Part shown: positions 1 through 64,000 of the stretch, piece after piece
Position numbering within the stretch: position 1 is the stretch's first letter
How the letters are laid out: every line of letters starts with the position of its first letter
Assembly: GCF_001447785.1 (NCBI RefSeq)
Contig: NW_015163678.1
Location: forward strand, 143,410 to 207,409
Source: Gekko japonicus
Taxonomy: Eukaryota
Length of the DNA: 64,000 nt
Direction of reading: 5' to 3'
Made by a program: the position numbers and the translations under genes
The notes under the pieces: model-generated
What the model was told of the DNA's origin: nothing
The model's database searches: none
The model's input: the letters and a program-made list of their open reading frames with translations, nothing else

Positions 1-325
1 GTCCTTTCGGCTTTGGCCCAGCCGCTTCACTCTTTCTGGGGTTACTTGTACTTGCCCTCTGCTCTTCCCCAGTAGCATATTGGACACCTTCCGACCTGAG
101 GGGCTCATCTTCCGGCGTTGTATCTTTTAGCCTTTTGATACTGTCCATGGGGTTTTCTTGGCAAAGATACTGGAGTGGGTTGCCATTTCCTTCTCCAGTG
201 GATCACACTTGGTCTGAGTTCTCTGCTGTGGCCTGTCAGTCCTGGGTGGCCCTCCACGGCATAGCCCACAACCTCATCGAACCATGCAAGCCCCCTTGCC
301 ACATCAAGGCAGTGATCCATGAGGG
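1..325 (-). mobile_element. BovB (RTE clade) LINE 5' region, continuing off the left edge of the window
   Basis: Minus strand reads CCCTCATGGATCACTGCCTTG...GATCCACTGGAGAAGGAAATGGCAACCCACTCCAGTATCTTTGCCAAGAAAACCCCATGGACAG, which I recognise as BovB 5' sequence. Confidence 0.8.
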
Positions 326-1119
326 ATTAGATGATTAGATGGGCACAAAACATAGGTTATAATATACAGTTAGACCAATGGACTAAGGAATGGAAAACTA
401 ATATAAAATATACAAAAGCTACATATAAAGAAAATATATATAAAATTGTTTTATGGATGGCATATGATTCCAGAGAATTTAGCAAAATGTTATCCAAGTA
501 TGTCAAATGTATGTTCAAAATGTAAGCAAAATACCAGTTCCTTCTTTCATATGTGGTGGTCTTGTAATATAACAAAAAAATATTGGATATGGATACATGA
601 GATGTTGCAAAAAAATTCTAGAAACAACTATACCATTTGTACCAGAACTGTTTTTATTAAATATTATACCAGAGAGTTTTAAAAAACCAGATGTTTATAT
701 GATTATACATGTTATAACCATGGCTAGGATTTTGTATGCAAAATACTGGAGAAAAGAAGAAGTTCTATCAAAAGAAGAAATAATTTACAAACTATTGGAA
801 ACAGTGGAAATGGACAAATTAACTCTACAACTACAAAATAGAAAAGAAGAAATCTTTGAGAAAACCTGGGCAAGACTATATAAATGGATCGAAGAATATC
901 TTAAAATATGTACAATATAATTATTAAGACATAAGCTCTACATTTTGAATGGTTAAATTGGTTTAGGTGCATAAAAGAATTATTCCATCTATGCAAAATT
1001 TAAGTAGTCAGAATGAGTACATGCTTCATGTTTTTTTGTGTTGGTTTATCTGTATTTGTAGTTGTTGTCTTTTTCTTTCTTTTGTAGAAAACCAATAAAA
1101 TCTATACAAAAAAAAAAAA
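326..1119 (+). mobile_element. L1 LINE 3' fragment (frameshifted ORF2 C-terminus, 3'UTR, poly-A)
   Basis: ORF pieces 331-525, 446-682 and 597-920 align by eye with the ORF2 C-terminus at 41.4-42.1 kb. They include the zinc knuckle CSKCKQNTSSFFHMWWSC. AATAAA at 1094-1099, A-tail at 1108-1119. Confidence 0.9.
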
Positions 1120-1960
1120 GAACCTGGCTGCAGCATTTTGCACTAGCTGCAGCTTCTGGATTTGTGACAAGGACAGCCCCATGTAGAGAGCATTACAGTA
1201 GTCCAATCGCAAGATGACCATCACATGAATCACTGTTGCCAAGTCATTGCAGTTGAGGAAGGGAAGGTAAAGGTAAAGGTTCCCTTGCTCGAAAGCCAGT
1301 TGAATCCGACTCTAGGGTTGCGGTGCTCATCTCTGTTTCAAAGCCGAAGAGCCAGCGCTGTCCGAAGACGTTTTCGTGGTCATGTGGCCGGCATGACTAA
1401 ACACCAAGGCGCACGGAACGCTGTTACCTTCCTACCAAAGTGGTACCTATTTATCTACTTGCAATTTCTTGCTTTTGAACTGCTAGGTTGGCAGGAGCTG
1501 GAACTAGAGATGGGCGCTCACTCCATCATGCGGCACCCGGGTCTCAAACTGCTGAACTACTGACCTTCCACAGCCTGCAGTTCAGCGTCTTAACCACTTG
1601 AGAACCAGCTGCCTAATCAGCCAAAGGCTGACTTGGCAGTGGCTGCTACCTGCTCCATTGTTATGTTATGCTCCCAAGCTCCTAACCTCCGGCACTGTCA
1701 CCAACAGCACCCCATTGAAGGTCGGGAGTGGGTTCCCTACCCCCGGGCTGCCCTGGCTCAGGCACAGGACCTCCATCTTTGGCGGATTCAATTTCAATTG
1801 GCTCAGTCTAAGCCATCTAGCCACAGCTTGTATGCCTGGTCCAGATCTTCTGGTCTGGAGTCAGTCTGGTCGCCCAACAACACATAGAATTTGGTGTCAT
1901 TGCATACTGGTGACATCCCAGCCCATGCCTCCAATGTACTTTGATGCATCAGTCAGCTTC
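1120..1960 (-). mobile_element. L2 LINE fragment interrupted by a Sauria SINE
   Basis: Minus strand has L2 ORF2 motifs (RLDYCNAL-like GACTACTGTAATGC; CCAGTATGCAATGACACC, a degenerate YADD region). Confidence 0.7.
1264..1602 (-). mobile_element. Sauria SINE
   Basis: (ACCTTT)n 3' tail seen as AAGGTAAAGGTAAAGGT at 1264-1280, plus the typical core GGTCATGTGGCCGGCATGACT...GTACCTATTTATCTACT. Confidence 0.85.
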
Positions 1961-2994
1961 AAGTATTATGTCTGATCATGTGTTTAAAATAAGTAAAATG
2001 TTCTACTACAAGAAATGGGAAATCTGCTAATCTTATTAGGGTCTTATAGCAAGGAACATATTCCTGTATAACTTCCAGACATACACAACTTCCACTTACA
2101 TACCCAGATGCAGATTCCATTTTGTGAACTTTGACTAATGCTCTGTTGTGACTAATTGCATGTTGCCCTGTTCTAAAATCTAATTTCCCCCACTCTTTGA
2201 GCCATTTCCAGGTCTCTAACATAAGAGAGGAATGTAAATGCAACACAGTCACTTACAAATGTACAAATCTCCAATCGCATTTATGTTCCATTATTTTCTG
2301 ATGTATTTTATTTTCTGTCATCTTGGTGCATCACCATATGCTGTAAAACACATTATGGGTGGACAAGGGAGAGAGTCGTACTGTGTTTTATCTAATTTTA
2401 CTTTCTTTATTCTAGTAGACATAATCATATCTGAACCCTCCACACAACATCTAGCTGAACATTAATGGGTAGCTTAGTTTCCATTAGAACGGAAACAAAT
2501 TTTCTCCCTAAAATTCTCCTCTAAGTTCTTCTTCATGAATGTTTAATGTTGCATATTCTCGGAGTGCTCACCTATTCTCCTTACTAAGCTATCCATCATT
2601 ATTTGTATCAGACATTTGAAGTTACTTCTTACCTGTATTTAATTCATAGCAATTGTTTGCAACATTCCATGCCAGACAACTGATATTAGAAAGCATTTGA
2701 TAATTTGACAGTATTGACTGTGGGGGACCACTCATGCTGCCCTGAGCCCCCTGGAGGAAGGGCAAGATAAAACATTGATCAACAGATAAATACATCCTTA
2801 TATGAACTGAATCAGACTACATATATTTTGGCATATTTAGAAGCTTCATTTGTTTTCAAACATAAAAATTATTAGTTTTACTGTTGAGAGGTTATTTTAC
2901 CCATTAAGAATAATCCTTGGTATTTGGTAGTATTTTAGTTCCTTATCTATTCTATCTATATGCCGATCATAAGGAAAGGTGGTTGTAGCGGTTC

Positions 2995-3512
2995 NNNNNN
3001 NNNNNNNNNNNNNNNNNNNNNNNNNNNNNNNNNNNNNNNNNNNNNNNNNNNNNNNNNNNNNNNNNNNNNNNNNNNNNNNNNNNNNNNNNNNNNNNNNNNN
3101 NNNNNNNNNNNNNNNNNNNNNNNNNNNNNNNNNNNNNNNNNNNNNNNNNNNNNNNNNNNNNNNNNNNNNNNNNNNNNNNNNNNNNNNNNNNNNNNNNNNN
3201 NNNNNNNNNNNNNNNNNNNNNNNNNNNNNNNNNNNNNNNNNNNNNNNNNNNNNNNNNNNNNNNNNNNNNNNNNNNNNNNNNNNNNNNNNNNNNNNNNNNN
3301 NNNNNNNNNNNNNNNNNNNNNNNNNNNNNNNNNNNNNNNNNNNNNNNNNNNNNNNNNNNNNNNNNNNNNNNNNNNNNNNNNNNNNNNNNNNNNNNNNNNN
3401 NNNNNNNNNNNNNNNNNNNNNNNNNNNNNNNNNNNNNNNNNNNNNNNNNNNNNNNNNNNNNNNNNNNNNNNNNNNNNNNNNNNNNNNNNNNNNNNNNNNN
3501 NNNNNNNNNNNN
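2995..3512. other. Assembly gap (518 N) with a low-quality, homopolymer-rich right flank (3513-3600)
   Basis: Run of N; the ORFs spanning it are artefacts. Confidence 0.99.
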
Positions 3513-3599
3513 ATTGTGGGGGGGGGGGAAACAAAAAAGGCTTCAGGGAAAAAACGAGGGGGAAACATCCCCCCCCCGAATTTTTCCATTTTTTTCCTG

Positions 3600-3910
3600 G
3601 GCCTTCACATCTCTAGACTGGACTACTGCAATGCACTGTTTTTGGAGCTAACCTTGAAGAGTGTTTAGAGACTGAGCTAGCACAGAATGCTGTGGCTAGA
3701 AGGCTGGTTGGGGTCAGCTATTGGGAGCATGTGACACTGATGTTACAGGTATTACACTGGCTATTGATCTGCTCCTGAACCCAATTCAAGTGTTGGTTTT
3801 GACCTTTAAAATCCCTATATGGCTTCGGATCCAAGTATTTGAAGAACCATCTTGTCCCATATGTTTCTGCCCGGGAATGAAGAACACAGGGAGAGGTCCT
3901 CCTGACTGTT
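3600..3910 (+). mobile_element. L2 LINE 3' fragment
   Basis: Encodes SRLDYCNALF..., the conserved L2 ORF2 C-terminal motif. Confidence 0.7.
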
Positions 3911-5943
3911 AACAACAAGGGTGTTAATAATAAGACTTTTTGGAGGTAATTAATTCATAGGGTCACCATATGTCAGAAACAACTTGATGAAGTGTGCATG
4001 CACACGAAAGCTTATACCCAGAATTAAACTGTAGATCTTAAAGGTGCCACTGGACTCAAACTTTGTTCCCAATCAAGACAGTATGATTGAGCCTAATTCA
4101 AGATATAGGCTGAGATTTTTAAAAAAAAATCTGTACCATTTCTACAATTAGTTACATAGGCCAAAATCCAAAAGATCACGAAACTAGTTTTGGTTTTTGT
4201 TAAATGGCAGGATTTCCCTTTCACATGTAATCCTCAGAAAACTTTCCTGGGAGTAGGCATCACTGAATAAAAGGGAACTTACTTCCAAGTAGACTGGTTT
4301 AGGATTGCTCTTGCAGTCTCTTAATCTCTTGACAACATATTCCTTCCATCTGCATGAGACTTTGGAGAGTGGTGTTGTGACCCACTGCTGATACTACTGG
4401 TCAGGATGGGATGCATAAGGCTAAACTAATGTTAGATGGCTCCTTCAGAAGCTTGAAAGTGAGCCCATTTTAATTGCTTCCATATTTATAGGACCTGCAG
4501 ACTTCCATTACCTAAAAACAAAAACCAGGATTCTGAGAAGACTGAGTCAGTCTTCTAGAAAGCAATATAATGAATCATTTAAAATGCTGACAAGAAATCA
4601 GTGGTAAAGTTAATTTACAAAAACACACAGTCTAACAGCTGCTCTGGTAACTGATTTTCTACCTGGTATAAGGGCACACTGTATTTTGAGCATCAGCCAG
4701 CCCTACGTCATTGTAACAGCCTTGTGCCAGCTGTTAGAAATGTTTGGCTATGGCACAAGTATGATCTGGTGAATCAACATGAGCAGCTGACAAGGATGAA
4801 GAATGACAGTTATGTGTAAAAGAGAATGACAGACATATGGTGCCAGTATTATGCTAATACTTGCGGTCTCCGGCATTATTTGGTTAAACTTAATTGGAGT
4901 GCTCCACATTTACAGACAATTTAATTATTGTGCAATTTTATACCCAATTAAGTTTGATCTTCCATATTGTAACAGTAGGCTTTCCATTTAACAGGGATGG
5001 ATAATGAACAAAGCTGTGTCAGTCAGTGTGTGAGCCCAGGCTTATGGCCTACCATTGTTCTCAATATCCAGTCCTGCATCATTTTCCCCAATTCAACTAG
5101 CATCTCCATTGTTTATGAAATTTCTGCTCATGTTTTTTATTTGAATATTTTTAATACTGTAGGTTTTTAAAAAAATGTAGGGTGTTTTGTGCTCACTCAG
5201 TAGTTAATCTGAAGAGGCCATAAAATAATTAAGTCAGAGTTGCAAGATAGGCCTCTGATTTGAGGGAGATTCTAAAATGGATTTCTTAATAGCACTAAAC
5301 AGTGAGCTGTAATACATTTAATCTTTGTGTGAACATTTGCTTCTTTTTAAATCAGTAGAATTCATTTTGTACTAAAAACTATTTTTAAAACCAGTTTTTT
5401 CTTATAGCAGTACTTGCAAAGAGGAAGTCAAAAGAGCTCCAGCCCCAATCAGATAACTCCCCACTCTTCCACATACCTCAATCAAGCTCTCAGTTTCAAA
5501 GCAAGCTTGTGTTACGTGGCATTTCCCCACAATAGAGACCAATACTGGGCATACCCCAACATCCTATGGTCTTCAGATGCTGTTATTTATTTGTTTATTT
5601 TTATTTTATTACTTTCAATTTATATTCTGCCCTCCCTGCAACAGGGCTCAGGTCAGATTCCAAATATATAGATCTACAAATAATACAGATTTACAATTAA
5701 AAACATACGTATACAGCAATAAGAACTATTAATTCACTAAAATCACTAAACTACTAAACATATATTGTGCCTCAACAGATTATGTTAATTCTGGCAATAT
5801 TATAGTTCCAGTAGGCTTCTAGGATCTGTGGTCACTGGAGGGGGGGGCAGATCAAAGTTGATGCCCGCTGCCTCAACTAAAAGCTTGGGAGAAAAGCTCC
5901 ATCTTACAGGCCCTGCGGAATTGTAACAGGTCCCGCAGTAGTT

Positions 5944-6051
5944 ATGTAGATATGGGGAAAGCCTCTAGAGTGATATTATGTAGTTATGGGGGATATTATG
6001 TAGTTATGGGGGATATTATGTAGTTATGGGAAAAGCCTCTAGAGTGATATT
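5944..6051 (+). repeat. Variant minisatellite A-B-B-A (34-bp and 20-bp units)
   Basis: ATGTAG(A/T)TATGGG(G/A)AAAGCCTCTAGAGTGATATT flanks two copies of ATGTAGTTATGGGGGATATT. Confidence 0.85.
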
Positions 6052-7048
6052 AAAGACAGGTCACTTGATCAAGGTAAGAATTAAGGTACTCCTGGCAGGA
6101 AGTAGTCGGAGTTTCTGAGTACTCTAGAAAAATATCAATAAGGCTTCTTTAAGCCTCCAGAGCTTTCCACACCTTTTCGCCATGAACAATGACTCAGGTT
6201 TACAGGATACTAAATAAAGCACTTGAAATTTCCTTCACAAATACAATTCCAGGATGATACAACCATAAATCCAGAAAGGATCAGTTCATAGGGTTCCCAT
6301 TCCCTAGGCGGGGGCAGGGGATCCCCCACTTTTGGGGGATTCTGCTGGCAGCTAGCCAGCAGAGGGAAACCCGCCCCAAACAGTGACATCACATGGTGAT
6401 GTCCCCGACACAATGATGTCATGCGGAAGTCATGTCATCATGTCCAGGACATCACGCAGTGACGCTCTGGTTTTTGGGCAAGACTATATGGTCTGAGGGT
6501 CATTTTACCTTAGAGTTTTGCTTTCGGAACAGAGTGCCACCATGTGGTATCTCCAACGCAATGACTGTGCCATCCTATCGCCACCCAGATCCTGGACTCG
6601 GACCAATGGGATCCTGGATTCTAAAAAGGCACCAGTTATAACACAACCACGTGTCCACCAATGGAAAACCAGATTCCAAAGGTTTGGCCTACTGCCAGTC
6701 TTCCTACGTTGGCACCCAAGTGCAAATTGAGCCCTCCATTTATGTAGATGGTTCACTTCCGGAGCCATCTTTGATCTTCTGTTATTACAAAGTCCCAGGA
6801 CCTTTCTTCATCAAGACAGTCAGAGTATGATTCCTTCTCTCTCACTGTACCTTTCTTCTTGAAATTAGCCCTCTGTGTACTCTTACCTGTTTACCTTCTC
6901 TCAGCTTCTCCATTCTCCATTCAGGACTGGCTTTCCTTATTTTAGAGTAAAAAAATCATTTTAATTGGATATTTGGCATAAAGTAATACAGCTACACATT
7001 AGGACTGTGCAGACTGAATGACTTTTATTAGTTTATGTATTTGCTTTT

Positions 7049-7326
7049 TATTGTGTAGTGGGTTAACCGCATGGCGAGGCCGCCGCAGCTCACATAACAT
7101 CCTGCACGCTTCACTGCTACACAACAAAAGACAAAGGGCAACGGCCCGTGGGCCAACTATATACATACATGAGGACACCCCCTAGATCCCGTTGGTGGGT
7201 TTGAATTTACTGCCAACCTCCCATTGGTCCCTCAGTGGAGAGACCCGGAGCCTTGTCCACATTGTTCTTCCAGAGCCAAGCTCTGGGGTGTTCGCTGGCC
7301 TCTGGTGGCGGTCAGCGGACACAACA
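7049..7326 (-). mobile_element. Short solo LTR (278 bp)
   Basis: Ends TATTGTGT...ACACAACA (inverted repeat with 1 mismatch). 5-bp TSD CTTTT at 7044-7048 and 7327-7331. TATA-like and CCAAT motifs on the minus strand. Confidence 0.6.
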
Positions 7327-9297
7327 CTTTTTAATACTGACTCCTTGTTTTCTAGATTCAGGTGGATAGCTGTGTTGGTCCAAAGCAGCAAGACAAAGTT
7401 TGAGTCCAGTGGCACCTGTAAGACCAACAAAGTTTTATTCTGGGTAGAAGCTTCCATGTGCATGCACACTTTTCCAGATACATTGAAACGAAGTCACCAA
7501 CCATTACAAAGAGGTAGAGTATGAGGAGGTTGTTGCCAGGAAGGGCCAATTAGAGTCAAGGTGTATAAGTAACTGAGCTGTAATTATAGCTAAGACTGGA
7601 TGAATGCAATTGGTAAGATCTGTCTGTTTAGTAAAATATTTCTACTCTGCTTTTTGATTTAAGTCTTCAAGGAAGCTAGAAAAAAGTCCATTAATCACCA
7701 AACTACAAACTGAAATTTCACAAAACCACAACAGTCAGAGCAGAAGAAATAAAGATAATTGGTTTTGGCAGAAATTATTATTTTGTTGTATACTCTTCAG
7801 TGAAGTACCACCTTGGCTTGGTACCCAAATGCTGACAAGGAAGAAATGAAGCGGATCTCCCTCAGGAGGAAGTCTCACAGTTTCCACTGTTCACTGAAGA
7901 AAAAGGCCACATCCTGGCTTCCCTTTGTATTTCAGATAATAGGGGAGTACTGAGGAAAGCCTCTGAGGAAGTTTAAGATAGGGTCACATGCAACCATATT
8001 CAAAGTATCTAAGATCCAGACTACTTTAGAGCTTGCACATTCTTCTCCTTGGTGAGATGCAAAGGGGCAGGGAATACCTCTCTCTCCACATCCTCCTACT
8101 GGAAGATATGGAAGATCAAGTTCAGACGTTATGTGTGTGTGCGTGTGTGCTGTCAAGTCACAGCTGACTTGTGGCAATTCCATAAGGTTTTCAAGACAAG
8201 CGATTAAGTAGAGGTGGTTTGACATTGCAAAGTCTTCCTTGGTGGTCTTCCATCTGAGTACCAACACTGCTTAGCTTCCAAGACCTGACAAGAACGGGCT
8301 ATGCTATACTGTTCCACACGCTCAGACATTATAGTAGTTAGCATTTGTGTAGTGTTCAAAGTAACTCACATACATTTTCTATTGTAATCCTTCCAACTGC
8401 CTTGTAAAGTTGGTGATTATTATCATCCCACTATTGAGTACATTTTATTATAAATGATTTTAGATTGTGAAGGCCTATGGCCATATACAATAAATTTTCT
8501 ACCTATCTACCACTATTGTACATCAGTGGCTTACTTATTGTGAGACTGTATGTAAGCTACTTCCTAGCTTACATACAGACAGTCTCACAGAAATTTTATG
8601 GATGTCAATTATCAGTAATGCTAAGTTGTAGATTTACAGTTATACAAACAGGCTTTCTTATGCTACCACTTTGTGCTCATGAAAATGATCCTGTGTTTCC
8701 TCATTATCACACTGCTTTGTTGATCTCTGGCTCTGAATTTGGACATAATCTGGCTCTTTAAAGACTGGTGTCACTTTTACTCTTACCAGCTGATCCTCAA
8801 GATTTGTAATGTTCCTGATTCTAAAGTAAAGGAACTGATTGCTGGCAAGAACCTAAAACCTGGTGCTGCTGAAAACTGGGAAAGCCTGCCCTTTATCTTT
8901 GGCAGACATGTAGTGGAAACTTCCAAACCGTCTTCATTCCAAAACATACTCACTGATTACAATAAAAGAACTGTAGCATAAAATGTTGGGGGTGGGGTTA
9001 CAGCAATAAACGTTAAGTAATTACAATGGGGATTACGGCAATAATTTTAAGACATTAAATAATTTTGAAGTAATTACAATGTTGGCTTAAATTTTCCCAA
9101 ATTTCACATTTAACTCTAATCTTGATACATTCGTGGACTATTTTTATAGTCTATGGTAGATTTAAAAGTAAAGACTAGTCAGATATTTCTTTAATGCATC
9201 AGCATGTTTTTCACTTGATCCTTCAGTTTAATAGTCAATTACAGTAAGTGCTGAGGAGTGTGGATGCTACAGTAATAGCTGCAATGTTATTTATAAG

Positions 9298-9637
9298 CAG
9301 AGGTCATTTCGGGGGGAACGCGGGGGAACGCAGTTCCCCTGAGTGAGGTGCAGGGGGCGGGGCACATGACGAAGCCCAGTCCCCTGCTTCCGGCCGCCCC
9401 GCTTCCAGCCCTCATTCAGCCAGGAGGAGGCCGGAGAAGAAGGAGGGTAAGTTGCTTCCTCCCCACCTCTCCCCACCCCTGCCTGCCTGGGGCCAGGGAG
9501 GGCCTTGGCAGGGCTTCCTCGCACTCCCGCTGGCCTTGCAGGTCCACCGCCGGGCCCCTGATTTTAAGGGGTGTGGCATATGCTAATGAGTTATGCTAAT
9601 GAGTTCCCCTAGCTCTTTTTCTACGAAATGACCCCTG
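9298..9637. mobile_element. Non-autonomous hAT-type MITE (340 bp)
   Basis: TIR CAGAGGTCATTTCG / CGAAATGACCCCTG; perfect 8-bp TSD TTTATAAG (9290-9297, 9638-9645). Confidence 0.85.
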
Positions 9638-10239
9638 TTTATAAGCAGCTAAATGTAGGGAACTCCAATGTGAATTACAATGTGAGATGTGTGCAGCTGT
9701 GTGGGTGTGTATTTGGGTCTAACTGAAAATATACCTGGAAAAAAACCTTATCAGTCCCGCCGCTTAGCTGTTTTTGGGCTTTCTTCTGCAGTCCCTTTAA
9801 ACAGGGGGTGTTTAAAGAGACTGCAGAAGACAGCCCGCAAAACAGCCAAGGGGGGGCAGTCTCCCCTGCGTATCGCCATCCCCCGTGACAGGGATCCTGT
9901 AAAGAGCTGTAGATCCCCCGCCGGTATTTGGTAAGCCTACCTGCCAGCTGAGCTGGAGCTCTTTTGAGGTGTTCCACTGAACTGCCAAGGAGAGCCCTAG
10001 CAGAGCCTGCAGGGTGAATTCTCCCTGCAGGGTCGGCTGCTTTGCAGGCTTTGTTGGGCAGTCCTGTTTAAACCAGGCTGCCTAGCAGAGCCCCAGCCCA
10101 GCCTACGGGGAGAATTCTCCCCACAGGATTGGCTCCTTTGGTTTAAAGGGATTGCCCAAAAGAGCCACAGCTGAGCCACCTCTCAGATTTTTTTGCAGCT
10201 TTAGTGCTACTTCCCCCCCTCCCCATACTGATGTAGCTT

Positions 10240-10880
10240 CCCCCAGGATGCATAGGCTGGGTTACAGAGAGTATCCAAAGTCCAGTCCAAAAGTCAAGGA
10301 TTCCAGAGAGTAGGTTTACCAAAGTTTAGCTGAGGATTAAGGAGTTCCTGGCAACAAGTCCAAGTCCAGTCCAAGGTCAGGGGTTCCAGAAAAGCCAGTT
10401 GGCAGGTCCAGTCTGAGGTTCAAGGCTGCAGAGGTCCAGTAGCAGCAAGGTTGGTGGCTCAGTAGCAGTGTACTTGTTGCATCCACAAACTACTGCTTCT
10501 CTCAGCTGAATTTATAGTCAAGTCTTAATGAGCTAAACTCCCAGCCAATTCCTTGGCAGTCTTCCTGAAACTACTCATTAGTCTCAATTGACAGCTGATG
10601 ACGGGCCATGAGTCTCGAACTTCTTCTTTGTTGCAAGGGTGTGGGTGAGCTAGGTGGGCTGGGAATAGCTGCTGAAGACTTGTTTACTGCTTCAGAGCTA
10701 CAAGGTGTTGGCTTGGTTTCAGCTGTAGGCTGTGACTCCTGATCAGCCGGTAATCTTATCTCTTGTTGTTCTCCTTCTGGCTCAGCGGCAGCTGGCTGTT
10801 CAGTTACCAGCTCAGGGCTAGCAGGTAGCTCTTCATCTGAGAAATCTGAACCATCACTCAGAACAGACTGACTTAGGACA
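10240..10880 (-). mobile_element. Probable Gypsy-type solo LTR nested in a DNA-transposon-like element (~9700-11040)
   Basis: Minus-strand start TGTCCTAAG at 10880, TATAAA on the minus strand near 10511-10516, internal GTCCAAAGTC-type repeats. Left end and TSD not resolved. Confidence 0.45.
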
Positions 10881-11397
10881 CCCTGGTATTTTTCGGTTCA
10901 GGTCTGTTGGACCCAAAAAATTTGGGATTTCCAAAAAATCTGATATCCTAATACTTTACAGGTTTTTTCAGGAATTCCAAATTTTGTTTGGCTCTAGTAG
11001 ACCTAAACCGAAAAACACCGAGAATTTTTTTCACACATCCCTAATCCCTAATGCATAATTTATGGATTGCTATAGAGAAGTGATTATTCTTAGCTCACTG
11101 TTCAGTTTGTCATGAAAGAAATACATAATCTTTCCAGTATCCTCTATTTTTGGTTAAGTTACATGAAAAATTCTAGAGTGTCTAGGGCTTGATATGTTTT
11201 TAAAATACAGCAAAAACATAAATTTAATGGCGACGGTATGCTAGTTTCTGCATTGAATGTACTTCTTGATCCCAATCTTATCTCAGTTAGGGGCTCTTTT
11301 TCATTAGGGTTGTCAGCTCTAGTTTGGGAAATTCCTGGTGATGTATGACTGGTGCCTGGGGAGGGAGCTAAGAAGGGGTGTGATGTCACTTTATCTC

Positions 11398-12133
11398 AGA
11401 AAAGACAATGCAGAGCTGGAAAAAGTACAGAGAAGGGTGACCAAAATGATTAAGGGGTTGGGGCATCTTCCCTATGAGGAAAGGCTGAAGAGTCTGGGAC
11501 TTTTCGGTTGATAAAAGAGATGACTAGGGGTTTATAAAATTATGCTTGGGGTGGAGAGAGTTTATGTAGGCTGCAGTCACATGCGCTAAATAATTCACTT
11601 TCAATCCACTTTCCAACTTGATTTTTCCAGTTCACACAGTAAAAATCCAGTTGGAAAGTGCATTGAAAATGGATTATTTAGCGTGTGTGACCACAGCCAA
11701 AGAGAACCTTTTCTCCCTTTCTCAAAATACTAGAACTCGAGAGCACCTAATGAAGTTGAAGGGCAGAAGATTTAAGACGGACAAAAGGAAATACTTCTTT
11801 ACACAGAGAGTGAATAAAATGTGGAATTCGCTGCCAGAGGATGTAGTGATGGCCATAGGGATAAACAGCTGTAAAAGGGGATTAGATAGATTCATGGAGG
11901 ATAGGTCTATCAGTGTCTACTAGCCATGGTGACTGAGGGGAACCTCCACATCCAGAGGTTCTAAACTAAACCTCTGAATCCCAGAGCCAGGAGGCAACAT
12001 CAGGGGAAGGTCTTGGCCTATATGCCCTGTTGTTTGACCTCCAGAGGAACTGGTTGTCCGCTGTGTGAGACAGGATGCTGGACTAGATGGACCACTGGTC
12101 TGATCCAGCAGGGTTCTTCAGATGTTCTTATGT
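11398..12133 (+). mobile_element. CR1 LINE 3' end, interrupted by a palindromic MITE
   Basis: Encodes [25 protein letters not shown] and RRFKTDKRKYFFTQRV (CR1 ORF2 C-terminus); 3'UTR ends in TTCTTATG. Confidence 0.85.
11569..11698. mobile_element. 130-bp hairpin MITE (PIF/Harbinger-like ends) inserted in CR1
   Basis: GGCTGCAGTCACATGCGCTAAATAATTCACTTTCAAT...ATTGAAAATGGATTATTTAGCGTGTGTGACCACAGCC is an almost end-to-end inverted repeat. Confidence 0.7.
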
Positions 12134-14109
12134 ATCTCCAGTATGTATGAGTGTGTGTAAATAGCAGCCATGAGATGCCCCAACTTGCACCTGGACTACA
12201 GTGTAGGAGGGGCTCTATCTCCCATTTCCCCCCAAATCAAACAGCTCCTCAGAGTTGATGTATTTGATCTGCACACCTTTTCCTCTCAGTCTCACCACAG
12301 ATCCCAGCCTACATGGCTTCTGTCTATGCAGGTCTTCTGATCCCAACAATTTGTTTGCGGTGTGTGTGTGTGTCAAAAAGGACTCCTCTTCCTTTTTCAC
12401 CAGCAGATAAGGTGGTTGGATCCAACCTGATATTTGCCTCATTTGGAAAACCTGATAGATACCAAAGAGGCAACCTTTATGGTTTTTCCCAGTGTACCAA
12501 ATTCCAGCTCTATGGCAATGCTCTATGTTTAGGCCCAGAAAAATGGCACAGGAAGAAGCAGAGTATTGCTTGGTTGGTCCCCATTTATTTATTATTTATC
12601 TGTTTAAATATTTATACTCCACTTTTGTTTCCAGTGAGGACCCAAAGCATCTTTCTAGATAATCTCATCCTCCTATATTTTATCCTCACAACAGCAACCC
12701 TGTGAAGTAGATTAGAATGAGAGCAAAAGGGAGTGATTGGCCCAAGGTCACCCAGTAAGCTTCTATGGGGATTTGCAGCTACAGTACTGTAACCCCTTCC
12801 CAGGCTGGAAATGTTGTTCTTTTAGTTCTCAGGGTATATCCATAAACAGCCCTTTACTCAGTTTAGATGCTTTCTCCAGGCAGGGACAGACTGTTGTGTG
12901 CATCCTGGGCTTTTCCCCCAGCTCCTGCCATTTTACTGCAGCCCTTTACAGCTCTGGACTCTAAAACCACTTTGAATGTTGAAAGACCCACTGGAGTGGG
13001 ATTCGACAGGATGCAAAGAGATAGGGATCACGGATCTCCCCCTCAAAAAACAAAAACCTAGGAGGAGAAGGGCTGATTCTTGCCCTAACAAATACTGGAA
13101 AGCTCCAAGATAATTAGCATTTCTTGTGCAAACAAATGATGTAATGATTGAGGGTCCAAACTACCAACAATAAATGCTAATCTGGAGTGTCTGGAATCTG
13201 GACACTCAGAAAGGTTAGGAAAACAGGAACTATTTTAAGTCCTTTGAACACAAATTTATATCTCACAAACTGAGTTCATTTTATATGTTTTCAACAATTT
13301 GGAAAATTCCCCTTGCCGTACAAACCATATTGGTTAACCTTATGCATCATTTTGTTGCAAAGTCACATCTAAATGGTGATGAGCTCTTATTTGTCAAGTT
13401 AATTTACCACGAGCACTATAAATCAGCCTGCTTGCCAACATCTGATCCCAAACAGATTTTTCAAATCTTTAGCATCCAGACTGCCAGATTACCCACACAG
13501 ATGCGTTTGTCTTCATCCTGCCTCACTTGTGAGCCAGCGAGCCCGACATTTTCCTCATGACAAAACAAACGCACACCATACACAATGCTCATGAAAATTT
13601 GACTGAAGACCCTTGGGATTCTCCTCTGGCCTGGTTTAGCTCTACAGAATCCCACTTTAAAATGGCCCAGATAATTTGAAGCCATTTGAAAAGCAGACTG
13701 AATATATTCACTGAAAGCAAGCAGCAGAAGGCAAGGCAAAGGGGAAAACACTGACACAATTAATATTAATCTCTCTCTCTCCATAGCTTGCAAAAACTAT
13801 TTTCTCAGATTGATTGTCTTTCATTTGACAATAGTTCAAAAAGCAGAATTAGCAGCAGCTAAGCATTCCAGTTAAACTTAGTGGGAAAATACCAAAACAT
13901 CATACCTGACAAACAAACCCTCCAGGCTCTTCTTAGAACGAAAACTATCTCATCCCACGTGGAGATTTTGTTTCCTTCCATAGAAATACACACTTGTCAC
14001 AGACACACATCCTGACTTGCCAGAGAGCCAGCCTCTTCGGACAGATTACACCAATAAGAAAACCAGGGAACCATGTGGGAAGTGTTTACCTGAATGTCTG
14101 TCACAACCA

Positions 14110-14400
14110 GCATAGGTCATATGAGCCGGAAAATCCGCACTGGAAGGGAAGCATTTTAGAGGCGGAGCTAAAAGAAGCACGGGAGCGCGATCTTACACTC
14201 CCCCGTGGCTCCGTTCTCCCTCTGCCGGCACCCGATCACACTGGGGAGGCAACGGCATAGTCCCAGCGAGGCAACACGGCGGTCCCGCGTTAGTGCGCAT
14301 GCGTGGGTTGTAGACGGCTGCAGGATGCTACGTGGTACCGGCGCATCTGCGATCCCGTGCCCGCTGTTGCTGCGGATATTCCGGTAGGTACTCCCTTTTC
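14110..14400. promoter_or_regulatory. Orphan CpG-rich putative promoter
   Basis: High CpG density, NRF1-type TGCGCATGCGT at 14294-14304, GC-box-like GAGGCGGAGC near 14159, splice donors on both strands (CCG|GTAGGT at 14384 +; CAG|GTAAAC at 14089 -). Confidence 0.55.
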
Positions 14401-14405
14401 CCTAG

Positions 14406-14773
14406 TGTTAAGTCCGCACTTAACAAATTAGTCAGAGAGTGATTTCAGCAAAACTCAGGTTTATTCAGCTCGATGATCAACTTCTCTAACACGGTACAAC
14501 TCCTCATAGCCCGAACAGCTTTTCCATTGCAGCTGCTCGGTATTTAAACATTCCGGGCTAATGTAGCCACACCTACTATACAATTCTCAACCTATCAGGT
14601 TGTTCGCATAATTGCCCAATCACAAGTGTTCCCACCACAGACAGTTCAAATGTGATTGGACACAATACTTTCGGCGCGAATCCTAGCCGACGTCTGAAGC
14701 TTAGCATAGCTTCTCTATGGGATGATTCACACTTCATCCTCATGCATTCAGGGCAGCATCTGAATACATTACA
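14406..14773 (-). mobile_element. Solo LTR (368 bp)
   Basis: TG...CA termini (TGTTAAG...CATTACA). Perfect 5-bp TSD CCTAG at 14401-14405 and 14774-14778. Minus strand carries CCAAT, TTTAAATA (TATA-like, ~14541-14548) and AATAAA (~14460-14465) in LTR order. Confidence 0.85.
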
Positions 14774-15420
14774 CCTAGTACCTTTTCGATTCGCATTTTT
14801 GGCCGGATGCAAAGGGTTAGGGGCGGGTGTGAGATGCTTGCCAGATGTTGGTGTCTGATCACGCCAGTTTGATTCACCCTTAATCCGTCCCCTCCGTGTA
14901 CCTAATTCTCCATGTGACTGGGGCTGTGACTAAGGTTCTGGATTACTTTTGACATCTGTGTTACGCGGCACTCAACAGAGGCGGTTCTGTGAAGCTGCGT
15001 TCAGCTGCTGGATAATGAAAGGGCTTGGGACCAGAGCAAAATATTGACAGGAAACAAAAGTCTGCCTTCGAACTGCCTTTATAATTCTTGGCTCATTCCC
15101 TTTGCTTTTCATCTTTTTGTGTGTGTGCTGTTTCTTATACCCCATCTTTCTCTATGGCTCAAGACAGCTTAAAAAACATAACTACAAGCTTCCAAGTAAC
15201 AGTAGAACCCCAATTCATCCCCCAACACAATAAAATGCCTGCAACTTAAACTCCACAAAAAGCTCTAGCAAATAAAATAGCTGTACAGTGTCTTCTGAAC
15301 ATTTCAAACCCCTCACCTCCTCTGAGTGCCCATTCCATAAAGTAGAAACTATCTCAGAGAAGAAATGGGCCCTTGTCAATACCAGAGAATAACCAGAAGT
15401 GGACAAGCAGAAGAGTTTAA

Positions 15421-15665
15421 TTGGTTGCTGTAGATTTTCCGGGTTGTGTGGCCATGGTCTTGGTATTGTAGAACCTGACGTTTCACCAGTAACTGTGACT
15501 GGCATCCTCAGAGGTATAACACAGAAAGATGGAGTACTCTCTGTGTCAAGGTGAGAAGAAAATGGTAGGCAGGTAATTTATATCTACTCCAGAAGGTGGG
15601 GTAGGGCTGAGTCATTATCTTGTAGGAGTTCCCCAGGCTATGAACATGCTAATAGAGGAGCTTTC
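15421..15665 (-). mobile_element. Penelope-like element 3' end / pseudo-LTR
   Basis: TTGGTTGCTGTAGATTTTCCGGGTTGTGTGGCCATG...CCTGACGTTTC...CATCCTCAGAGG matches the typical squamate Penelope terminus. Confidence 0.75.
15473..15515 (-). ncRNA. Minimal type I hammerhead ribozyme motif (Penelope-associated)
   Basis: Minus strand ACCU-CUGAGGA-U-GCCAGU-CACAGUU-ACUGGU-GAAACGUC-AGGU: intact CUGANGA and GAAA core, 4-bp stem I, 5-bp + GU stem II, palindromic ACGU in place of stem III, GUC cleavage triplet. Confidence 0.75.
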
Positions 15666-17004
15666 CTGAGGAGGTTTAACTTTTCTTTTACCAGCCTTGC
15701 CTTATTTTCCAACTTCTTATTTTTTTGTCCCTGTTTGAGAGTTCAAATGTATTTTTAAAGTGCTTGTGTGCTGAGGCCAAAAGCATAAAGCCCCTACTTA
15801 CTAATTGATATAACACTTTTATGAGACAAAAGGCTTACAGTGCAATCCTATGCGGTTACTCCAGTCTTAGGCCATTGATTTCAATGGCTTGGATCCAGTA
15901 TTGTGCAAGCAGAAACATAAATGGACTCATGCAACACCCAGCGCTTTCCAATCTATATAGTATAGTGCCCAAAAATCAGTTGCAAAAGATCTTGTGTAAG
16001 TAGAAATACAAGAGGGGATACAGTAAGTCTGACTTAATGCAAGTGGCTTTTCCTTGCATTTCAGCTTGTGCAAGAGCTCTAGTACAAATAGAAAATTTGT
16101 GCTGGATCCAACCCAATGGGTTAGACTGTAGTAACTGGGTACTGGATTGCAGTGTTAGAATCTTTACTGGCTTCCCATTTGACAGATCCACGATAGATCG
16201 ATTATTTTGCAGATAAGAGAACTGAGGCTGAGAGAAGATAACAAAAGGGATATGGGGAGTCAAGACTGGGAGCAGGGTTCCCTTCACTTGAACCTGGTTC
16301 TGCTAGATTCTTTTAATTCCCACTCTTTTTGCCTCCCGTAACCCACAGAGCTAAACCTTGCTCCTTTGATAGAGTGTTCCATCTTGTGGCAAAGAATAAA
16401 AATACATGTTCCACTGATAAAATGGAATGTGCAAGGACTCCTTTTGTAAATTCCTTGGAGAATCTTCTTGTTTTCCCTGGGCCTGCAGGGGCATATATGA
16501 TATGTTGTTGTTGTTTTTGTTTGTTCAAAGCACTTGTAGTTTCAGCCAGACTTGGTTCTTAGGTAGCTTATAATAAAACAATTAAAATTCAATAAACAAA
16601 TATAACAGGTAAAATTATACATCTCCCTTATATATAAAAGCCAAATTGTGGCGGCACTTCTCTAGAACATTCCACATGCTCCGGAATTGGTTGGCACCCT
16701 GGTGTGTCACTCAGAATCTGTCCCTATCCACTGGCTGCATTGCTTGAGTCTCGTCTCCAACATTCTAAACAGTTTGCTGTTCCTCCCCCCACATAGCCAG
16801 TCAGAACACAGAGGTTATTTGCATATGCAGCCTCATTGGCCTTTGCCTCGGAACACAGAGGTAGTTTGCATATTTTTATTTATTTATTTAAATTTATAAC
16901 CCGCCCTCCCCGCGAACGGGCTCAGGGCAGCGACTTGATTGTGACTTGATTGGCTTTTGCCTCTAACATTCTAAACAGTTTGCTGTTCTGAGGTAAAATG
17001 TGTC

Positions 17005-17490
17005 CAATCTCCAGGTAAGGGCTGGAGATCACTCAGAATTACAACTGCTTTCCAGATGGCAGAGATCAGTTCCCCTGGAGAAAATGGTGGGCTGTGTATC
17101 CTTATATGCTGCTGAGGTGGCCCCCTTATGACAGCCAATGTGACGTAGCAGTCAGGGCTTCAGAGTACGGGAGAGGCTGCAGGTGTGTGGGGGGTGGAAA
17201 GCTGAAGAGTGAGGGGGAAATAGGGTTGCCAACTCCAGGTGGGAAAGTCCTGGAGATGTGAGGGGTGGAGCCTGGAGAGGGTGAGGTTTCAGGAGGCGTG
17301 GGACCTCGGACAGGTACAAAGCCATAGACTCCACCTTCCAAACCAACCATTCCCTTCTGGGGAACCATCGTTGCCAATCTCCCGGTGAGGGCTGGAGATC
17401 ACTCAAAATTACAACTGTTCCTTAGATAGCAGAGATCAGTTCCTCTGGAGAAAATGGTGGACTCAGTGTCATTATACCGTGCTGAGGTCG
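17005..17490. mobile_element. Cluster of partial copies of the abundant TAGGGTTGCCA-ended MITE family (other copies ~18147-18352, 27020-27200, 47734-47951, 51745-51963, 53818-54012)
   Basis: Shared internal sequence CTGGAGATC...TTACAACTG...AGAGATCAGTTCCCCTGGAGAAAATGG; TAGGGTTGCCA terminus at 17221. Confidence 0.75.
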
Positions 17491-18379
17491 CCACAGCAAA
17501 TTGACACTGAGTGTCCAAGGCCGGGGCATCCGCTCAGAGCCTCTTTCTAGAGGCCATTGTAATTTTTTCCACAACGAGCCTTTTTCTTAGTACCAAGTGG
17601 CAAAAATATTTAATACCATCACAAAAAGCATTTAATAAAAACAAAAATATAAAATACCTTAAACACTGACAGATAAAAGCAGGAGACATAAAAGTGCTTT
17701 TTCTAGCCATATATTCACAATGGGGCCCCACAACTGCAAGTAACTCCCATTGGAAGAAAAAACAGCTGGAACAGGGTCACCAACTCCAAGATGGGAAATT
17801 CTTGAAGAGAAACAATTTCAGGAAGACATGCTGGCAAGCAAGGGTTGCATTTGACTCACTCCCTTGTATACACTTTAAGTCTCCTCCAACCCAGCTTTAT
17901 AGGAGATTGGCCAAGTTGCATTGTGCTGCCATCACTTACATTTGTACCTGAAGTAAGCACTCTTTTGCTTTGTTAAGAAGCTGATTGAAATACTAACAAC
18001 AGCAGGTTGTAAGGGAGACATTTAGGGACCTTTAACAAAGAAAACATTTAGTGCATTTCTCATCCTGTTTTTGTCCCCAGTGGAGACCCAAAATGGCTTA
18101 AAACACCAGTACATTTAAAATACACAAAATACAATGTAAATGAAGTAAGGCTGCCAACTCTAGGAGGATAACTTCCTGGAGATTTGGGGGTGGAGCCTGG
18201 TGAGAGGAGGGTTTGGGAAGGAACCTCAGAGGGGTACAGTGTTATAAAATTCAACCACCAAGGCAGCCATTTTCTCCAGGGAAACTAATCTCTGTGGTCT
18301 GGAGATCAGCTGTAATGCTGGGAGATCTCCAGGCCTCACTTGAAGGTTGGCATAATAAACCCCCATAAAAGAAAACAAA

Positions 18380-18695
18380 GGGTTGGATTCAGCCTAATTT
18401 TTCCATCAGCAGAACTTTCTTGCCTCTCCTGTCCCATTGCAGCATACGGATCTCCATGGAATGCTGCTGCCCTGAGGGATATGGGACCCTGTGGAATGAC
18501 AGGAGCCAGGGGAGTCTGCAATGGAAAAGGGGACTTTGTTGAAATTTTTTGGTTGGTCTGGAATCCATTGGGATTCCAGTGGAATCCAGTGGGAATCCAT
18601 TGGGATTCCAGTGGAGCTGGGGCCAAAAGCCCTTTGGCTCATGTCTTTGTCCATGCCCAGGTTTTAATACCTGCAACAGCTCAGGCTGGATAGCA
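18380..18695. mobile_element. Palindromic MITE-like element with an internal GGAATCCATTGGGATTCCAGT tandem (18561-18613)
   Basis: Left end GGGTTGGATTCAGCC, degenerate right end; related ends near 12413 and 15888-16113. Confidence 0.45.
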
Positions 18696-18971
18696 GCAAA
18701 GGGCTTCAGTGTGGCTCATCTCAGGTTATCATCAGAATTCTTTTGCTCTGCTGATTGAATGAGGAGGATTCATCTTTTAAAAGTTAGGTCTCAGTATTCT
18801 TGGCTGAGACACAGTAAAGTCAGATCAAATTTCATAAATAATTTGCAACATTTACCCTCCCCCAAGAGGTGATGAAACTATAAGAACATCTAATGGTCCT
18901 ATTTGGGCCTGTTCTAAGTGCTCAGAAGGACTGTACAAATTCTGCAGGATTAAGTGGCATTGTTCTAGAAG

Positions 18972-19311
18972 TAGGGTTGCCAAAGGAGAACTCAGCCGCA
19001 GCAGGGGACTCCCGGCTGGCGGCTGGAGCGTGTGCGCACGAAGTACACGCACGCCGCATCCACATCACCCGGAAGTGACGTGGGCATGCCAGGCACACTG
19101 GGGGCGGGGCCACGACCATCCAAGGGAAAACCATAGCGTTTTCCCTTGGATGACCGTGGCCCCACCCCCAGCGTGCCCGGAGTGCCCGCATCACTTCCGG
19201 GCGACGTGCACGTCGAGGTGGAGTTCCCACCGGGGCCCGATCTGCCGCCGACAGGGAATGGGCCTCTGGGGCGGGGGATTCCCCGCCCCCCGGGGGGACT
19301 TGGCAAGCCTA
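18972..19311. mobile_element. CpG-rich hAT-type MITE (340 bp) with a long internal hairpin
   Basis: TIR TAGGGTTGCCAA / TTGGCAAGCCTA; perfect 8-bp TSD TCTAGAAG (18964-18971, 19312-19319). Confidence 0.88.
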
Positions 19312-20737
19312 TCTAGAAGTGATGCAAAAGCTTAGCTGGCCCCATGGAGCCAGTCCTAGAATGGGATTCTAAGTAGAAAAACAGCAGCAACAATTGATGG
19401 ACTGCCTGTCCACCTCACCTACTGCACAGGGTTCTTTTTTGGGGGGGGGGTTAATGGAGAAGGCTGACAAGCCCTGGCTTAAACTCAGTCAGACCATTAG
19501 TCCATCTGTTTTGTTCTCTGTATACACAGGAACACCTGAAGCTGCCTTAGAGTGAATTAAACCATTGGTCTATCAAGGTCAGTACTGTCTACTGCAATTG
19601 GTAGCAGCTCTCCTGGGTCTCAGACGGAGGTCCTTGACATTACCTACTATCTTCTCCCTTTAACTGGAGATGCAGGGGTTTCAACTTGTGACCCTCTTCA
19701 TGCAATGTTGATACTGTACTACTGAGCCATGGCCCCTCCTCTGCTTGACAGCAGCTTCCCAGGGGTCTTCCTACCTGCAATCCTCTAAAGCAGGGGTGTC
19801 GTCGTCAAACTCATTTGTTACGAGGGCTGGATCTGACATAAATATTACTTTATTGGGCCAGGCCATGTGTGCCATAAAATGTAATGCCAGGTACCAGAGA
19901 TATAAACTTTATAAAGGACACAGGCTCTTCCCCCGCCATGTAGTGGCTTCTCCAATCCTCACTGAGCTACTGCCATTCCCCCACACTATTTTACCTCAGC
20001 CTCATAGCCTTGCCCTAGCCGTTTCCTTTCTATTTCTTGACAGCTTTGACCACACACACTTCATCACATGTGCCTGCTCGCCCGGTCCCCCCACAGCAGC
20101 CTCCTGCCTTCCCTCCCTCACACCAGTTGCTTGCAGGTCGGGTAAGAGCCCTGGACGGGCCGGTTCCAGCCCCTGGGTCTTATGTTCGACACCCCTGCTC
20201 TAAAGCATGTGGTCTGCCTCTGATTTATGCCCTTTCTCCTCCAAGCCCTGTTGATGTCAGTGTGTGCTTTTGTGTGTGTGTGTGTGTGTTAACTGCAGTC
20301 AAGTTGCTTCTGACTTGTGGCGACTCTGTGAATTAATAATGTATTTCAAATATCCTAACGTCAACAGCCTTGCTCAGGTCTTGCAAACTGATGGCTCTTT
20401 ACTGAGCCAGTCCATGTCATATCAGGTCTTTCTCTTCCTATTGTTGATGTCAGTGCAACTGGGGAATGGCTCTCCCTCTCTTGTGCTGCAGGTTGGCATC
20501 TCAGGAGCATCTTCTGCTGGACTGGACTGGATTTTGCCTTGAGTCAGCATTAGCAATTTTAGGTAACCAGCATAAATGGACTTGCTAAGTATACATGCTG
20601 GGTGACTATATGGGTCAGTCACATACTCTCAGCCTAACCTACCTCATAGGATTGTTGTAAAGATAAAATGGAGGAGAGAAAAATGATGTAAGCTGCTTTG
20701 GGTCCCCAAGAAAGGCAGGGTATAAATGAAGAAAAGA

Positions 20738-20998
20738 AGATAGTGGATTTATATACTCTGCCCTTCACTACCCAAAGGAGTCTCAAAGCAGCTTACAATC
20801 CCTTTCCCTTCCCCTCCCCACAACAGACCCTGTGAGGTAGGTGGGGCTGAGAGAGCTTTCTCGGGAACTGCCCTTGAGATAATAGCTCTGAAAGAACTTG
20901 TGACTGACTGACACCAGCAGCTGCATATGGAGGAGTGGGGAATCAAACCCAGTTCTCCCAGATTAGAGTCTGCGCTCCTAACCACTACACCAAACTGG
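20738..20998 (-). mobile_element. tRNA-derived SINE with an L2/MIR-like tail (related copies ~25158-25380, 48884-49280)
   Basis: Minus-strand head GCCAGTTTGGTGTAGTGGTTAGGAGCGCAGACTCTAATCTGGGAGAACTGGGTTTGATTCCCC (A/B boxes); shared body with the other copies. Confidence 0.75.
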
Positions 20999-21417
20999 CA
21001 AATAAATCGTTGACTGCATACACAGAAGCTAATAGAAGTCCATTTTCTTTGGTTCGTAATTTGGAAGTCTAGTCTGCCTCCTGCTGCTGTTACTTTTACA
21101 TAGTCTGACAGGTTCCTGGAACAAGGCAGACAGAAGTGATTAGCTGTCTCAACAGATTAAAATGTAAATTCTATTGAAGAAAACAACATACAAAAAATTA
21201 TGCTTCTGTATAATCGGGAGTGATTAAATGTTACTTGTTTCAAAACTAATGCTTCTGTCACTTTCAATTACAGCTTTTGGAGGCTTTATTCCACATCATT
21301 TAATCTCCTTGAATTACTTTTTTGCTCTATTTTCTTACAGGAACCAGTGTACTTAGCACAAGACAAAGCACTCCAAATGATTTTTTAAAAAATCTTGTTC
21401 CTCGTGTACAACAGATT

Positions 21418-21954
21418 TGTAACCAAATCTGCAAGTCACCATCCCATGGGGGTTATAAACTATGAGAAAGAGGGGTGAGGAATGAAGATGAGTTCAGTGT
21501 CTCTCAGCTCATATTGCAAGAGCCAAAGTCACATACATTAAGAATTGTTCACATACCTTGTGTGGCAAGAGAGGGAAAATACAGAAGCTTTTCAAAGCTA
21601 GTTCAGCACAGCAGCTAAGCAGATTAGTGCTGGAAAAAGCAATGCCTGGTGTACAAAGAAGAGAAGAAGAACCAGCAGGGGGCAGCAAGAAGACAATTAG
21701 GTAGGATAGTGAGGTCAGCACCTTCTCTCTTAAGTGTCATTCCTTGTCTGTCTCCAGATTGGTACTCTTAGGGCAAATTCTCCCTTCTTCTCGGAAGTGC
21801 CACTCAATCTTACCCTCTCCCTCAGCTAGAGATGTAGTTAGGAACCTGTCTCTGTCTCTCTGCTTTTCTATCCAGTATATTAATTCCTAAATAAACCTTT
21901 ATCTACTCTTTAATCAGGTTGTGCACTGTTACTGTGTTAATTACTCTGCCAACA
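21418..21954 (+). mobile_element. Possible solo LTR
   Basis: TGTAACC...CTGCCAACA termini, AATAAA near 21890; no matching TSD found. Confidence 0.35.
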
Positions 21955-22599
21955 ATTAGATGTATTCTAGAAGGTGTCCAGTTAAAATCTAACCGCCACC
22001 CCAGCTATAAATTCAGCTAGTCAGGCATATGGAAAAACGGTTTCTGTGTTTTTGTCCTATGATCTCAGATATACTTGGAAAGCTCTCAGAATGTTGCACG
22101 TATCCATTTTTAGCAACATCCGTGATTGGTTTTTTTAAAAATTCCCAGAAAGCACTTGTGCAGTGTGAGCAGATGCACATGTTCATTTGGTGCATAGGTA
22201 GCAAGTGACTGAGAAAGCTAATCTTGCTGAATTTCGAGCAGGGCACTACCATGAGCAATCAGGAGTTTTAGCACTTTAAAGATGAACACAATTTTATTCC
22301 AGTATAAGCTTTTATGCACTGGAAGCCACTTCTTCAGATGCAATAAGTGGATCCTCACTATGTGGTCATTTAAGTTGGGGAATATGAAGGCAAAAAGAGC
22401 AGGATTGTGGGGCCATGACATGCAGGAAGTACTGAGTGAAATGCAATTAAGAGAATTCAAAACTAATCCAGAAAAATACAGAGACCATTCATTGGTTATG
22501 CTAAAACATTCATGAGCTTTACATTTGGAGTAAGAACTGCCGGCAAAAGTGGTCTACTGGAGGTACGGAGCAGCAGAAGTGTGCAAGACCCCGTGGTAA

Positions 22600-23050
22600 G
22601 TAACTTCTTCCTTGATATCAGGAAACATTTGACTAATTGCCTACTTACAGCTGCCAAAACATCCATTGCATATTTATGGAGGCAACAAGTAGTACCATCA
22701 GTAGGCTTGTGGTTTGAAAAAAATTGGGACTTATTAATTATGGGGAAAAATCAATAACGCCCTCCTGCAATCAGACATCTATCCTAGACAGACGACATAT
22801 GAAGCCAAATGGTTCCCCTATATGGAGTATATTAACTCTAACAAGATTCTACCTTCTAACCCTATCTATCAAGATCTCCTTTTATTTTAAAATATATTCC
22901 TCTTTACCTACCTCTCCTCTGCCTCCTTTTAGTCTCGTCCTGATGATATCTGTATCTGAAGCAGATGGAATGTTAAATGGTTTATATGGCATCAAAAAGG
23001 GTAGCGGTTTATTTAATAGTCCAGATAATCATTTACATTTTGATATATTC
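22600..23050 (+). mobile_element. Old L1 3' fragment
   Basis: Encodes LLTAAKTSIAYLWRQQVVPSVGLW, resembling an L1 ORF2 C-terminus. Confidence 0.55.
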
Positions 23051-23568
23051 TGTTATTAGTTGTTATAGAAATGTTAAGTTTTATGTTTTGTATTTGTCTT
23101 GTGTTTGTTTTTTTTTAAATTTAAGTAACTTCTTCTCAAGCAGGCAGTTCTGCATTTCCCCCAAGGCAGGTGCTTGTGAATTGGAGGACATAAAGGAACA
23201 ATAAATGGAACATGGAGGAGGAAATGGAATTGGGGGATATTAGATCTAGAAGGGGTTCCCTGGGTGGAAGGATAACATGGAGCTGGGGTTTGCATGTTAA
23301 TGTCCTCTTTTTGGGTGGCAGAGAATATCCATGCTTGTTGAAGCAACAGCTAATGCTGTTAATGGGGGAAATAATGTGAAGAACTGGTTTCTGCTGATAG
23401 TCACGATGCTACTGAGAAAAGTATACCTGAGAAACTAGTCAAAAATGCAACAACTTTTGCTTGGTAGACATTTTAAGGCATTAACTACCCAGACCTGTAT
23501 TTGGAAGCACTCCTGGTCCAGCTGGGGGTATGATGAACTGTGCTTTGAAAAGCAGTGCTGTAGAAACA

Positions 23569-24410
23569 TGTGACAAACTGTGAAGGGTTAATGCCTCACA
23601 GAGCCCGACAGCCTTGCATGACAGGCTGCTCAAAGGGATTTGATTAGTGCCAGTTGTGCAGAAAGACTTGGGAACTGACTGCTGAAGAGAACTCAGTTTA
23701 GCCCTGACTGAGAACTGGAACAGTTTAGCCCTGACTGAGAACAGTTTAGCACTGAAAGAGATCTGGGAAGGTTGGCAAGGAGGACTGGGTGGATCATTTG
23801 GGTCATAAAAACCCCCATTTGGGCCATAAAAATGGATAGATCTTCTAGTTAGAGAAGTGATTCCCTGCCCAGTTGGAAAGGGAGATAGCTCAAAGAGTGG
23901 AATGATCCCTGGTGGTTTAGAGAAGGAATTTGGGTGCTTGGTAGTATATCCCTGCCTTCTGAAACTTGAAGAGTCAGTTTAACACAAGAAAGTGAACTGG
24001 AGTGTTTAGGAAACACTGAAACCAAAGCCTCTCATCTCTAAGATTCTAAGACTTTGTGAAAAGCTTTAAACTCTCACTTGCTGGAAACATATGAATGTGA
24101 AATTACTAAGTTACCTCAGAGTTTATTATAGATTTGCCTCAGACATTTCACCCCAGGTTTCACCTGACCTTTCCCCCTCTACATTGAATAAAATAATTTC
24201 TTTATTATTTCTAAAGCCTCTTGTGTGCCATTTTCAGAAGTTTAAGTTAAAGAGGTGATCTTGTCTCTTCCCTCAAGTGCTGAGTCAGCAGCGAAATACA
24301 ATTAAGTCAAAGGGTGGGACAACCAGAAAACTTCAGAAAAGAAGAAAATAGATACGGGGGCTGCTCAGCCAGAAAGTAAGGAAAAATGGAGGGAAAATCC
24401 TGCTTGTGAG
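23569..24410 (+). mobile_element. Probable LTR with an internal AACAGTTTAGCCCTGACTGAG tandem (~23690-23755)
   Basis: Starts TGTGACAAAC, AATAAA at ~24187, internal tandem repeat; 3' end unresolved. Confidence 0.4.
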
Positions 24411-27400
24411 GGAGGGAATGGGGCTAGGTTGCCTCCGTTAATTCCAGGCCCTCATGGCTTGGATCACTCATGGCACTTCTACAAGGAAAATTATTTCTAC
24501 CCATGCAGGGTAACTTCCTCACCTTCTCTCTCATGTTTCACCAAATGCTGCTCTGTGGTTGGAAATCTTTTTGGCCTTGAAAATGTGCAGGATCCAAGCC
24601 CCTGTTTTGTATCTATGTGCTGTGACTGAACAGTATCACTATGCTGCTCATCTGCTTCTGCGATTAGAATATTAGCATGATTTTTTTTAAAAAAGATCCC
24701 CTGTTTCAGAGATATTGACTTTCACTTGGCTGAGAGACCACTTTAGGAAACATTCACTAAGAACCTCTTCTATCCTGTTCTCACTGACTCTGATGCATTT
24801 TGTCTGAGTAGCAAATGTTTGTTAACATTTTAACATTTCTCTAATTCATTTATATTATGCTTTTTAATAGTTATCGGCCAGTTTTCAACCACATGGGAAA
24901 AACTTATCTGTGGTGACAGACTGTGCATAAGATTGAGGAGAACTGTAGATTCATTGGAAGGGTCACCAACTTTGGAAAAAGCTATAGAATGGCTGAGGGA
25001 CTGGAGAGGGGGTGGGTTCAAAGTTACATATTCTGCTTGCATGATTTCATAGTCCTGAATTTCATAACAATACATTTCATAGCATATAGGATGTCTTCTA
25101 CACTGTATGACAGTGATGTACAAACTGTAGCTCTGGAATAAAATCTTTAAATTAAAAAGAAGAGTTGGTTTTTATACCCCTGCTCTCTCACTACCCGAAG
25201 GAGTCTTGGAGTGGTTTACAATCTCCTTTTCTTTTTCTCCCCACAACAGACACCCTGTGAGGTAGGTGAGGCTGAGAGAGCTCTGAGAGAGCTGTGACTA
25301 ATCCAAAGTCACCCTGCTGACTTCATGTGGAGGAGTGGGAATCAAACCTGGTTCTCCAGATTAGAGGCCACCGCTTTTAACTATTCAAATGCCTAATTAA
25401 GGAGAAGGCGGGATGCTAAAATATCCAGTAAGTGAAGGAACTGGATTTTTATGGGATTAATGGCTATTTTAGAGATGCTTCATGGAAATTGAAATGATAA
25501 GGATGAATAGTTGCCAGGGCAAATCATGCACAGTTTTATGCCAGTGTACTAAAACAACTGTGCAGGGTGCTCCTGGGTATATTTGTGCCATTCTTAATAA
25601 AGGACTCACAACAACCAGTGCATGGGCTGCAGAAACTTTAATATGCCAGTTATCAGTAATTTTAAATTGTATATTTTCACTTATGCAAATTGGCTTTCTT
25701 ATACTGGCTCTTTGAGATCTCTTCCTCTAAATTTTGTTGCAGCTAGGCTGTTTAATCACAAAATTGTGTGTATACGGCTAAAGCTGCTGTCCTATGCCCA
25801 AGCAGATGTTAGATGAGTCCACTGATTGAAGTGGGACTTGAAGTGGAACAAATATAAATAAATAAATAAATCGGCAGGACTGTGCTGCCTATGGTCCTCA
25901 GCACTCTTGATTAGGACACCATGTGACTTACTTCTGAGTAAATATTTCTTTTTTATTTATAATTTGTCCAATGTGGTATGAATCTAATTCTGGCCACTTT
26001 TACGTGGAATAGTGCATGAAGCTGATTTATGTTTAATCAGGCCATTGGTTTACCAGGGTCAGTACTGTTTATTCTGATTGGTGGTTGCTCTTTGGAGTCT
26101 GATGCAGATGTCTTTCGTATCCCCTCTGACCTGATCATTTTAGGCAGAGATAACAGGGGTTGAATGCTGTATCACTGACCCACTCATCACTGACTTCAGC
26201 AAGGCTTAGGGTAAAAACTATGTATGACTTAAGTGCTGTCAAACTGCTTCTGACATATGGTGACTGTATGAATTAATGACCTCCCAAAGGTCCTATTGTT
26301 AACAGCCTTGCTCAGGTTTGGTGAAACACCATCAGAAATTGCCAAAATATAAGCTGTATTTAACAAATATAAAGTTGGTGGTGTCACAACAACAAAATAA
26401 AGGCATAAGATACAATGTTTCCTCCTTAGAAGATAAGACGTAAAGTCCATGTAATCAGTAGAACTTGATAGGAGGAGTCCACATAGTCATAACATTTTCC
26501 AAACAGCCTTTGCAAAGACGCCCGCTCTAGATACTTAAAAGATGCGTTTTCTTCAACTTCTTCAGTTTGCCGGCTGTGTAGGTGGAGCCTGATTTCAACA
26601 ATTTCAACAGACCACAAGGTTCATAGTGTAAAGAGCAAATCATAGGTTGAGTTTTTTGGGTTAAATGTAAACAGTCCCACTTTGGAGCTGCACATGCATA
26701 GAATACTGGGACGCAGCTTCAAAGTGGGGCAAATTACTCCCCTAGACTGGTTTGGCTCTTGAAAATTGTAGGTGGGAGGAAGGCAGGAGCCCATCCTCCC
26801 TTCCAGTATCATTCTGAGCTTAACCGGGCTCTTCCTGTGCACTATAAAAATTCTCCACAGTTGCTGCATGACTGCAGGGGAAGTGAGTTGGGTCTAGGGA
26901 ATCTGCACCTGCCTGGCCAAAATTCATAACGTACAGTTTTGCCCTGAATTTTCAGGTTAATGTTCCAAAGTGCTGCCTAAATGTGTTCATCTGCAATACT
27001 GACTAACAAGTGTAGGGTCTAGGGTTGCCAGCCTTCAAGTGGGGCCTGGAGGTCTCTTGGAATTACAGCTGATCTCTGGACTACAGAAATCAGTTCCCCT
27101 GGAGGAAATGGCCACTTCAAAGGGTACCCTGCATGAGGTCCCTCCTCAGGCTCTACCCCCAAATCTCAAGGACTTTTCCAACCTGGGATTGGCAGCCCTA
27201 ACAGGGCCAGATCCTTAAAATGCTGCAGAATTCATTATTTGCTTAATGAAGAATTCTAGAGCTGATGGCTTGTAGAATATAGCTCCCTAAGCAGAAAATG
27301 TAACAAGAGTAACACATCCACATTTTATATGCAAACGATAAAACATTTTATAAAATAACTGGTAACAGAAGAAAAGAAGAAAGCTTTCTTTTGCTTGCAG

Positions 27401-27419
27401 GCACTGAAGCAGAACAACT

Positions 27420-27795
27420 CTCTGGACCTAACAACATCAACTACTATACTATTTCAGGCTTATTCACAAGCTCATCTTTTAACATTGTATATGCCATTAG
27501 ATCCCAACAATGCCCTTCAGTTCTCTACATAGGGCAAGCAGGTCAAACCCTATGCCAAAGGATAAATGGATACCAATCTGACATCAAGAATCACAAGACT
27601 GAGAACCTGTAGGAGAACACTCCAGCCTTCCAGAACATTCAATGGGTAACCTCAAAGTAGCTGTTTTATTGCAAAGGAACTTCAGGAATAGGCTAGAAAG
27701 GGAAATTGCTGAGTTGCAAGTTATTACAACACTCAGAACAATGGAAACCCTAGGACTTAACAGGGATATTGGTTTCTTATCTCATTATTTATGCT
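27420..27795 (+). mobile_element. Penelope-like (Neptune-type) GIY-YIG endonuclease fragment, frameshifted
   Basis: Translates NIVYAIRSQQCPSVLYIGQAGQTL...HSMGNLKVAVL...GLNRDIGFLSHY. Confidence 0.85.
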
Positions 27796-27829
27796 TAGCT
27801 CATTATGCTTAAATCATGTAAAGACCACA

Positions 27830-28330
27830 TCAACGAGTCTTTAGTATCTATTCTAAATCAATCACTAACTCAGGACACCGTTTCTCAGCCCCTCAAAGAG
27901 GCGGTTATTTGTCCACTAATTTAAAAAATCCCAATAATCCCCACAGAAAAATGACATGGCCTATCACTGTTTCTCTAATCTGCCTTTACTGGACAAAGTG
28001 AGTGAGAGAGCAGTAGAAGACTCATCTAGTCTGGAGCCTTTTCTGTCTAGTTTCAGACTCGTCTATGGGACAGAGACAGCTCTGCTGGCTTTTGTTGATG
28101 AACTGGAGTTATCTGCAACATTTGATAAAGTAGACCATGCTATCTTGTTGAAATGCTTGGAGGCAAAAGTAAGCATCGGGATTTGTGCATTGGACTGGTT
28201 TAAATCATTCCTCATTGACTGTACTCAAAGAATTACCATTGGAGACCAGTTATCATCAGTGTGGGACCTATCCTGTGGGGTTTCACAGGGCACAATCCTA
28301 TCCCCTCATGCTCTTCAATTCAATTCAATT
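27830..28330 (+). mobile_element. Degenerate L2 RT fragment
   Basis: SNLPLLDKVSERAV and LSATFDKVDHAILL motifs with stops and deletions. Confidence 0.75.
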
Positions 28331-28689
28331 CAATTCAATTCAAAGTAAAGCCCTTAGGCCAATCTTTCATTGTTTTGGACTTGGCTGTCAAACTAGCTCA
28401 AACAGCCCTTGCAGTTCCCTACCCCAGGATCATAGACCATTGTCATGGGTCCATCTTTACCCTGTACCCCCTGCAGCAGAATTTGGGGCAACATGACAAT
28501 GTGCAGCAGGAAGGGGGAGGTGGGCGAGTTCTATTACATGAAAACTATTTGCAATGTAATACTTAGGATCTACTCCATAACACTGAGGTATTGTGCATCT
28601 TGTCAATCAGATGTTTAAATCACAGACTAAATCGAACAATATATGTTGGTTCATGTTTTAAGCAGCAACACAGACAAAAGAATTGTACA

Positions 28690-29575
28690 GTTAGATTCGA
28701 GTCCAGTAGTGCCTTAGAGACCAACAAAAGTCTTCGAGAGTCAAAGCTCCCTTCATCAGAAATGAGTGGGAATGGAGATCTCTGCTTCTTTATATACTAG
28801 ACAGGAGGTGGGAAGGGTGTTGTAAAGATGGAATCAGGATCTAATGGTACAATGCATATTGTAATCAGTTTGATTAGATCAGAGGGGAAATGCTTGGGGG
28901 CAGAAAATTAGCATTTGTAATGAGATAAGAATTAGGGGTGGGTATGGACCAAAAAAATTCAGGCCCGTGGAGGTTAGTTGTTCGAGGGGGTTATGAACCA
29001 TGTACCTCCATGGACTGTCCTGTTTAATGGACCGGGTTGTGGTTTGTTGGGTTTGTGAAGGGAAGGCATTCAAAATGCTCTCTCTTCACTCACTGAAGTG
29101 CACTTCCAGGATTGCCTTCCCTTCACTCCTGGAAGCATGCCACCACTGGGGTGTGACTGGGTAAGGGAAGAAGACGCAATTAAACATGCCCCCCTTCACT
29201 CTCTAAAGTTGCAACCCAGTGGTGGCATGCTTCCAGAAGTGAAGGGAAGGCAATTTGTGCCTCAGCAAGGGAAGGGTAGGCAATCTCCTGTTGCCTTGGC
29301 AATCATTGTTGCCAGCATGTCTGGCTCGCAGTCTGTTCCCACAGACCAAGCAAACCTCCATGGGAAACATGGCGGTCCGTGGGTGGTTTGCGAGAGTGAC
29401 ACGATTGCATGGATCAGACTCATGGACCACGAACCAGACTCCAGTCCATGATGAAATTTGGTCTGTGAGCTGGTCTGTGTCCATTCCTAATAAGAATCCT
29501 ATGTCCCTGTTTTGGCCTAGGGTGTCCATTGTTCTGAACTTGTGAATTAACTCAAGTTCAGAATTGTACAATGAA
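28690..29575 (-). mobile_element. Penelope-like 3' fragment split by a MITE
   Basis: ELIHKFRTMDTLGQNRDIGFL (29575-29490) rejoins SHYKC (28924 leftward) once the MITE is removed; decayed hammerhead-like CTGATGAAGGGAGC...CTCTCGAAG near 28735-28760. Confidence 0.75.
28933..29489. mobile_element. hAT-type MITE (557 bp); related copy at 63275-63668
   Basis: Imperfect TIR TAGGGGTGGGTA / TGTCCATTCCTA; perfect 8-bp TSD ATAAGAAT (28925-28932, 29490-29497). Confidence 0.82.
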
Positions 29576-30546
29576 TTTAAAGTTGATGCTTTGGACTCAT
29601 GCTATTGGTTTTAAGAGTTGATGTTCAGAGACTGGCCTAAGACATTTGGGAGAAAATCTGATTAGCACTTCCCATGCTACTAATGAGCATAAGGGACAAT
29701 CCACAAAGGTTCATGGAAATGAACAGAAATTTCACAAGGGTACTCTCATCTGTTTGTTTCTCACTGTGCCATTCTTAATGGCAGCCCAAATCCCAGCAGT
29801 TGAGATGGGGTCCTTGTCTCATGGAATGGCCATCTCTGTCCTTAGGAGTAAGTACCTATTCAGATGAACATTCCCATTCTGTCCAAGCTCACTTCATTTG
29901 CCTCCATTTGGGAATAACGCTTGGCTAGGAGCCGACTGGCCATTTAACTTACAGAGAAAATACCTAGTAGGCCACTTCTTTTGACTCAGCCTGACCTGGT
30001 CAGTGGGTGGAGAAACTGATGTGACAAAGACTCCTTGTAGGAAGGAGGAGCCGGGGGAAGGGGGTCAGTTGACAAGTGGCTATTCCTCCAGGGGCGCACA
30101 AGGCAGTAAACAGTGCTCGTGGTGACCAGCTGCTGGGCAGCAGGAGACCCAGAGGCAAGGCCTCAGAACTTGGATGGGAACCTGGGAGTCCTGGCCCTCC
30201 CAGCAGGCAATTCCTACAAAGGTCAGGTGGTGGTGGCAGGTTACCGGAGAGAGAGAAAAACCTCTCCAGGTGTTGGGAAAACCTTGGAGGGCAGGGCAGG
30301 GCGGAACAGGGCCTGCAGCCCAGAGCAGGCCCATTCTGCCACACAACCAATAGGGAAAGGGAGATTATATTTCAAAAGATTAAGACAATTGAGTAATGTC
30401 TGCTGCCTTTCCCACTGAAGACAGATATATTGCTACATTAGAAAATATTGCAGATTTGTAGAAAGTGCTCATTTAATTAACGAATTAATTACATTGTTAT
30501 TCTGCCCTTCCTCCAAGGACACCAGGATGGTGTCCGTGCCCCTCAC

Positions 30547-30752
30547 CACTGTTCCCTCTAAGCTGAGTTAGTGTGAGCTAGCTCACAGTTTTTTAGCCTC
30601 CGACTCACCCATTTTCGTCTCAGCTCAGGAAGGAGGGCTCCAGAGCAAACTAACTTATGCAGTAGCCAGATTGCTCGCTCACAACTTTAATGCCAGTAGC
30701 TCACCAAGTAGCATTTTTGCTCACAAGACTCCACAGCTTAGAGGGAACATTG
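30547..30752. mobile_element. hAT-type MITE (206 bp)
   Basis: TIR CACTGTTCCCTCTAAGCTG / CAGCTTAGAGGGAACATTG; 8-bp TSD CCCCTCAC. Confidence 0.88.
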
Positions 30753-31693
30753 CCCCTCACCCTGTTTTAACCTTACAATAACCCGAAGTAAGTTAGGCTG
30801 ACTGATCCAAGATTACCCAAGAAGCTTTTCATGGTTTTGCACTGTGGTAAGTCTTTTTGTGGTATAAGTAACTGTCGAATTCTTAAATTGCCTTCTAAAC
30901 TATTGCAGAGAACAAAATGTTTTATCTGATGTTGCAACACCAGTGAATATAGTAAACTGGCTTGCCGCTGGCTTGTATTGTTGCTTATATTTACTTTTTC
31001 TGATTGCCATTTGATAGCCCTAGAATGACAATATAACACTTCCAAGGGAGGGGGGAAATCTGTTTGGGGCACAGATCAAGAATAGAAAAGTATTGTTCTG
31101 ATGATTGTCACAGCTGGGTTTTCTGAGGAGATGTGGCAAGGAGTTAAAGATTTCTGTAGGCATCTGACAAAACAATTACCATAATTCATCTCCCCAGACT
31201 GAAGGAGAAAGGAAAACACCTAGGGTGTTGAGAGAGATTTCACTGAGGAGAATGGCAACACAGCTTTATTTATTTGAGTATTTATATACCCCACTTTTTT
31301 CCAATAGTGGGTAGCAACAACAAATTAAATATAAAAGTAATCATCTATTCAAATTATTCAAGGAAATCATTAAAACAGATAAGAGACATGTGTAACTTCA
31401 GGCTTTCCCATAAGCTCTTTTAAATAGCTCTATCTTATGGCCTCATGGGAAGGCCCAGAGATAGGGGCCTGACACAGCCCTTCTGGAATGCTGTTTCACA
31501 GCGCTGGGCAACAACAGAAAATGTCTGTGCCTGAGCCATAGCGACCATACCCTTGGGGGTGGGGGCTGCTGGAAACCTTACTATAGTAGTAATAGATTCA
31601 GGTGGGTGACTGTGTTAGTATGAAGCAACAGAACACAGTTTGAGACCAGTAGTACTTTTAAGACCAATAAATTTTAATTCTGGGTATAAGCTT

Positions 31694-32012
31694 GGACTGT
31701 CCCTTGGACTGCAAGAAGATCAAATCAGTCAATCCTAAAAGAAATCAACCCTGACTGTTCCCTGGAAGGCCAGATAATGAAACTGAAGCTCAAATACTTT
31801 GGCCACCAAATGAGAAGGGAGCACTCACTGGGAAAGATTGAAAGTCAAAGAAGACGGGGACGGCAAAGGATGAGATGGTTAGACAGCGTCATCGATGCAA
31901 CGAACATGAAATTGAGCCAACCTCAGAGGACGGCGGAAAACAGGAGGGCCTGGTGAGATCTTGTCCATGGGGTCATGAAGAGTCAGACTCGACTGTGCGA
32001 CTGAACAACAAA
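31694..32012 (+). mobile_element. BovB 3' end inserted in a Penelope fragment
   Basis: CCCTTGGACTGCAAGAAGATCAAATCAGTCAATCCTAAAAGAAATCAACCCTGA...GACTGAACAACAAAAA, the BovB 3' terminus. Confidence 0.85.
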
Positions 32013-35000
32013 AATAAGTTTTCATGCGCATGTGAAAGCTTATACGCAGAATTAGACTTTCTTGGTCTTAAAGGTGCCACTGGGCTCAAACTTTGTTCTG
32101 TGGTGGTAATAGTATGGCTTATACATAAATGAGCCAAAGGTGCTGCCCCCCAGTACTCCTCTTTTTAAGTGTGCATTTTAAAAATATCCTCTTTCCCTCA
32201 GAAGCATACACACACACACACACAAACGAACCTGCAATAACTCACTTCTCATTTTCTCACATGGGCTAAATAGCTCAGGCTTTTACCTCTGCTGCCTCCA
32301 TTTTAAAGAGCTCAGGAGTAATTTTGAAGCTCTCCTAATATTTTCTAGCAGACAATACTGTTTATGCTGGCGGAATTGTGCCTCAGAAACTCTGCTGTTG
32401 GTAAGGTAAGTGCACTGTCACCGTGTTGCAGCTGTGGAAACAGCTTGCATGAATGTGGGATACCAAATTTCAGGGCCAAGGATGGTTTTTAAGTTTCCAG
32501 TGAGGAATCTCTTTTTGCCAAAGCATCAAAACATTAAAATATATGTTAATGTTATTCTCCAGCATGAGTCTACAGATATAAAACAGTAACAAACAAAACT
32601 TTGTTGAACCAAAAGCAAGCCTGGGGAAGATCAAAACCTGGGGAAACCCTGGGAGGTACACAAATGCACGAGGATGCTGTGGGGAAGCAGGAGAAGAAAG
32701 CCACTTCCCAGAAGTATCATACCTGGGGCAAATAAGCCATTGGAAGCATCTATTAAAAAGCACTGGTTTTGCTGCAATCACTCTGTGGTTGCAAGAACAG
32801 TATGACTTGCAAACATTATTTTCTCTTTTCTTCAGCATCCATCGTAATATCCTCTGATGGCAGCTCCAGTGCTATATGGGGGGCTTTTGCAGAAAGACTG
32901 TAGAGATAATCCTGTGTGAGCCCCCCCCCCCCACTGCTTTATAAATTACTAGCTCATTTTGTCCAGTAAAGGCTGAAGTCCATTCTTCTTTGAGGTACAA
33001 AACCTTCCCTGTCATTAGGAGCAGTGCTGCTCCACAGCTACTGAGCAAGGAATGTATTTTAAGATTCCAGAAGGCTCTTGGGCTGGAGGTGTGCGATTAG
33101 CAGTCAAGGGACCAGGTGTTGAGGAGTTAAGGATCAGAGCAGAAAAAAATTCTATTTGTCCTCAGATACTGCTGATATCCACCTATACAAGACGGTGGGA
33201 TCATAACACAACCAGCTGGATGAACACGAAAAAGCTGTAGTAAAAAAGGAACACAACTTGTTGTTTTTCCTGTTTTTTCAAAACCAAAAAAATATGTGCA
33301 AAGGAGTGAAGGTGAGAGAGAAAGATTTGGAGACTTTAGAAGCTTGAACTGGATTCTTTAATAGGATGTTATAGTGCAGCTGTATTAGGAAATCAGTCTA
33401 ATAGTTCTTTCTGTTGGTTTCAGTGAGAAAATGCATCTTTTCAGGTGTACCCCTTCACCCAAGGGATCCAGTCCCTGCCAAATTTCAGGCTGAATGGCGA
33501 AAGCATCCTGTTCCATAGGCAATTAAATATTTCACTTGCAGAGCGGTCACTGGGAGACATAAACTAGTGCTTGGTTAAGCCTTTCCTTCCTTTCCCAAGA
33601 TCCTCAAGTGGGCTATTGGGGTCTATTTTAAAAAAATCAAAAACAGAGTGTGCAGTACAGGGGAGCTAAATGCTGCTTCCAGCTTAATTTACTGTGTTCT
33701 GGTGCTTTCTGTATTTTTCTCCCAGGCTGGTTACAAGACTGGAACCAGTTGAACTGGAGGGGGAAAATTCTGGGAATATTTCAGCTGACATTGACTGGAC
33801 TGATAAGTGTGTTTACATTTAGGGGTAACATGGTCAAGGTCACTGTGGAGAGGTTCCAGCTGCATCAGACCGGGTCAGAACCAAGGTTCTGCCTTGTCTT
33901 CTGCTATTCTGGTTCACAGGTAAATTTCCATGTATTCCTGGCTATCAGATCAGGTATGTCTATTCAGGTCAATGCTGGTAGACCTAATGTGCTTACGTCA
34001 TAGGTCAGTCCTCTGCCAGGCCGATCTATTTCCTCCACAGGTTTGCCTTATGGTGCTGTAGCCTTGAAGGTCCATCCAATCATGAGTTGCTTAAACTTCA
34101 GATCCCACTTGAACTGCTGCTGAACAGCCAGACAAATAATGCACTGAAAATCAACCTCTGAGACCAGCTGCGCATTGCCAGCTGCTGAGCTCGGTTACAT
34201 GATAGGTAACCTGCAAGTACTTGCAGAGGGGATCTCACTTTCTCTTGCATCCCTTTCCACAATATTTCCTCTTTCCATTCTCCTTTATATCCTCACTTTT
34301 GCCTGCTTCCTTCTCTCTTTCCCAACTACTTACAAAACTAACATTTATCTGCCCCTCCTGCTATATTTATTATTTCTTTCCTTCATTTATACCCTGCCAT
34401 TCTCCACAATGGGGACCCAAAGCAACTTACATCATTCTCTCAATTTTATCCTCACAACAACTCTGTGAAGTTGGTAAGGCAGAGAATGTGTGACTGGCCT
34501 AAAGTCATCCTGTGAACTTCCATGGCAGGGTGGGGATTTTGACATGGGTCTTCCATATTCTAGTCTGAAACTCTATCCATTAATACACACTGACTTTTGT
34601 AGGGTGACTGCTGCTGAATAATAGCAAGCACCCAGTCCTGGATAAGTCATGAAAGTCATGTGGTATTGAGTTGCCTTATAGTTGATGCCAGGCCTAGCCT
34701 CAATGAGTCCTTCCTAAAAGAACAAAGCAACCCTGGAAAGGGCTCTGGCTCTCCACCTTGCCTTTTACTGACAGAAACAAAGGCTTGAAGGCTGGCAATA
34801 CTGTTGTTATTGCCTAGCAACAGTAACTGAAGGCATTTATTTTTAAAGCTATAGGCACTGCTTCTATCATTCTGGAGGGTTTTATCCCACAAATGTATTT
34901 TATTTAGATTTCAGGGCTTTTTCTTTCTTTCTTTCAAATCTGAGGCTTTTCTCACATTTGTAGAAAGACCTGTCTAGTTTGTCCATGACTGCTATCTCCA

Positions 35001-36137
35001 GATTTATATATCCACAGTTTTAGCCATGTTGAGAATTAGAACTTTGATTTTCCTTTCCTTATTCTTAAAGAAGGTTGCCGTCTTCATTTTGTTTGTACAT
35101 TTCAAGATCTTTATTATTGTTCCTGAATCCTTTCAGATTTTCATATTGCACCCCATCCTTCCTTACATTTGTTGCCCCAAATAAGAAAAAGTATGAAATG
35201 AATTCCTATCAGTGACCAGCAGAGTGGTACTAGTCATAGCATGCCTTTGATCAAGAGCATCTGTTCATGCCTTTTGGAAGAAAAAAAACCCCCTGTTAAA
35301 CTTCCAGCCACAATTTCTGCAGTTTTGTCAACAATGTCACTTCTTTTCAAAATGCAGTATTGCTTTAAGCAAACATCTAACACAAGACCCCTTCTTCTAA
35401 CAGTAGAAATAAAAGCTTATAGAAAAAAAGATTCCTTGCTTTGCAACAATGGACTAAGCACATCAAACAGGGGGGAAAGAAATTCACCATTGATCCTAGT
35501 AATTCAGCTTGTAAACCATCTCTGTGAGAAAGAACCTCTGACGCAGGCTCACCAGCCTTAACATCAAAACCACATTAACATGCATCTTTCATATTGCTCC
35601 ATGTTAATATTATTCTAAAGTAATTTTCTAACTTTACAAGCATTCTGCCTGAGCTTTTGGCATACTTGGACAGACAAGACTTTTTACTTTCTATCCCCCC
35701 CCCCCATTACTGACTTATTTTGCCTGGGCCTGTGCAATGCCACATCAACACTAGGAGGCAGGGTCACTCCATGCCTCTCATGCACAAGGCCACTGGCCAT
35801 CACCTTGCAGCTGGCAGCTACTACGCTAGTGAAAGAAATGAGGACCTGGTTCCAAGAGAAGAGCAAGGGAATGAGCTGTCATCTTGAATTATCACTGGGA
35901 CTAGAGTGCTGATTCCTATATTCTGTTGCTAATACACAGCAGGATTTAGGGTTATTGGTAGTATTGGCCTTATATAGACCCCAAAATTCAAAAGCTGCTT
36001 GCATGAACAAATGACACTTCCACTTGCTGAAGGAGGCAAGAAGAAGGAATATGTGGAAATAAAACACTTCCTGGTTTTGACAAATGCCCTCTTCTAGGTG
36101 CCCTCCCCGGCCATTCCTGAGAATTGCCCTAACCTTC

Positions 36138-36302
36138 AAGGATTATTATTTTTTTGTTGCAGGAGGCCACAGGTGGAAGGGAGAGAAGGGAAAGCACATT
36201 GCATGGCCTTACCTCCACTCTCACTGTTTTGGATCAAATCTGTTGTGTTTCTCTTCTGTACAATTACAGTAAAAGTTTTTTCTATTTTTTGTTCATTCAG
36301 TG
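36138..36302 (+). repeat. 165-bp direct repeat, left copy (putative long target-site duplication of the L1)
   Basis: AAGGATTATTATTTTTTTGTTGCAGG...GTTCATTCAGTG, identical by eye to 42199-42363 (offset 6061). Confidence 0.93.
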
Positions 36303-37008
36303 GTCCGTTTCCGGTCTTGCCGAGAGTGGACGCTCGCAGCTTTGCTGCCCGTCCATTGACTTTCTAATTGTCTTCTGGAGGAGAATTTACCACTCTCCCC
36401 CAATTTTCTCTCCTCGGAGGGGAGAGAGAGAAGCAAGGGGCTTCATTCCCAACCCAAAGTGAAGGCAGGCAACCTTTCTTGGAACTGGGAAAACGCCTCA
36501 ACGCGGGAGACCATAGAACGCCCGACGCTAGACGACGAGCTCAAGACACGACCAGAGGGAAACGAAGAGAGTTACCCAACAACAGAGAAAACACTGGACC
36601 ACCGAAGCTAAGTACCCCAATATCTTTAGAAAAATAGAACTAATTGTTGGCAGTAGTTATAAACCATAAAACCTTAACTAAACCGAAAAGTGAAAACCGA
36701 ACAAAGTAAAAGGGGACAGGTTCCCTTTAATTGGCCACAGCTGTTGCATCGGTCAAAGTAACACTAAAAAGAACCGGTTTAAAAAAAACAAACACGGAGT
36801 GATGTAACTCTGTTTGCTTTAAAGTAGATTACAGTAATCTTCAATCTAATAGCTTTAAATAATTACTTTAACTACTTCCACTAAAACGACTAGCTAGAAC
36901 CTGATTTTTTCTTTTTCTTTCTCTTCCCTCGTCCTTGGTGCAGAGACGGTCGGGCGGAGCGGCGGAGCTGTGGAGCTGTGGAGCTGCCGGGAAGTCAGAG
37001 AGGCGTTT

Positions 37009-37071
37009 GGATCGCGGAGGCGGCCGAGCGGATCGCGGAGGCGGCTGAGCGGATCGCGGAGGCGGCCGAGC
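37009..37071 (+). repeat. 3 x 21-bp tandem GGATCGCGGAGGCGGCYGAGC in the L1 5'UTR CpG island
   Basis: Units at 37009, 37030 and 37051; preceded by (GGAGCTGT)-like x3 at ~36964-36987. Confidence 0.92.
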
Positions 37072-37593
37072 TGGGCGGCGGTGCTCCGGCGGAGGAGTGG
37101 GCGGAGCTCGGAGCCGGTGACGCAACAGGGACGACGCAAACGGTGGCAGACAGAGTGGGGAATCAGACGTCAGCCTAAAACGCCGGCGCGTGCCTGCGTG
37201 TGCGTGTGCGCAGCAGCAAAGGAAGCAGAGGAACACCAGGTGAACGGTGCTAGGACCCAGAACGCTAGCCCGTCCAACAGAGCAGAGCAGAGCAGCGAAC
37301 GAAGAAGAAAGAGAATTGAGAAGAGGATGTTTAAAAGGGAAAAGCCTTAGAACTTAGTAGAAGCCTGGCTGATTTGAAAGACAAAAGTAGAGACAACCTG
37401 TTTAAGAGTCAGAAACGTTTTGATATATTGACAAAAATAGAAAGAACTGTCATATATAAATAATTGTATTTCTGATCTGGGGGAGAGAAAAATATACCTA
37501 TCTATAATTATATAATTAGTGCTAAATCAAAAATAAGGGTCTAGAGACAAAGGTTACTAGGGCCCAGAGATAAAGATCTGAAAAAAGTAGTAA

Positions 37594-38757
37594 ATGGCCA
37601 CCGGAGGCAGTGGCCCTAGAAAAAGCTCGCTAACTTCACCTGGCCAGGCTAGCGGCCAAACCCAATTAAAGTTTGGAACAATGAGCTCAGGACAGACACA
37701 AAGTAAAGAAATGAAAAGTCTAATCAAAGACATAGTAGAACAAACTACCAAACATATTTTAGACTCTGCATTACCGGATCTATTTAAAAAAGAAATTGAA
37801 CCTTTACAAGCATCAATGAGTGAAATGATAAAACAGGGTTTAGAACCAATACAAAAAAATATATCTGAAATTTCACAACAAATGAAAACAGATAGGGAAG
37901 AAATAAAAGCAGATATGGAGGAAATTAAAAAGCAAATAATTGAAAACAAGCAAGAAATTATGAAATTAGCTACAGATAATGCAGGCCTAGAAGACAAACT
38001 CCAAGAGCTAGATCAAGAAGTCTATGATCTAAAACACACCACAGGCAAGTTGGAGGAAACCTTGATGAATTTGGAACTAGACAAGGCAGCCTTGGTCATT
38101 AGATGCCAGAATGTTCCAGAAACTATAGAAAAAAACCTAAAAGAAGAACTCATAGAAAATATATCTCAACAACTAAAAGTAGGTACTTATGAAGAAATAG
38201 AAAAAGAAGTAGAGGCAATTTATAGAAAAAACACAGCCTTCTCAAGAAGAAATAAAACCCCAAGAGAGGTACAAATAAAATTTAGTAGACGACAGATGAG
38301 AGATAAAATCTTGAAGGCCTCTAACGAAACAACGATTAAGATAAACGAAACAGAGATAAAAATTTTGAAAGACGTACCGTGGAGAATTAGAGAGAAAAGG
38401 CAAACATACTATACTTTGACAGATTTATTAAGAACAAACAATATTCCCTATAGATGGCTCCTTCCAGAAGGAATACTATTTACACTCAAGGGGAAAAGAT
38501 TTAAAATAGACTCCATATTTAAAGTGCAATTTTTTTTGGAAAATCATGGAGAAGACCTTGGTTGGCAAGGAGAAAGAGAGGAGGAAAGTGGAAAATCTAG
38601 TGAATCAGGTGAAGATGAAAATGAACCCAAAGAAGAACAAGGAAAGGAAACTCAGAAAAAAGATAAACGGAGAAGAGCTTATCCTGTGCCATTACATGTG
38701 GTTACGAGATACAGAGCGAGGTTAAACAAGACAACCAACCATTATGGAAAAAAGTAA
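37594..38757 (+). CDS. L1 ORF1p (387 aa; coiled coil, RRM/CTD-like region, acidic tail)
   Basis: Intact ORF with heptad-rich N-half, PREVQIKF / ILKDVPW / YRWLLPEG motifs typical of non-mammalian L1 ORF1; overlaps ORF2 by 14 nt. Confidence 0.9.
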   Translation: MATGGSGPRKSSLTSPGQASGQTQLKFGTMSSGQTQSKEMKSLIKDIVEQTTKHILDSALPDLFKKEIEPLQASMSEMIKQGLEPIQKNISEISQQMKTDREEIKADMEEIKKQIIENKQEIMKLATDNAGLEDKLQELDQEVYDLKHTTGKLEETLMNLELDKAALVIRCQNVPETIEKNLKEELIENISQQLKVGTYEEIEKEVEAIYRKNTAFSRRNKTPREVQIKFSRRQMRDKILKASNETTIKINETEIKILKDVPWRIREKRQTYYTLTDLLRTNNIPYRWLLPEGILFTLKGKRFKIDSIFKVQFFLENHGEDLGWQGEREEESGKSSESGEDENEPKEEQGKETQKKDKRRRAYPVPLHVVTRYRARLNKTTNHYGKK

Positions 38758-41434
38758 GAAGATCGATATCCTAACAATAAACGTTAATGGCCTAAATAGC
38801 CCTCAAAAACGGAGGCGAATTTATCACCAAATAAATAAATTAAAAGCTGAAATCATATGCCTACAGGAAACACATATACGAGAAGAAGATGCTAAATACT
38901 TAAACTCAAAAAAATTGGGGAAACTATTCTATGCAGCAGATAAAAAGAAAAAGAAAAAAGGAGTAGCCATATACGTCAAAGAACGTTGTAACCCAGAACT
39001 GGCCTTTACATCACCAGATGGTAGAATAATAGCAATAACTATAATTAGGAAAAACAAAAAAATGATGATAGTAAACATATATGCACCCAATCAGAATCAA
39101 GAAAAATTCTACAAATCCTTAAAAGAACTAATATCATTACAGTCTTTCGATGAACTCTGTGTAGTTGGTGACTTCAACGCAGTTTTTGAAACAAAAATAG
39201 ATAGGAGAAATACAGGGAAAAATAAAAAATGGGGTAATATACTTCCCAAATCCTTTTTAGAATTGGCTGAAGAACAAAACCTTGCAGATATCTGGAGAGT
39301 GAAAAATCTATATAAGAAGGACTTTACATTCTTTTCAAATAGACATAAATCATGGTCAAGAATCGACATGATTTGGGTATCAATCTCTCTAATTAACGAA
39401 GTACAAGATATAGAAATACTACCGTCTACATTCGCAGATCATAACACAATTAAGATGTCCGTACTAGGAACGTATAAGAAATTAAGATGGCATTTAAATA
39501 AAAGACTGATGAACAAAGAAAAATTTGTCAAAAAAACTAAAAACCACCTTAAAGAGTTCTTTGAAAATAACATCCAACCTGAATCGTCAATTCTAACAAC
39601 TTGGGATACCTTTAAAGCCTATTTGAGGGGTTTATTTATAACGGAAGACGCATGGGAGAAAAAACAGCGTAAAAATGAGTATACAAAATTAGTAAATTCA
39701 ATAAAGGAAGAAGAAGACAAAATGAAAGAAGGCAGATATAATGAACATCTCAAATCCAAACTGAATCTGCAACAACATAAATTAAATCTGATATTAACAC
39801 AGGAATTAGCCAGAAAACTGGAATATACAAAACAATATTTCTTCGAATATGCCAACAAACCCTCAAGATGGCTGGCATACAAATTAAAAAAGGAACAGGC
39901 GAAAAAATTGATTAAAATACTTAGAGATGAGAAACAAACGGAGAAAAATCTCAATAGTGAACTCAAAGAAATAGTTGAAAAATACTATGGGAAATTATAT
40001 CATCAAGAACCTCTTAATCCGCAGAAAATTAAAGACTACATAACAAGATGGAATAATAAGAAATTTGATGAAAATCAAAAGCGAATATTAAATAGCCCAA
40101 TATCAGTCACGGAAGTAATTGGAGCAATTAGAAATCAGAAGAAAAACAAAGCCCCAGGACCTGATAGTATACCAATAGAAGTATACCATAAATTTGAAGA
40201 ACAACTTTTGCTCCCACTTAAAGATGTTATATACGAGATTATACAAGGGGGAGTAATGCCCCAATCTTGGAAGGAAGCATCGATTACTCTAATACATAAA
40301 CCAAATACAGACACAAAAGAAATCCAAAACTACAGACCAATCTCATTACTTAATGCCGATTATAAAATCTACGCAGCAATAGTCACATCCAGATTGAAAA
40401 AGGTATTAATAGAAATAATCCACCAAGACCAAACAGGATTTCTCCCAAAAAGACAAATGAAAAGCAATATAAGGGTGATTATGAATGTGTTGGAATATTA
40501 CGAACAACAGCCTGGGAAACAACTGGCGCTAATCTTTTTAGACGCCGAAAAGGCATTTGATAGAGTTAATTGGAACTTCATACTACAAAAACTAGCAAGT
40601 TGGGACTGTGGAGAAACCTTTTACACCATGGTTCGAGCGATCTATTCAGAACAATTTGCAAAAGTAATAGTGAATGGTGAATCAACACAAAGTGTTCCAA
40701 TTCAAAAAGGCACGAGACAAGGCTGTCCGTTGTCACCTTTATTATTTATCTTTACATTAGAAACTTTAACAGACTTAATAAGAGCCAACAATTTAATAAA
40801 AGGTCTGAAGATCAAAGACCAAGTCTATAAGTTGCAAGCATTTGCTGATGATTTGGCCTTCATTGTTGAGGAGCCGATGGAATCCATTCCAGTTTTGATG
40901 AAAGTAATCGAGAGTTATGGAGAAGTAGCAGGTCTAAAAATAAATTATAAGAAAACAAATATGTTAACCAAAAACTGTACATTACCTCAAATCGAACAAT
41001 TAGAAAAGTTGACTCATATAAACACGGTCACTAAAGTCAAATACTTGGGGATAATCATGTCTAAAAGAAATAATACATTAATTGAAGATAATTATGTTAA
41101 ACTACTAAAAGAAATAAGAAAAGACCTGGAAACATGGGAGAAATTACACTTATCCTTTATGGGAAAAATTGCGGCACTAAAGATGAATGTATTACCGAAA
41201 TTTTTGTTCCTAGCACAGAATATCCCAGTTCTGAGAAATCTTAAAATATTCAATGAATTAGATAAGATTTGTAGAAAGTTCATATGGGCGAATAAACCAG
41301 CACGTATTAAATGGAAGGTATTGCAGGACCAAAAAGAAAGGGGAGGCTTAGGAATCCCCAACTGGAAACTTTATTATACAGCGGCAGCAATGACTTGGAT
41401 AAAAGATTGGGTTACTATGAGAAGAATGACTTAG
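38744..41434 (+). CDS. L1 ORF2p N-terminal part (APE endonuclease + reverse transcriptase), truncated by a frameshift
   Basis: INVNGLN, LQETH, GDFN, SRIDMIW and ADH (APE); NYRPISLLN, LDAEKAFD, GTRQGCPLSP, FADD and YLGI (RT). Confidence 0.93.
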   Translation: MEKSKKIDILTINVNGLNSPQKRRRIYHQINKLKAEIICLQETHIREEDAKYLNSKKLGKLFYAADKKKKKKGVAIYVKERCNPELAFTSPDGRIIAITIIRKNKKMMIVNIYAPNQNQEKFYKSLKELISLQSFDELCVVGDFNAVFETKIDRRNTGKNKKWGNILPKSFLELAEEQNLADIWRVKNLYKKDFTFFSNRHKSWSRIDMIWVSISLINEVQDIEILPSTFADHNTIKMSVLGTYKKLRWHLNKRLMNKEKFVKKTKNHLKEFFENNIQPESSILTTWDTFKAYLRGLFITEDAWEKKQRKNEYTKLVNSIKEEEDKMKEGRYNEHLKSKLNLQQHKLNLILTQELARKLEYTKQYFFEYANKPSRWLAYKLKKEQAKKLIKILRDEKQTEKNLNSELKEIVEKYYGKLYHQEPLNPQKIKDYITRWNNKKFDENQKRILNSPISVTEVIGAIRNQKKNKAPGPDSIPIEVYHKFEEQLLLPLKDVIYEIIQGGVMPQSWKEASITLIHKPNTDTKEIQNYRPISLLNADYKIYAAIVTSRLKKVLIEIIHQDQTGFLPKRQMKSNIRVIMNVLEYYEQQPGKQLALIFLDAEKAFDRVNWNFILQKLASWDCGETFYTMVRAIYSEQFAKVIVNGESTQSVPIQKGTRQGCPLSPLLFIFTLETLTDLIRANNLIKGLKIKDQVYKLQAFADDLAFIVEEPMESIPVLMKVIESYGEVAGLKINYKKTNMLTKNCTLPQIEQLEKLTHINTVTKVKYLGIIMSKRNNTLIEDNYVKLLKEIRKDLETWEKLHLSFMGKIAALKMNVLPKFLFLAQNIPVLRNLKIFNELDKICRKFIWANKPARIKWKVLQDQKERGGLGIPNWKLYYTAAAMTWIKDWVTMRRMT

Positions 41435-42093
41435 ACAAATTATGGCTTTCTACAAATGACAAATTAATACAGAAACTGTATAAATTACTTCTGGTAAACT
41501 ATGAGCTAGATGAGGAGGTAAAAAGCTGTATGATCACTTGGATGCAAGATTTTGGTTACATCATTGAAGATTGGTCCAAAGTATGGGTCGCTGCAAAATA
41601 CCTGAGATCTATTCCCTATAAGGAAAATCTATTTAAAATGTGCCATCGCTGGCATTGGTCACCGGACAAACTAGCAAAATGCTATCCAACTTTGTCAAAA
41701 AATTGTTGGAAGTGTAAAAATAACGTAGGCACCTTCTACCACATGTGGTGGAGGTGCACTGAGACCCAAAGATATTGGCATAAAGTACACAAAATGTTAG
41801 GTGACATACTAGAAATTGAGATACCATATACACCAGAATTTTTTCTGTTAAATGTAATGCCAGAAAAATATAAGAAGGAAGAAAAATATGTTATAGGATA
41901 TATTGTCACTGCAGCACGTATTTTGTTTGCCAAGAATTGGAAACAAGGGGGAATACCGTGTAAAAAAGATTTAATCTTTAAAATACAGGAAGTGATTGAA
42001 ATGGACAAGTTAACCACATTGTTACAATACAATGATACAATGATATTTTCTAATAGGTGGGGAAAGTTTTACAAATGGTTTAAGAAGATGTAA
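41416..42093 (+). pseudogene. L1 ORF2p C-terminal part (CCHC zinc knuckle), out of frame with the upstream part
   Basis: CWKCKNNVGTFYHMWWRC; homologous to the fragment at 331-920; frame change at ~41416-41423. Confidence 0.85.
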
Positions 42094-42198
42094 GAAACTA
42101 AACGAGATGTTGTGGAATTCTGTAATGGTTATATCAAGTTGTAGAACATATATGCATGATGTAATGCATTTTAAAACTGAAATAAATATATATTTAGG

Positions 42199-42363
42199 AA
42201 GGATTATTATTTTTTTGTTGCAGGAGGCCACAGGTGGAAGGGAGAGAAGGGAAAGCACATTGCATGGCCTTACCTCCACTCTCACTGTTTTGGATCAAAT
42301 CTGTTGTGTTTCTCTTCTGTACAATTACAGTAAAAGTTTTTTCTATTTTTTGTTCATTCAGTG
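42199..42363 (+). repeat. 165-bp direct repeat, right copy
   Basis: Matches 36138-36302. Confidence 0.93.
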
Positions 42364-43361
42364 AACAAATAAATTAAACGAGTGAGATAATTTATGTTTT
42401 TATATATCATTACTCCATTGCTAAAAAGAGAACACATTTCAGAAGTGTGACGTTCGGGGGGGGGGGGGGGTTGTTACTTAAAAAGAAAAAATGTAGACAC
42501 TATCAATGTTTCCAGGCAGGGCTTTCTTGTCCACTGAAATTAAGTAGAATTTACCTGTAGTTTTACTATGGTATAAGCAAGAGTGAACCCCACCCCCCCA
42601 AACAGAAATGATGCAGAAGAATACATCAGAACTGGAAAGAAAAGCAAACTTTCCCCAAACTGATGCAGAACTTCAGAAACTTCTGTCTGAAAAGGAATCT
42701 CTCATGAAGGCAGCTCTCAAGAGAACTGTCAGAAGTTCAAAAACTTCTACATGTCAGATGATCCAACAAAAATGTAATCACTTCACCAGGGAAAAGAAAA
42801 AAGTTCGAAACATGAAAAGCAAATGTTGCAGCTTGAAAGAGAAGAGACCCTGTTAAAATAATTAGTATGCAGAGGGAACAGAATATTTAATACAAAGAAA
42901 GCAGCCTAGCGTTTCATCCTTATGTTTTTGGTAATCTTACAAAATGTATAGCATTAGAAAGCTTTCAGGCGCTACTAAAGTTCTGGCGTCAGAATCAGCC
43001 ACGTGCCAGTTTGTCTTCAAATGCACAATATGGATGAAATTATAATTGTGTTACAATACAGCAAGTAAAACTCCCCACTTTTCTCAGGTCCATTTGCCTT
43101 GAATGTAAGAGTGGAAAGGCAGGCAGGACCTGAATGTTCTGGATAACAAGGGGTGATGCAAGGCCAATATGTCTCACTTCCCTTTTTCAGCTGCTGCTGT
43201 GCTCCACAAAGAACTGAGCCCTACACTCCAGTTATAACCTCAGAAACATCTTCTCTTCCTCCTCCAGGTCATCACTTGATTTCTTAGTCTGTGAACCCAG
43301 GCATCAGCTGTTATTTCCCACTCTGGTTGCTGGCATGGTAATTTTTGGTGGACCTATAAGG

Positions 43362-43510
43362 CTTGGTTGCCCTGACCTGGATAGCCCAGGCTAGCCCAGA
43401 ATCTCAGAATTGAAGCAGGGTTGGCCTTGGTGAGTAGTTGGATGGCAGACCATCAAGGAATACCAGGGTCACTACCCAAAGGCAGGCAATGGCACATCTG
43501 AATGTCGCCA
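43362..43510 (+). mobile_element. 5S rRNA-derived SINE head (related minus-strand copies ~8130-8310 and ~59990-60180)
   Basis: ATCTCAGAATTGAAGCAGGGTTGGCCTTGGTGAGTAGTTGGATGGCAGACC resembles 5S box A/C but is diverged and followed by a SINE body. Confidence 0.6.
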
Positions 43511-43564
43511 TAAATTAGCTGAAACTTGACGGGGGTAGGTGGGTGGGGGAGAAAGGCTTGGAAC

Positions 43565-43776
43565 CAGGGCCGGCTCACTCACTAGGCGAACTAGGCGATC
43601 GCCTAGAGCGGGTCGGCCCTTAGGGGCACCAAACCGGCCCTTACTCTGGGAGTTTCTTGATTATTTGTGTTTTTCATTCTTCCTAAAATGCATTTATTTT
43701 TGAAAATTGGTGGGCGCAGGGGGGGGTGCAGAAAGGATCCTCGCCTAGGGTGCAAAATAAGCTGGAGCCGGCCCTG
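43565..43776. mobile_element. hAT (Tip100-like ends) MITE (212 bp)
   Basis: Perfect 11-bp TIR CAGGGCCGGCT / AGCCGGCCCTG; perfect 8-bp TSD CTTGGAAC. Confidence 0.9.
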
Positions 43777-45580
43777 CTTGGAACTCAGCACAAAACTTAG
43801 TGGTCTCCCTAAAACAACTTTGCTCCTTTGTGTCCTAGCAACTGCCCCCCCCCCCCCAGCTTGGTTCAGGGAAGGGGTTGTGTTTGGCTAGCCAGGCTTG
43901 GCTGTTCAAGTACACATTCTCCATTTGGCAACATCTGGATTTTAATCCTTCCAGCCTGCATGCAGCAGCCATTTGTGCTGGCCCTTTATGCAGCACATTT
44001 CCTTGTTGCTTGATTTGCTTTGCTTCTCCAGTTTGATCCCTTAACTAACCCCCCCCAGACTTTACTGTATATCCTTCCAGAGATTTGTTCGTGTGCTATA
44101 TGTGGTTACTTCTGGTAGCTACTTAAATCTCACCCTCAGTTTTCATAAGGATATAAGGGGGCACTTCTCATTTCCAAGCTGTTAACAATGTAGGTATGGT
44201 CTTTGCTGTCCAGGATTTGGGATTTTAAAAAATAGGAGTCTGTCTAATGCAATCAATGTTGATTTTTTTATTGTCTCACTTCATGGGAGTGACACCAGCC
44301 TGTCAACACTTGAGCCATCTGTCAGCTCATAAGGGTCGAATTCTCCTAGTAATTAGCGGTCTGGCCTGTGGGAGGCACACAGAAATTCACTCACAGCCAT
44401 ACAGCCATCATGATAGGGGGAAAAATGAGATAAACTGGAGTGACAGCTGACAGAGTAGATAACCAAGCCATCAAGTAATGCCCATTATGCTAAACCAATG
44501 TTTGCTCAATCAAATCCCTAAGCAGAAGAAGTACGAAACAGTTTTCTAAATGAGATATATGAAGGAACAATGACAGAGGATGTGGTAGCAACCACATGGC
44601 AATGGTTAAAGTTGGCTTCCTTGAAGCAGTAGTCACCCTGGCATTATTTCTTATACTTGTATAAGTTGCCATGTGAAATTGATCTATGGACTTTCATGAA
44701 GCCACTTCAAAGTTTAACTGGGGTTTAGATGTATAAACACAACCCTCTAGCCATGGCAACATACTGTCCCTGGAAGCTATCTGTTGCTGAGCTGCACAAA
44801 TGTGCATTACCCATATATATGCTGGCTTCCATTGGAGCTTTACTAGTATCAGCCCACTATTTTATCAAATCATTTATGCCCCACATTTCCCCCCAATTTG
44901 GCTTACATCATTTTCTTATCCTCCATGGTCCAGGGAAGTTGCTTTGTCACAGAGGAGATATTTTTCATCCTCTCTGTCTGTGCTGCTTGAACTTTCCTGG
45001 CTTCTTGTAAATAAACCTTTGCTTCCATTGCAAATAGCAGAACAGAGCGATATTGCGGAACTCATCTGTGCCAGGATGTTCAGATTCCCTTCAATTTTGG
45101 CACTGCAACTTGCAAGATCGTCTTAAAGCTGGTGGTCAGTTCTGCGACTCCAGGCTTATTTTCTGCTTAATTATGCCTGCCACAAGCAGACAACTTTAGT
45201 TTCCATTATAGATAGCATGGGTGATGTTGAGGGGTTTCTGGATATAATTTGGGTCAGTATGTTCTGATTCCATTCAATTTTGGCACTGCAAGTCCCACAG
45301 TTGTCCTGAAACTGGTGGTCAATTTTCAAACCTCTAGCTTTATTTTGTGATGAGTTATGCCTGCCATGGACAACCTTAGTTTCCAATGCAAATAGCAAGG
45401 AGGAGTGGCTTCTACAGATGACCTGGACCAGGAAGTTCCCATTCCTTTTTTGGCACTGAACACCCATGATCATCCCATGAAGGCAGTGGCCAATTTTATG
45501 GCTCCTGGCTTTATTTTCAGTAGAGTTATACTGATATGAAGAAATGCCCATTACTTAGGGGCTATATCTCAATAATTTAA

Positions 45581-46328
45581 TGTTTGGGCTTGCAAAACTT
45601 AGTTTTAAACATTTTTTCCCCCATTAGCAGAAGACAGGAGGAAAAGATGATGATTGCTTCTATAACCCATCCTGTCATTTGTTCTGGCAAGTACCCAGGC
45701 ATCAAAGCTTTATAAATGCAAATAGCTTCCCCAGCTGAAGACAATGAATTGTCCAGCTCATACCTCACCTGGAATCTGACACTTAGAAGGTGACAGAGCT
45801 TTGGGATGTGGGAGGCTAAATCCTATTTCTTCCAGGAAAGAACAGGATGTAAAAGACTGATCCAGGATGTGGGGGAGGGACTAACAGAGGAGTTAAATTC
45901 CCTGGACACAAGGTGAACAAAGTCAGTTGGGCTGATTTCATCTGGAAGAAGGAGCTTACACACTTGATGTAATCTTGATGATCACCATAACTACATGGAG
46001 CTAAAAAAGGTCAGGCAGCCTGGACAAAAATTCCAAAGTAATCACTGTGCCTGGCGCAGGTGCAGTGGAGGTGAGGGAGAGGAGTAGCTGGCATCCTCCC
46101 GGGGTGGGGTGGAAGGTGTTGCAGATTCAGGAGGGGACACTGCTGCAGGGCCCCCACCTAGCTACAGCCCTGGACAGAGGACTTTTAAGTTGCACCTTTT
46201 ATTTTTATTCTTTTCTCAATCCATTGCTGCAGTGTATGTGTGTGAACTTTTCTTTTTCAATAAATCCTTTACTGTTTTAGATGTTAGTAGGTGCTCTCTG
46301 TACCACATAAACCTCCACCGTTTGAACA
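45581..46328 (+). mobile_element. Possible solo LTR inserted into the 180-bp array
   Basis: TGTT...AACA ends, near-TSD TTTAA/TTTAT, AATAAA at ~46259. Confidence 0.4.
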
Positions 46329-46877
46329 TTTATTTATTTATTTTATTTATTTATATTTAGATTTATACCCCGCCCTACCCCGTAGGCTATCTAAAATAGG
46401 AGTATGTAAGCACAGTAAGCCATACCTGAAGTAAACATACATTGGGTAGTAGAAGACACAGGCGGAGCCTTTGAACAGCACTGAGGAAGGGAAGGTAGGC
46501 GTGCTGATCTTCTTGGCAGGACTTTCCAAAATTGACCAGCTGGTGGCAGTGTACTGAAGGAGAGGTGTGAGAACATCAAGAATTGGGTAGACTCGGGAGA
46601 GCAGCACATTGCTGGGCTGCAACCCTCCTGCCAGTTCCTAGGCACTTCCTCCTCTGTTGTCCGGCAATCATTTGTAAATCCGGGAGATCTCCAGGCCCCA
46701 CCTGGAAGCTGGCAGGCTTAAACCTGAGCCTGGATGTCCCAATTCCCTTCAGTGTTGCTACTGCACTGCAACTCCCATAATCATTCTCAATTTTCAAATG
46801 CCTAGCTTAATTTTCTGATGTGTTATGCCTGCCAGAGGAAAACCACAGCTTCCATTTTTTAAAAAAAGGGTTGTTGG

Positions 46878-47083
46878 CAATGCTCCCTCTAAGCTATGGA
46901 GTCCTGTGAGCAAAAATTCTCTTTTGTGAGCTCCTGGCATGAAAGTTGTGAGCCAGCTATTTGGCTGCTGCATAAATTAGTTTGCTCTGGAGCCCTCCTT
47001 CCTGAGCCAAGACAAAAATGTGTGAGCCAGAGGCTAAATAACTGTGAGCTAGCTCACACTAACTCAGCTTAGAGGGAACACTG
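46878..47083. mobile_element. hAT-type MITE (206 bp), same family as 30547-30752 in opposite orientation
   Basis: TIR CAATGCTCCCTCTAAGCT / AGCTTAGAGGGAACACTG; 8-bp TSD GTTGTTGG. Confidence 0.88.
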
Positions 47084-48895
47084 GTTGTTGGTGGTTCTGG
47101 AGATTATGTGGGCCAGGATGTTCCAATTCCCTTCATGTTTGGCTCTGTAACTCCCATGATTATCTTGAAATCAGTGGTCAGTTCTGAGGCTTCTAGCTGC
47201 ATTTTTGGATAAGTTATGTCTGCCACAGACGACCTTGGCTTCCACTGCAAATAGCAGGAGGCAGGGAGGTTGAGCCATTTCATATCATATGCTGCCTGGT
47301 CCTTTTAACTGGAGAAGCCAGGAATTGAAGCTGGGACATTCTGCATGCCAAGCAGAGCCTCTTCCAGTGAGCTGCAGCCTTTCCCTGAACTCTTTTCATG
47401 AAGTGTATTTCTCAGGGGCGCATAGACATGCGTACACAGAAAGAAAATGAAAACAATGAGGTCGAAGGGTAATGAAAGGGGAATTTCACTGCATTTGCTA
47501 ACTGAAGGGATATGATTTAGTGGACTCTAGTCCACACAAGCACATGCACCAATAAATACATTAATTTTAAAGTGCAACAAGACTCCTAGCTGATTTTGCT
47601 ATATCAGGTGAATATGACTACTCCCCTGGAATTAAACCCAATCATATCTAGTCATTCTATAGAATGTATTACCTAGAAAACATACATATCGTCAGACTTC
47701 GAAGTGATAGCTGATTAAACTTGCAGTTCTATTTAGGACAGCCAACCTCCAAGTAGGGTTTGGAGATCTCCTAGAATTGCAACTGATCTCCAGGTGACAG
47801 AGATCAGTTCCCCCGGAGAAAATGGCTGCTTTGGAGGGTGGAGTCTGTGGCATCGTACCATGCTGAGCTCCCTTCTCTCCCCAAACCCTGCCATCCTCCA
47901 GGCTCAGCCCCAAGTCTCCAGGAATTTCCCTTCCCAGGCTTGGCAACCCTGATTCTAGTGTTTAATAAATATTTAAATGCTGATTAGTTTAGTAGTCCAA
48001 TTCTTTTTCAGGTATAGGGCTGGGCAGTAGCCGGCGAGTTATATGAATCTTAAAGTCTCTAAGTATTTTTTTTAAAAAATATGTTCAAAAATATGTCTGT
48101 GTGTGCACTGTATAGATTTTGAACATGTTATATTTGTTCTGGGTATATGCATATACATATGTCTCCTCAAGTATGTTCTACTTACCTGAAGATTAAAGGA
48201 CCAGGTACAGTCGGCTTTTTCACTCTATTTTCCTCAGTCCCCCCATCCCATATGCCTTTTGTCCATGCTGGTGCCATGATTCCCCACAAAGCTATTTCAG
48301 GTAGTCAAAGAGGTTGCCTCCTCATTGTGCTAAGCATTCAGTGGGGGAGACTTTGTGCCACGATGGCTGTTTCTCTTCCTTATCCTGAGGCATTTGTTTC
48401 AATTTCGACTGTGATAAATCAGTGATGTATAGAGAAAAAACAAGTTAGTTATCTTGCCAGACATCCTTTATTTGCCAGATGTCCTTCATTATGCTTTAAA
48501 TTATTTTTCCTTATTATGGGTCATAACAATCTGACAGCATATAGTAGATGCTGCTTCTAAGATTGCCTGGTCAAAATCTGAACATTAACATCCCAGTCCC
48601 AAGCATGTTAAACTAGGAGTCAATTTCCATCGAAGTCAATATGTTTTACTTCTAAAACAAGAATAAGATGTGATGCAGGTTGGTGTCGCAACTTGAGTTC
48701 TTGTTAGATCTGAGTCCAGCAGCACCTTCGAGACCCACAAAATTTTTGGGGTATGAGCTTTTGAGAGTCAAAGCTCCTTTTGTCAACTTCGGCTCTCAAA
48801 ACCCATACCCTGAAAATCTTGTTGCTCTCAAGTGCTACTGGACTCAGATCTAGCTATTCTACAGCAGACCAACAAGGCTGCAGGAGTGGTTAGGA

Positions 48896-49093
48896 TAGGG
48901 CTGCCAAATGCCCCTGGGGGCGGATTTCCCCCCCGCTTTCGAGCCCCGATTTCCGCCCCCGCGGAATTGGGGCCCGGGGGAAACCCCACCCCCGCGTGCA
49001 CGTCACCCGGATGTGACGTAGGTGCGGCGCACGCATACCGGGAGATAGCCTGGGGTCCCCCATCGAGGAGGTAAGAGACATTTGGCAACCCTA
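48896..49093. mobile_element. CpG-rich hAT MITE (198 bp) nested in a SINE head
   Basis: TIR TAGGGCTGCCAAA / TTTGGCAACCCTA; perfect TSD GGTTAGGA; SINE A-box region GGAGTGGTTAGGAGC is restored when it is removed. Confidence 0.88.
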
Positions 49094-49736
49094 GGTTAGG
49101 AGCATGGACTCTAATCTGGGAGAACCGGGTTTGATCCCCCACATTTCCACATGCAGTTGCTGAGTGACCTTGGGCAAGCCACAGTTCTGTCAGAGCAGTT
49201 CTTTCAAGAGTAGCTCTTTCAGAGCTCTCTCAGCCCCACCTACTTCACAGGGTGTCTGTTGTGGGGAGAGGAAGGGAAGGAAATCTACATATTGGAGAAA
49301 AGAGATGTTCCAAAGTTGCTTGGTGCTTAGTGGTGTGAAGTGACAAATCTTCTGGATCCGTAGCTGTTTAAAGGGCAGAAACAGAGTGAAGGGATGAAAT
49401 ATAACAGGAGTTCAATGGCACCTTAAAGAGTAACCAAATTTATTCCAACTTTTGTGAGCTCACTTCATCAGATGCATGTCCATTCATTAGGCAGAATTTT
49501 TTAATACTGAAAGAAATGACTTGACACAGGAAGGAAGTGAACAGGCCACAATACGGCAAATGAGATTCAATGTACATACAAAGTTATTATTATTATTTAT
49601 GGTTTAATTCAATTTTTGACTCCCTTCCCCTGCTAATACAATAATAAACCAATTAAAACAATTTAAAACATAAGTAGCAACAGTCAAATGGCACATAAAC
49701 AATGCAATCTCATCTGAGAAAAGCTTTGACCACATC

Positions 49737-49955
49737 TGGGGTTGCCAGCTCCGGGTTGGAAAATACCTGGATACCTTGGGGGTGGATCCAGGAGAGGGTG
49801 GGGTTTGGGAAGGGGAAGGGCCTCAGCATGGTGCAATGCCATAGAGTCCACCCTTCAAAGCAGCCATTTTCTCCAGGGGGGCTGATCTCTCTTAGCTGGA
49901 GATCAGTTGTAAAAGTGGGAGATCTCCAGGCCCCACCTGGAGGCTGGCAACCCTA
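49737..49955. mobile_element. hAT MITE (219 bp), TAGGGTTGCCA family
   Basis: TIR TGGGGTTGCCAG / CTGGCAACCCTA; TSD ACCACATC. Confidence 0.85.
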
Positions 49956-50019
49956 ACCACATCAAAAGCTGGGGCTGGGGGAACATCCACAAGAGAAGCA
50001 GCAGGAAGAGGGCCCATCG

Positions 50020-51375
50020 GGTGGTGTTCTTTTTCACCTCAGTAAGGAGCCTTGGCCATAGGCCTGGTGGAACAGCTTTGTTTTACAGGCCCTGCAGAAC
50101 TGTAAAAGATCTTATAGGGCCCGAATTTCAGCCGGAAGAGCATTTTACCGAGAAGGCTCTGGCTCTGGTCAAGGCTAATTAGATGCTCCTTGGTCCAGGA
50201 ACCAATAAAAGATCTTTATCCTGTGAGCACAGAGCTCTTGGGGGGGGGAAGTATACCAGGAGAGGCGGTCCCAAAGGTATGTTGGTCCCACACTGTGTAG
50301 GGATTTAAAGGTTAAAACCAAAACCTTAAACTTGATTCAGTGTTCAATCTGGAGCCAGTGCAGCTGGTGGAACTCACTGGCTGAATATGTGCTATAACCA
50401 GAGTTCCGGTGAGAACTTGCGCCATTGCATTCTGGAGCAGCTGAAGCTTTCTGGTCAGTCTCAAGGGTAGCCCTGCATAGAGTGAGTTACAGTAGTCAAG
50501 TCTGGAGGTGACCGTTGCATGGATCACTGTGGCTAAGTCAGGGCAAGACAGGAAGGGGGCTAGCTACCTGACCTGGCGCAAATGTAAAAATGCCATTGAA
50601 AGGGAGGCATCCACAATCACCCGCCATTGGCACTGATGTTAGATGTGCTTTGTCAAGAGTTGGGAGTTGGCAGCCCAAACCTGAGTCTCCCTGACTCAGC
50701 CACAGGACCTCGGTCTTTGATGGATTTAGTTTCAGCCGGCTCTGTTTCAACCATCAAAACACAGCTCTCAACCCCTCTGCCAGACTTTTGGGGCGGAGCC
50801 CGGCTGGCCATCCATCAACAGGTATAGCTGGGTGTCATCAGCATACTGGCGGCAACCCAGCCCAAAGTTCCATACCAACTGGGCACTTTCCCTATGAGGA
50901 AAGGTTAAAGCGCTTAGGGCTCTTTAGCTTGGAGAAACGACGACTGAGGGGTGTAACGATATGAGCTTATGTTTGTATTTCTGTATAGTGGTGATGCTGC
51001 TTATGTGTGTCTCTAGCATGAATACCTATGCAATATGTATTCAGGGATTGCTGTAATTAGATAAGCATATGGAGCAGAGGTCCGTCAGTGGATATTAGCC
51101 ACAAGGTATAGATAGGGGTTCTGGGGCAAGTGATGCTCTGTCATCTTGGTGCTTGGGGGGGGGGTCAACAGTGGGAGGGCTTCTAATGTCCTGGCCCCAC
51201 TGGCGGACCTCCTGATGGCACTGGTATTTCTGGCCACTGTGGGATACAGAGTGTTGGACTGGATGGGCCTTTGGCCTGATCCAACATTGGCATCTCTTAT
51301 GTTCTTATGGGCAAGGGGGAGCATATAGATGTTAAATAAAATTGGGGAGAGAATAGCCCCGGGGGACACCACATA
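50020..51375 (-). mobile_element. L2 fragment interrupted by a + strand CR1 3' fragment (~50881-51305)
   Basis: HATVTSRLDYCNSLYAGLPL, LKLNPSKTE, QYADDTQLY and GAILSPILFNIYM on the minus strand; the CR1 piece CCCTATGAGGAAAGG...TCTTATGTTCTTATG lies between. Confidence 0.8.
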
Positions 51376-52344
51376 CCAATGGGTATTATGGTGAAACCCT
51401 CTCTCCTAGTGCCACCCTCTGTTCCCGACCTTGGAGAAATGAGATGAACCACTTCAAAGAGTGTACTTTGGAGTAAAAATATTTTAGTGCCTGATGTTCG
51501 CCACCTGGGGTCCCTATTTAGGTTGAAAGGTGACATATAAATGTTTTACATAAACAAATACAGAAATTCTAACTTCATAAACATGCTAATAGGGTCTGAC
51601 TTGGCAATAAACACCCAGAAAAGATTAAAGCCAGCATAGTGTCGTTAGTGTGTAGGACTAGGATATGAGAGATTCAGGTTTGAATCCTTGCTCTGCCATG
51701 GAAGCTCACTGACCTTCATCCAGTCACACATTCTCAGCCAAACAGGACTGCCAGCTCTGGGTTGGGAAATACCTAGAGATTTTGGGGGTGGAGCCTGCGA
51801 AAGGTGGGGTTTGAGGAGGGGAGGAACTTCATTGGGATATAATGCCATAGAGCCCACCTTCCAAAGCAGCCATTTTATCCAGGCGTACTGATCTCTGTTG
51901 TCTGGGGATTAGTGGTAGTAGCAGGAAATCTCTAGCCACCACCACCTGGAGGTTGGCAATCCTATTTAAGCCAAACCTACCTTGCAGGATTGTTGTGAGG
52001 ATAAAATGGAGGAGAGCATAATGATGTAAGGAACCCCATTGTGGAGACTGCAGTAAATAAAAAACAGGGAGATGGACTAGATGACCATGGAGGTCCCTTC
52101 CAACTCTATGATTCTATAAAACAAAATACATTACTCTGTATAGTAGTATTGGGGTGGGTACACAGTTGGTAATTATTGGTAAAGTGACTGCAAATAAAAA
52201 TGCTATTGTCAAAAGCTGCTCCTTTGTGTGAGGGGAGACAGCTGCAGTATGAATGGAGAATTAACTGAATGATGTGGAGAGTTGATAGAAATCTTTATCC
52301 ATGGTAGCCACACCATGAAATTGATCAGCAGTATGTTCAGAACA

Positions 52345-53535
52345 AATTACCAGCCGGTTTCCAATTTGCCCTATTTGGGCAAACTAATTGAGAGGGCAGT
52401 GGCAATCCAGTTACAGGGTTTTTTGGATGACACTTCCACATTAGATCCCTTCCAGTCCAGCTTCCGACAGAGACAGCAGTGGTCGCCCTCACAGATGACC
52501 TTCTGAGGCATCTGGATCGGGGCAGTTTGGTGGTGTTGCTGTTGTTAGACCTGTTAGTGGCGTTTGACATGGTCGACACTGGGATTCAGGGGTCTGCCTT
52601 GCAATGGCTTTCCTTGTGCCTTCAGGATTGGGGACAAAGGGTGGCCTTAGGGGAATAGCTGTCCCAAAGGCACCCGCTAGTTTGCAGAGTGCCTCAAGGG
52701 GCAGTACTTTTCCCCATGCTATTTAACATCTACATGCACCCCCTTGTCCAGATTGCCCGGAGACACTGGCTGGGATGTCACCAATATGCGGATGACACCC
52801 AGCTCTATCTGCTGTCAGGTAGCCAGTCTGACTCCAGATTGGAAGATCTGGACCTGGTGCTGGTTGGCTTAGACTAAATCGACTGAAATAGAATCTGATG
52901 AATACAGAGGTCCTGTGCGTGAGTTGAGATGGTCCGAGGGTAGGGATCCCACTCCCATCCTTTGATGGGGTGCCATTGGTGCCAGTGCTGGACGTCAGGA
53001 GCTTGGGAGTACTCCTGGATGCCTCCCTAACGATGGCTGATCAGGCAGTTGGTTCCCTTCCTCAAACGCAACAATTTGGCAACAGTGATTCATGCTATGG
53101 TCACCTCAAGATTGGATTACTGTAATGCTCTTATGGGGCTGCCCATATTCGGAAGCTGCTGCTGGTGCAGAATGCAATGGCCAGGCTTTTGTTGGGTCTC
53201 CCTATGCGGGAGCAGATTCAACCTGCGCTAAAAGCATTGTACTGGCTGCCCATAGCATTCCGAATTCACTTCAAGGTGCTGATTCTCACCTTTAAAGCCC
53301 TTTATGGCCAGGAGCCTACCTACCTGAGGGACCACCTACAATCAGGGTCCCAAAACCGCCTCGCTCTCCCAGGTCTTAGAGATGCCAGGCTGGCTACGGC
53401 AAGTGCCAGGGCCTTTTCAGTGGCGGCTCTGCACTGGTGGAACAAACTCCTGGAAGATCTCAGAGCCCTGTGGGACCTTTTACAGTTCCGCAGGGCCAGT
53501 AAGACGGAGGTCTTCCACTGGGCCTTCAATTAAGC
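52345..53535 (+). mobile_element. Degenerate L2 LINE RT-to-3' fragment
   Basis: NYQPVSNLPYLGK, PQGAVLFPMLFNIY, HQYADDTQLY and SRLDYCNAL across several frames. Confidence 0.85.
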
Positions 53536-54539
53536 AGCCACCCCTAATAAATTAAGGCTCTGGCCCCAATACCATCGATATCGCCAATACCATAACTGAT
53601 ACCCGAGCTCTGCCGAAACTGCCTGGACTAAGAGATCATCATTAAATCGCTGACTGTACTCCTATTATGCTGATACTACCAACGCTTCACCATCATTATA
53701 TGCTAGCACTTTATGTCATGTTTTTACTCATATTTATATTCTGACTTGTTTACAAATTTTTATGTAAGCCGACCTAAGCCTGCTTTGGCGGGGCATAAAT
53801 CAAATCATTCAATAAATAAGGATGCCAGCCTCCAGGCGGGCCCTGGGGATTCCACAGAATTACAGCTCATTTCCAGACTACAGACATCAGTTCCCCTGGA
53901 GAAAATGGATGCTTTGGAGGGTGGACTCTACGATATCCTACCTGACTGAGATCCCTGTCCTCACCAGGCGCCAGCCTCAAACCTCCAGTTTTTCAACCTG
54001 GATCTGGCAACCATATGCTCTACTCTTCTAATGAATTATGCACTTTATTGCACGAGAATGTCCTGACTGCCAGTGTGAGAGTACTGTAACCAGTGCTGGC
54101 TTTACAAAAGAAATCAGACAAATGTATTGCCAAACATTAGCCCTAAAATAGGCCCCTGTGATGGGGGGGGGGGGACTTCACCAACCATTACATATAGGTG
54201 GCATTGGACTCAAACTTTGTTCTGTTGTTTCAGACCAACACGCCTACCCATCTGACTCTGTGTTCAGTGGCAGTATACCTCAGAAATGGGAGATGCTAGC
54301 ATTATACAGTGGCTGGTGCCTTTATGACTCGCTTGTGGCTTCCTCCCCAAGGCACTGTTGGAAAGAGATTGCTGGACTACAGGGGTCTTTGCTCTGAACC
54401 AAGTAGGACTGTTCTTACTGGGAATTAACAGCCCCATCCTCCTTGGAGCTGCACCACAGCATAAAATAAGACAGAAGTCCGTAGCACCTTAAATTTATAC
54501 CATCATAAAATTTTGTGAGTCAGAGCTCACTTCATCACT

Positions 54540-55120
54540 TGCACGGCGTAAAGGTCGAACGAGAGGCTCCTGCCTGTTCGCAACCTTACAAGACAGCCCA
54601 CGCCAGCTTTCAGGCCTCTCCCGGAAGCTGCCAGACATCCTTGCCGGCAAGTTGCCATGGAAACAGAACGTAGCGCAGCAGCGGCGCTATTCTTCCTGAG
54701 TGAAATCATTCGTCCCTACCCACCGGCTACGACTCTTTTTTATATACCAAGAAGGCCACCGTAAGAGACGGAGGCGGGAACAAGCCGTACTGAGACTGGC
54801 GGAAATGAAACGTCGCTGGCGTAAAACACACGTTTAAGGATTTTTGGCGCATGCGCCGGGTGACGTACGACCGGACTGGCGTTGTCTGTCCTAGGCGGGA
54901 GATCTTCGCGTTGAAGGCGCGCGCTTTTTTCTTTTCTTCGGCGCTGGCAGGCGGGTGGCGGCCATGAGTCTTTGGGTAGATAAGTACCGGCCGAGCTCGC
55001 TCAGCAAACTGGACTATCACCGGGAGCAGGCGGCGCAGCTTCGCAACCTGGTGAGAAGTGGCTGCAGAAGGCGGGCTCTCGGGGGCACCCGGTCTCCCTT
55101 CCCTACCGCCCCGATTCTGG
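54540..55120 (+). promoter_or_regulatory. RFC3 CpG-island promoter / 5'UTR with E2F, NRF1, CRE, ETS and RFX motifs
   Basis: CCGGAAG 54621; X-box GTTGCCATGGAAAC 54651-54664; GGCGGGAA 54773-54780; TTTGGCGC 54843-54850; GCGCATGCGC 54847-54856; TGACGT 54861-54866; strong Kozak GCCATG at 54961-54966. Confidence 0.85.
54964..55050 (+). CDS. RFC3: RFC3 coding exon 1 ([29 protein letters not shown])
   Basis: RFC box WVDKYRP; donor CTG|GTGAGA. Confidence 0.96.
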
Positions 55121-58100
55121 ACCATTTATTTATCACTACTTATTATTTTTCATTAACCTTACTTCAGTGACATAGCACGATCCTAAAGTTTGTGAAGTCA
55201 AAATTGGTTCCCTGGAATACGTGCAGTAAAGAAAAAAGTACTTCTGAGCGTGTGCAGAGTGTTCCACCCTAATTCATAATCCGTTCATAATCCGTGTAAT
55301 CAAAGAGCTATGCTTCCAGGGTATGCCTATGCAGCTATAAGCTTTGGTACGGCAGTCTGAGTCAAATAGTAAGACCTGGTTTACACATGCAGGAGAATGA
55401 AGTGGCAGATCCGTGAGGTGTAGGAGATGGATTCACCTGTGAATGTTCCTTCATATAACGGGCTTGGTACGAATACAGAACTAGCAGGAAGAAAAAGTTC
55501 CAAAGCAGCCCCACTGCCTAATCTGCTGTTTTATTGTCACAAATATGACCTCTCCCCCCCCACCTTTGGAAGTGGTACAGTCTATTCTGCTGCTTTGTGC
55601 TTCTGCAGGTGTGAACCAGGCCTAAGGCTACAGTCCTGTGCAAACTTAATTGCCTGTAATGTTCCTACTTGCTTCTGAGTAATCAGGCATAGGGTCAGGC
55701 TTCAAATCCAGGGCAAATTTAAGGATGCTTAATCACATGTCATTCAGCAGCTTCTTCTCCCCCCCCCCCCCCAGCTTTATTCTCTCTGACCCTAGATGGT
55801 ATTGCTTATGTTGAGAGCTTGCTTATAGAAAGGTGATATATCCCAGGGTACCTGCCTGAGCATTTATTTACTGCTATCCTGGTGTCTCTGGATAGATGTG
55901 TGGTATGCCTGAAATGAAGTATGAATATATTGTGTACTCCTGCTGTGAAATATGCAGGTTTTCCATTGCAAAGCTAAGCAGAAAGTGAAGAGCTGTGGAA
56001 TTAAAATAGTTCATTTGACAAAGAGTCCAAGCTTGGACTTCTTGTGATGCATGACAGACCTGCTACTGGAATGCAAGATGTATTAACCCCAAACTAAACT
56101 GAGTATTGTTCTAAGTGTATGTACCTTGGCACTGTGAACTGTTGGATCCTAAAACATCCCTTATGGTTCATAGAGTGGCAGCTCTACTTTATAAATGTAT
56201 TTATTTATTTATTATTTTGATTTATAGCCTTCCCTCCCCGCAAGACTAGGTAGGGTGCTCAGGCCAAGCAATGAGTTTAAAAGCACCATCCTATGTGTGT
56301 AATCCTGTGCATAACAAAGAGTCAATCTGGGTTCATGTCTGGAATGTTGGGTTTTGCCTAGCTAGTCTTCAGTTTAAATCTCTGCCTACCTATGAACTGT
56401 TGCAGTCTCTTCACCAAATCTGCTTCACACGGCTGTTAGGCTACAAGAAGGGTAGGGAATCCTGTATATGCTATATGGAGGTATACGTGTAGATGGGGTG
56501 TTCTTAAGATTGCAACCTTACGGGTCTCATTTTAACTTGTTGATTTGAGTGGCACTTAGCTTCAATGTAAAGATGCTTGGGATTGCCACGTAAGCCTGCC
56601 AGCCTGAGCCACATTCTGCAGTCTTTCCCACTGCTTCAACGTGCTGTGCTCCGTTACTGTTGAAGTAACTAAAAGTACTGTTTTTGTAAAAGTGGTATGA
56701 GAAAGTGTTTGTCAAGGTGTGCACCAGTAACAAATTTTCTTTGTTTTTTAAATAATTTTGCTTGTAACCATAAGTAACCACTGCTAGAGTTTTCCTGTAT
56801 TTTGTTGACAGGTTCAGTGTGGCGACTTTCCTCATCTGTTAGTGTATGGACCCTCAGGCGCAGGAAAAAAGACCAGAATAATGTGTTTGCTGAGGGAGTT
56901 GTATGGCGCTGGAGTAGAGAAGCTGAGAATTGAGCATCAAAATATAACAGTAAGAATTTCTCATGAAAATGACTCTTTATGTGTAAAAAATATGATGTCT
57001 TTCAACAGGATATTGCTGTTTAACAGGCTGCTTTTTAAAATGAACATATTTAAAAACATTGCACTGCATACAGAGTTTCTTCAGTCATATGGTGAAGATC
57101 CTTGTGTTGTGGCGACAGCTGCTGTCAAAACAGCTCTTTAAAAATCTGCACAGCCAATCAGATCTCCAGTGGTCAGTCAGAGGGCCAGCTGGGCAACAAC
57201 CTCCCCTGCCCCCACCCCTCTTTCTAAAAGCACTTGACAGGCCACCAGGAAAGGTATCCGTGGCTCTTGTGGTTCCCGCAGGCACCATGTTATGAATCCC
57301 TGGCTTAGGGTGTTTCATTATCCTCAAATTTCAAAGGCAGGTAGTAAGATTCTGTTGGCATAGGCATAGAAGGGAGTGTAAAGATTACCACTTTGTAACA
57401 AATTAGGTCAGAATGATGATGATTCAGTGTTTTCCGTAAGGAATCTCTGATTGATATGAACTAGGTGAGATCTGTAATTACCATCACAGTAAAGGTACGG
57501 CTTCAGTGCCTTACACGTCAAGAGTGTTTTTGATGTAATATGCAGTGTTCTAATTATTAGTGCCAAAAACGAAGTGAAACAAATGATGATTCAACTGACA
57601 GTACATTAAGAGCTTGTAGCCACCTTGTGAGAATACGGAAGCACAGTGGTATGCGCCATCTGTGATGTAGTGAATGCAGTAGTTGCTTCAGGACTCATAC
57701 AGCCAGCACTATACTATGTATCATGCTCCAGTAACTTTTTCAGTAGACACCTCTGTTTACAGGTGTATTAAGGAGAGACTGTAGCTCAGTGGTAGAGCAT
57801 CTACTAAGCAAGTAGAAGGTCCCAATTTCAGGGATCCAATAGTAGGTGATGTGAAAGACCTTGACCTGAGACCTTTGAGAGCCTTTATCAGTCTTCATAG
57901 ATGTACTGACCTTGATGGACTGACTGTCTAATTTCAGTGTAAGACAGCTTCAGTGCTTTACCTTTACCCTCTGGTTTCACTTTACATTTTTAGCCCTTGC
58001 ATTTGTTACAGTTTCATGTGTTTCTCTGTATCTTGCTCCCCCCCCCCCCTTTGCTTTAGAGATGTTCTTGAATTTGGGGTTTCTTCTCTGGTGCACTGAA

Positions 58101-61100
58101 ATATCTTTGTTCTCCTTTCAAGCTGTGTGTGTATCTCTGTGTCTCAACAATTTTCCTGTTACCTATGGTTTTGATGCCACCAGGTCCTAAAACTATTACA
58201 GCCTCTTTCATTTTGAGCAGGTGGCAGTGAATTCTGTACTCTTCATATGTGAATGCCCACTGATTTCAGTTAAGTCTTTCAAGCATTGACCTGCTAAGTT
58301 TAATTGTATTTAGTATTTTTACATTTCAGGCACCTTCCAAAAAGAAAATTGAAATTAGTACTATTGCAAGCAACTATCACCTTGAAGTTAACCCAAGGTA
58401 ACTCACGATAAAAAAGGTTTGTGTTAATACAGGCTGTAGAAAAGATAGAATTCTACATTTACAAACTAAGTTTTTAAAAACCCTGAAACAAATTTTCAAG
58501 AAATATTAGTTAGACAGAGAAGAAATTTTCAAAAGAACTAGAAATGTTTGGATTAATGCAAAGACAGTTTGAGCCAGCTAAAGGTGCTGTTTTATTTATT
58601 ACCAGTTGTCTTGCATGGATGTTGGATCTTGAACATCTTGAGCTTCTGTTTTAGTGTGGATTCTGGAATGTTAACTAGAAACTGCCTAGAGCCATTTCCT
58701 GCAAAAAATGTTTCTACCAAAGAGCTGAAGTCCAGTGATAATATGCTGTAATAATATGATTTGGTCTTTCTTAGAATATGTCAAGCTCATGATTTTTAAC
58801 CTGAAAGACAAAATGTTGGCAAAGGGGCCTTAAAGTCTGTATTTTGTTTCATCTTTAGTATGTACTCTAAATGCTTTTGTATTCCTCATCATCTGGGGTC
58901 TTGGTGTTTAAGTTTCAAACAGATTAGTGTACATGCTAGTTTTTACTCCAGTGTGTCTTTGCAGATCAGGGAGATTTATGTGCACAGAGTACTCCTTATA
59001 TGAGCAAAGAGATTCCTTGTTTTATTTATATAACTATTTATACTCTGCCTTTCCTACTATCGGTGGTGGCCCAAAATAGGTTACGGTGTGCTCTGATGTT
59101 GCTGACAACTCTGCATACACACCCTCTTATGTCCTCTGCGCAGCAAAGCTAAGACATTTATGCTTACATGTACTCACTGGTGTTCCCTGTGCAGTAGTTC
59201 TATGCCAGAACCTGTATACAGTAGGTGAAGTCGTGTGCACACTTAGAGGGGAGTAAACCCCATTGAACCAGCTGAGATTTACTTCAAAGTCAGCAAACAT
59301 GGGATTAGACGAAATACCTTGTACTTGGTGTGACAAATCCCCCCAAAAGTGTTTGTATCTGAACTTTCTTTAGTGATGCAGGAAACAGTGACCGGGTGGT
59401 GATTCAGGAATTACTGAAGACAGTAGCACAATCACAGCAACTTGAAACAAGCACTCAACGAGATTTTAAAGGTCTGTAAATGAGAAGTACACTTGTATTT
59501 TTAAAAAAGTCTCTAAATGGGTGATACAAGATTAAACATGTACTTAGTTTTGGTTCTCTCTTTCACATTTATATTCTCCAACTCGTTTTGTGTCCTGTTT
59601 AGAGATGTAAAATTTCTAGAAATTTTGAAGATGGGGGGGAACAGGTTGAACTGGGCTGTTCATGTTAGCTATACCAGTAGCACCACCTTATACTCTGTTC
59701 TGACACTTGCAGAGGTGTGGAAGCTGCTTCCATCTCAGACTCTTACTACTAGGGACTCTGTGTGAATAGTCTTAACTACATGGTGAGGCTGGTCACACTG
59801 GTTTTCCCGCAGCTGTTACTTTCCCCTTTGTGGTAGAAAAGATGCATGCAAGTGGTTGGAATATCTCCATAGAGTGCCCAGCTTCATGAGAGTATATTGT
59901 AAAACGGAGACCCACTATACTAATTATGTGAAAGAGGACCTCAGTGGAAAAAAAACAGAGTGGAAAGAATTTTTCCCTGGTCATGGAAAGTGCCGTCAAG
60001 TCACAGCGAACTTGTGGTGACCCCTAAGGGTTTTCAAGGCAAGAGATATTCTGAGGTGGTCTGCCATTGCCTGCCTCTGTGCATTCCTCGGTGGTCTACA
60101 TCCAAGTACTAACCAGGGCTGACCCTGCTTCATTTCTGAGATCTGAGGAAATCGGACTAGTCTGGGCCATTCAGATCAGGAAATTTTTCCTCCTGGTCCA
60201 TTGTATTTGACTTCTGATAATAGCATTATTAAAGTTCACTGTGCGTTTAGCGTCCTAAAAGATAACTTTTTGTTTGGTTTTAGTGGTGTTGTTGACAGAA
60301 GTGGACAAACTTACCAAAGATGCCCAGCATGCATTGCGACGGACCATGGAGAAGTATATGGCCACCTGTAGATTAATTCTGTGCTGCAATTCCACATCAA
60401 AAGTCATTGCACCTATCAGAAGCAGGTGCTTGGCAGTGCGTGTGCCGGCCCCCAGCACTGAAGATGTAGGCTTTTGACAAATGTGAACTAATTATCCAGT
60501 GCCGTTTCAGCAAATATGTTATTAATATATGAAATGTTTGCAACAGGTTTTAATTTTTGTTTTAGGAAGGATGGTTCAGTGTCTTTATTTCTTTTTTGGT
60601 TTCCAAGCTTCTTTTTTTTTTGGTCTAACTACGAGTGTCTAAAGGTAATACTTAGAGTCTACGCAGCACTTTTATAAGAACTGAGCACACTTCATACACA
60701 CATTTAGTAATTTTTGCAACCTTGTAAATGACTGATAGGTGCCCATATTACAGTTTGTTTGTTTATTATTCACTTATTTCATTTATAGCCTGTCTTTCTC
60801 CCCAGTGGGGACCCAAAGCAGCTTACATTTGTTCTCCTCTCCTTTTATCCTCACAACAACTGCCCTATGAAATAGGTTAGGCTGAGATCATGTGACTTTT
60901 GGCCAAGGTCACCCAGCAAGCTTCTGTGGCAGTGTGGAGATTTGAAACTGGGTCTCCCAAATGCTAACCACTGTACCAGACTGGCTCAAAATAGTGCTGG
61001 TGGGGATCTTGAAGAGTGCCACCAAAGAGATAATAACTAAGTTCAGATTTGGATATAATGTGTGGAGATCAGATTTGATACTGTTAACCACCATGGTTCA

Positions 61101-62014
61101 TTAAAGCCTTAAGTGAAACTTCCACATTTTTATGCATGTGAAAGCTAATGTTGGTAAATTCTGGGCCAGATTGCATAGTGGTCTCTGGCTGCATGCTATA
61201 TATTACGGCACTTAACCAGCTCTGTAATCATTAGTTACAAGTGACAAGTGCCAAATGTCCCATGCAATCTGTGACTGATAGCGCACTGCCATTTTGGCTT
61301 TGCCTCTTCCTGAAGGGGCACAGAGAGTAAATTGCTGCTGCTTTTTGTCTGTAACCCAGGAGGCAATAGGAAGGGGCCATTCCTTGTGCTCTTCACTCCC
61401 TGTGTGGAAAAGCATGCACAGGAATTACCATGTTGGTGCTTCTCTAGTGCCCAGGGCTTCTGGTCAAGGCAAGGGGCTGGTGCAGGCAAAGGAAAGGGAA
61501 CAAATGACGGAAACAGGCTGTCTCAAGCATGATCTGTAGAAATCAGTCCCTGGGTGCTTTCCAGCTGATAGGACCGTCTTCCTTATGGCTGTCTCTGGAG
61601 GAAAATGCTTGAAACTTTGAGAAAGGTGCAAGCTTTTGTAGAACACTGTGCTGTCATACCAAACAATTCACTGTCCTGTTAAACTTCTAGATCTGCAGTG
61701 TATTGTCCAGTGTTTGTAAGAAGGAGGGTCTGGTTCTTCCTCCAGAACTGGCTCGGAGGATTGCAGAAAAGTCTGGGAGAAACCTCCGAAAGGCCCTTCT
61801 GATGTGTGAGGCTTGCAGAGTCCAGCAGTAAGTCAAGGAGATCAAACCGGTCCAGAGTAAAGTTTTTGTTTCTTGCATTGTTTTAAGCAAATCCTAAGAG
61901 TGTCCTTTTTTGTAGGTGTCCTTTCACTCCTGATCAAGACATTTCTGAGACCGACTGGGAGGTGTATCTGAGAGAGACAGCAAATGCCATTGTCAGTCAG
62001 CAGACCCCCCAGAG
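54964..62014 (+). CDS. RFC3: Replication factor C subunit 3, spliced CDS exons 1-7 (3' exons not found in window)
   Basis: Seven GT-AG exons (87, 138, 68, 98, 182, 137, 99 nt) join in frame to [10 protein letters not shown]...GPSGAGKKT...IRSRC...QQTPQR, matching vertebrate RFC3 as I recall it. Confidence 0.97.
56812..56949 (+). CDS. RFC3: RFC3 exon 2 ([21 protein letters not shown]...EHQNIT)
   Basis: Acceptor TTGACAG, P-loop GPSGAGKKT, donor GTAAGA. Confidence 0.96.
57772..57950 (+). mobile_element. tRNA-derived SINE in RFC3 intron 2 (related minus copies ~19533-19740 and 62441-62640)
   Basis: GGAGAGACTGTAGCTCAGTGGTAGAGCATC head followed by a non-tRNA body. Confidence 0.65.
58330..58397 (+). 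CDS. RFC3: RFC3 exon 3 ([23 protein letters not shown])
   Basis: Acceptor TTTCAG, donor AAG|GTAACT. Confidence 0.95.
59374..59471 (+). CDS. RFC3: RFC3 exon 4 ([32 protein letters not shown])
   Basis: Acceptor TTCTTTAG, donor AAG|GTCTGT. Confidence 0.95.
60284..60465 (+). CDS. RFC3: RFC3 exon 5 ([25 protein letters not shown]...[17 protein letters not shown])
   Basis: Degenerate Walker B LLTEVD, SRC arginine finger; acceptor TTTTAG, donor GTAGGC. Confidence 0.96.
61691..61827 (+). CDS. RFC3: RFC3 exon 6 ([14 protein letters not shown]...[16 protein letters not shown])
   Basis: Acceptor [13 protein letters not shown] motif, donor GTAAGT. Confidence 0.95.
61916..62014 (+). CDS. RFC3: RFC3 exon 7 ([34 protein letters not shown])
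   Basis: 88-nt preceding intron, acceptor TTTTGTAG, donor GAG|GTAGGT. Confidence 0.95.
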
Positions 62015-64000
62015 GTAGGTGACCATATTGGGCTGCAACTGCAAGCGACTGGAAATGCAGTTTAACTTATGGCACAGTTTTCTGACTCGAACCATGTATT
62101 GTGGTACTTTAATGCTGTTTTCTGTTAGAATGTCTAGACTGTGTTTCTAGGAACTGGATTTAAAGCACGTAGGAGATGGTTGCATTAGAATGCTAGTATT
62201 AAAAGTCTTGGTCATGAAATCATGTTTTGTGCTTTACCTTGTCAGTGTGTAGTTTTTTTCAAGCCATATATTGTAAGCATCTGTCCGGTTTTCTAAAATC
62301 TTCTTGCGGTGGGGGAACACAGGTAACCATATCACTGTACATAGTTTGTGTGAAAGCCAGGAGGGTGTGAGCCCCCTGACCTCATCAGGCAGGCCATCAC
62401 AGGGCCATGACAGGGAATACACATGTATGGTCATGACCACATGAAGCTGCCTTATACTGAATCAGCCCCTCAGTCCATCAAAGTCCGTATTGTCTGCGCA
62501 GACTGGCAGGAGCTCTCCAGGGGCTCAGGCAGAGGTCTTTCTCGTTACCTACTGCCAGATCCATTAACTGGACAAGCCAGAGATTGAACCTGGGATCTTC
62601 TGCATGCCAAGCAGATGCTCTGCACTGAGCCACAACCCCTCCAAGTTGTGGGCAGTTGTGGATTTTGCCCATTTTCAGGTTGGCCTCCGCAGGAGGCCCT
62701 GCTATTGAAGACCAAACTTGCTTGCTCAGTGCAGTGAGGTTGTTCCAGCTGGAATTGATGAGGGCAGCTTTTTTTGTTTGTTCAGAGCTATAACACTCCC
62801 CCCCTCTTCACTTACGAAGAGCAGTGGTGTTGGCACTAAGTCATTGCTGTCCTAATGCTGATAAAGCTGCCAAACATTTATCTGGCTTTTGATTCAGTGC
62901 GTTGGCAAAAATATAATGACAGCATGTCGCATGGAGCATTTTACTCTTTGCTGCTGTGAAATGGATGATACTATTAGTCACGTGTTCTGTAGCTGATCTC
63001 TTTAAAACTTCACCATTGTTCCTGTTATTTTCCAATATTGTGTCTGTTGTAAAAGTCCAAATTCAGGAAAGAGGCAATATGATTGAGTTTTGAACAAGAC
63101 TTGTCTTCTGTGTGCATTTTTTTAGGAAATATTTATACTGTCTTCACAATGCTCAGAAAACAAAATTGAACAGGGGAAGAGGACAAAATTGCTTTTTGCT
63201 CTCTCTTCTGTTAGCAGAGTCGCACTGGTGGAAGAGGCAGAAATGGCAGCTTTTGTTCCCTTCCCACTCCCCACTAGGGGATGGGCACGAACCGCATTTT
63301 GGTGGTTAGAATCAAGGTGGAACCATGAACTTAAACGAACAGGGAGGTTGGTTCACGAACTGAACTGATTTGTATTAGTTCTTGACCCCTGCTTTCTGCT
63401 CCCCGTGAAAAACAGCTGAGCAGCAGGGAGCAGAAAGCTCCCCATGCTTTCTGCTCCCCACTGCTCAGGTTTTTTTGTGAAGAGCAGGAAGTAGGGGTTT
63501 ATGGCTTGGAGCCATTTAAATCCCTGCTTTCTGCTCTTCACATAACTGCCATAAAATTTGTGGAAGTTTGTGGTGGCTCTTCAATTTGCAAACATTGCTT
63601 CACAAACCATAAGCCAGCAAAAATTTGTCACAAACTTTTGTTCATGAGCCAGTTCATGCCCATCCGAACTCCCTACTGCAGCCTTCCAGCCTACATGGCT
63701 ATTAGGTTATGCAAGTCCCATGACCCACAGGAGCAAACTTTCCAGGGTTTGGAAAAGACTGCTGGGTTGGAGAGGGATGTGAGAAAGGTCTATGCTTGTA
63801 AGCACCTTCCCTGGTGACTTGTGGGATCCAACCCTTTGACTGGTATTGTGTCTTTTGGTTATGTTTCTAACTAGTTTTTTGAAACAAAGCATTTTTGGGG
63901 GGAAGTGAAATCTTGAACAGAAAAATATAGTAGTGGACCTCCCTCCCCCAGTCATTGCTATGTAGGATTCAAGACACAAATATCTTTTCCCTGTTGCCAG

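Follow-up and report, generated by a model that had tools for sequence, protein, structure and literature searches.

L1 retrotransposons integrate through target-primed reverse transcription (TPRT), which in its canonical form starts from a nick at TT/AAAA, is primed on poly(A) and yields a target site duplication (TSD) of 7-20 bp (PMC7617806). In the human L1 TPRT complex studied by cryo-EM, top-strand nicks by the endonuclease fall at a distance of 7, 11 or 19 nt, and the endonuclease (EN) domain is modelled at about 20 nt from the first nick (PMC7617806). The way in which L1 insertion opens the second strand is still debated, with the element's own endonuclease acting within about 20 nt on the one side and DNA ends from host replication or repair on the other. 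Full-length human L1s nearly always have TSDs of 10-20 bp, and the extremely long TSDs found in HeLa cells accompanied 5'-truncated inserts (Kojima, PMC2912911; Yamaguchi et al., PMC4245944). A first reading of the locus described here, made from the sequence only, had stated that L1 TSDs are normally about 7-20 bp long and that long L1 ones are known from rare events in cultured cells, which agrees with these studies (PMC2912911, PMC4245944, PMC7617806, PMC5223499).

The best described long-TSD insertions come from engineered human elements in cell lines. TSDs of more than 100 bp never exceed 10% of the human L1 inserts in HeLa cells, but in cells deficient in nucleotide excision repair (NER), with a defect in XPA, XPC or XPD, they are present in 57-91% of the inserts, and tailless inserts are more frequent as well (Servant et al., PMC5223499). 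In the model proposed there, the insertion is completed from a distal, unrelated nick or from a replication/repair end (PMC5223499). Human L1 inserts with large TSDs, sometimes tailless, are also on record for HeLa and HCT116 cells (the Gilbert and Symer studies, as they are cited in PMC5223499). The tailless long-TSD L1 insertion is a rare kind, so far mainly from cultured human cells. The literature searched contained no description of long TSDs at reptilian L1 insertions, which is not proof of absence.

Long TSDs are also found outside the L1 clade. Gladyshev and Arkhipova reportedly described in 2009 a 126-bp TSD for the R9 element of bdelloid rotifers. R9 belongs to the R2 type, inserts specifically into rDNA and encodes a restriction-like endonuclease; its TSD is fixed and identical in all copies. 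Endonuclease-independent or non-classical L1 insertions, which occur at pre-existing breaks, usually have no TSD or delete target DNA, and they are often 3'-truncated.

Here we describe an L1 copy from Gekko japonicus that lies between two perfect 165-bp direct repeats, in a stretch of 64 kb that was analyzed as a whole (the window). It most likely represents a single insertion in which the second strand was broken 165 bp from the first nick.

The repeat pair and the element between its copies

The coordinates of the locus are given in Table 1.

Table 1. Features of the L1 locus, in positions of the window; a slash marks a break or a junction.
Feature	Position	Strand	Description
Upstream copy of the putative TSD	36138..36302		left edge 36137/36138 as first (bottom-strand) nick, top-strand context CCTTC/AAGGAT
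L1-clade non-LTR retrotransposon	36303..42198	+	5,896 bp, colinear, no 5' inversion
5'UTR	36303..37593	+	1,291 bp, GC 0.48, CpG o/e 0.97, CpG-rich core 36903-37302
ORF1	37594..38757	+	387 aa, open
ORF2, first piece	38744..41434	+	896 aa; predicted APE endonuclease ~38771-39451, reverse transcriptase ~40292-41056
ORF2 break	41410..41425	+	apparent junction of an internal deletion, ~121 codons, with frame change
ORF2, C-terminal piece	41410..42093	+	other frame, cysteine-rich C-terminal segment
3'UTR	42094..42198	+	105 bp; AATAAA at 42181-42186, then 12 nt
Downstream copy of the putative TSD	42199..42363		right edge 42363/42364 as second (top-strand) break, context CAGTG/AACAAA

The two repeat copies, which start 6061 bp apart, are identical at 165/165 positions, as found by a repeat search and by blastn of the element against the window. 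A chance origin of this match is out of the question, and the same blastn search yielded no third copy of the 165-mer in the 64-kb window. Both copies directly adjoin the L1, with a 5' junction that reads ...CAGTG/GTCCGTTTCC (in a longer form ...TTCATTCAGTG/GTCCGTTTCCGG) and a 3' junction that reads ...ATATTTAGG/AAGGATT (in a longer form ...AATAAATATATATTTAGG/AAGGATTATT). The sequence-only reading, which had identified identical 165-bp repeats exactly abutting the element, is upheld on this point. Neither a short TSD nor a poly(A) tail was seen outside both repeats.

The break sites in Table 1 were derived by rebuilding the empty site from both junctions. In this rebuilt site the top-strand break is placed 165 nt downstream of the first nick. 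The first nick (TC/AAGG) agrees with TT/AAAA at 4/6 positions and gives a priming end ...CCTT-3'.

The sequence around the breaks has two further features. The 165-mer begins with a polypyrimidine tract followed by CAG/G (36150-36200), resembling a splice acceptor, with the acceptor-like tract at 36150-36163; if this is an exon edge, the insertion duplicated that edge. A homopolymer of 14 G (42457-42470) is located 95 nt downstream of the TSD and is 3 letters shorter in one contig of the public run X1 (see below), this tract being length-variable or error-prone.

Between the repeats lies an insert that we classify as an L1, since its ORF2 is colinear with L1 ORF2p and comprises an N-terminal APE endonuclease, a reverse transcriptase domain and a C-terminal segment rich in cysteine. 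ORF2, whose first 14 nt overlap the ORF1 end, matches both Pfam PF03372 (APE endonuclease) and PF00078 (RVT_1). Its first piece is colinear with residues 6-885 of human ORF2p (E 1.4e-149 against solved structures) and aligns with residues 33-920 of a Varanus L1 ORF2 at 47% identity. The last piece (260 aa) matches human ORF2p residues 1047-1249 (E 1.2e-13) and aligns with residues 1042-1271 of the Varanus protein. In the protein database search, the nearest proteins to ORF2 are squamate L1 ORF2s with a size between 1240 and 1275 aa, from Varanus komodoensis (47% identity), Anolis carolinensis (40-44%) and Podarcis (40%). As the nearest proteins are only 40-47% identical, this L1 family itself is absent from the protein collection. 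ORF1 weakly matches the RNA-binding domain of L1 ORF1p (PF02994; E 0.0017, 19.1 bits, under the 22.4-bit cut-off) and to human ORF1p structures (E 7e-6 to 1e-5, residues 132-306), and the protein database search gave no ORF1 homologue at E<=1e-20. The CpG-rich core of the 5'UTR contains three 21-bp tandem units (37009-37071; GGATCGCGGAGGCGGCCGAGC) and a degenerate fourth one at 37103, which may be promoter monomers. When metagenome contigs were scanned for exact copies of the terminal 24 nt at the L1 3' end, 0 matches were obtained.

Residues 921-1041 of the Varanus ORF2 have no counterpart in this L1, a gap that corresponds to a single deletion with a length that is not a multiple of three. 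The copy had initially been called full-length. This seems to hold for its ends (the 1.29-kb CpG-rich 5'UTR, the 387-aa ORF1 and the 3'UTR with AATAAA) but not for ORF2, which lacks about 121 codons, and the copy is therefore better described as having apparently complete ends but a defective ORF2. Since the TSD is still perfect, the deletion was most likely carried by the inserted RNA beforehand, although it possibly arose during or after insertion. If it was already present in the RNA, the copy was probably mobilised by the proteins of another L1.

The 3' end is tailless. The L1 stops 12 nt past AATAAA, roughly where transcript cleavage would occur, and there is no poly(A) or A run at this end: the TSD starts directly, and the first two A of the duplication are the most that could be shared with a tail. 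The window contains a second L1 sequence at 410-1121, the 3' portion of a 5'-truncated L1 that belongs to another family and has 44-46% protein identity to the ORF2 tail of the element. This fragment has a longer 3'UTR in which AATAAA is followed by 8 nt and then A12, and ordinary tails therefore do occur in this genome. The lack of poly(A) is a property of this insertion, not necessarily of its L1 family.

A recent insertion is supported by the state of the repeats and of the 5'UTR. The CpG o/e of the 5'UTR (0.97) contrasts with that of the flanks (0.08 and 0.22) and of the 165-bp repeat (0), indicating that the CpGs of the 5'UTR have not decayed. The 0 differences over 165 bp correspond to a 95% age bound of about 4.5-12 My, a loose bound that depends on an assumed 0.77-2e-9 substitutions/site/year. 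In the public runs, contigs with 0-1 differences per 100-140 nt from this copy have 2-5x the depth of the flank, so a few near-identical siblings exist. The perfect TSD, the undecayed CpGs and these siblings all bear out the earlier description of the element as young.

Other direct-repeat pairs in the window were rejected as long TSDs. The pairs at 20924/25324 and 46667/49902 (45-48 bp, 89%) are interspersed SINE-type copies, which span 20880-21010/25280-25410 and 46620-46760/49855-49995, respectively; one of these pairs looks like a tRNA-derived SINE. The only Rfam match in the window, a tRNA match of 45.9 bits on the minus strand (62569-62639), is not called by ARAGORN and probably represents a SINE head derived from a tRNA. 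The 518 N at 2995-3512 are either an assembly gap or a masked stretch.

Read depth at the 3' junction and the origin of the repeats

Whether the L1 family carries the 165-mer was analyzed with two contig runs (X1, X2) and two raw WGS runs (X12, X13) of the same species, placed on 41500-43000 at 90% likeness. At least two studies contributed the four runs, and the sample used for the assembly may be X1 or X2. In all four, the L1 3' end has a depth of about 15-40x that of the flank and the repeat a depth of about 1-3x, with the step exactly at 42199; this step is seen in short reads only, none of which can span 165 bp, and none of the reads and contigs listed bridges either junction. Word depth in the contig runs is about 700-28,000 over the 3' part of the L1, with 2067 (X1) and 2015 (X2) in its final bin (42163-42213). 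Inside the repeat, it is 73 (X1) or 205 and then 104 (X2), and in the downstream flank 64 (X1) or 52-54 (X2). With the raw reads of X12 and X13, most bins of the L1 have a depth of about 5-13 (median about 7), compared with 0.4-2 for the repeat and 0-1 for the flank. Run X2 has a hole at 42316-42468 and a repeat depth of about 2-4x the flank, and a third copy of the 165-mer somewhere else in X2 is possible.

The contigs of X1 give the neighbours of the repeat. A contig of 1,522 nt spans exactly 42199-42363 with 0 differences and then enters sequence unlike the L1 3' end. A second contig begins at 42334, 30 nt before the repeat end, and enters the downstream flank. Logan contigs are built with k=31, and the 30-nt (k-1) overlap at the repeat end thus indicates two different right-hand neighbours of the repeat in the reads.

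It follows from the depth step that the numerous copies of this 3'UTR are not followed by the 165-mer. The latter is low-copy host DNA, with a depth as expected for two copies. These data refute the alternative offered in the sequence-only reading, an element-borne terminal repeat, since the 3' end is multi-copy, the 165-mer is not, and the step lies at 42199. A variant of the same idea is that a 165-bp 5'-truncated copy precedes the full copy head-to-tail. Head-to-tail arrays and terminal repeats occur in some non-LTR elements, and without poly(A) at 42198 the 3' end of the element could in principle lie beyond this position. However, X1 and X2 show a 10- to 30-fold fall in depth precisely at 42199 (with a similar step in X12 and X13), AATAAA is located just 12 nt before 42198, no TSD or tail is present outside the repeats, and the repeat is flank-like in its CpG o/e, unlike the 5'UTR. 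We therefore regard an element-borne 165-mer, in either form, as highly implausible. The absence of a tail and TSD outside the repeats also led us to reject retroposition of the repeat-L1-repeat structure as one unit with a 5' or 3' transduction. An LTR-like reading was rejected as well, given that the coding content is that of a non-LTR element and the repeat is not multi-copy.

An origin of the repeat pair independent of the L1 would be a tandem 165-bp duplication that already existed and received the L1 at its junction, or recombination or gene conversion. It demands a junction-precise insertion without a TSD of its own and two copies that stayed identical, and it is far less parsimonious than staggered breaks. 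Such a history is barely conceivable.

An assembly artefact would mean that the assembler made the second 165 bp or misplaced the L1, for example by a haplotype merge. The two copies are identical, so reads are not assignable to either one, and the best-matching runs may derive from the very sample that was assembled. Against this, a mis-join would yield adjacent tandem copies and not an L1 with a full copy at each end; the edges of the repeat are exactly where contigs from short reads end or switch to another context; and the repeat depth exceeds that of the flank in 4/4 runs from at least two studies. An artefact is accordingly very improbable, if slightly less so than the two preceding explanations.

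The explanation that we prefer is that the 165-bp repeats are single-copy host DNA that was duplicated upon insertion of the L1, i.e., a long TSD, to which we assign a probability of about 0.8. The main claim of the sequence-only reading, a TSD from two breaks 165 bp apart, is thereby supported: the repeat is exact, is present at both ends and is not borne by the family.

Proposed course of the insertion and comparison with known systems

An insertion that leaves such a long TSD could proceed as follows. The bottom strand would be opened at CCTTC/AAGGAT, and its 3' end (...CCTT) would prime reverse transcription at the extreme end of the L1 RNA, 12 nt past AATAAA, without copying of a poly(A). 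The top strand would be opened 165 nt downstream, at CAGTG/AACAAA, and the two breaks would leave long 3' overhangs, each carrying the 165 nt. The cDNA would extend to the 5' end of the RNA and then be joined to the top-strand end, and filling in of both overhangs would give the two 165-bp copies. Given the EN reach of about 20 nt, the distal break at 165 nt is probably not the usual second nick within the complex. It may be a separate event, made by a second ORF2p or a host nuclease, or represent a replication/repair DNA end.

Compared with canonical L1 TPRT (PMC7617806), the locus has the same element class and domain order and shares the break polarity that gives a duplication, the AATAAA at the 3' end and a pyrimidine-pyrimidine/AA nick core (TC/AA). 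It differs in a TSD that is about 10x longer, in the poly(A) that was not copied and in a nick that follows the consensus at 4/6 positions.

The large-TSD class of human L1 inserts in culture is more similar. Both concern L1-clade elements with a duplication of more than 100 bp, no poly(A) and a break past the reach of about 20 nt. The difference lies in the setting, which is the germline of a wild squamate genome here and an engineered element in a cell line there. Moreover, the extremely long TSDs in HeLa cells belong to 5'-truncated inserts, but this copy appears to retain the whole 5' region. Judged from its sequence, a whole 5' region inside a 165-bp TSD is an unusual combination. The locus appears to be a natural member of the tailless long-TSD L1 class, and the work on NER-deficient human cultures comes closest to describing it.

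The similarity to R9 is limited to a non-LTR element with a TSD of more than 100 bp. The element described here is an L1 of the APE type that lies outside rDNA, and other copies do not share the sequence of its TSD; an Rfam search found no rRNA in the 64-kb window. With endonuclease-independent insertions, the copy shares the lack of poly(A) and the poor match to the endonuclease consensus, but it differs from them in its complete 3'UTR and its large duplication.

Possible recurrence of the route and biological meaning

The locus could also be one outcome of a second L1 route that recurs in this squamate. In such a route, the second break would lie about a nucleosome or an Okazaki fragment away, priming would not use poly(A), and the products would be TSDs that form a 120-170-bp class, with longer ones trailing off to about 1 kb. 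This would be a broader form of the phasing idea in the sequence-only reading, which had suggested an undescribed chromatin-phased integration mechanism for the family if other copies share the length, an idea that the present data do not support. The tailless 3' end of this copy is in line with a recurrent route. On the other hand, one locus yields one length, which bears equally on a phasing of the second break by the chromatosome; the large TSDs in human cells have broad lengths that are set by the position of the distal nick (PMC5223499); and the L1 fragment at 410-1121 bears an ordinary A12 tail. A recurrent route is therefore doubtful, though a good deal less so than an artefact of assembly.

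Insertions that are natural and unmutated and that combine a very long TSD with a missing poly(A) are clean records of a non-standard route of insertion. The locus shows such a route in the germline of a reptile, on an element that appears to retain its full 5' end. The perfect 165-bp direct repeat is, in addition, a substrate for later recombination that would delete the L1. If the route were recurrent, the species would be a natural system for the choice of a distal second break, and it would also give rise to small segmental duplications, some of them of exons. Data from natural genomes would then bear on the manner and the place of second-strand opening.
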